This document shows, in pieces, positions 1-29,985 of a stretch of DNA of 29,985 bases. The DNA comes from Candidatus Dormiibacterota bacterium (GTDB lineage: Bacteria > Chloroflexota > Dormibacteria > Aeolococcales > Aeolococcaceae), in contig DAIDIX010000002.1 in NCBI GenBank assembly GCA_027451645.1, forward strand, positions 1-29,985. The letters are read 5' to 3'. The position numbers and the translations under genes were made by a program. The notes beneath the pieces are model-generated. The model made no database searches. It was not told the DNA's origin and was given only the letters and a program-made list of their open reading frames with translations. The first letter of the stretch is position 1; each line of letters opens with the position of its first letter.

Positions 1-1
1 C

Positions 2-508
2 AAGACGACACCGACACCTCAGATACCAAAGCCGAGCTCTCATGTAGGTCCACTCGTAAATGCAACATACAGCAAAGCGTGCGGATCTGCGACAGTCCAG
101 ACTGGGGGGCCAACACCAACACCTGTGAGACTGAGTCCAGGACAGACTGTCCCGCCCTTCACTCAACCAACAGGACCAGTATCCGCTGCGGAAGCGACAT
201 CACTTGTGCATGAAATCCTCAATCAGCAAGCAAACATATCTGCAACGGGACTGATTCAGTGTCTTCCTCCCCAGGAAGTGGCAACGAGCGAGCTGAGCCA
301 GTTCCTGGCAGGTACGAAGAATCTTCCCAGCAGCGTTTGGGTTGTCATTATCCAAGGCAACTTCACAGTCTCGAATGTCTCTTCAAATGCCCCAAGTCAG
401 CCAACAAAATACATCGTGTACTTCATAAGCCCAGTACAGCCGATCCAGGTGTATTCATCCTTCATGTTCGCTTCTGGACCGCTTCCAAGTCCTCTGAACG
501 GACTGTAG
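2..508 (+). CDS. 5'-truncated hypothetical, probably exported, Pro/Thr-rich protein (C-terminal part)
   Basis: The frame of ORF 125..508 is open back to base 2 (KTTPTPQIPKPSS...GGPTPTPVRL), so the gene starts before the window. A PT-rich linker is followed by a globular end (VWVVIIQGNF...YIVYFI). Stop TAG at 506-508. Confidence 0.7.
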   Translation, partial: KTTPTPQIPKPSSHVGPLVNATYSKACGSATVQTGGPTPTPVRLSPGQTVPPFTQPTGPVSAAEATSLVHEILNQQANISATGLIQCLPPQEVATSELSQFLAGTKNLPSSVWVVIIQGNFTVSNVSSNAPSQPTKYIVYFISPVQPIQVYSSFMFASGPLPSPLNGL

Positions 509-552
509 AGATGTGACGTTGCAGCTGCACTGCATTAGGAACATTCACTGAG

Positions 553-561
553 TGTTATACC
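553..561 (+). promoter_or_regulatory. Possible extended -10 promoter (TGtTATACC)
   Basis: TGn+TATAcc 40 nt upstream of the ATG at 601, the same TGnTAT pattern seen before topA and rpsB. No convincing -35. Confidence 0.3.
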
Positions 562-600
562 AGTGGTGTTCACCCACGAATCCAGCAAGGAGTTGGAGCT

Positions 601-1467
601 ATGAGACGTGCATTTCAATTCCTTCTAGTCGCAGTGCTATCGAGCATAGCTGCCTGCTCTTCAGTCCAGAGTGGACATGGTTTGCAGACCCGGAGTTCCA
701 AGTCTGACGGGCAGAATGTACCGCAAGTGGAGCTTTCGGAACTCAGTCGTGTTGCCTCAGGATTTGCACGCCTTATGGTGAGCACATCATCATTTACAGG
801 CTCGTGGTCGCTCAGTTCCCGTACGACACCTTTCAGTGAAGCGGAGCGGGAGTCAGGGTTTTACGATTTCGCGACGAATGAAGGTACTTCCTCAAGTACC
901 CCTGCTGCTTTCGTTCTTGTATATCAGCTGGGGAGTGCCTACGTTGAATATGAGCCGGCTGGTGCGAGTTCTCGGATCTGGAAAGGTATGGTCCTGCAGG
1001 CAGCTCCTGCATCCGCAGTCACACTCAGCAGTTTCGAGTATGATGTGCTCACTGCAAATCCTGGCATCACTGCAGCGATCATAGACAACGGAATGTCCAA
1101 TATTGTGGACAAGGGCAGTATTGCTCTTGCTGGTCGACAAGTTGAACACTATGCTCTCACTGTCAATTTTGAGAGCGTGTTACAGCACAGTTCAAGTGAG
1201 GAGTCTCTTCTCGTCAATCAGGTTGCCCTAACAGCCATGCGGCATTCATCTGAGGTAACGAGCGATGTGTATTTGGATGCTTCCGGGGACGTAGTGCAGT
1301 GGTCCATTGACCTTCCCGGAACTGATCTTGGAACTTCAACTTTCACGATCAGTGGGCTCTACACTGGAACTGCGACAGTACATGAACCAGCTAGTGTGCA
1401 GTACCTGCAAGGCTATGCTCCTCCTACAGGAAGTGATTTGAAGCAGCATGATGGAGACGCATCATGA
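601..1467 (+). CDS. Lipoprotein, LppX/LprAFG-like (LolA-type fold, putative lipid carrier)
   Basis: GGAG SD. Signal peptide with lipobox IAA-C (MRRAFQFLLVAVLSSIAAC). Late-domain pattern (VEHYALTVNF...DVYLDASGDVVQWSIDL...TFTIS) resembles LppX/LprAFG proteins. Confidence 0.55.
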   Translation: MRRAFQFLLVAVLSSIAACSSVQSGHGLQTRSSKSDGQNVPQVELSELSRVASGFARLMVSTSSFTGSWSLSSRTTPFSEAERESGFYDFATNEGTSSSTPAAFVLVYQLGSAYVEYEPAGASSRIWKGMVLQAAPASAVTLSSFEYDVLTANPGITAAIIDNGMSNIVDKGSIALAGRQVEHYALTVNFESVLQHSSSEESLLVNQVALTAMRHSSEVTSDVYLDASGDVVQWSIDLPGTDLGTSTFTISGLYTGTATVHEPASVQYLQGYAPPTGSDLKQHDGDAS

Positions 1468-1630
1468 GCTGCACTGCATCTCACACGATGTGTCAAAGTT
1501 GTAACCGCCTTGCAATGATTGCCTTTGATTTTCCATGCAATGATGGTGTCATTCACTCGCAACATAGGCTGAAACAACAGTGAGTATCGTGAAGAACTAT
1601 ATAATGCTGCACTGGCTCGGGAGTACGACT

Positions 1631-2449
1631 GTGAGCAAAGCTAGACACCTTAGCAGATGTCGAACAAGAGCTCAGGTAATGCCGCTCTTTGCTTTGATGC
1701 TGCCAGTGATCATTGCGCTTCTTGGCTTGACCATGTCTGGCGAGATATACCTCAATGCACGGAGTCGTCTTGATGCAGCTACTGTTGTAGCTGCAATCGC
1801 TGCAAGCGGCGATGCGTGCATGGCTTCCCAGTACTCCTACGACGAGTATGAGTGTCAATATGGAACGTATCCAGGGACTGGAGGGTCGACGACCTCAATG
1901 TATGCTGCTGGACTTCCGCCTTATAGTGTTGGAATGGAATCTCCAAGCGGATCTGGCTTACTCACAACAACTCCATCGGCATCCCAAGTTACCGAAGAGC
2001 AGCAGCTGGCATCATACTCAGCTGACAGTTCCGTGCTCAACGTTCTTCAGCAGGCCTTTCCTGGCTATACGATCAATTCGGCTGCTGCACCAACAGTTGG
2101 CCAGCCGTGCCAGGGCACTGAGTCGGGGTCTGTACCCTATGCGCTCACTGCGTGCTCGAACTATGAACAGGGCTCTTCTCTTACAAACATTGAATTTCAG
2201 GTCAACGTGAGTTCAAGTTACATGCTGGATAGTGATGATTCATCCTCGGGTACATCAGATGATGCTTCTGGTGCAGATGGTGACGAATCTGGTGGTGCTC
2301 CATATGTGTGTCCAGCTACACAGCTGTTCGCACGTCAAGTCACTGTGAATGTGTGGATGCAGGCAACCCAGCCGTTTGGCGTATTCATCGGTGAATCACA
2401 GATTCTCATGCAGGCAACGCAGACAGCATATGGATGTCTTGGGAGCTGA
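1631..2449 (+). CDS. TadG-like (Tad domain) minor pilin, 6 Cys
   Basis: Class III-type N-terminus RA|QVMPLFALMLPVIIALLGL followed by ARSRLDAATVVAAIAAS, matching the Tad-domain helix (LQxAADAAALAAA). The GTG at 1631 has GGGAG 7 nt upstream (ORF track starts at 1580). C-terminal MQATQTAY strand is typical. Confidence 0.75.
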   Translation: MSKARHLSRCRTRAQVMPLFALMLPVIIALLGLTMSGEIYLNARSRLDAATVVAAIAASGDACMASQYSYDEYECQYGTYPGTGGSTTSMYAAGLPPYSVGMESPSGSGLLTTTPSASQVTEEQQLASYSADSSVLNVLQQAFPGYTINSAAAPTVGQPCQGTESGSVPYALTACSNYEQGSSLTNIEFQVNVSSSYMLDSDDSSSGTSDDASGADGDESGGAPYVCPATQLFARQVTVNVWMQATQPFGVFIGESQILMQATQTAYGCLGS

Positions 2450-2451
2450 GA

Positions 2452-3099
2452 ATGCAGATACTTCAACTGCCACATTCACCACGGACCCAATCTCGGCATC
2501 GCTCACGAGCGCAGTCAATGGTTGAGTTTACTTTCGTATTTCCCGTATTCATAGTTATCATCTTTGGCGGAGTGGTAGCTTTCCTGTGGCAACTCGATCT
2601 GAACAGTCTGAACTTTGCTGCACAGGAAGGTGTGCAGGTTGTAGGAATGCCCAGCAATGCCCTGGGTCTTGAATGCAGTGCTGGTCAGGTAGCGTACAAG
2701 GCAGCAGTATCCGAAAGCTTCTTGGGCACGACACCACTAGTCACAGGCAGTACTGGGGCACCCTGCACTGGCAGTGTTCCAAGCAGTCAACTCCCAGATC
2801 CACTCGCCTCCTGTCCTCCAGCAGAGCGTCCGAACAGTGGGCTAGGATACAGCGTAAGCACTCCACCAACGGAACAGCAAATGATGACGTATCTCAACCG
2901 TCTCATTACGTCTTCGACATCAAATGTACTTCTTGTGTGTGCGACAGCGAACACGAATGGCGGTGCAGCGACCTCTCCAGTTGTTCTCACGATAACAATT
3001 GCGGGGTACAAGCCACTTATTGCGCCAGCACCAATACTTGGCAACCGTCTGCCAGTGTATGCGCAGGATACATATACGATTCAGGAGTTTGAGCAATGA
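2452..3099 (+). CDS. TadE/TadF-family minor pilin, 4 Cys
   Basis: SRA|QSMVEFTFVFPVFIVIIFGG is a TadE prepilin motif with Glu at +5. ATG 2452 follows GGAG, 2 nt after the upstream stop. Confidence 0.8.
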   Translation: MQILQLPHSPRTQSRHRSRAQSMVEFTFVFPVFIVIIFGGVVAFLWQLDLNSLNFAAQEGVQVVGMPSNALGLECSAGQVAYKAAVSESFLGTTPLVTGSTGAPCTGSVPSSQLPDPLASCPPAERPNSGLGYSVSTPPTEQQMMTYLNRLITSSTSNVLLVCATANTNGGAATSPVVLTITIAGYKPLIAPAPILGNRLPVYAQDTYTIQEFEQ

Positions 3100-3689
3100 A
3101 GGGCTTCCGCGCATTGCGCAGACAGAGACGTAGCCATGCAACAGGCCAAACAATGGTTGAGTTTGCAGTGCTGCTTCCAGTGATGCTTACTGTCTTTCTT
3201 GGAGCCATCGCTATTGATTCATATATCCAGGCACAGAGCCTGCTGCAGCAGGCAACGACTGAATCAGCCTTGACGATTGCGCGCAACTCCAATGATTCAT
3301 GCTCGAACGGGGATATTGGATATTCCCAGGCAATCAGCTCATTCGATTCCGCGCTAAAGTCCCCACTCTTCAGTACTCTTCCATCACCGACTATCACCTG
3401 TGTGTCAGCTACTTCTCCACAGTCGAAATGCATAGTGACTACGGGAAGCAATTCTTGCACCAATGTTCCGGCCCTCTGCGTTGACGGTTACGGTGGAGCA
3501 GGAAGTGATGGGGGCTGCTTTGGGATCTGGAGGGGAGGTGTCGTTGGCGTGGATGCTCAGGCAAATGTCACCTTGCCATGGATTCCTCTATGGAACCATG
3601 CAACTGTACAGGCTACTGCTGCAGAAGCTCTTGAGCCATTCAGGAGCCATGTATGTCCGACATCAGCAGTTCCCATAGATTACTGCTGA
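3096..3689 (+). CDS. TadE/TadF-family minor pilin, 8 Cys
   Basis: TG|QTMVEFAVLLPVMLTVFLGAI...LLQQATTESA is a TadE motif with Glu+5. ATGA overlap with the upstream gene. C-terminal VTLPWIP...ATVQATAAEALEPFRS resembles TadE ends. Confidence 0.85.
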   Translation: MKGFRALRRQRRSHATGQTMVEFAVLLPVMLTVFLGAIAIDSYIQAQSLLQQATTESALTIARNSNDSCSNGDIGYSQAISSFDSALKSPLFSTLPSPTITCVSATSPQSKCIVTTGSNSCTNVPALCVDGYGGAGSDGGCFGIWRGGVVGVDAQANVTLPWIPLWNHATVQATAAEALEPFRSHVCPTSAVPIDYC

Positions 3690-3861
3690 ATTGAAGATGT
3701 GAGGAGCTGCCCGCTCTGGGAAGCGTGCAAACTAGCCCGTCACCAGAATGAAGTCTTCCGTCACTGCACTGTGACAGGTACGCCACTAAGCTGTGCACGA
3801 TGTTAACAATAATGAAAGGTATTGAAATGGCCTTCACATACGGTATTGGGGGTAACAACAG

Positions 3862-5850
3862 ATGACTCGATGGTATAGATGGAACCCCGAAGCACGGATG
3901 CATGTTGCTCGCATGACCGTACGGTGGGTCGTTGTAATGGGTGCGTTTGCACTAACTGCCCTTGCCAACTACCAAACTGTGGCAGCGAGCTCGCCTCCCC
4001 CAGTATCCACACTCAACTGCTATCTGGTAGGGCAGCAGCAATCGTGTCCATCTGCGAGCGATGCGACCCTTCAGGCTGCTCCAACGCCAGGTGTAGTGAA
4101 CTATCCAGAGCATTTCACAGCAACTGTGGATGCATGCGTTTACACTGAGCCTCCAGTCAATGGCAATAACCAGATTGCCCTCACAACGTGTACGAACCCT
4201 GGTGCAAATCCACCAACGAATGGAACAAATGCACTCATCAAGTGGATTCCGCAGACAGTGGTCGTGGAGTTTTACTACGGAAGCAACAATCCGGATCAGG
4301 TCTGCCAGTATGTCTCTACAAGTACTGCTGATCAGACCATCAATCTTCCATATGATCCCACGACAAGTCCAGCAAACGGTACCAAACAGCCATGTATCAA
4401 GTACACGTCTCTAGGATCCTACTCGGGAACGCCCCCAGTGTATACATTCACTTCAATCCACCAGTATGCCACTGCGAGCACGTATCAACCCGCAGTCGTA
4501 GTTGAGTGGAATGGAGCACAGCCATATACAACGTATGTTGCACAGACGTATTCCGTGCACTACGACTGCGGCAATCCAGCATCCGTTCTTGCAGGCAACC
4601 TTGTGAACTGCAACCAGTATCAAGCGCAGTATACTACCCAGCAGCCCCAGGGCTGGTGGGCAGGGAACACAAACGACCAGACCCAGTATTTCACGCAGTA
4701 CTATGTCGGAAACAGCTCTCAGGCATACACATCAGAGAATGTGTACGCTGCAGGATGGTTTCCTGCACTGAGCTCTGGACAGAGCACGTGGGCAGGATGC
4801 TGTGGCTATGACGGCTACTATGGATCTGCCTATGATGAGTTCAATGGCTGCAACAACGTTGGCGTGAGCTGGAACTGGGAAACCTGGGCTGGCACATATG
4901 TGTGGCCGGACTACAACTCCTGGTCAGGCTGCATAGGCATTGACAATGATGATGCATATACCACCGGATACTCCTCACTGACCCAGGCATATGGAGGTGG
5001 AGTCACCACATTCCCTAGTGGGATTTGGTATCCGTATCTCACAAGCTCCCCGGTAACCAGGTATGTCGACCAGCAGTACGTTGCATCCTACACAGCGAGC
5101 TATCACACTTCGCAGTACTACTGGCAGTTAGTGTACGAGTATGTGCCAGTGCAGAATGTGTATTACTACTACCAGATCAACACTGCACCGAACAACTCCG
5201 TCCAGACCACAACTGTAGTGGATACCTGCGCACAGGCAGGAGGATGTCAGTACAACTACAACGTTCCGCCACCATACTTTCAGTACTACACAATCAATGA
5301 CACGTTGAGCCAGCCTGTATTCCAGACGTCAAGCAGCTGGTCACAAGACCCGGCGTGGAAGACTGACTATACCCAGTGGCTAAGTTATGCAGTTGGGTCA
5401 TATACCGACTACTGGTACTCATACAACTGGGCATATCAGGCCTATCCCACAGGATGGAACAGCCGGTCAATCTACGCCTGCAGCTTCACTGGATGGACAA
5501 ACCTCGATCTTGATGGTGACAGTGACATGGGATATTCGTGGAACAACAACTGCTGGTACCAACAGCCCCTTGGATGGGAAAGCTATGCAGGCTATCCCGC
5601 GTACATCTTCGCAACACCTCACGGATATACCAACTACTATGGATACTGGAACGTCAACACCTGGTGGTACGGATATGTCGGCTGGAACTGGCAGCTCCAT
5701 TACTACACGACAGTCAGCTACACCAATGTCACATATCAGGAGCTCGATGGAGCATGGCATGACTGGCCATGGACAACTGTCTCAGTCTCATACAACGCAG
5801 TGAACCCTGTCACACTCCAGGTGAAGCAGATTGAGGGCAGCAAGTCCTAG
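3862..5850 (+). CDS. Large secreted Tyr/Trp/Cys-rich protein with an apparently split PKD/Ig-like domain; candidate pilus-associated adhesin
   Basis: Sec-type signal (RWVVVMGAFALTALA...VAA|SS). Manual count is about 78 Tyr, 34 Trp and 16 Cys in 662 aa, with very few Lys/Arg in the mature part. PKD-like motifs at aa 74-216 and a terminal strand VTLQVKQIEG. Confidence 0.8.
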   Translation: MTRWYRWNPEARMHVARMTVRWVVVMGAFALTALANYQTVAASSPPPVSTLNCYLVGQQQSCPSASDATLQAAPTPGVVNYPEHFTATVDACVYTEPPVNGNNQIALTTCTNPGANPPTNGTNALIKWIPQTVVVEFYYGSNNPDQVCQYVSTSTADQTINLPYDPTTSPANGTKQPCIKYTSLGSYSGTPPVYTFTSIHQYATASTYQPAVVVEWNGAQPYTTYVAQTYSVHYDCGNPASVLAGNLVNCNQYQAQYTTQQPQGWWAGNTNDQTQYFTQYYVGNSSQAYTSENVYAAGWFPALSSGQSTWAGCCGYDGYYGSAYDEFNGCNNVGVSWNWETWAGTYVWPDYNSWSGCIGIDNDDAYTTGYSSLTQAYGGGVTTFPSGIWYPYLTSSPVTRYVDQQYVASYTASYHTSQYYWQLVYEYVPVQNVYYYYQINTAPNNSVQTTTVVDTCAQAGGCQYNYNVPPPYFQYYTINDTLSQPVFQTSSSWSQDPAWKTDYTQWLSYAVGSYTDYWYSYNWAYQAYPTGWNSRSIYACSFTGWTNLDLDGDSDMGYSWNNNCWYQQPLGWESYAGYPAYIFATPHGYTNYYGYWNVNTWWYGYVGWNWQLHYYTTVSYTNVTYQELDGAWHDWPWTTVSVSYNAVNPVTLQVKQIEGSKS

Positions 5851-5881
5851 TCGGGAGGCCACGATCCAATATCGTCCTGAA

Positions 5882-5913
5882 GAAGGAGGAAAGCCGAAAG
5901 GCTTTCCTCCTTC
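5882..5913. terminator. 14-bp perfect hairpin with GAAA tetraloop, probable terminator or processing stem (no U-tract)
   Basis: GAAGGAGGAAAGCC-GAAA-GGCTTTCCTCCTTC, 31 nt after the stop at 5850. Confidence 0.6.
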
Positions 5914-6039
5914 ACTATGGATGTATCCTGGGAAACTGTCACAAGGATGCGACTGCTACTGTGTATGCAGGAGCGAAATCCAGAGTATGATGACCATGAA
6001 AATGTGCAATGTACATTGTCCAGCCGGGCAGGAGGATTC

Positions 6040-7398
6040 ATGAAGTTCCCTCAAACAAGACACTTTGCCGTGGCAGCAGGAGTAGTGCTTGCAGCAGGAC
6101 TGCTTATGCAGGGCAGCGCGGTTCTTGCAGCCAGCTCGGGATGGACCAAATATGACCTGCCCAGGCCTTCAAGTGTTCCAGCTAGCTATGTATTCAGTGA
6201 AAATATTACCCGCATTGATTCTCTGCCTGGCAGTGGAGGAATCATAGTAGCAGGTTCAGCAGTTGGGCATGCCCCAAATGCGTCAGGCGGCCAGATATTG
6301 CCATTTGTCCAGATTGAATCCGGAGGCACTGTGCATGACATTTCGCCATCATTTCCTGGCACAAGCACAGTCGTAACATCTGTGAGTGGACTGGCACCGA
6401 ATGACATCTGGATTGTTGGCTCCTCCCAGCCAGGCAACAAGTACTCTGATGAGGTCCCATCGTACGCATTCGCAGACCACTGGAATGGAAGCAATTGGCA
6501 GCTTTCCGCGCTGCCCCAGGTGGCAAAAACTGTTCCTGGCTCACTGTACAGTGTTTCGGAGGATGCGCCAAATGATGTCTGGACAGTAGGATTCAGTGGA
6601 GCAAAGGGGGCTCCCACCAATTTCCTGTTCCATTGGAATGGTTCAGCATGGACAGCTCTCCAGGAGCCAACGGCCAACTCGTATCTGCAGGCTGTTCAGG
6701 CATTTAGTCCCCTAAACGTTGTATTCCTTGTGGGAAGCACAGTTCGCAAGGCGCCTGTCATGCAGGTGTGGAATGGGTCTTCCTTCATCAACAATGCGAT
6801 GCCTTTCCAGAATAGTGGAGCAATAGCAAGTCCAACATTTCTTTCAGGCAGTTCAGTCACAAACTTGTGGATTGCGGTGCAGGTCAACTCGCCAGCTGGA
6901 CAGCAGACTGGAATATATCACTGGAATGGCACAGGGTTTTCTGCTCTGCCAGATATGAAGTCCGTTTCAGGAGGAAACTTCTCAGTGACATCCGTTGGTG
7001 CTGTTGCGAGTGACAATCTGTGGGTGACTGGTGTTACTTCGACAGGAAGGCAGGGCAAGACGCTCATTCCTACTCCATTCATTGAGCATTTCAACGGATC
7101 ATCATGGTCTGTAGTGCAAATAACGCTCAATGGCAAGAAGACAAGTGGCGAGATTGCTGATGTGACACCTGTCAGCCAGGACACCGTTGCCTTTGCGGGA
7201 ATAACCACACCCGAGAATGGATTCATTCTTCTTCATTCGGGAACTACTGTGGCGCCACTTGATCTTGGGAAGACAGGTGCCTCAGGTTTTCCCCTGTGGC
7301 TTGTGGTGACGATTGTCGTGGTTGTTGTTCTTGCAGCAGGGGTGATAGTGACCGTAATGCAGAGACGAAAGGTAAAGAAGGGCCAGGCCAATGCGTAG
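6040..7398 (+). CDS. Secreted beta-propeller-like repeat protein (five (N/D)xWxVG...HWNGxxW repeats) with C-terminal membrane anchor
   Basis: GGAGG SD before ATG 6040 (ORF track start 5917 is upstream of it). Signal peptide MKFPQTRHFAVAAGVVLAAGLLMQGSAVLA. Repeats NDIWIVG..DHWNGSNW, NDVWTVG..FHWNGSAW, LNVVFLVG..QVWNGSSF, TNLWIAV..YHWNGTGF, DNLWVTG..EHFNGSSW. LGKTG, then a TM segment, then RRKVKK. Confidence 0.8.
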   Translation: MKFPQTRHFAVAAGVVLAAGLLMQGSAVLAASSGWTKYDLPRPSSVPASYVFSENITRIDSLPGSGGIIVAGSAVGHAPNASGGQILPFVQIESGGTVHDISPSFPGTSTVVTSVSGLAPNDIWIVGSSQPGNKYSDEVPSYAFADHWNGSNWQLSALPQVAKTVPGSLYSVSEDAPNDVWTVGFSGAKGAPTNFLFHWNGSAWTALQEPTANSYLQAVQAFSPLNVVFLVGSTVRKAPVMQVWNGSSFINNAMPFQNSGAIASPTFLSGSSVTNLWIAVQVNSPAGQQTGIYHWNGTGFSALPDMKSVSGGNFSVTSVGAVASDNLWVTGVTSTGRQGKTLIPTPFIEHFNGSSWSVVQITLNGKKTSGEIADVTPVSQDTVAFAGITTPENGFILLHSGTTVAPLDLGKTGASGFPLWLVVTIVVVVVLAAGVIVTVMQRRKVKKGQANA

Positions 7399-7978
7399 AC
7401 GCGCACTGTTTCTGTCAATGCTCAATGTATGCGCATTGGCGTGCATCGCAGCAGTTGTTGCTGCCTGTGGTAGTTCCTCAGCTCCTCAAGCTTCACCTGT
7501 GTACGTGAAGTATTCTGGGACGGGAATCGAACACACCATCAGCATTGCAGAGGGCGGCAATGGCAATGTTGCACATGTCAATGTCGACCTTGTCAACGTA
7601 GTGGATCCTATTGCAGGGAGTGTGGCGCCAAAGGGAGATAGAGCAATTGCCTTTGAGCTTGGGTTCACCTACAAGGGCATGTCTTCCTTCCAAGTGGGAT
7701 CTGATGCAACCATCACCCTCAATGCAGGCTTTGGTGCATCAGTGATGGACTCCGATGGTGTTCAGTATCTTCCAGCCTCGATCCAGCCATCTGCGACATA
7801 CCATGGTGTGAGTCCGTTTGTAACGGCACATACACTGCACACGGGAAATATACTGCCCCTAAACACGATGAAGCGTGGCCTTATCATCTTCTATGTGCCA
7901 GCAAATGCTGCAGTAGTGAGCCTCACATACCAGCCGATGAACATGACTTCGCAGCCACTTACGTGGAACTTCGGATAG
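7391..7978 (+). CDS. Lipoprotein, DUF4352-like Ig fold
   Basis: Lipobox VAA-C-GSSS. PKGDRAIAFEL and RGLIIFYVPANAAVVSLTYQP resemble DUF4352. Overlaps the upstream stop. Confidence 0.6.
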   Translation: MRRRALFLSMLNVCALACIAAVVAACGSSSAPQASPVYVKYSGTGIEHTISIAEGGNGNVAHVNVDLVNVVDPIAGSVAPKGDRAIAFELGFTYKGMSSFQVGSDATITLNAGFGASVMDSDGVQYLPASIQPSATYHGVSPFVTAHTLHTGNILPLNTMKRGLIIFYVPANAAVVSLTYQPMNMTSQPLTWNFG

Positions 7979-8046
7979 GACAGGCAATCCCGAAGCGTTG
8001 TTTCATCGATGGTTCAGCACGAGAATCTCACTCGTTATGAGCCGTA

Positions 8047-8610
8047 TCAGTGGGCGACTTGCTGTGCTAGCGACTCAAGCGTAGTGGTGCGCGATGCAGC
8101 GCTGATGTCAGCACTGTCAAGAGCAATTTCTACTGCATCTTGACCGCTCATGAGAGCAATGATGCCTGAGGTGGCTGACTCTTTCACTATTGGCGCAGTT
8201 GAGCTTGACACAGAAGGACCAATATCGTATCCGAGGGATGCAAGTGGAGTGCCTGGATATACAGTGACCACAAGGGATCTTCCATCGGATACTGTGTACC
8301 GGCACTGGCCAATGGGTGTACCAGCACCACCGAATGAGCCGGTCTGACTCACCTGGAATGCAGGAGTCGAGTAGTCGGAGCTCCAGGTGCTCGTCCCGAG
8401 TGCAGAGCTGACTGCGGTCGCAGACAGCATGCTGCAGGCATTCGGAGTGACATCAGGCGTTGTTGGTGGAACAGTGTTCGTTGGCACATCGGAGTAGCCA
8501 GGAGAGCATGCTGTTAGCAGGAGGGTTGCACCACCAGCAAGGATGGCGGAGATAGCCTTCATCATCGTCCGATGCGGTACTGATTGCAGCCGTCGCATGC
8601 ATTGCATCAT
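8047..8610 (-). CDS. Lipoprotein, DUF3558-like
   Basis: Lipobox LTA-C-SPG. NACSMLSATAVSSALG...GQCRY Cys pair is typical of DUF3558. GAGGAG SD before ATG 8610 (alternative starts 8565/8562). Confidence 0.6.
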   Translation of the reverse strand: MMQCMRRLQSVPHRTMMKAISAILAGGATLLLTACSPGYSDVPTNTVPPTTPDVTPNACSMLSATAVSSALGTSTWSSDYSTPAFQVSQTGSFGGAGTPIGQCRYTVSDGRSLVVTVYPGTPLASLGYDIGPSVSSSTAPIVKESATSGIIALMSGQDAVEIALDSADISAASRTTTLESLAQQVAH

Positions 8611-8793
8611 CAATCTGCACTCCTCACTCGATTGTTCCACCTGCATCACGTGCGCATCACGATGTCCGGAAACCACGCAGTGCGCTTTGGGTTCGGATAT
8701 TAGGATACACATTGGCTGCGACCTTCTGTCCATCACACAAACCTCCAGTGCATGCGGTACAATTGCGGCAATTCAGCATGAGGAGGGATCGGC

Positions 8794-9336
8794 ATGAACC
8801 GTCGCAATCATAGGCACCAGCAGCCTGCAAAACACACTCCTACGGTGGTAGAGCCAAATCTCGACGCTGTGGGTGCCTCGCTCACTCCCCGTGCAAAAAC
8901 ACTCCTCCGCTGGCTTTTTGACCATCAGGGCGAGGATCGGCCGCTTACGGAATCCGGTCTTGCGAAAGAGGATGCAGAGCGTGCATTCTTCGAACTCAAT
9001 GATGCTGGACTTGTGAAGCTCGTTCCTGGTGCTGCTGCAGGAGTTGTTGTTCCTGATGCAGTCCGTTCTGCAATGGTTCCTGAGCGCTACCTTGTGAACA
9101 TGATTGGCGAGATGCCTGAGCAGTCTGAGGCAGCAGAAGCCTGGAAGACCGCAGCAGAGGCAATTGCTGCATATCGAGCGAAATGGAAGATCACGGATGC
9201 TTCCCATGCACTTGGTGGCGGAAGGGTCGTCATGCACGGTGCTGAGCAGCGGACTGATGCCATTGCAGCATGGGCGACAATCCATGAGTTCCGACGCATC
9301 AAGGCTGCTCAGGCTCCATCCCAGGAGATTTCCTGA
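8794..9336 (+). CDS. Hypothetical protein: winged-helix-like N-half plus segment resembling the C-terminal tail of actinobacterial MobF relaxases
   Basis: GAGGAGG SD. LTPRAKTLLRWL...FFELNDAGLV is wHTH-like. YLVNMIGEMP...AWKTAAEAIAAYRAKWKITDASHALG...QR resembles the relaxase tail as recalled. Confidence 0.65.
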   Translation: MNRRNHRHQQPAKHTPTVVEPNLDAVGASLTPRAKTLLRWLFDHQGEDRPLTESGLAKEDAERAFFELNDAGLVKLVPGAAAGVVVPDAVRSAMVPERYLVNMIGEMPEQSEAAEAWKTAAEAIAAYRAKWKITDASHALGGGRVVMHGAEQRTDAIAAWATIHEFRRIKAAQAPSQEIS

Positions 9337-9341
9337 ACTCC

Positions 9342-9575
9342 ATGCAGGACACGGAAGTGGACGAGTACCCGACGTGGGTGCAGCATGCACTCGACTGTGG
9401 ACTCATTACATCCCTGGAAGCACGACGGTTCATCGGGCAGGCTCTTCCTCTCACGCATGGCTCCCCTCTCCAGCTCATTGGCCGAGGACGGCGTGGTCAT
9501 GTGACCTGCAGATGCCGCTTCACTCTTGCACACTCGTGCACAAAGCTTCCAGCCCCAGTGCGATTCACGATGTAG
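9342..9575 (+). CDS. Small hypothetical protein
   Basis: Starts 5 nt after the upstream stop. The N-half (YPTWVQHALDCGLITSLEARRF) looks protein-like. No recognised family. Confidence 0.35.
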   Translation: MQDTEVDEYPTWVQHALDCGLITSLEARRFIGQALPLTHGSPLQLIGRGRRGHVTCRCRFTLAHSCTKLPAPVRFTM

Positions 9576-9579
9576 ACCG

Positions 9580-9588
9580 TGGTATAGT
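9580..9588 (+). promoter_or_regulatory. Extended -10 promoter for topA (TGgTATAGT)
   Basis: TGn+TATAGT about 110 nt upstream of the topA start. Confidence 0.45.
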
Positions 9589-9695
9589 GCAGTAGCGCAC
9601 GTTCAGCGCATCGGAGTCGGAAGCTCCCGCACTTCGAATGTCGGATCGTATCAGTCGATGTGTCACATCGAGCGTTGAGTGGGATAGAGGCCTGT

Positions 9696-12098
9696 ATGGG
9701 GAAGAAGCTCATCATTGTGGAGTCGCCGAGCAAGGCGAGGACGCTTTCGAAATTTCTCGGATCGTCATTCATTGTGAAAGCATCGATGGGACATGTCCGG
9801 GATCTCCCGAAATCGAAGATCGGGGTTGATATCGAGCATGGGTTCACACCCCAGTATCAGGTCATCAAGGGACGTGAGAAGAGCATTGAGGAACTGAAGC
9901 AGGCTGCAAAGCAGGCTGAGGAAACCTATCTTGCATCCGACCCTGACCGTGAGGGTGAGGCCATTGCATGGCATCTTGCAGAGGCACTGAAGCTGAAGAA
10001 TCCAGTACGCATCGTATTTCACGAGATCACCCGGGGTGCTGTCGAAGAGGCGATGGAGCATCCACGGAGCATTGACAGATCGCTGGTTGCTGCCCAGGAG
10101 GCACGTCGGGTCATCGACCGGCTCCTTGGCTACAAGCTCAGCCCCTTCCTCTGGAAAAAGGTCAGGGCTGGACTCAGTGCTGGCCGAGTGCAGTCCGTTG
10201 CAGTACGGCTCGTTGCGGACCGGGAGGCAGAGATCGAGGCATTTGTTCCTGTCGAGTCATGGTCCCTCGAGGTTGTGCTTGAGCATTCCAATGGACACAC
10301 GTTCACTGCCCGCCTCAGCGAGATAGCAGGAGCAGCTGTACCAAAGAAGAAGGCGAAGGCTGATGAGCAGGACGACAGGGAAAGTGAGGAGCGTGTGCTT
10401 GTCCATTCCGAGGATGAGGCAGCCTCACTCCTCGAGAAGCTCGGCTATGCGAAAGATGGCTTTCCTCTTGATGGTCCAGGCATCTGGACAGTCACGAAGG
10501 TCACGACAGCGAACCAGTCCCGCTCAGCACCTCTTCCCTACACAACAAGTGTGCTGCAGCAGGATGCAAGCACACGGCTCAGGTTCTCGCCAAAGCGGAC
10601 AATGCTCCTTGCACAGCAGCTGTATGAGGGCGTGGATCTCGGAGACCAGGGGCCAGTTGGTCTCATCACCTACATGCGTACTGACTCCACCCGGCTCAGC
10701 GATGAGGCAGTGGGAATGGCCCAGAGCTTCATCAGATCCACATACGGGGAGCAGTACGTACGGACAACGAAGCCTGTGCAGCGTGGAAAGTCAGCACTCC
10801 ATGTGCAGGATGCACATGAGGCAATTCGTCCCACGGATGTTGCACGAACTCCGGATGTTGTGAAGGATGTCCTGGATCCCTCCCAGTTCCGGCTGTATGA
10901 GCTCATCTGGAAACGCTTCGTTGCAAGCCAGATGGCTGAGGCGAAGATCCGCTCAACCCGTGTCGTGCTTGACCGTGAAGGGTGCCTCTTCCGTGCTTCA
11001 GGATCCGTAGTCGAGTTCGACGGATTCCAGCGCATCTGGCGTCGTGATGAAGGAACAGAGCGGGAGGAGAAGATCCTTCCGGCGCTCAGTGAGGGCGAGA
11101 GCCTTCCGGGCCTCAGGATCGATGCAGAACAGCATTTTTCCCAGCCTCCGCCTCGCTACACAGAAGCCTCCCTCATCAAGGACATGGAGGAGAAGGGCAT
11201 TGGCCGTCCATCGACGTATGCTCCGACACTCGATGTCATCCAGCAGCGGCGGTATGTTGTCCAGAAGGAACGGAAACTCTACCTCACTGCGCTCGGGAAG
11301 ACTGTGGATCTTGTCCTCAGGGAAAACATACCCTCAGTTGTAGACGTTGCCTTTACCGCAGAACTTGAGAGCCAGCTCGACAAGATTGAGGAGGGAAGCT
11401 CCGAGTACGAACCCATTGTTGCAGGCTGGTATGGCCCATTTGAGAAGACTGTCGAGACAATGAACGAGTCTGTCCAGCGTGTGAAGATTCCTGTGAAGGA
11501 AACAGGAGAGGAGTGTCCAAAGTGCCATGAGGGACAGCTCGTCATCCGTGAGGGCCGGTACGGTGAGTTCGTTGGATGCTCCAGGTATCCTGAATGCGAC
11601 TACGTGCGCAATGAACGCGGGGGTACTGCAGAGCCAACTGGTGAGAACTGTCCGCTCTGCGGCAAGCCGCTTGTCACACGAGTAGGACGGAGGGGCCCCT
11701 TTGTTGGATGCTCCGGGTATCCGTCATGCCGGTATGTTGCGCCAAGTGCCCAGGAAGGGGAGTCACCACAGCCGAAGGATCTTGGACCATGTCCGGACTG
11801 CGGGAGTCCGCTCCTCATCCGACGGGGCCGCAGGGGAGCGTTCATTGGGTGTTCTGCATATCCAAAGTGCCGACACACTGCACCACTCGAACCGGGATCG
11901 GAAGCAGCAGCTGCTGCAGCCACGACTACTGCATCCCAGGTGGAACCGACTGGCGAGATGTGTCCAGACTGCGGGAAGCCGCTTGTGACACGGCAGGGCA
12001 GGTTTGGTCCATTCATCTCGTGCTCGGGATATCCAACTTGCAAATACCGTCCTCCAAAGACTGCGAAACCTGCAGGAAGCGGGGAAGACGAGGAGTAG
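9696..12098 (+). CDS. topA: DNA topoisomerase I (type IA)
   Basis: TOPRIM IVESPSKA and ASDPDREGEAIAWH, SAGRVQS, catalytic ITYMRTDS, GIGRPSTYA, and four C-terminal C4 zinc ribbons. Confidence 0.98.
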   Translation: MGKKLIIVESPSKARTLSKFLGSSFIVKASMGHVRDLPKSKIGVDIEHGFTPQYQVIKGREKSIEELKQAAKQAEETYLASDPDREGEAIAWHLAEALKLKNPVRIVFHEITRGAVEEAMEHPRSIDRSLVAAQEARRVIDRLLGYKLSPFLWKKVRAGLSAGRVQSVAVRLVADREAEIEAFVPVESWSLEVVLEHSNGHTFTARLSEIAGAAVPKKKAKADEQDDRESEERVLVHSEDEAASLLEKLGYAKDGFPLDGPGIWTVTKVTTANQSRSAPLPYTTSVLQQDASTRLRFSPKRTMLLAQQLYEGVDLGDQGPVGLITYMRTDSTRLSDEAVGMAQSFIRSTYGEQYVRTTKPVQRGKSALHVQDAHEAIRPTDVARTPDVVKDVLDPSQFRLYELIWKRFVASQMAEAKIRSTRVVLDREGCLFRASGSVVEFDGFQRIWRRDEGTEREEKILPALSEGESLPGLRIDAEQHFSQPPPRYTEASLIKDMEEKGIGRPSTYAPTLDVIQQRRYVVQKERKLYLTALGKTVDLVLRENIPSVVDVAFTAELESQLDKIEEGSSEYEPIVAGWYGPFEKTVETMNESVQRVKIPVKETGEECPKCHEGQLVIREGRYGEFVGCSRYPECDYVRNERGGTAEPTGENCPLCGKPLVTRVGRRGPFVGCSGYPSCRYVAPSAQEGESPQPKDLGPCPDCGSPLLIRRGRRGAFIGCSAYPKCRHTAPLEPGSEAAAAAATTTASQVEPTGEMCPDCGKPLVTRQGRFGPFISCSGYPTCKYRPPKTAKPAGSGEDEE
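11514..12047 (+). repeat. Four tandem zinc-ribbon repeats in the TopA C-terminus
   Basis: CPKC..GCSRYPEC, CPLC..GCSGYPSC, CPDC..GCSAYPKC, CPDC..SCSGYPTC. DNA similarity is visible (cggcaagccgcttgtcacacg vs cgggaagccgcttgtgacacg). Confidence 0.9.
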
Positions 12099-12123
12099 CT
12101 GCAGCGGTTCCAGTCAGTGTATC

Positions 12124-12132
12124 TGGTATTGT
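12124..12132 (+). promoter_or_regulatory. Extended -10 promoter for rpsB operon (TGgTATTGT)
   Basis: TGn+TATTGT about 10 nt upstream of the S2 leader. Confidence 0.5.
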
Positions 12133-12142
12133 GAAAGCAATT

Positions 12143-12221
12143 CACACACAGTGGTGATGCTCTCAGAGGGTGGCGTGATATACGCAACTGGGAGCACATG
12201 ATCCGCTGTGGAGGTCAACCC
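12143..12221 (+). promoter_or_regulatory. rpsB (S2) autogenous-control leader RNA
   Basis: CACAC...TGTGGAGGtcAACCC ends as in the E. coli rpsB leader. Stems 12147-54/12203-10 and 12158-66/12188-96, inner hairpin 12173-85, and GGGT 12168-71 complementary to ACCC 12218-21 (pseudoknot). Confidence 0.8.
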
Positions 12222-12241
12222 ACAACTGGAGGAAGTGCACT

Positions 12242-13009
12242 GTGTCTACAGTCACAATGCGGCAGATGCTGGAAGCAGGCGTACATTTCGGGCATCGCAC
12301 AAGCCGGTGGAATCCGAAGATGCGCCCATACATTTTCACATCGCGAAACGGTGTGCATGTCATTGACCTCGCCAAGACGAAGTCGATGCTTGATGAGGCC
12401 CTTGAGGCCATTCGCGATGCAGTGGCTGGTGGCGAGAAGGTGCTTTTCGTGGGAACGAAAAAGCAGGCACAGGATGCCATCCGTGAAGTCTGCGATGCGA
12501 CAGGACAGCATTATGTCGTGAACCGGTGGCTCGGTGGCATGCTCACGAACTATCCTGTCATGCGCCAGCGGGTCCGGAGGCTCCAGGAACTTCGTGAATA
12601 CAAGGAGCGGGGAGACTTCGAGCGCATGTCGCGGAAGGAAGCGAACATGTACCAGGACGAGCTCACACGGCTCGAGGCGAACTTTGGCGGACTTGCCACA
12701 ATGGATGCCCGACCGGGAATCCTCTTCGTCATTGACTGCAAGCGTGAGACCCTTGCAGTGAAGGAAGCGAATACCCTCAGCATTCCCATTTTTGCCATTG
12801 TGGACACCAACTGCGATCCAGACAAGGTCGAATATGTCATTCCTGGCAATGATGACTCGATGCGTGCAATCACCCTCATTCTCAAGGCAGTCCAGGGAGC
12901 GATCGAGGAGGGAATGGAACTCCAGAAGAAGCGGAAGACTGATGCATCCGCCAAGGAGTCAACGGACAGTGAGCAGGCAGTTGCAGTAGCACAAGGTGGA
13001 GAAGCATAA
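12242..13009 (+). CDS. rpsB: 30S ribosomal protein S2
   Basis: [58 protein letters not shown] before GTG. Confidence 0.98.
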
Positions 13010-13010
13010 G

Positions 13011-13652
13011 ATGGCTGAAGTCACAGCACAGGCCGTGAAGAGTCTTCGGGACATGACAGGTGCAGGCATGATGGACTGCAAGAAGGCGCTTGTCGAGACC
13101 GGGGGCGATGTGGAGAAAGCCAAGGACTGGCTTCGCGAGAAAGGACTTGCAAAATCAGCAAGCCGTGTCGGCCGCGAGGTTCGTGAAGGCATTGTTGAAT
13201 CGTATGTCCACAAGTCGAGTGGTATTGCAAAGCTTGGCGTTCTCGTTGAACTGAACTGCGAATCGGACTTTGTAGCAAAGACTGATGACTTCCAGGCACT
13301 AGCCCGGGAAATTGCTCTCCAGATAGCTGGCAAGGCCCCACTATATGTCAGGAAAGAGGATGTTCCCCAGGACATCCTCGACCGGGAGATCGCGATCTAC
13401 CGCAACCAGGTGGAAGGAAAGCCAGAGAACATTGTCGAGAAGATCATTGCAGGAAAGCTGGATGCGTTCTACAAGGAGGTATGCCTCCTGGAGCAGCCAT
13501 GGATCCGAGATGAGAAGGGCAAGCAGACCATTGGCGAGATGATTCACGAATCGATAGCGAAGATGGGTGAGAACATCACTGTCTCACGCTTCTCCCGGTT
13601 CCAGGTTGGGGAGACAGCCTCAACGAGTTCATCGAATGGACACCACGAGTGA
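13011..13652 (+). CDS. tsf: Elongation factor Ts (short type, about 213 aa)
   Basis: [50 protein letters not shown]. Confidence 0.97.
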
Positions 13653-13653
13653 T

Positions 13654-14415
13654 ATGCCGCAGGAAGCAGTAGCTGCTTCACGGGCGACAGGGACTCGGAC
13701 ACCCAAATACCGTCGTGTAGTTCTCAAGATCAGTGGTGAAGCCCTCATGGGCAGCCGCGGGTATGGCATTGATACGGGTACGGTGTACCAGATTGCAGAG
13801 CAGCTGCGAGATGTCCATGCGCTGGGAGTTGAACTTGCTGTCGTTGTAGGTGGCGGAAATATCATCCGCGGAGTCGAGATAAGCTCCCAGGGTCTTGACC
13901 GTGTGGCTGGCGACTACATGGGCATGCTTGCCACAGTCATCAATGCGCTTGCACTCCGGGATGCACTTGAGCAGAGTGGCCTTCAGTGCCGGGTACAGAC
14001 TGCAATAGCGATGCAGCAGGTCGCAGAGCCCTTCATTCCACGACGTGCAATCCGGCATCTCGAGAAGGGCAGAATTGTCATTCTCAGTGCAGGTACGGGG
14101 AATCCCTTCTTTTCGACGGACACTACTGCTGCACTTCGTGCTGCAGAGATCGGTGCAGAAATTCTCCTCAAGGCAACGAAGGTGGATGGCATCTACACAG
14201 CAGATCCAGTGAAGAATCCTGGTGCAGAACGCCTTCACCACCTGAGCTACCTTGACGTACTCAACCGTGGACTCCAGGTGATGGATGCTACAGCCCTCAC
14301 GCTTTGCATGGACAATGCAATGCCAATAATCGTCTTTGATCTTCTTACACGTGGCAATATTGAACGCGTGATCTGTGGAGAGGATATCGGTACCCGAGTG
14401 GATGCAGGAGAGTAG
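13654..14415 (+). CDS. pyrH: Uridylate kinase
   Basis: [53 protein letters not shown]. Start could also be ATG 13636. Confidence 0.97.
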
Positions 14416-14417
14416 GT

Positions 14418-15005
14418 ATGGCTGGAGAACATGAGGAGACACTCCTCTCAATGGAAGAACTCATTGCCCAGGCTAAGGAGAGGATGGAGCGCAGCATTGA
14501 GGCCCTGAAGAAGGAACTTGTGGGGATCAGGACTGGTCGTGCCAATCCTGCACTCGTTGACCGCCTGCAGATCGACTACTACGGTTCATCAACTCCCCTC
14601 CAGTCGCTTGCGAACATCTCCACGCCGGAGGCCCGTCTCCTTGTCATCCAGCCGTTTGATCGCACAGCAATTCCTGCAATAGAGAAGGCGATCATGACGA
14701 GCGAGCTTGGACTCACGCCCTCGAATGATGGCCAGGTTATCCGAGTCGGGATTCCCCAGCTGACAGAGGAACGAAGACAGGAGTACGTGAAGCTTGTCCA
14801 CAAGCGGGCTGAGGATGCGCGGGTATCCGTGCGGAATGTCCGTCGTGACACTGTCGACCAGTTCCGGAAACTGGAAAAGGCTGGCAACATCAGCAAGGAT
14901 GAAGTGGAACGGGAACTGCAGCATGTGCAAAAGGTCACGGACAGCCATGTCGAGATCATTGAGGGCCTGGCAAAGAAGAAGGAAGCGGAACTTCTCGAAG
15001 TGTAA
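14418..15005 (+). CDS. frr: Ribosome recycling factor
   Basis: IRTGRANP, DYYGSSTPL, LGLTPSNDG, IPQLTEERR, RVSVRNVRRD, KKEAELLEV. Confidence 0.97.
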   Translation: MAGEHEETLLSMEELIAQAKERMERSIEALKKELVGIRTGRANPALVDRLQIDYYGSSTPLQSLANISTPEARLLVIQPFDRTAIPAIEKAIMTSELGLTPSNDGQVIRVGIPQLTEERRQEYVKLVHKRAEDARVSVRNVRRDTVDQFRKLEKAGNISKDEVERELQHVQKVTDSHVEIIEGLAKKKEAELLEV

Positions 15006-15120
15006 CGTCCGCTCCCAGGACACCCGTTGTATGAGTGAGTAGTTCACGACTGGAGAGCGTATCATCGAACGGCCCTTTCCCCCAGCAGCAATTCTCCCAC
15101 GATCCACCAACACGATTCCC

Positions 15121-15834
15121 GTGCATGTGGGAATCATCATGGATGGAAATGGAAGATGGGCGAAATCCCGGCACAGGCCACGGCTCTTTGGCCATCGTGC
15201 TGGAGTCCGGGCAATCCGGCCTGTCCTTGATGCATTCCATGAACGTGGAGTGCACATGCTCACGCTCTATGCCTTCAGCACAGAAAACTGGAGAAGGCCA
15301 GATGATGAGGTAAGAGGCCTCATGACACTCCTTGGAGAGACTATCGATCGCGAAACGGATGAGCTGCATGCGAATGGCATTCAGATCCGTGCAGTGGGAG
15401 ACAGGTCCCGTCTTGGGGAGCGGCTGCAGGCAAAGATCCGCATGGCTGAGGAGAAAACGAAAGCGAATACTGCAGGGATGCTCAATGTTGCTATCAATTA
15501 CGGCTCCAGGCATGAGATCATCGAGGCGTTCCAGGATGCCACAGTGCACGGAGTATCTTCCGAGGAGATGACTGAGGAGATCCTCTCGTCCTACCTTTAC
15601 ACCAGGGGAATTCCGGATCCGGATCTCATCATCCGTACAGGAGGCGAGTATCGCCTCAGCAATTTTCTCCTCTGGCAGGCAGCGTATGCTGAACTCTTTG
15701 TGACGCCAACGCTCTGGCCAGATTTCAGTCCCACCGACATCGATGAGGCACTTGCCTTCTTTGCTGGACGGGAACGGAGATTTGGGTCAACATCGGAACA
15801 GGTGGACGCTTCCAGGAAGGAAAAACGTGCGTAA
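15121..15834 (+). CDS. uppS: Undecaprenyl/polyprenyl diphosphate synthase (true start uncertain, see findings)
   Basis: HVGIIMDGNGRWA, LYAFSTENWRRP, INYGSRHEI, PDPDLIIRTGGEYRLSNFLLWQ, LWPDF. Confidence 0.95.
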   Translation: MHVGIIMDGNGRWAKSRHRPRLFGHRAGVRAIRPVLDAFHERGVHMLTLYAFSTENWRRPDDEVRGLMTLLGETIDRETDELHANGIQIRAVGDRSRLGERLQAKIRMAEEKTKANTAGMLNVAINYGSRHEIIEAFQDATVHGVSSEEMTEEILSSYLYTRGIPDPDLIIRTGGEYRLSNFLLWQAAYAELFVTPTLWPDFSPTDIDEALAFFAGRERRFGSTSEQVDASRKEKRA

Positions 15835-16645
15835 TTTCCTCAGCCGTCTTGCCTCTGCTGCAGTGCTCATTGCACTTGTTGTCATCACGATTCTTGTGAG
15901 AGGGTGGTTTGCTGCTGTCGTGGTGTGCATCTTCGGACTTGCTGCAGCGTGGGAACTCTCTCGCATGGCAGAAAGGGCAGGCCTTCACGTGCATCCCGTG
16001 ATTCTCTACCCCACCACACTTGCACTCACGCTTCGTGCCATGGTTCCAGCCCACCTCCCAGTTGTTGAATGGTGCTGCATCTATGCAGTCATTGCAGGGC
16101 TTGGCATGATGGTGTTCCAGAAGGCGACGCCAGCTGGATGGATGTCTGCACTTGGCATTGCTGCGTACGTTGGTCTCGGTCTCGGATATGTCCTTCTCCT
16201 GCTGGATCGCGCTCCCCGGAGCGATCCGCATCTCGGGATGCTGCTCGTTGTCGTGATGCTTGCGGGAATTGTCGCCTGTGACACGGGAGCGTATGCAGTG
16301 GGCATCCCGTTTGGCCGACACAGGCTCATGCCTGACATCTCGCCAAAGAAGTCCATCGAGGGGGCAGTTGGTGGTCTTGCTGCAGCAGTAGTGGTGGAGA
16401 CAGTGTGCGGTATGTGGCTCCTCAGCCTCAGCATGCCTGCGAGTGCTGCTCTTGGTGTGCTCATCGGCATCCTGTCACAGGTTGGGGACCTTGCCGAGTC
16501 TGCTCTGAAGCGGCAGGCTGACATGAAGGACTCAAGCAACCTCATACCTGGCCATGGCGGTGTCATGGACCGCTTCGACAGCATTCTCTTCGTAGTGCCA
16601 GTCATCTACTGGTATCTCCAGGCTGTACTGAGGATACGGCCATGA
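15827..16645 (+). CDS. cdsA: Phosphatidate cytidylyltransferase
   Basis: DTGAYAVG..FGRH, ISPKKSIEG, GDLAESALKR, KDSSNLIPGHGGVMDRFDS. The GTG start overlaps the uppS stop. Confidence 0.95.
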   Translation: MRNFLSRLASAAVLIALVVITILVRGWFAAVVVCIFGLAAAWELSRMAERAGLHVHPVILYPTTLALTLRAMVPAHLPVVEWCCIYAVIAGLGMMVFQKATPAGWMSALGIAAYVGLGLGYVLLLLDRAPRSDPHLGMLLVVVMLAGIVACDTGAYAVGIPFGRHRLMPDISPKKSIEGAVGGLAAAVVVETVCGMWLLSLSMPASAALGVLIGILSQVGDLAESALKRQADMKDSSNLIPGHGGVMDRFDSILFVVPVIYWYLQAVLRIRP

Positions 16646-17778
16646 CAGAACGGATTCGCGTTACCGTCCTGGGAGTAACGGGCTCAATAGGGATGCAGAC
16701 CTGTGATGTCATGCGCCGCTATGCTGATCGCTTTGAACTCGTTGGAATGACGGCTTCCCAGTCACCGAAGATCCGGGAGCTGCAACGGGAATTCCCACAG
16801 GCGCGAGTTGCAACACATCACGAAGTCATGCCAGACATCCCTTCTGGAGCTGATGCTGTTGCCGAAGTTGCTGGTGCAGGGGCTGACATCGTTGTTGTGG
16901 CAATTCCCGGAATTGATGCACTGCGACCTGCCCTTGCAGCAATAGATGGAGGCTCCGACATTGCCCTTGCATCCAAGGAAGTGCTCGTGGTTGGCGGAGT
17001 GCATGTCATGGACCGTGCAGCAGATGCTGGTGTTGCGATCTACCCTGTTGACAGCGAGCACAGTGCCATTTGGCAATGCCTCCGTGGCGAGACCCGTGAA
17101 GATGTTGTCCGCATCATTCTCACAGCAAGTGGAGGAGCGTTTCGTGACTATTCTGCGGATCAGCTCGCAGCAGTCACTGTTGAGGATGCACTCCAGCATC
17201 CGACATGGAACATGGGGGTGAAGGTGACTGTGGATTCTGCTTCGATGATGAACAAGGCGCTTGAGATGATCGAGGCACATCACCTTTTTGCCATGCCCAT
17301 GGATGCGATCGATGTCGTCGTGCACAGGCAGAGCATTGACCATTCGATGGTGGAACTCGCAGATGGCGGGATTGTTGCTGCCCTTTCTGTTCCCGACATG
17401 CGCCTTCCCATCGCACTGGCCCTGAACCGGGGCCGGAGGCTTCCTGGCGTCATACCTCCAATCTCCTGGTCAGATGTCCCACTTCTCCAGTTCGAGCCGA
17501 TCGACACGAAACGCTACCCTGCAATTGAGCTTGCACGTCATGCAGGAAATGATCCGTCTGGTGGACGTGCATGTGTACTCAATGCAGCAAACGAGATTGC
17601 TGTGGACGCTTTCTGCTCCCGCGGACTGCGGTTTGTCGACATAGTGCCACTTGTTGAGAAGACTATCGAGAAGCTCGATGGGGAACATCCTGGAGGGATT
17701 GGGGATCTCGTGCAGCTTGATCATTCTGCACGGGAAGTTGCCCGCACGCTTGCCAGTGCAATGCATGGGGTAGGATGA
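16642..17778 (+). CDS. dxr: 1-deoxy-D-xylulose 5-phosphate reductoisomerase
   Basis: LGVTGSIG, LASKE, PVDSEHSAIWQ, LTASGGAF, HPTWNMGVKVTVDSASMMNKALE, NAANE. Confidence 0.97.
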   Translation: MTERIRVTVLGVTGSIGMQTCDVMRRYADRFELVGMTASQSPKIRELQREFPQARVATHHEVMPDIPSGADAVAEVAGAGADIVVVAIPGIDALRPALAAIDGGSDIALASKEVLVVGGVHVMDRAADAGVAIYPVDSEHSAIWQCLRGETREDVVRIILTASGGAFRDYSADQLAAVTVEDALQHPTWNMGVKVTVDSASMMNKALEMIEAHHLFAMPMDAIDVVVHRQSIDHSMVELADGGIVAALSVPDMRLPIALALNRGRRLPGVIPPISWSDVPLLQFEPIDTKRYPAIELARHAGNDPSGGRACVLNAANEIAVDAFCSRGLRFVDIVPLVEKTIEKLDGEHPGGIGDLVQLDHSAREVARTLASAMHGVG

Positions 17779-17782
17779 CACT

Positions 17783-19084
17783 GTGATTGGCTTTCTTTTC
17801 GGTCTTCTGGTCTTCATTGTCGTCATCTTTGCTGTCATCATCGTCCACGAGCTCGGTCATTTCGTGGTTGCGAAGCTGTCCGGCATCCGTGTAGATGAGT
17901 TCTCCTTTGGGTTTGGCTGGCGCATTGCATCGCGGAAGAAGGGGGAAACAGAGTACTCCATCCGTGCGATTCCAGCAGGCGGGTATGTCCGCATGGCAGG
18001 AATGCTCGGTCTTGAAGGTGAGGCTGATGCTGGCCCACGAAATTTCTATCGTGCAGCCTGGTGGAAGAGGGCACTTACCATTCTTGCTGGCATTGTCTCC
18101 AACTTCATTTTTGCTGGAGTCCTTTTTGCAATCGTGTTTGCTGTACCGATGAGTTCTGTCCTGCCAGCAGGCGAGCCGCTTGCAAATGCAGGATTTCACA
18201 ATGGAGATGTTGTTGTGGAAGCAGGAGGGATTGCTGTTCCATCAGGCTCGCTTCTTGCTGCTGCTGCTGCCATTCACAAGGCGACGATCCGTTCAGAGGG
18301 ATATCCGCTTCCTGTTGTCATGCGGACTGCAGCAGGAACGACAGTCCGAACGCACGTGACTCCAGAGCTTGTGCTGTATGTGGGCGTGACACAGCCAAAG
18401 TCATCACCACTGCTCAATGGTGGTGCATACGTCATTGATGCAGTCAATGGTGGTCCAGTTCCCAAGGGCAAACCGGAGGAAGTGCTTGGGAGTGGTGCTC
18501 CTGTAACAGTGGCAGTTCATGCGGAAGGGGCAACAGGAACACCTGGAGCAGATCACACCGTGACGATCTCGAAGGTGAAGGATGCAGGAAATACTCCGAT
18601 CGTCTCCGGGGAATATCGTGCAGCCTGGCGGATTGGCTATGAGGCTCCATTGCCTGGAGAGGCACTGCCGCTCGCAGTACGGGATGGGTTCGGTGCTGTT
18701 CCCCAGTACATCAGCACGACTATGGGACAGCTCTGGCACCTCATCTCCTCGAATCCTGGCGGGCTCAATGGGCCAAATGGACTTTCTGGGCCAGTGGGAA
18801 TCGCCATTGTGGGAGCACAGCAGGCAAAGGCAGGCTGGGTATCGTTCCTCGAGTTCGTTGCAGTCATCAGCACAAGCGTTGGCATCATGAATGTCCTCCC
18901 AGTCCCATTTCTTGATGGAGGAAAGTTCCTTCTTCTCCTCATTGAGGGTGTCCGCAGAAAGCGCATGCGGCCCGAACGTGAGGCAATCATTACGACAGTG
19001 GGTCTTGCCCTTCTCCTCATACTTGCGTTTTATGTCACGATTGGAGACATAGAGAAGATTCCACTGTTTCTCAAGGGGTCATAG
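17783..19084 (+). CDS. rseP: M50-family intramembrane zinc metalloprotease with PDZ region
   Basis: HELGH, EFSFGFG, IPAGGYVRM, SGPVGI, NVLPVPFLDGG. Confidence 0.92.
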   Translation: MIGFLFGLLVFIVVIFAVIIVHELGHFVVAKLSGIRVDEFSFGFGWRIASRKKGETEYSIRAIPAGGYVRMAGMLGLEGEADAGPRNFYRAAWWKRALTILAGIVSNFIFAGVLFAIVFAVPMSSVLPAGEPLANAGFHNGDVVVEAGGIAVPSGSLLAAAAAIHKATIRSEGYPLPVVMRTAAGTTVRTHVTPELVLYVGVTQPKSSPLLNGGAYVIDAVNGGPVPKGKPEEVLGSGAPVTVAVHAEGATGTPGADHTVTISKVKDAGNTPIVSGEYRAAWRIGYEAPLPGEALPLAVRDGFGAVPQYISTTMGQLWHLISSNPGGLNGPNGLSGPVGIAIVGAQQAKAGWVSFLEFVAVISTSVGIMNVLPVPFLDGGKFLLLLIEGVRRKRMRPEREAIITTVGLALLLILAFYVTIGDIEKIPLFLKGS

Positions 19085-20221
19085 ATGGGCAGCGAGCGAA
19101 GGGCAACAGTCCCGATCAATGTTGGCGGTGTCGTTGTTGGTGGTGCTGCACCAATCTCTGTGCAGTCGATGACGAAAACCCAGACTGAGGACGTTGCTGC
19201 AACTCTCCGGGAGATTGAGGCTGCAGCAGAGGCTGGAGCAGACATCATGCGTGTCACCTGTGACACGAAGGAGGCGGGAACTGCACTGCGGGAGATCGTG
19301 AAGGGCTCCCCACTTCCCCTTGTTGCGGACATTCACTATGATGCACCGCTTGCACTCATGGCCCTCGAGGCTGGAGTGGCATGTCTCAGGCTCAATCCGG
19401 GAAACATCACTGATGCGGAAAAGGTGAAGGACATTGCTGCCGAAGCGAAGGCACGTGGTGTGCCAATCCGCATTGGCGTGAACTCCGGCAGCATTCCAGG
19501 AAGAAAGGACATTGCCCGGGGCAGGGGTGAATCCATTGATGAGACTGTGGACAGGATGGTTGCTGCTGCTCTCCATCACATCAGGATTCTTGAGGAACTG
19601 GATTTTCGCGCAATCAAGGTATCCCTGAAGGCAAGTGATGTCCTCACGACAGTGCGGGCAAATCGTGCATTTGCTGCACTTGGCAACCGGTATCCGCTTC
19701 ACCTGGGGCTCACTGAGGCTGGACCACCAGAGACAGGAAGCATCAAGTCTGCAATGGCGCTTGGCATTCTTCTCGCAGAGGGCATTGGCGATACCATACG
19801 TGTATCGCTTGTTGCACCGCCTCCTGTCGAGGTGAAAGTCGGGAAGGAGATTCTTGCGAACCTCCAGCCTGCACAGAGCAGGCCGAATCTCATTGCCTGT
19901 CCAACATGTGGAAGGCTCGAGATCAACATGGTCCCCATGGTCGCACAGGTTGAGGCTGCTCTCCAGCGTGTGAAGAGACCGATAACGGTGTCAGTCATGG
20001 GGTGTGTCGTAAACGGTCCTGGAGAAGGCATGCATGCAGACATGGGCATTGCTGGTGGCCGCCAGAAGGGAATCTTCTACAAGCGGGGAAAGGTTGTGGC
20101 AACACTCCCAGAGGAGGAGCTTCTCGCAACGCTCCTCCATGAGCTTGAGACCATTGCAGATGAGGATGCAGCGCTCCTTGAGGCAGGCAAGCCGCTTCCA
20201 GTGGGTCTTGGAGAAGAGTAG
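19085..20221 (+). CDS. ispG: HMBPP synthase (GcpE)
   Basis: ISVQSMTKT, ADIHY, RLNPGN, RIGVNSGS, HLGLTEAG, CPTCGR, VMGCVVNGPGE. Confidence 0.97.
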   Translation: MGSERRATVPINVGGVVVGGAAPISVQSMTKTQTEDVAATLREIEAAAEAGADIMRVTCDTKEAGTALREIVKGSPLPLVADIHYDAPLALMALEAGVACLRLNPGNITDAEKVKDIAAEAKARGVPIRIGVNSGSIPGRKDIARGRGESIDETVDRMVAAALHHIRILEELDFRAIKVSLKASDVLTTVRANRAFAALGNRYPLHLGLTEAGPPETGSIKSAMALGILLAEGIGDTIRVSLVAPPPVEVKVGKEILANLQPAQSRPNLIACPTCGRLEINMVPMVAQVEAALQRVKRPITVSVMGCVVNGPGEGMHADMGIAGGRQKGIFYKRGKVVATLPEEELLATLLHELETIADEDAALLEAGKPLPVGLGEE

Positions 20222-20227
20222 CTTCAG

Positions 20228-20422
20228 ATGGTCTTCAACCGGTTCTTTGGCAGTTCACCGTGGACGTACATTGCTGGCATCATCGGTATTGTGGTGTACT
20301 TCCTTCCGACACTCATTGCAGTGCGAAGGCACAGATCCTGCCTTCTCGTGTTTCTCATCAACCTGTTCTTCGGTGTGTCCGTGATTGGATGGATCATTGC
20401 CCTCATCCTTGCAATCCGGTAG
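20228..20422 (+). CDS. Superinfection immunity protein (T4 Imm-like small membrane protein)
   Basis: YFLPTLIAVRRH...FLINLFFGVSVIGWIIALILA matches the Imm_superinfect pattern (YFLPxIIA..R....IF..NL..GWT.IGW..AL). Confidence 0.75.
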   Translation: MVFNRFFGSSPWTYIAGIIGIVVYFLPTLIAVRRHRSCLLVFLINLFFGVSVIGWIIALILAIR

Positions 20423-20428
20423 CACTGC

Positions 20429-21052
20429 TCATCCGAGAAGATGCATGACGAAGCTTCCAAGCAGTATGAGAAGAGTCCAGCCGAGTGCTCCAAGTCCCAG
20501 TCCAGCAAGCACGACGATCCGATCCCGGAGCAGGAGCCCGAGCGTCATGATGGTCGCTCCCATGGCAGGAAGTGTATCGAGTCCTGAAAATGGCGGAGCG
20601 AGAAAGGCTCCTGCAAGGAACAGGAGAAGAATCACGCCCACAGCAGACTGGACAGGCTGTCGTGCAAGGAATTTCGCAGAACGTGGCCGAGAGTGATGCT
20701 CGATCCATCGGATGATCCGGATTGTGCGTGGGAGCAGACGGTTCATGAATGTCGCTGAAAGCGTAATGCGCCGAATGCGGCCTGGAAGGAGTGCATGGGT
20801 TCTCCCTGTAATGAGCTGTATTGTGGGAATGACAGCAATGATCTCGAAGAGGTGGGTGAAACCTCCTGTAGGCAGTGGGAGGGCTGCAGGGAAGAGGAGC
20901 ATGCAGATGAGGATGAGAAGTCCTCGTTCCCCAAAGATGGATACAAGGTGATCGAGATCCTTGGGAATATCTGATGTTCTCCACAATTCAAGAGAAGTGC
21001 TCAGCGGCTCAGGTGACGGATCCATACTTTTCTTGTACCCGTCATGGGTCAT
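20429..21052 (-). CDS. exoD: ExoD-family exopolysaccharide biosynthesis membrane protein
   Basis: FGERGLLILICMLLFPAALPLP, QLITGR...LLPGRI, PRS, PFSGLDTLPAMGATIMTLGLLLRD. Confidence 0.85.
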   Translation of the reverse strand: MTHDGYKKSMDPSPEPLSTSLELWRTSDIPKDLDHLVSIFGERGLLILICMLLFPAALPLPTGGFTHLFEIIAVIPTIQLITGRTHALLPGRIRRITLSATFMNRLLPRTIRIIRWIEHHSRPRSAKFLARQPVQSAVGVILLLFLAGAFLAPPFSGLDTLPAMGATIMTLGLLLRDRIVVLAGLGLGALGWTLLILLGSFVMHLLG

Positions 21053-21208
21053 GGAGCATACGTGCGAGTTTGTGCAGTCGAGAACGCGTCAGCAGAGACA
21101 CATGTCCGTACCCTGCAAGCGTCAGCACAACATCATGAAAACGTGCAGTGCTGACAGGTGTACCCGGGAGAGTATGCGAACTCGAAGTCCGGGAGAGATG
21201 AAATGGTG

Positions 21209-22816
21209 TCAGACTTCTGAAGGTTTCGGGGATGATGATGCGAGCACAGCACGTGGTAGAGCAAATGTGGCAGCAAGTCCCAGCAGGATGAAGAGACCAG
21301 CGAGGAAGGCATCAAATTTCGCTGCATCAGTGACAGCCTGAGAGGCAGCAGCAATAATGGGACCACTTCCAGGATAGGCACGGAGTCCTGGAATGCCTGC
21401 ACCACCTGTAGCCTTGACCAGGGACACAATGCCATGGACTGCTGCCGGGGGAAGGGTATGGAGCTTCGAGAGCGCTGATGTCGTACGGTTTGCCAGGATG
21501 GTGAGGAACATTGTTCCAAGTATGGCAACACCGAATGCAGAACCGACCTGGCGGGCAGTGGACTGGATGCCGGACGCCTGGCCACTGTCCACAATGGGCA
21601 CATCCGTGAGAATGACACCAGTGAGCTGGGCAGATGCCATGCCCACTCCCAGGCCATAGATGAAGAGCCATGGAGCAAGTCCCCATCCTGTACTTGAAAC
21701 TGTGACCATGAGTCCGAGAAGACCAAGGCCGACAGCTTCAAGAAAGAGTCCAAGACGTGCAATATTCCGTGCGGAGAGTGACTTCGACAGTAGTGGCGTC
21801 ATGCCACCTGCAATGAAGGCGCCAATAGCGAGTGCAAGAAATACAAACCCAGTGCCAAGCGCACTGTACCTGAGTACGCCCTGGAGGAAGAGTGGCAGTA
21901 CAAAGAGGAGACCGAACTCTCCAAGCGAGACTACGAATGCTGCAAGGTTGCCGAATCCGAAGCTCCGGATACGGAAGAGACCAAGGTCCATGAGAACAGT
22001 CCTGTGTGCCGTGCGTCGAGCCATCTCCACAGCAAAAAAAACGATGAGCATGATGATTCCCGCGATGAAGATGAAGGGAATGATGGATATCCACATGGTT
22101 GGCCAGTGCCATCCAAATGCACTGAAAGTGCGCTCCTGTGTCCACCAGCCGTACTGGGCACTTTCGATGAGCGCGAACACAACCCCGCCAAGGCCGAGAA
22201 TGGAGAGGAGGTTGCCTGGGATATCGAAGCCGGGACGTGAAGCTGGATCTGATGTTTCCTCGATGAAGAAGAGGATGCCAATGACAATGAGGATTCCTAT
22301 GGGAACGTTGACAAGAAATGCCCAACGCCAGCTCACGTCAGTGGTGAGCCAACCTCCGAGGAGTGGTCCCACAGCTGCAAATCCTCCGATAGTGGATCCC
22401 CATACAGCAAATGCAATTGCCCTGCTTGAGCCTGTGAACAGGGCATTGACTGTTGAGAGGGTGGAAGGAAGGATCATGGCGCCACCAATGCCTTGAAGTG
22501 ACCGGGCAAGTATGAGGAGGCCCCCATTGGGTGCAATGGCAGCTAGGAGGCTCGAAAGCACAAACACGAGAGTTCCTGCAAGGAACAAGCGCTTTCGTCC
22601 CCATCTGTCGCCTGCACGTCCAGCGGAGATGAGAAGTGCTGCAAAGACGAGGGAGTAGATGGAGTTGAGCCATTCAGCCCCAGTGACACTGAGATGGATG
22701 TCACGGATGATCGTGGGGACTGCAACATTGACAATGGTTGCATCGACAATGATCATTGCAACACCCATCGAGATGAATGGAAGGGCAAGCCAGTGGGAGC
22801 GCGAAGGTGCTGTCAC
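21209..22816 (-). CDS. DHA2 (EmrB/QacA-type) 14-TMS MFS efflux transporter
   Basis: DATIVNVAVPTI, motif A GRAGDRWGRKR, ARSLQGIGGA, GPLLGGWL, WRWAFLVNVPIG, ASGIQSTARQVGSAFG. Confidence 0.93.
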   Translation of the reverse strand: MTAPSRSHWLALPFISMGVAMIIVDATIVNVAVPTIIRDIHLSVTGAEWLNSIYSLVFAALLISAGRAGDRWGRKRLFLAGTLVFVLSSLLAAIAPNGGLLILARSLQGIGGAMILPSTLSTVNALFTGSSRAIAFAVWGSTIGGFAAVGPLLGGWLTTDVSWRWAFLVNVPIGILIVIGILFFIEETSDPASRPGFDIPGNLLSILGLGGVVFALIESAQYGWWTQERTFSAFGWHWPTMWISIIPFIFIAGIIMLIVFFAVEMARRTAHRTVLMDLGLFRIRSFGFGNLAAFVVSLGEFGLLFVLPLFLQGVLRYSALGTGFVFLALAIGAFIAGGMTPLLSKSLSARNIARLGLFLEAVGLGLLGLMVTVSSTGWGLAPWLFIYGLGVGMASAQLTGVILTDVPIVDSGQASGIQSTARQVGSAFGVAILGTMFLTILANRTTSALSKLHTLPPAAVHGIVSLVKATGGAGIPGLRAYPGSGPIIAAASQAVTDAAKFDAFLAGLFILLGLAATFALPRAVLASSSPKPSEV

Positions 22817-22920
22817 AGTTCACTCCAGTATCTATTTATACCAATGATTCAATTATATGTGTATGGCGTATCGACAACGTGGATAGATGCAAAGTTATGC
22901 TATGCATTACAGTTCGAGGT

Positions 22921-23234
22921 ATGAATGCGGAACTGCTCAAGGGCCATCTCGATGGCCTCATCCTTTCCATACTCGCCAGGTCTCCAAGCCATGGCTATGC
23001 TGTGCTTGCTGAAGTGAAACGGCTGTCCGAGGCAATCTTCGACCTTCCTGAGGGGACAATCTATCCGGCACTCCATCGGCTCGAGCATGCAGGACTTGTA
23101 TCGAGTGAGTGGAGTGCTGGTGTGCCACACAGAAGGCGGTATATTCACTCACCCGGGAGGGAAAGCAGCGGCTTGAGCGGAGCAGGAAGGACTGGAAGCA
23201 GTTTCAGTCTGCAGTGGAGGCATTCTACGCATGA
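22921..23234 (+). pseudogene. PadR-family regulator with an apparent 1-nt deletion at about 23139 (pseudogene or sequencing error)
   Basis: LLKGHLDGLILSIL..HGY..EGTIYPALHRLE is the PadR wHTH. After RRR the canonical tail YSLTREGKQRLERSRKDWKQFQSAVEAFYA* lies in the -1 frame and stops at TGA 23232-34, overlapping the next ATG. Confidence 0.85.
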
Positions 23235-24121
23235 TTGACGAACTGGACACTGCACTGCGCGCACGGGGTGTGGGATGGCGTGCACGCTCACGGATCTGTG
23301 CTGAGTTCCAGGACCATCTGATGTCAGATCCGCACGCACAGTTGGGATCGCCCGAGGAGCTTGCAGCAGAGTTTGCAGAAGTGCTCGGAACGTCGCATGT
23401 GCGTACTGCAGTCATTGGCGGATGGGCAGCACTCGTTTGTGCAGCACTAACCTATGCTGCATTCGTCATTGGCATGATTCCCCACTCGCCTGGCAAGCTC
23501 CAGCAGGGAGTGCTTGCAAGCAAGCCCTTCCTTGTCCTGGGGAAGAGTGGACTGGCAGGAATGGCAGCAAGTGTTCTTCTTGTCCTGCTCCCGCAGATTG
23601 CGTTTGCATCAGGACTCCTCAGCATTCTTCACGCTATCCGTTCCCGTACGCGCTCCACGATCTCGGGAAGGGACCAGGTGATCATCAGGCGCCGCATGGC
23701 GATAGCCCTTGCAGCTGCAGCAGGAAGCATTGGAAGCTGTATTGCAGCTGGAATTCTAGTCGCGGGACGGCCATTTGGACTGAGTGCTGTACTTCCTGCT
23801 GTCACGATTCTCATGATTCTTGGTGCCTCACTCCTACTTTTCCGTGCTGCCCGGTACCGGTATCCTGGTGAGACGCTGCATTCAACGCTTGTTGATGATG
23901 TGTGCTGGATTGTACCAACGAGACTGCGGCCGAATGGCACGACTCTTTCAGGTCTTGTTGCAGTTTGGGCTGGTGTGATTGTTTCTCTCGGTGGTGCAGT
24001 TGCTGGAGATCCATATGATGGAGCACTCCGCAGTGTGGTGGAAGCGGCGTGCTGCTACAGCGGATACATGCTCCTTGGCAGGTACCTTGGCATCCGGAGC
24101 TCAACTGAAGAAGTTTCGTAG
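23231..24121 (+). CDS. Multi-pass membrane protein with N-terminal HAAS/permease-prefix-like domain
   Basis: IDELDTALR...RSRICAEFQDHL...LGSPEELAAEF followed by several hydrophobic segments. This is the usual partner gene of this PadR subtype. Confidence 0.7.
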   Translation: MIDELDTALRARGVGWRARSRICAEFQDHLMSDPHAQLGSPEELAAEFAEVLGTSHVRTAVIGGWAALVCAALTYAAFVIGMIPHSPGKLQQGVLASKPFLVLGKSGLAGMAASVLLVLLPQIAFASGLLSILHAIRSRTRSTISGRDQVIIRRRMAIALAAAAGSIGSCIAAGILVAGRPFGLSAVLPAVTILMILGASLLLFRAARYRYPGETLHSTLVDDVCWIVPTRLRPNGTTLSGLVAVWAGVIVSLGGAVAGDPYDGALRSVVEAACCYSGYMLLGRYLGIRSSTEEVS

Positions 24122-24353
24122 CCTAGCTGCCATCGTTCATGTGACGTAGAAGCTAATGCAATCACAAGAAAATGGAGCAATAAACTCTTGGATTTTCATG
24201 GGAAGCAGGAGCGTGAGGAAATGATATGCAGCAAAGAGATTTGCATACTGCTTCTCAGGGAACTTGCATTTCAAGTTGCGTGAATAGGAATGCCGTAGGG
24301 GACAATTACGTGCGCACCGGGATACCCGATGACTTGGAGCTTTGCCCTGGACG

Positions 24354-24427
24354 TACCCCCTGGAGGATTCGAACCTCCGACCAACTGCTTAGAAGGCAGC
24401 TGCTCTAATCCACTGAGCTAAGGGGGC
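24354..24427 (-). tRNA. tRNA-Arg(UCU), CCA not encoded
   Basis: Reverse complement GCCCCCTTAGCTCAGTGGATTAGAGCAGCTGCCTTCTAAGCAGTTGGTCGGAGGTTCGAATCCTCCAGGGGGTA folds into a cloverleaf with anticodon TCT. Confidence 0.95.
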
Positions 24428-24430
24428 GAG

Positions 24431-24508
24431 TGGGGTGGCCAGGGGGATTTGAACCCTCGACCTCCAGGGCCACAACCTGGCACTCTAACCAACTGAGCTA
24501 TGGCCACC
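24431..24508 (-). tRNA. tRNA-His(GUG), G-1 and CCA encoded
   Basis: Reverse complement G-GTGGCCATAGCTCAGTTGGTTAGAGTGCCAGGTTGTGGCCCTGGAGGTCGAGGGTTCAAATCCCCCTGGCCAC-C-CCA. Anticodon GTG, G-1:C73 pair, one A-C mismatch in the T stem. Confidence 0.95.
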
Positions 24509-24520
24509 ACACAGAACCCT

Positions 24521-24529
24521 ATTATGACA
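24521..24529 (-). promoter_or_regulatory. Extended -10 promoter for the tRNA pair (TGtCATAAT)
   Basis: TGn+CATAAT on the minus strand, 12 nt upstream of tRNA-His. Confidence 0.5.
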
Positions 24530-24564
24530 TCCTGCAGGGGTGCTGCATGCATGCGGAGCTGCTG

Positions 24565-25398
24565 TTACGTGACCTCCCAGAGGCCACGTTTGGCAAGGAC
24601 AGACCTCAGGAGAGCTGGAAAGTCAGTCATGATTCCATCAATCCCAAGGTCGAGGAGATGCTCCATCGATTGCGCGTCGTTGATGGTCCAAGCATGGACA
24701 GGAAGACTGCTTCTGTGAGCAGCCTCAATGAATGAGGGGGTCAGGATCGGGATGCCATAAAAGCTCATGGGAACCTGAATGCAGTCTGCATCATGATGGG
24801 CCATCCGGTGGAACAGAACGGAGCGGATCCTGGCATCAAGAACTGCCCTGGGTCCCATGGAGGTCGCAATGCGACCATGCGTATGGATCCGGAACCTGGC
24901 AAGCCTTGCATCATTGAAGGATCCAACGCAGATGCGCTCTTCAAGGTGGTGCGTACGGATAATGCGGATGAGAGGAACTATGCATGCATCATGCTTGAGA
25001 TCGAGATTGAACCTGCAGTCAGGGAAGGTGGTGACAAGTTCAACAAGGGTTGGAATGCCGAGCTCTCCAGTGCCACTGCTTTCGTGCGATGGGAGACCGG
25101 GTTCCGCAGGATCCCTGAGATGAAGGGATTGGAGTTCACGGTAGGTACAGTCCTGGATTGTTCCCGGAATGCCTGCAATGCGGTCGAGATGGTCATCATG
25201 GAAAGCAACCACAACACCATCACGTGTTGCATGGAGATCGGTTTCGAAGTAGCGGAACCCTGCATCATACGCGGCCTGGAAGGCAGGAATTGTGTTTTCC
25301 AGCGTCGTTTCGCTTCCACCACGATGGGCAAAGGGAAGGAAGGCGGTCTGACCGAAAAACGGCAACGTGCACTTGACCATATGTTCAGCGTACGGCAA
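24565..25398 (-). CDS. Glycerophosphodiester phosphodiesterase (GDPD family)
   Basis: FAHRGG..LENTIPAFQAA..GFRYFETDLH, VAFHD, NLDLK, VHAWTIND, GIDGIMTDFP. Confidence 0.92.
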   Translation of the reverse strand: MPYAEHMVKCTLPFFGQTAFLPFAHRGGSETTLENTIPAFQAAYDAGFRYFETDLHATRDGVVVAFHDDHLDRIAGIPGTIQDCTYRELQSLHLRDPAEPGLPSHESSGTGELGIPTLVELVTTFPDCRFNLDLKHDACIVPLIRIIRTHHLEERICVGSFNDARLARFRIHTHGRIATSMGPRAVLDARIRSVLFHRMAHHDADCIQVPMSFYGIPILTPSFIEAAHRSSLPVHAWTINDAQSMEHLLDLGIDGIMTDFPALLRSVLAKRGLWEVT

Positions 25399-25491
25399 TC
25401 CTCCCGTCTCTGCTCAGGCACATGGCCAATCCTCTGCGCTACGATGTTGTGGTCATATTGCATGGTCTTCTGATGTGTCAGGGAGGAACGG

Positions 25492-26268
25492 ATGGCGCAA
25501 GATGCTACGACCAAGTGGACTCCACCAGAGCACACTGGTCTTGCCAAGGAAAGTGCTTTCCAGCGTCTGAGACGGCGTGCACCATGGTGGCTCCTGCCAC
25601 TGACTGTGGTGACAGTTCTCTCAGCATTCATCGTGTATGGCATGTGGACTGCGTTCTTTGGAGGCAAGGTCTACAGTGCACCCTACCTTTCGCCGTTCTA
25701 TTCGCCGCAGATCTGGTGGAATGGTCCAGTGACACCAGCTCTCTGGGTGCTTCCTTTCCCGCTCCTCTTCCGGGCAACGTGCTACTACTACCGGAAGGCG
25801 TATTACCGGTCCTTCTTCTGGGACCCTCCGGCATGCGCAGTCGGGGAAGCGAGGAAAAAGCCGTACAAGGGTGAGACGAGGTTCCCACTCTTTCTCAGCA
25901 ATCTGCACAGGTATGCGATGTACCTTGCTGTCATTGTTCTCATCTTCCTGTGGATTGATGCTGTTGCTGCCTTCGACCTCAATGGGCATTTCTATTTCGG
26001 CCTTGGCACAGCAATCATGGTCATCAACTGCATCTTCCTCTCCGCATACACGTTCGGCTGCCACTCTGTACGGCATCTCGTTGGTGGATGTGTTGACTGC
26101 TACTCGCGCGTTCGGGGTGGGGCAAAGCGGTATGAAGGCTGGAAATTCATTACAAGGCTCAATGAGCACCATGCAATGTGGGCATGGCTCAGCCTCTTCA
26201 GTGTCGTAGCAACAGATGTCTACATCCGGCTCGTGATGACAGGCATCATCATTGATCCTCACTTTTAG
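25492..26268 (+). CDS. sdhC: Succinate dehydrogenase membrane anchor, actinobacterial Sdh1 (Rv0249c-like) type
   Basis: YLSPFYSP, FRATCYYYRKAYYRSFF..PPACAV, GETRFPL...HRY, YTFGCHS.RH..GG, LNEHH..WAW.SL, DVYIR. First gene of the sdhA/sdhB operon. Confidence 0.85.
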   Translation: MAQDATTKWTPPEHTGLAKESAFQRLRRRAPWWLLPLTVVTVLSAFIVYGMWTAFFGGKVYSAPYLSPFYSPQIWWNGPVTPALWVLPFPLLFRATCYYYRKAYYRSFFWDPPACAVGEARKKPYKGETRFPLFLSNLHRYAMYLAVIVLIFLWIDAVAAFDLNGHFYFGLGTAIMVINCIFLSAYTFGCHSVRHLVGGCVDCYSRVRGGAKRYEGWKFITRLNEHHAMWAWLSLFSVVATDVYIRLVMTGIIIDPHF

Positions 26269-26277
26269 GAACTGACG

Positions 26278-28026
26278 ATGGAAACTCCTGAAATACGTTC
26301 GTGCGATGTCCTCGTCATCGGTGCTGGTGGCGCAGGGATGCGTGCAGCCATTGCTGCAACTGAGGCAGGGTGCTCGACAATTGTCGTCACGAAGTCACTT
26401 CTTGGCAAGGCACATACTGTCATGGCTGAAGGTGGCATTGCAGCAGCACTTGGCAATGTCGATCCCGATGATGACTGGAAGGTCCATTTCGCCGACACCA
26501 TGCTTGGTGGACAGCTCCTCAACAACTGGCGCATGGTCGAGATATATGCGCATGAGGTCATTGACAGGGTGAGGGAACTTGAGAACTGGGGCGGCCTCTT
26601 TGACAGGACACCTTCAGGGGGAATCATGCAGCGGGCATTTGGTGCCCATTCCTGGAAGCGACTCTGCCATGTCGGAGACAGAACTGGTCTTGAACTCATC
26701 CGCACGTGCCAGGACAGGCTCACTGCAACCGGGAAGGCTGACGTGTGCATGGAGTACACGCTTACGAAGCTTGTCCGTAGTGGAGACCGTGTTGTCGGTG
26801 CAATCGGCTACAAGCGGAGCGATGGCGGCTTTGTTGTCATCAAGGCAAAGGCTGTTGTCCTTGCTACTGGGGGCTGGGGCAAGATGTACCGATATACCTC
26901 GAATTCCTGGGAGGGGACTGGGGACGGTGCAGCCATGGCATATGAGGTGGGAGCTGAACTCCTTGACATGGAGTTCATCCAGTTTCACCCAACGGGCATG
27001 ATCTGGCCTCCGGGTGCACGAGGAATCCTCGTGACTGAGGCAGTTCGTGGAGAAGGCGGTTACCTCTACAACAGTGAGGGCAAGCGCTTCATGTTCGAGT
27101 ACGATCCGAAGAAGCTTGAGCTCAGTTCCCGTGATGTCGTAGCACGTTCCATCTACAAGGAAGTGAAGGCAGGAAGAGGAACGCCACATGGTGGTGCATA
27201 CCTCGACATCCGGCACCGTGGTGCAGAGTACATCAAGAAGAAGCTCCCATCCATGCATGAGCAGTTCCATGCACTCGCAGCTGTCGACATCACAAAGGAG
27301 CCAATGGAAGTTGCTCCCACGATCCACTACACCATGGGTGGGATCAAGGTGGATGCAGAAACTGCAGCTTCCACAGTTCCAGGACTCTATGCAGCTGGTG
27401 AAGTTGCAGGTGGCCTCCACGGAGCGAACAGGCTTGGCGGAAACTCCCTTGGAGACATCCTCGTGTTCGGCAGGCGGGCTGGCGAGGCTGCTGCAGACTG
27501 GGCGAAATCCCATGAGGAAGGCTCGGTGTCTGATGCTGAGCTGGATGCTGAGCAGAAACGGGTTCTCCAGCCGCTAGCTACTCCGGAGAAGGGGGAAGGG
27601 GAGAATCCCTACCTCCTTCACGAGGCACTCCAGTGGGCCATGCAGGACGATGCAGGAATTGCACGTACGGAAGAGTCGCTCAACAGGTCTCTTACAGCCA
27701 TTCAGGAGATCAAGGAGCGTGCAAAGAACATGCATGTTCCCGGAGGCAGGACTATGAATCCGGGCTGGCATACCTGCAGGGATGTGGAGTCCATGCTCAC
27801 GGTGTCCGAGGCGATTGTGCGCAGCGCAATCGAGCGTCGTGAGAGCCGTGGTTCGCAGTGGCGGCTCGACTACCTCGAGAAAGATCCAGAGCAGGCGAAG
27901 GTGAACTATGTCACATACAAGAACGGCGACAGCATGTCTGTGAAGCCAGTTCCGCATGATCCCCTTCCGAAGGAGAAGGAGGAGCTGCTTCACCATTCGC
28001 GGTTCTTTGAGGAGAAGAAGGCATGA
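26278..28026 (+). CDS. sdhA: Succinate dehydrogenase/fumarate reductase flavoprotein subunit
   Basis: GAGGAG dinucleotide fold, covalent-FAD AHTVMAEGG, QFHPT, EAVRGEGG, SRDVVARS, HYTMGG, HGANRLGGNSL. Confidence 0.96.
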   Translation: METPEIRSCDVLVIGAGGAGMRAAIAATEAGCSTIVVTKSLLGKAHTVMAEGGIAAALGNVDPDDDWKVHFADTMLGGQLLNNWRMVEIYAHEVIDRVRELENWGGLFDRTPSGGIMQRAFGAHSWKRLCHVGDRTGLELIRTCQDRLTATGKADVCMEYTLTKLVRSGDRVVGAIGYKRSDGGFVVIKAKAVVLATGGWGKMYRYTSNSWEGTGDGAAMAYEVGAELLDMEFIQFHPTGMIWPPGARGILVTEAVRGEGGYLYNSEGKRFMFEYDPKKLELSSRDVVARSIYKEVKAGRGTPHGGAYLDIRHRGAEYIKKKLPSMHEQFHALAAVDITKEPMEVAPTIHYTMGGIKVDAETAASTVPGLYAAGEVAGGLHGANRLGGNSLGDILVFGRRAGEAAADWAKSHEEGSVSDAELDAEQKRVLQPLATPEKGEGENPYLLHEALQWAMQDDAGIARTEESLNRSLTAIQEIKERAKNMHVPGGRTMNPGWHTCRDVESMLTVSEAIVRSAIERRESRGSQWRLDYLEKDPEQAKVNYVTYKNGDSMSVKPVPHDPLPKEKEELLHHSRFFEEKKA

Positions 28027-28841
28027 CGGACGCAGCAGAAGCCACGACAGACATCCGCCACACCCAGGATGGAAGGACTGGACGTACAGTCCACTTCTCC
28101 GTTTTCCGGGGTGTCCCTGGTGCCAATGCGTCGTATGTGACATATGATGTGCCGGAAGTCGAGGGCATGGTGGTGCTTGATGCAATCCACTACATCCAGA
28201 AGAATCTCGACATGGATCTTGCCTGTCGCTGGAACTGCAAGGCAGCAAAATGCGGCTCATGCAGTGCTGAGGTGAATGGCCATCCCGTACTCATGTGCAA
28301 GACCCGTGTTGATGATCTGCCTGAGGGAACGATTACTGTTGCACCGATGAAGACCTTCCCGCTTGTCAAGGATCTTGTCACGGATGTCTCGCGGAACTAC
28401 AAGGTGAATGCTTCAATAACACCGTTCACTCCCAGAAAGGATGAACCCACACCGTGGAACATCAAGCAGCATGACATCGAGCGGCTCTACGAATTCCGGA
28501 AGTGCATCGAGTGCTTCCTGTGCATGGATGTCTGCCATATTCTCCGGAACCATGATCTCCATGAGGAATACTATGGTCCACGGTACTTTGTCCGCATGGC
28601 AGGACTCGAGATGCACCCAATGGATGATGCTGACAGGACAGAGGAAATCCGTACCGAGGGCGGGATTGGATTCTGCAACATCACAAAGTGCTGCACTGAT
28701 GTGTGCCCGGAGCACATCCACATCACCGACAACGCAATCATCCCGATGAAGGAGCGTGTTGCGGACCGGCACTGGGATCCCATCAGGAGAATGTTCACAA
28801 AGAAGAAGGAGTCTGCGAAGCCTGGTACTGCTGCAGAGTAG
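28023..28841 (+). CDS. sdhB: Succinate dehydrogenase/fumarate reductase Fe-S subunit
   Basis: CKAAKCGSC...C (2Fe-2S), CIECFLCMDVC, CNITKCCTDVCP. ATGA overlap with sdhA. Confidence 0.96.
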   Translation: MTDAAEATTDIRHTQDGRTGRTVHFSVFRGVPGANASYVTYDVPEVEGMVVLDAIHYIQKNLDMDLACRWNCKAAKCGSCSAEVNGHPVLMCKTRVDDLPEGTITVAPMKTFPLVKDLVTDVSRNYKVNASITPFTPRKDEPTPWNIKQHDIERLYEFRKCIECFLCMDVCHILRNHDLHEEYYGPRYFVRMAGLEMHPMDDADRTEEIRTEGGIGFCNITKCCTDVCPEHIHITDNAIIPMKERVADRHWDPIRRMFTKKKESAKPGTAAE

Positions 28842-28880
28842 GGAGCAGCAGAACGCTCAGGCCCAGCATTCAATAATCAC

Positions 28881-28919
28881 AAAAAAAGAGGAGAGGTTCC
28901 TTGCGGGACCTCTCCTCTT
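28881..28919 (-). terminator. Intrinsic terminator between convergent sdhB and mdh (U-tract on the mdh strand)
   Basis: AAGAGGAGAGGTTCC-TTGC-GGGACCTCTCCTCTT 15-bp stem (one G-U), preceded by an A7 run that is a U-tract on the minus strand. Confidence 0.85.
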
Positions 28920-28942
28920 CGTATTTCCAGTTTGACTTTCTG

Positions 28943-29935
28943 CTAGGCGAGAAGTGCTGCAGGTGTGAGTTCCCGGATGCCAAGTTCCTGCACGCTCTGA
29001 TCCACTACAGTAAGCAGGTCCCGTACAGCTTCCGCGGACTTGTGGAGTGCTGCAGTCTCATCGGAGTTGAGTTCAACCGGGAAGACCCGCTCAAGTCCTC
29101 TGGAACTCAGCTGGCAGGGCACACCTGTGAACACGCCATGGATGCCATATTCTCCCTCAAGGTAGACACTCACAGGAAGAACAGCATGGCTATCGAGAAC
29201 GATGGCATCAACCATCTGGCTTACTGCTGCACTTGGTGCATAGTACGCACTTCCGGACTTCAGGAGGCCAACGATTTCCGCTCCACCATCGCGGGTGCGC
29301 TGGACGATAGATGCAAGACGGTCCTTGCTGATGAGATCCTCAACGCAGACACCACCAACAGTCGTAAGGCGGGTGAGTGGCACCATGGTGTCACCATGGC
29401 CACCGATGACATATGCCTGGATGTCATTGCGGGAGACCTTGAGCTCCTCAGCGATGAAGGTGCGGAAGCGTGCAGTATCGAGGATCCCTGCCATGCCGAT
29501 GACGCGTTCCCGTGGGAAGCCGCTTGCTGCCATTGCAACATGCGCCATTGCATCAAGCGGATTGCTTACAACAACGAAAATGGATTTTGGGGAGTGCTTA
29601 GCAGCATTCCGGGCAACAGAGGCGACAATCTTTGCATTCGTCTGGACGAGATCATCCCTGGACATTCCCGGCTTCCGTGGCATGCCACTCGTAATGACGA
29701 CGATATCGGAGTTGGCTGTCGGTTCCCAGCCCGAGTCATCGGTGACAGTCACACCAGTGAGTGTGGAATCGAAGCCGACAACAGGACCAGCTTCTGCAAG
29801 ATCCAGGGCCTTGCCCTGGGGCATGCCTTCGATGACATCGACAAGAACAATGTCTGCGTAGTTCCGTTCTGCAAGACGGAGCGCAGTCGTTGCGCCCACA
29901 TTGCCTGCACCGATGACTGTGATCTTCATTCTCAT
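28943..29935 (-). CDS. mdh: Malate dehydrogenase (LDH-like)
   Basis: [71 protein letters not shown]. Confidence 0.96.
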
Positions 29936-29985
29936 GGTGAGTACCTCAATGAGACGGACATGAAAGGGGTGATTTCTCTTCGATT

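Follow-up and report, generated by a model that had tools for sequence, protein, structure and literature searches.

A Tad-type minor-pilin trio and a large Tyr/Trp-rich secreted protein in a probable split, secretin-less Tad/Flp locus of an uncultured Dormibacteria bacterium

The stretch of DNA analysed here (the window, 29,985 nt) makes up all of contig C2 in a MAG of 380 contigs and 84% completeness, assigned to Candidatus Dormibacteria, an uncultured soil bacterium. Its first 8 kb hold a trio of consecutive plus-strand genes for pilin-like proteins (tad1, tad2 and tad3), the contig start lying 1.6 kb upstream of them, together with the gene for a large secreted protein, big662, and several envelope genes:

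2..508, + strand: lipoA, the C-terminal 168 aa of a ~205-aa lipoprotein, with the 5' end lost at the contig end
601..1467, + strand: lipoB, a 288-aa lipoprotein with lipobox IAAC, evolving fast
1631..2449, + strand: tad1, 272 aa, pilin-like but without Glu5, occupying the TadG position; 6 mature Cys
2434..3099, + strand: tad2, a TadE/TadF-type minor pilin with Glu5 and 4 mature Cys; the start may be 2452
3096..3689, + strand: tad3, a TadE/TadF-type minor pilin with Glu5 and 8 mature Cys
3862..5850, + strand: big662, 662 aa, with a Sec-type signal peptide, acidic, 16 Cys, 17% Tyr+Trp
5917..7398, + strand: propeller-like protein, 493 aa, with WNGS.W repeats, a signal peptide and a C-terminal membrane anchor
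7391..7978, + strand: last conserved gene of the module, a 195-aa lipoprotein with lipobox VAAC

An earlier, sequence-only reading of this DNA had described three class III N-termini with 6, 4 and 8 Cys followed by a 662-aa Tyr/Trp-rich protein, and both the open reading frames and the mature Cys counts bear this out. The same reading took the flanking genes to be lipoproteins, which is true of two of them but not of the 493-aa downstream gene, whose product is propeller-like with a C-terminal membrane anchor.

With respect to the trio itself, tad2 and tad3 share 4 nt (ATGA), an arrangement suggestive of translational coupling, and tad1 and tad2 either overlap by 16 nt or abut, according to the tad2 start chosen. 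In Pfam profile searches, tad2 (29.2 bits) and tad3 (36.8 bits) clear the gathering cut-off of the TadE family (PF07811, 22.9 bits), whereas tad1 remains below it at 16.9 bits, as do its orthologues at 16.3–17.9 bits. No match of tad1 to the Tad family (PF13400, cut-off 22.3 bits) was found at E<=1. Canonical TadG-like proteins of the same genome score 30.6 and 24.9 bits with this profile and measure 433 to >451 aa, as against 272 aa for tad1. The PF13400 Tad domain is N-terminal, and TadG-like pilins usually carry a large C-terminal domain. The mature N-termini divide the trio in the same manner: tad2 (RA↓QSMVEF) and tad3 (TG↓QTMVEF) both carry a class III-type leader whose -1 residue is small, and Glu occupies position +5, while tad1 (RA↓QVMPLF) has Leu at +5 and lacks Glu5. 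The usual pilin junction across the genus is R[GA]↓Q, and the tad1 N-terminus RAQVMPLFALMLPV is invariant among the orthologues and the L019 paralogue. Values of dN/dS are ~0.04 for tad1, ~0.03 for tad2 and ~0.05 for tad3. When the trio was co-folded as background to a partner test, pilin pLDDT was about 58–60. By these sequence features the three proteins are Tad-type minor pilins, as the earlier reading had held, with tad2 and tad3 being of the TadE/TadF type and tad1 a short, Glu5-less member.

The window indeed contains no gene for Flp, the ATPase, TadB/C, CpaB or the peptidase. The trio had also been called orphan and stand-alone, and this claim is largely refuted by synteny. In two congeners (G006 and the lineage of GCA_021803465.1) the locus is contiguous, with the trio coming after cpaB2, lipoA and lipoB. 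The conserved order is cpaB1-tadB-tadC-flp, four inverted genes, and then cpaB2-lipoA-lipoB-tad1-tad2-tad3-big662-propeller/TM-lipoprotein, the first block lying ~6–8 kb farther upstream in the congeners, beyond the four inverted housekeeping genes. Gene order agrees across L001/L002 and L015 from tadB to topA, and is kept in three species despite saturated synonymous divergence. The cpaB2 product of G006 passes TIGR03177 with 78.3 bits; the Flp match falls under its Pfam cut-off (19.5 versus 32.2 bits), yet the G/xxxxEY motif is present. Within the window's own genome, the upstream half (tadB, tadC, flp and cpaB1) resides on contig C16, which breaks off inside an HhH-GPD gene, where C2 should begin as judged by synteny with the relatives; C2 in turn begins inside lipoA. 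Flp, TadB/TadC and CpaB are thus encoded with the minor pilins in the congeners, and in the window's genome through a C16–C2 join made by synteny only, cpaB2 and the junction not being in the assembly. The trio appears isolated because the contig end falls at window position 1, and its orphan state is an assembly artefact. A full machinery operon immediately upstream had been named as the finding that would make this an ordinary locus; the congeners come partway to this, with tadB-tadC-flp upstream, across four inverted genes and without an ATPase.

The remaining machinery is dispersed. ATPase genes are found on other contigs (C146, C94, C54 and others); C16 carries no CpaF/TadA ATPase gene, and none was seen in G006 over the 13 kb that precede cpaB1. 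Processing of TadE-like pilins falls to the Tad prepilin peptidase (TadV/CpaA). The A24 prepilin peptidase is present once per genome, outside the locus, and is encoded on C149 among housekeeping genes. The proposal that the machinery lies elsewhere is therefore correct for the ATPases and the peptidase, but not for tadB, tadC, flp and cpaB, which belong to the same locus. A secretin (PF00263) was found in none of the three genomes, which are 84–92% complete; this absence fits a monoderm-type system, absence from a MAG being no proof.

The search for other trios in the genus, which had been recommended, revealed at least six minor-pilin sets in G006 (on its contigs C2, at 22 kb and at 69 kb, C22, C38, C19 and C20), as compared with three TadBC pairs and a single peptidase. 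For four of these sets, no Tad platform genes were seen among the ORFs read nearby. Since so many minor-pilin sets face three TadBC pairs and one peptidase, alternative tips are plausible for this lineage, and to that extent the earlier idea of swappable tips stands. These counts, the lack of an ATPase or peptidase in or near the locus, and a published precedent in Myxococcus (PMC12075869) would all suit a swappable tip cassette that has no machinery of its own, plugs into a remote Tad apparatus and displays big662. We nonetheless consider this quite unlikely for the window's set, as exactly this set shares its locus with tadB, tadC, flp and two cpaB genes, its isolation comes from the contig end, and no flanking repeats or recombination signals are present.

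Purifying selection (dN/dS) acts on all genes of the module. Among the neighbours of the trio, lipoA is 63–86% identical to the lipoprotein that follows cpaB2 in L001 and L015 and has no Pfam or NCBIfam match. The lipoB product is 49% identical to its G006 orthologue and 28% to that of L001, and matches the NCBIfam SCO4651-lipoprotein family weakly (23.8 bits, cut-off 65). The propeller-like protein, whose gene probably starts at 6040, gave a weak match to the Rax2 beta-propeller (22.5 bits, cut-off 28.8). The 195-aa lipoprotein has counterparts at the equivalent position in G006 (74% identity) and L001 (35%), and no family match in Pfam or NCBIfam.

The large secreted protein, big662, has 78 Tyr, 34 Trp and 16 Cys, with a mature pI of ~4.05. 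It is present in all three genomes of the genus and in none of the 148 other genomes searched in the order, with two homologous matches in 5.8e9 proteins and four in 1.84 billion representatives. No match was found in Pfam, NCBIfam or PDB; a Pfam search of the nine members of the big662 family at E<=1 gave a single match, at chance level, and a PilY1/PilC propeller domain was found in none of the nine at that threshold. AF2 predictions (pLDDT 29.6 and 32.5) provided no usable fold. The gene is under purifying selection (dN/dS ~0.06), and the family shares the motifs P.P..V.YPE.F, QPC, H.Y and a C-terminal L.V.Q, the last ~10 residues being among its best-conserved positions; the L019 paralogue runs ~28 residues beyond the L.V.Q motif. 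When the trio was modelled as a complex with residues 603–662 of big662, the score was 0.00, which is the tool's 'no answer'. On sequence grounds, big662 is a member of an orphan family found in two Dormibacteria genera that has almost no relatives.

Is the proximity of big662 to the pilin genes meaningful? The gene and its homologues are neighbours of minor-pilin genes at the orthologous loci, within a duplicated module and also in a second genus. The duplicated module, on contig C22 of G006, has a rearranged gene order and comprises a big-like gene, a lipoA-like gene, three pilins, a propeller/TM gene, a lipoprotein gene and cpaB. In the second genus, g16, tad2-like and tad3-like genes are followed by the gene for a 623-aa secreted protein with 14% Tyr+Trp, and tadB-tadC-cpaB lie 6–10 kb from this pilin/623-aa gene pair. 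The 623-aa protein has the YPE and C-terminal V.Q positions of big662 at ~20% identity, and the homology between the two is weak (hhalign probability 34%).

Other paralogues are placed differently. The large-protein homologues had been expected to accompany TadE/TadG genes; this is so for the orthologues, the C22 module and g16, but no Tad genes were found near the big-like paralogues at L017, L018 and L021, where absence at L017 and L021 was judged by Pfam annotation, tblastn or N-terminal reading and the upstream flank of L021 is unassembled. L017 consists of the big-like gene and a propeller gene only, and L018 and L021 each of a big-like gene with lipoA. Homologues of lipoA follow the big-like genes in L018, L019 and L021, and lipoA is the commonest neighbour of such genes (four of five locus types, with pilins in two of five). 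Propeller-like paralogues occur after the big-like genes in L017 and within the L019 module; the family is multi-copy in the genome, and most copies are unlinked to Tad genes. Intergenic gaps (~170 nt upstream, 70–190 nt downstream) set big662 itself apart. These observations speak for a coincidental neighbourhood, in which big662, the propeller/TM gene and the lipoproteins form a fast-evolving envelope island and big662 serves in the wall or at the surface, for instance in carbohydrate binding or as part of a surface layer, with no role in a pilus. Duplication of the whole set together, including cpaB and all three pilins, the recurrence of pilin–big adjacency in a second genus at such low identity, and the stability of gene order noted above argue in the opposite direction, and we regard coincidence as the less probable explanation, though one that deserves serious weight. 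A pilus role for big662 is plausible from this sequence evidence.

A secretion device has also been considered, in which a short Tad pseudopilus capped by tad1-3 pushes big662 through the wall as cargo in a type II-like manner. A Glu5-less, cap-type member, two Glu5 members, a dedicated CpaB ring and a large Sec-dependent secreted protein encoded alongside would accord with such a device. We judge it very improbable given that no secretin or outer-membrane conduit was found (PF00263, three genomes) and that a bona fide Flp pilin is encoded within the same locus. Moreover, no Tad system is known to us to secrete proteins in such a way.

Taken together, these observations lead us to view this gene set as probably the distal operon of a Tad/Flp (type IVc) locus that is both split and secretin-less, with big662 as a pilus partner at the cell surface. 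By analogy to TadE/F/G, CpaJ/K/L and KilL/M/N, tad1-3 probably form a disulfide-stabilised complex that would prime assembly and cap the Flp filament. From what is known of the family, this filament would be built by the TadBC platform together with an ATPase and prepilin peptidase encoded elsewhere, and the second CpaB suggests that the module supplies its own alignment ring. Judging by gene neighbourhood, big662 would most likely act as an adhesive pilus partner at the cell surface, and lipoA and the membrane-anchored propeller protein may anchor it to the envelope or keep it close to or at the tip. A more specific proposal is that the variable head of a TadG/KilN-type pilin has been split off as big662, which would dock in trans by a C-terminal strand onto the shortened tad1, yielding a PilY1-like detachable type IVc tip adhesin; lipoA, the membrane propeller protein and a CpaB ring of its own would then be helpers that co-evolve with it. 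We consider this version unlikely.

In terms of known systems, the trio resembles TadE/TadF/TadG of Aggregatibacter and CpaJ/CpaK/CpaL of Caulobacter in having a PF07811-type N-terminus with Glu5 in two members and a Glu5-less third, in its position downstream of tadB, tadC and flp, and in the presence of cpaB. Unlike TadG and CpaL, tad1 falls below the PF13400 and PF07811 thresholds and has no large C-terminal domain, and unlike those loci the present one is split by inverted housekeeping genes, includes a second cpaB and two lipoproteins, and is without ATPase, TadZ, peptidase and secretin genes. In type IVa pili, the tip adhesins PilC/PilY1 use a beta-strand at their C-terminus to dock onto PilK-type minor pilins, whereas in Tad systems this strand is contributed in cis by TadG/CpaL (Ellison et al. 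2026, PMC13533445). Like PilC/PilY1, big662 is a large secreted non-pilin protein encoded beside minor pilins, and its C-terminal L.V.Q is conserved; unlike them, it has no sequence or domain similarity to these adhesins and no PilY1 propeller match.

The Kil (Tad-like) pilus of Myxococcus xanthus has interchangeable, disulfide-rich KilL/KilM/KilN 'Tip' clusters, present as several paralogous sets per genome, some of them far from the machinery, and a model has been put forward in which they give one Flp-type filament alternative caps that differ in their distal surfaces (Herrou et al. 2025, PMC12075869). The present lineage likewise has several paralogous sets of TadE/F/G-type trios rich in predicted disulfides. 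KilLMN form a confidently predicted heterotrimer in which the large KilN/TadG pilin itself bears the variable distal domain, whereas the window's set has no large pilin, but a short Glu5-less tad1 (272 aa) and a separate non-pilin big662. It also lies inside a locus with platform genes, and its host is a secretin-less member of the Dormibacteria rather than a diderm predator. Only big662 stays unexplained in the locus, which is overall a variant of a known system.

The window is the entire 29,985-nt contig C2 of a metagenome-assembled genome that comprises 380 contigs and is 84% complete. Its first 8 kb are occupied by a run of plus-strand genes in which three pilin-like genes (tad1, tad2 and tad3) are followed by the gene for a Tyr/Trp-rich secreted protein (big662).

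Features at the start of the window, with the basis of each assignment
2-508, + strand: 5′-truncated ORF (lipoprotein, lipoA); ORF reading
601-1467, + strand: 288-aa lipoprotein (lipoB); ORF reading
1631-2449, + strand: tad1; TadE PF07811, 16.9 bits
2434-3099, + strand: tad2; TadE PF07811, 29.2 bits
3096-3689, + strand: tad3; TadE PF07811, 36.8 bits; 4-nt ATGA overlap with tad2
3862-5850, + strand: big662, 662-aa ORF; ORF reading
5917-7398, + strand: 493-aa WNGS.W-repeat protein, membrane-anchored at its C-terminus; ORF reading
7391-7978, + strand: 195-aa lipoprotein; ORF reading

From position 9660 onward, the window carries housekeeping genes (topA, rpsB, tsf, pyrH, frr, uppS, cdsA, dxr, rseP, ispG and others). 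Immediately upstream of topA lie two ORFs lacking a Pfam match, at 8794-9336 (180 aa) and 9342-9572 (77 aa), which are 79% and 90% identical to their counterparts in congener locus L001. Three further ORFs amid the housekeeping genes, at 23231-24121 (296 aa), 25492-26268 (258 aa) and 28901-29983 (>361 aa), also lack a Pfam match at E≤0.01. Minus-strand ORFs within 1631-5850 were discarded, as they are short and nested in conserved plus-strand genes. A promoter and terminator scan of the stretch returned fewer sites than shuffled sequence, none of them informative, and a repeat scan revealed no direct or inverted repeats flanking a cassette, the sole meaningful repeat being the QxMVEF-coding segment common to tad2 and tad3.

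The descriptive part of the sequence-only reading is correct. For the pilin-like proteins, the three N-termini read as it gave them, and the mature proteins contain 6, 4 and 8 Cys residues in tad1, tad2 and tad3, respectively. Both tad2 and tad3 score above the Pfam TadE cut-off (22.9 bits) and possess a small residue at position -1 and a Glu at +5. The Glu5-less tad1 falls below this cut-off, and a PF13400 match was not found for it in the Pfam search. Its N-terminus (RAQV.PLFALMLPV) is nevertheless clearly homologous to those of tad2 and tad3 and invariant across orthologues and one paralogue. At 272 aa, tad1 is far shorter than the TadG-like proteins of other sets. Wider homologue searches with tad1 and with lipoA led only to members of this genus, apart from a single weak match at the N-terminus. 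All three genes are under strong purifying selection relative to the congener genome G006, with dN/dS values of ~0.03-0.05 that are approximate because dS is saturated. The trio belongs to the TadE/F/G, CpaJ/K/L and KilL/M/N kind of minor-pilin set and, by analogy with that family, we infer that it would form the complex that primes and caps an Flp filament. A tad1 paralogue in G006 (contig C22, L019:11610-12725) carries, between conserved blocks, a ~100-aa insertion strongly enriched in Tyr, Trp, Phe and Pro, a composition resembling that of big662.

The trio had been described as an orphan, stand-alone cassette, and this proved to be an artefact of assembly. The only close homologue of big662 in 5.8 billion proteins (P0002, 51% identity) is encoded on contigs as long as 127 kb, where tadB, tadC and a 71-aa Flp-type pilin gene are followed by four opposite-strand genes (a 144-aa gene, a formyltransferase-like gene, HhH-GPD and a 158-aa gene). 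The order then continues with cpaB (SAF+RcpC), two lipoproteins, three TadE-like genes, the 668-aa homologue, a 474-aa protein and a 194-aa lipoprotein before running on to topA-rpsB-tsf exactly as in the window. The same contiguous order is found in G006, the second congener, where the big protein is 86% identical and a further cpaB (cpaB1) sits directly upstream of tadB. Contig C16 of the window's own genome, when reversed, presents nuo genes, resB, cpaB1, tadB, tadC, flp, the 144-aa gene, the formyltransferase-like gene and HhH-GPD, and terminates inside the last of these, while C2 opens inside the lipoprotein that follows the second cpaB (cpaB2), with 63-86% identity to the relatives' copies. 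The synteny in the two congeners and the ends of C16 and C2 therefore place flp ~6 kb and tadB ~8 kb upstream of the trio. Between the two contigs, ~1.6-1.9 kb that would include cpaB2 has probably gone unassembled, the presence of cpaB2 and of the junction in this genome being deduced from the relatives. The trio lies two genes downstream of this dedicated cpaB, the G006 copy of which passes TIGR03177. Taken together, these observations identify a Tad locus that is split and secretin-less and that includes, besides a second cpaB, two lipoproteins. All the evidence from gene context, here and below, derives from two genera and about four species that are not independent. The formyltransferase-like gene on C16 (L007, 847-1868) aligns with its L001 orthologue over residues 1-294 in one frame and residues 309-351 in another, which suggests a frameshift or assembly error near 1730. 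As a practical lesson, genes that look orphaned but lie 1-2 kb from the end of a contig need comparison with related genomes.

The remaining Tad machinery of the genus is dispersed. Neither C16 nor, in G006, the 13 kb upstream of cpaB1 contains a T2SSE-type ATPase gene; ATPase genes were found on other contigs, where one (on C54) is preceded by a cpaB-like gene and a 235-aa gene without a Pfam match that may encode a TadZ analogue, and the others stand alone. The sole A24 prepilin peptidase gene is located amid housekeeping genes, and three genomes of 84-92% completeness yielded no secretin. G006 contains three tadBC pairs, four cpaB genes and at least six sets of TadE-type genes. Canonical TadG-like proteins (428-496 aa), whose counterparts in the window's genome match PF13400, are held by two of these sets, and for four of the six the neighbouring ORFs that were read include no Tad platform genes. 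The Tad system of the genus is thus unusually scattered and includes many alternative sets of minor pilins. The idea of exchangeable tip sets is accordingly reasonable for the genus, given its many sets and few platforms, but the set in the window forms part of a platform locus.

Across the genus, each ~2-Mb genome holds at least six TadE/TadF(/TadG) sets versus three tadBC pairs and one prepilin peptidase; the sets were seen at L033, L034, L035, L036 and L019 in G006 and on contigs C121, C72, C27 and C170 of the window's genome, and one of them adjoins a ribosomal-protein/secY/adk cluster. In the platform and ATPase loci read (L007 on C16, L026 on C24, L027 on C123, L030 on C54, L037 and L038), all three tadB-tadC pairs lack a neighbouring CpaF/TadA ATPase, and cpaB lies just upstream of two of them.

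The big662 gene is real and constrained (dN/dS ~0.06), with full-length orthologues at 86% and 51-54% identity. Its product bears a Sec-type signal peptide and contains 78 Tyr, 34 Trp and 16 Cys residues with only 13 Lys+Arg, giving a mature pI of ~4.05. Homologues are scarce, amounting to 4 matches at E≤1e-3 among 1.84 billion cluster representatives, and the gene is present in 3/3 genomes of its genus and in 0/148 searched from elsewhere in the order. Pfam, NCBIfam and PDB gave no match for big662; a Pfam search of all 9 family members found nothing beyond one chance-level hit, and the family profile gave 0 matches at E≤10 against PDB sequences. Sequence searches thus lend no support to a PKD/Ig assignment. 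AlphaFold2 yielded no usable model (pLDDT 29.6 for the sequence alone and 32.5 when a 9-row alignment was supplied), the weak beta-strand signal being confined to residues 68-234, and ESM Atlas look-alikes provided no usable match for the whole protein or for residues 45-240. Self-BLAST gave no second alignment and hence no sign of internal duplication. In the family alignment the N-terminal region is better conserved, with motifs CP, P.P..V.YPE.F, QPC, H.Y...Y.P and W.G..PYT. A D.DGD.D motif is also present, and the C-terminal end (L.V.Q.EP) is conserved.

Whether big662 belongs with the pilins is a matter on which its genomic neighbourhoods point in two directions. The main rival explanation is an independent envelope role for a protein family whose presence in such islands is no more than a tendency. 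Consistent with this, Tad genes were not found near the paralogous big-like genes at L017 (big-like and propeller only) or at L018 and L021 (big-like and lipoA-like only; the upstream flank of L021 is unassembled), the propeller family to which the 493-aa protein belongs is multi-copy in the genome, and gaps of ~170 and 70-190 nt flank big662. Against it, the order trio-big-propeller-lipoprotein is conserved in three species, and a second module on G006 contig C22 holds the same parts list in a different order: a 769-aa big-like protein, a lipoA-like protein, a 371-aa Glu5-less pilin and two TadE-type pilins, with a propeller/TM protein, a lipoprotein and cpaB encoded convergently. Moreover, in a genome of another genus (G062), a tadB-tadC-cpaB-lipoprotein group lies 6-10 kb from a lipoprotein gene and tad2-like and tad3-like genes, which are followed by a gene for a 623-aa secreted protein (14% Tyr+Trp, 12 Cys), with a tad1-like gene in convergent orientation. 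This protein aligns with the family at the invariant P.P...YPE and the C-terminal V.Q, with weak profile support (hhalign probability 34%), and a profile that includes it places the family in only 2/22 genera sampled. Over five locus types, lipoA accompanies big in 4/5, pilins in 2/5 and a nearby propeller gene in 2/5 (a third is 7 kb away). We read the association of big662 with the pilins as real but not obligatory, and a pilus-linked role for the protein as a tentative proposal that we rate somewhat short of an even chance. What is new is an orphan aromatic-rich protein family, co-duplicated with a complete accessory module and recurring beside minor pilins in a second genus. The 493-aa propeller-like protein has paralogues on contigs C27, C155, C98 and C117 of the window's genome, and the sole Pfam signal is a weak Rax2 propeller match.

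In terms of mechanism, type IVa non-pilin adhesins of the PilC/PilY1 kind dock by strand donation, their final ~10 residues forming a beta-strand that they contribute to the Glu5-less PilK-type pilin, and Tad systems are reported to provide this docking strand in cis from TadG/CpaL (PMC13533445). A short Glu5-less pilin, a large non-pilin protein after it and a conserved extreme C-terminus suggest a 'split TadG', in which the C-terminal strand of big662 would dock in trans on tad1. We consider such docking improbable. Co-folding of mature tad1, tad2 and tad3 with big662 residues 603-662 gave a score of 0.00 and a partner pLDDT of 22-26, a 'no answer' from the tool that speaks neither for binding nor against it. 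The L019 big-like paralogue runs ~28 residues past the C-terminal motif, an extension that does not fit a strictly terminal strand.

Candidatus Dormibacteria are uncultured and abundant in cold, nutrient-poor soils. As the locus shows, these bacteria maintain a Tad pilus system that is both elaborate and scattered, with three platform pairs, at least six minor-pilin sets, one peptidase and no secretin found. We know of no trans-acting tip partner for type IVc pili; were big662 such a partner, it would be the first known and would connect the mechanism of Tad pili with PilY1/PilC strand addition. Were it not, the locus would be an ordinary accessory operon with one more lineage-specific surface protein.

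The scattered system extends the recent 'adaptable tip' idea to a secretin-less lineage. The Dormibacteria genus shares its arrangement, in which numerous alternative sets of minor pilins accompany dispersed Tad machinery, with Myxococcus xanthus, for which four KilLMN 'Tips', likewise disulfide-rich, have been described (PMC12075869).

Follow-up and report, generated by a model that had tools for sequence, protein, structure and literature searches.

A Tyr/Trp-rich, probably exported protein of a Dormibacteria Tad locus: a candidate adhesin with a possibly split Ig-like base

Introduction

PilY1/PilC proteins of type IVa pili (Pseudomonas, Neisseria, Myxococcus) are large, carry a Sec-type and not a prepilin signal, have genes that accompany a minor-pilin set, and are thought to sit with these at the pilus tip, where they mediate adhesion. 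Tapirins of Caldicellulosiruptor are non-pilin cellulose binders, found in one genus beside a type IV pilus locus, and bind insoluble polymer (10.1101/359786). For pili of the Tad type, trios of minor pilins build the tips in Myxococcus (KilL/KilM/KilN; PMC12075869) and in Caulobacter (CpaJ/CpaK/CpaL; PMC12607857), where the binding module is an extra domain fused to a pilin, and neither of these papers mentions a non-pilin tip protein for Tad pili. Dormibacteria are abundant uncultured soil bacteria with an essentially unknown surface biology.

Here we describe P0001, a protein encoded in a window of 29,985 nt (the whole stretch of Dormibacteria DNA analysed, contig DAIDIX010000002.1), which resembles each of these systems in part. 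It shares with PilY1/PilC its large size, a signal that is probably of the Sec type, and genes for a minor-pilin set nearby, the last being true for two paralogue lineages and not for three others. However, P0001 has no sequence or domain likeness to PilY1/PilC, with neither vWA nor the PilY1 propeller matched in Pfam or NCBIfam, and its pilus would be of the Tad type, the association being suggested by gene order. As with the tapirins (Calkro_0844 and its relatives), the family appears to be non-pilin, secreted and genus-restricted, and to be encoded alongside type IV pilus genes; in contrast, P0001 matches no solved chain, tapirins included (profile search, E up to 10), its host belongs to a different phylum and the pilus to a different class, and a split Ig base as modelled for P0001 is not reported for tapirins. 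The locus is similar to the Kil and Cpa tip systems in having three minor pilins encoded together and several paralogous sets per genome, but P0001 is a separate protein without a pilin helix.

We propose, with a probability of roughly 0.45, that P0001 is an exported adhesin linked to the Tad pilus without itself being a pilin, with a Tyr/Trp-rich head on an Ig-like base made of two separated pieces. In this scenario P0001 would be a disulfide-bonded, acidic extracellular protein whose gene sits distally in a chromosomal Tad (type IVc) locus, in the order three TadE/TadG-like minor pilins, P0001, membrane-anchored repeat protein, lipoprotein, and it would be displayed at the pilus tip, close to the tip, or on the adjacent envelope. 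If true, this means that Tad pili can employ a separate non-pilin binder, comparable to type IVa PilY1 and the tapirins, and P0001 would hint at what Dormibacteria cells attach to. It would also be a clear natural example of an Ig-like domain whose last two strands are separated by a very large insertion, with a head that is extreme in aromatic content. The significance is limited by the one-genus family, by homology that points to no ligand, and by functional steps that are so far deduced.

Results and discussion

The gene and its composition

The open reading frame at 3862–5850 (+ strand) encodes P0001, 662 residues plus stop, and is preceded by GGGGGT 8 nt upstream of the ATG. It is a real gene under strong purifying selection, with dN/dS of 0.058 for the whole gene and 0.044 for the middle region, and its orthologues at 86% and 51% identity conserve the synteny and retain all 16 cysteines. 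The N-terminus (aa 1–43, 3862–3990) reads directly as a probable Sec signal peptide, with an Arg-rich start, a hydrophobic core and cleavage near VAA/SS, and lacks a prepilin motif. P0001 is thus likely to be exported and extracellular, and the cysteines are probably disulfide-bonded.

The preliminary description of this stretch, made by reading the letters, proved accurate in its strings and counts. The quoted strings are found as APTPGVVNYPEHF from aa 73, as WIPQTVVVEFYYGS, VCQY, LPYDPTTSP, PCIKYTS and HQYATASTYQPAVVVEW within aa 128–216, and as VTLQVKQIEG at aa 650–659. Its hand counts for aa 217–649 are exact (64 Tyr, 29 Trp and 10 Cys; Tyr+Trp 21.5%), and basic residues are indeed scarce there (2 Arg and 1 Lys). 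Over the whole protein Tyr+Trp reaches 16.9%. The 1333 ORFs of 250 aa or more in the genome average 3.7% (sd 1.6), and P0001 ranks first among them, ahead of one at 11.2%; the bias is far above chance. The low Lys+Arg content (2%) is less special, because other apparently exported proteins in the same genome show it as well.

A chromosomal Tad locus

The genomic context of P0001 is a Tad locus. Three minor-pilin-like genes lie upstream on the same strand: the first (1580–2449, 289 aa) occupies the TadG-like position in the trio and shows a weak TadE N-terminal match (E 0.0068), and it is followed by two TadE-like minor pilins, of 221 aa (2434–3099; PF07811, E 1e-6, 29.2 bits, above cut-off) and 197 aa (3096–3689; PF07811, E 4.4e-9, 36.8 bits). 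A scan of the 172-nt gap between the trio and P0001 for promoters and terminators found nothing beyond chance, and no public sequencing run is listed for P0001. Downstream, also on the + strand, lies a partner of 493 aa (5917–7398) with a signal sequence, about six to seven propeller-like repeats of the HWNGSxW type, a weak match to the Rax2 beta-propeller and a C-terminal membrane anchor. The conserved block ends with a probable lipoprotein of 195 aa (7391–7978, + strand; lipobox-like AACGS), which has no likeness to the small genes flanking other paralogues. The first pilin-like gene and the lipoprotein gene both keep their synteny in the P0002 locus and in L018; around P0002 this block extends further upstream to CpaB/RcpC and two T2SSF genes. 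No secretin was detected in the lineage. TadE matches occur on five contigs of the genome, where four other TadE clusters have no P0001-type partner.

The preliminary description implied a mobile-element (ICE) setting. We rejected it on account of the neighbours topA, rpsB, tsf, pyrH, frr, uppS, cdsA, dxr, rseP, ispG and sdhAB: the Tad locus is chromosomal. P0001 itself, unlike its three upstream neighbours, has no TadE match, and an origin of its domains from the neighbouring pilin heads or from the repeat protein was also rejected, since no profile likeness was found (hhalign against the pilins, probability at most 0.5%).

P0001 could instead serve the envelope or matrix and have nothing to do with the pilus, as an exported, disulfide-rich structural or wall-binding protein, for instance a binder of the cell's own wall polymer or part of a surface layer, its adjacency to Tad genes being a regional accident. 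TadE genes are missing within about 7–9 kb of P0007 and of P0008, and from the 8 kb or so downstream of P0004 (the upstream side ends at the contig edge), as would be expected from such a protein. Further, a paralogue of the 493-aa repeat protein (28% identity, E 2e-29) adjoins P0007, the two being duplicated together; what accompanies P0007 is thus a membrane-anchored repeat protein and no pilin, although we count the joint duplication itself in favour of the Tad context. Aromatic/Gly-rich runs such as GYTNYYGYWNVNTWWYGYVGWNW presumably also resemble wall-binding repeats, though Pfam gives no match. Against this, two independent paralogue lineages adjoin TadE and CpaB genes, P0009 lying next to another TadE pair and a CpaB gene; the synteny of the P0001-type gene with the pilin trio persists at 51% identity; and neither repeats nor any known wall-binding domain were matched in P0001. 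We regard the accidental-neighbour reading as rather unlikely and favour the Tad-linked adhesin.

A restricted family with a constant architecture

P0001 belongs to a restricted family, present in one Dormibacteria genus (3 of the 374 genomes of the class) and in a few metagenome sequences; homologue searches gave no relatives beyond this genus. This does not fit the proposed membership in a PKD-like family of actinobacterial Tad/ICE loci. The family has no match in Pfam, NCBIfam or PDB sequences, a profile search of PDB sequences with E up to 10 returned nothing for either the full length or the N-terminal domain, and the protein atlas gave no usable match, whether the whole protein or the middle region was searched.

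All eight full-length members share one layout: a beta-sandwich domain at the N-terminus, then a long middle region, which measures about 420 aa in P0001 and reaches about 600 aa in the longest member, and the motif L-x-V-x-Q at the C-terminus. The ~430 aa described initially as inserted are not borne out as an insertion in the evolutionary sense, as every full-length relative carries the long middle. A search with the N-terminal domain profile for short, insert-free relatives found none. The sole short ORF, P0005 (276 aa), which is without the C-terminal motif, ends 17 nt short of the end of its 2.4-kb contig.

The N-terminal domain is modelled as Ig-like, with a weak likeness to PKD

The AlphaFold2 model of aa 44–236 (pLDDT 68, pTM 0.67) is an all-beta sandwich, which we place at aa 44–219 (3991–4518, + strand). 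Its final modelled strand is AVVVEWNGA (aa 211–219), after which the chain continues as low-confidence coil. Structural comparison with VIA-align retrieved generic Ig-like sandwiches alone, with Z about 5. Among the matches with tied scores is 4xed, a PKD domain (Z 5.1, rmsd 2.9 Å over 80 residues, covering chain residues 0–81 of 97); many Ig-like folds share this score, and the usual best Z is 7–8. Foldseek against the PDB and AFDB clusters gave no match for this model (best TM 0.3), and the ESM Atlas shape search again returned only generic Ig-like families (DUF11, PKD, CARDB), at TM about 0.4.

At the sequence level, 23 residues are invariant across nine aligned N-terminal domains. Among the residues invariant in the family are H200, Y202, Y208 and P210, part of a PKD-like H-x-Y...Y-x-P-x-V-V pattern (aa 200–214), and in hhalign against true PKD repeats they align to the PKD motif H-x-Y...G-x-Y-x-V-x-V with a probability of 43–45% and an E of 2e-4 for a single comparison. 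The family profile weakly matches true PKD repeats in other Dormibacteria. Pfam PKD_4 was matched by one of the nine members (P0002; E 0.02, with 15.4 bits where the cut-off is 27), while P0001 itself matched no Pfam PKD entry even at E up to 10. The characteristic W-x-F-G-D-G turn of PKD domains is absent, hhalign setting YTFSFGDG opposite CIKYTS-LGSYSG. What the domain has in common with PKD domains (PF00801/PF18911) is therefore a beta-sandwich whose N-terminal piece carries H-x-Y...Y-x-x-x-V-V on its last two strands; it differs in its long loops, in its size, roughly double that of a usual PKD domain, and in having its proposed last strand some 420 residues away. Of the PKD/Ig-like assignment made earlier, the Ig-like sandwich is supported by the model and the PKD identity is weak.

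The C-terminal hairpin may close the base

The C-terminal hairpin at aa 637–657 (5770–5832, + strand) is our candidate for the closing strand or strands of the N-terminal domain. L652, V654 and Q656 of the L-x-V-x-Q motif are invariant in 8/8 members despite the widely varying middle region. When the C-terminal 45 residues were given to ESMFold2 as a separate chain, aa 637–657 docked on aa 62–79 and 204–222, in the position expected of the closing strand, with a score of 0.71 (best of three controls, 0.00). Of 80 solved complexes 58 reach that mark, as do 2 of 110 mismatched pairs; these counts apply only roughly here because custom alignments were used. This prediction, from one predictor and shallow alignments of 8–9 sequences, suggests that the last ~20 residues fold back to complete the first domain. 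In the spliced-sequence profile check (hhalign), however, the C-terminal piece added no PKD score over 20 column-permuted controls, and so sequence alone cannot confirm the identity of the strand. The idea that the last strand completes the sandwich, already put forward in the preliminary description, is thus supported by the docking and not by the spliced profile.

In the arrangement that we propose, residues ~64–219 would give most strands of the Ig-like (PKD-like) base, and the hairpin at ~637–657 would return against its first and last strands. Since the docking was done with two chains, pairing within one molecule and pairing between molecules look alike, which leaves room for several other uses of the same strand. 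The most far-reaching is that a Tad pilus here has, for the first time, a tip or accessory protein that is not a pilin, a counterpart of PilY1 in a lineage without a detected secretin. The base of P0001 would then be open by design, so that the hairpin closes it in cis, docks it on a minor pilin or links molecules in trans, while a head of new fold would bind an environmental polymer; as a whole we consider this distinctly unlikely.

One of these uses would be donor-strand exchange, known from the fibres of chaperone-usher and type V pili, where the C-terminal hairpin of one molecule would fill the groove of the next N-terminal domain and produce a self-assembling fibre. The docking of separate chains fits this trans arrangement as well as the cis one, the end motif is invariant, and the low-confidence coil after the final modelled strand would also agree with it. 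However, the neighbourhood of P0001 contains no gene for a chaperone, an usher, a sortase or a processing protease, there is no sign of polymers, and cis closure is simple, with the ends of the middle region adjacent in the hairpin position. We judge such a fibre to be improbable.

The strand could instead complement a TadE-like minor pilin, which would make P0001 a true tip subunit and not a self-closed protein. P0001-type genes do adjoin the pilin trio, and type IVa pili have known non-pilin tip proteins (PMC12607857), but the N-terminal domain already scores strongly and specifically with this same strand, and P0001 shows no profile likeness to the neighbouring pilins, making pilin complementation more improbable still. 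Closure in cis, as part of the Tad-linked adhesin, remains our preferred reading of the hairpin.

The aromatic-rich middle region

The remaining residues, aa 220–636 (4519–5769, + strand), form a non-repetitive, aromatic-rich region. We looked for a two-fold internal duplication and rejected it, as BLASTP gave nothing and hhalign a probability of 0.13%. The full-length AlphaFold2 model (nine sequences, pLDDT 31) is unusable, the middle region included. The alternating Y-x-Y-x-W patterns noted at first turn out to be no commoner than in shuffled sequences, with 20 aromatic i/i+2 pairs against 23.2 ± 3.8 and four Ar-x-Ar-x-Ar against 5.3 ± 2.4, so that composition alone accounts for the aromatic spacing. 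The long beta-ribbons with aromatic ladders imagined on this basis find no backing in a region that could not be modelled and lacks i/i+2 periodicity, nor does the electron hopping that had been raised as a speculation.

We suggest instead that these ~420 residues form a compact, non-repetitive and strongly constrained head that projects from the base and bears two conserved acidic loops, on which exposed aromatic side chains may bind an external surface or polymer. Homology indicates no ligand for P0001, and a glycan is our best guess.

Glycan-active enzymes often have aromatic-rich clefts and acidic residues, and P0001 might likewise be a secreted enzyme acting on polysaccharides or phenolic polymers, with the aromatic residues lining a substrate cleft and the acidic loops serving as catalytic or metal sites. 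The strong constraint on the middle region would suit such a role, but no enzyme family was matched in Pfam, NCBIfam or PDB sequences and the protein atlas gave nothing, so we find an enzyme very improbable. An electron conduit, in which Tyr/Trp chains carry charge along P0001, has the high Tyr/Trp content in its favour but is almost certainly wrong, as the aromatic spacing is not periodic and the block contains neither a redox cofactor motif nor a redox partner gene.

The two acidic loops would belong to the head of the adhesin as putative metal sites, and as such they parallel PilY1, which binds calcium. In the first, D-N-D-D-A-Y (aa 361–366; 4942–4959, + strand), D361, D363 and D364 are the same in P0001 and in P0002, and a G-D-x-D-D pattern is present in paralogues; it may bind a metal. 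The second, N-L-D-L-D-G-D-S-D-M-G (aa 547–557; 5500–5532, + strand), is a putative Ca2+ site by its resemblance to the general DxDxDG-type motif. D549, D551, G552, D553 and D555 are invariant in A1, and D-x-D-G-D-x-D is retained in five members.

Gene, composition and constraint

The ORF at 3862-5850 (+), which has the sequence GGGGGT 8 nt before its ATG, encodes the 662 residues of P0001 and is a real gene. An orthologue with 86% identity occurs in a MAG titled Candidatus Dormibacteria, and a second one, P0002 (51%), is present on several contigs and keeps 16 of the 16 cysteines. For the pair of P0001 and its closer orthologue, dN/dS comes to 0.058 over the full length and to 0.044 within the middle region (aa 220-636), with dS of ~1.5 being near saturation. 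Because of this conservation and of the low dN/dS, in the middle region in particular, the aromatic-rich part is constrained and presumably folded, rather than a loose linker. The special feature of P0001 is its aromatic content: Tyr and Trp make up 16.9% of the entire protein. Across its genome (G000), the 1333 ORFs that are 250 aa or longer average 3.7% (sd 1.6), and the runner-up has 11.2%. Low Lys and Arg, on the other hand, are a trait that P0001 shares with further proteins which G000 appears to export. The preliminary description was accurate in what it read directly, as all the strings it quoted are present in P0001 at about the positions it gave, and its hand counts for residues 217-649 (64 Tyr, 29 Trp, 10 Cys, 2 Arg and 1 Lys) are exact. 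The alternating Y-x-Y-x-W patterns that it also remarked on are not real, being at the level of shuffled sequences, with 20 i/i+2 aromatic pairs against 23.2 ± 3.8 and four triple alternations against 5.3 ± 2.4.

Family range and shared architecture

The P0001 family is very narrow. When 5.8 billion proteins were searched by word index, P0002 was the sole match, and phmmer, run in full over 1.84 billion cluster representatives, added three sequences (P0003, P0004 and P0005). Six-frame searches of 374 genomes of the class detected the family in three, which all belong to one genus; the two sister genomes have two and three copies. Outside that genus, a sample of 401 phylum genomes gave just one further match, a doubtful one (E 0.002). 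The family has no match in Pfam, NCBIfam, PDB sequences or the protein atlas, and the PKD-like proteins of actinobacterial Tad/ICE loci, to which P0001 had been assigned, were found by none of the searches. P0001 is an interesting orphan confined to one genus, not a new kind of system.

Three features are common to all eight full-length members (658-986 aa, with 9% to 17% Tyr+Trp). The N-domain (aa 44-219 in P0001) has invariants including C62, P63, Y81-P82-E83, W128, Q176-P177-C178, H200, Y202, Y208, P210 and W216. The middle region is highly variable in length and sequence, with kept islands including C-Q-x-N-Y-N-V-P-P-P-Y and two acidic loops, at aa 361-366 and 547-557 (D-L-D-G-D-S-D) in P0001, which resemble calcium-binding loops and may bind calcium. 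Finally, L-x-V-x-Q is invariant within the last 10-15 residues, mostly followed by x-E/Q-P; in P0009 a 28-residue tail comes after it. No relatives of the middle region were found and no repeats are detectable in that of P0001. A two-fold internal duplication (window 4567-5739) was considered and rejected, as the two halves did not match in BLASTP and, compared profile to profile in hhalign as five-member alignments, reached a probability of 0.13%.

In none of the members found is the middle region replaced by a short hairpin, the arrangement that the preliminary description gave for the actinobacterial proteins. P0005, a 276-aa ORF (L050, 1581-2411), consists of the N-domain only, without the end motif, and its TGA falls 17 nt short of where its 2.4-kb metagenome contig stops. 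Truncation of the gene or faulty assembly may account for P0005, which is poor evidence for an insert-free form.

An Ig-like base and its possible closure by the C-terminus

AlphaFold2 gives a pLDDT of 31 for full-length P0001, too low to use, and leaves the middle region unmodelled, while for the N-domain alone (aa 44-236) it gives a usable all-beta prediction (pLDDT 68, pTM 0.67), its last strand, aa 211-219, being followed by low-confidence coil. Foldseek found no match to this model and VIA-align found only generic Ig-like sandwiches (Z 4-5.3), among them the PKD domain 4xed (Z 5.1, rmsd 2.9 Å over 80 residues), aligned over chain residues 0-81 of 97 with the PKD chain end unmatched. The ESM Atlas shape search pointed to the DUF11, PKD and CARDB families at TM ~0.4.

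The PKD identity of the base is weakly supported. PKD_4 is matched by one family member under the cut-off (E 0.02), and the N-domain profile gives weak matches in other Dormibacteria (E 0.001-0.009 per genome), of which the three checked, in two proteins, all fall in true tandem PKD repeats. Aligned to those repeats in hhalign, the family reaches a probability of 43-45% over Q-P-C...H-x-Y-A-T-A-x-T-Y-x-P-x-L-V-V. The W-x-F-G-D-G turn is absent from the N-domain, and appending the C-terminal piece, the spliced arrangement proposed initially, raises the PKD score no higher than permuted controls. We therefore describe the base as Ig-like with a PKD-like motif and not as a PKD family member. The tandem-PKD proteins (L048 and L044, in genomes G155 and G418) are very large, with many near-identical repeats, the open frame in G155 running to 2157 aa; they are the sole, weak, extra-genus matches of the profile.

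In two-chain complex prediction, in which the last 45 residues were given as a chain separate from the N-domain, docking scores were 0.71, 0.73 and 0.70, against 0.00 for the best of three controls. Of 80 solved complexes 58 come up to the docking mark, and of 110 mismatched pairs 2 do so, counts which hold only roughly here because our own alignments were used. Confident contacts join aa 637-657, the C-terminal hairpin, to aa 62-72, 75-79, parts of 126-144, 202 and 204-222, including the first (68-73) and last (211-219) strands of the model, the place where the closing strand of an Ig-like sandwich would sit. Fold-back of the hairpin onto the N-domain thus seems rather probable, and the split-domain topology proposed earlier is supported at the level of a model, though not of a measurement.

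Genomic context and possible function

Upstream of P0001 are three minor-pilin-like genes, with a clear TadE match in two and a weak one in the third. Pilus tips are built from trios of Tad minor pilins, and one genome can have several such trios as alternatives (PMC12075869; PMC12607857). Directly 3' of P0001, at 5917-7398 (+), lies a gene whose 493-aa product has a signal sequence, a C-terminal membrane anchor, six or seven propeller-like HWNGSxW-type repeats and a weak Rax2 match, followed by the gene for a probable lipoprotein and then by topA and housekeeping genes. The locus lies on the chromosome; it does not belong to an ICE, the setting that had been implied earlier. The stretch from the pilus block to topA also contains a 180-aa ORF (8794-9336) without a Pfam or NCBIfam match.

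At the P0002 locus, CpaB/RcpC, a 71-aa gene and two T2SSF genes are found further upstream of the block, the 71-aa gene being positioned where the Flp pilin is expected. G000 (~2 Mb) has three T2SSF (TadB/TadC) pairs and nine TadE-type matches on five contigs, its Tad-related contigs being C16, C24, C123, C27, C72, C121 and C170; no secretin turned up at 84% completeness. These counts point to more than one Tad system, or to tip sets in reserve, in a cell possibly without an outer-membrane channel.

We read P0001, with a probability of roughly 0.45, as an adhesin working with the Tad pilus. It would be an exported, disulfide-bonded protein in which a discontinuous Ig-like base carries a large aromatic-rich head, its most likely role being to bind surfaces or polymers in concert with the pilus or on the adjoining envelope. 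In function it would then compare with PilY1/PilC or with the tapirins (10.1101/359786), to which it is unrelated.

The context of other members bears on a rival explanation, an envelope protein with no relation to the pilus. The family member P0009 adjoins another TadE gene pair and a CpaB gene. No TadE gene lies near P0007 or P0008, nor in ~8 kb downstream of P0004, whose contig breaks off on the upstream side, and four other TadE clusters of G000 have no P0001-type partner. A paralogue of the 493-aa repeat protein (28% identity, E 2e-29) directly follows P0007 in a sister genome, so the P0007-type gene and the repeat-protein gene were duplicated as a pair. The predicted docking fits closure within one molecule and between molecules alike, and strand exchange in trans, giving a polymer, is another rival to the adhesin reading. 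The C-terminal strand might instead dock on a minor pilin, candidates for which are encoded next door; the predicted contacts are with the N-domain of P0001 itself. A further rival is an enzyme: the middle region is under constraint, and no known enzyme family was matched in Pfam, NCBIfam or PDB sequences. An electron conduit is very unlikely: the protein is rich in Tyr and Trp, but with alternation at the shuffled level, electron transfer finds no support, nor do the beta-ribbons with aromatic ladders proposed for it.

An 816-aa ORF near P0008 (L015, 12453-14903), with weak Tectonin and WxL (cell-wall-binding) matches, is a candidate for another surface protein. The second-highest Tyr+Trp content of G000 (11.2%) belongs to a 258-aa ORF at 25492-26268 without a Pfam match, which may be a membrane subunit since it lies directly upstream of succinate dehydrogenase flavoprotein and iron-sulfur genes.
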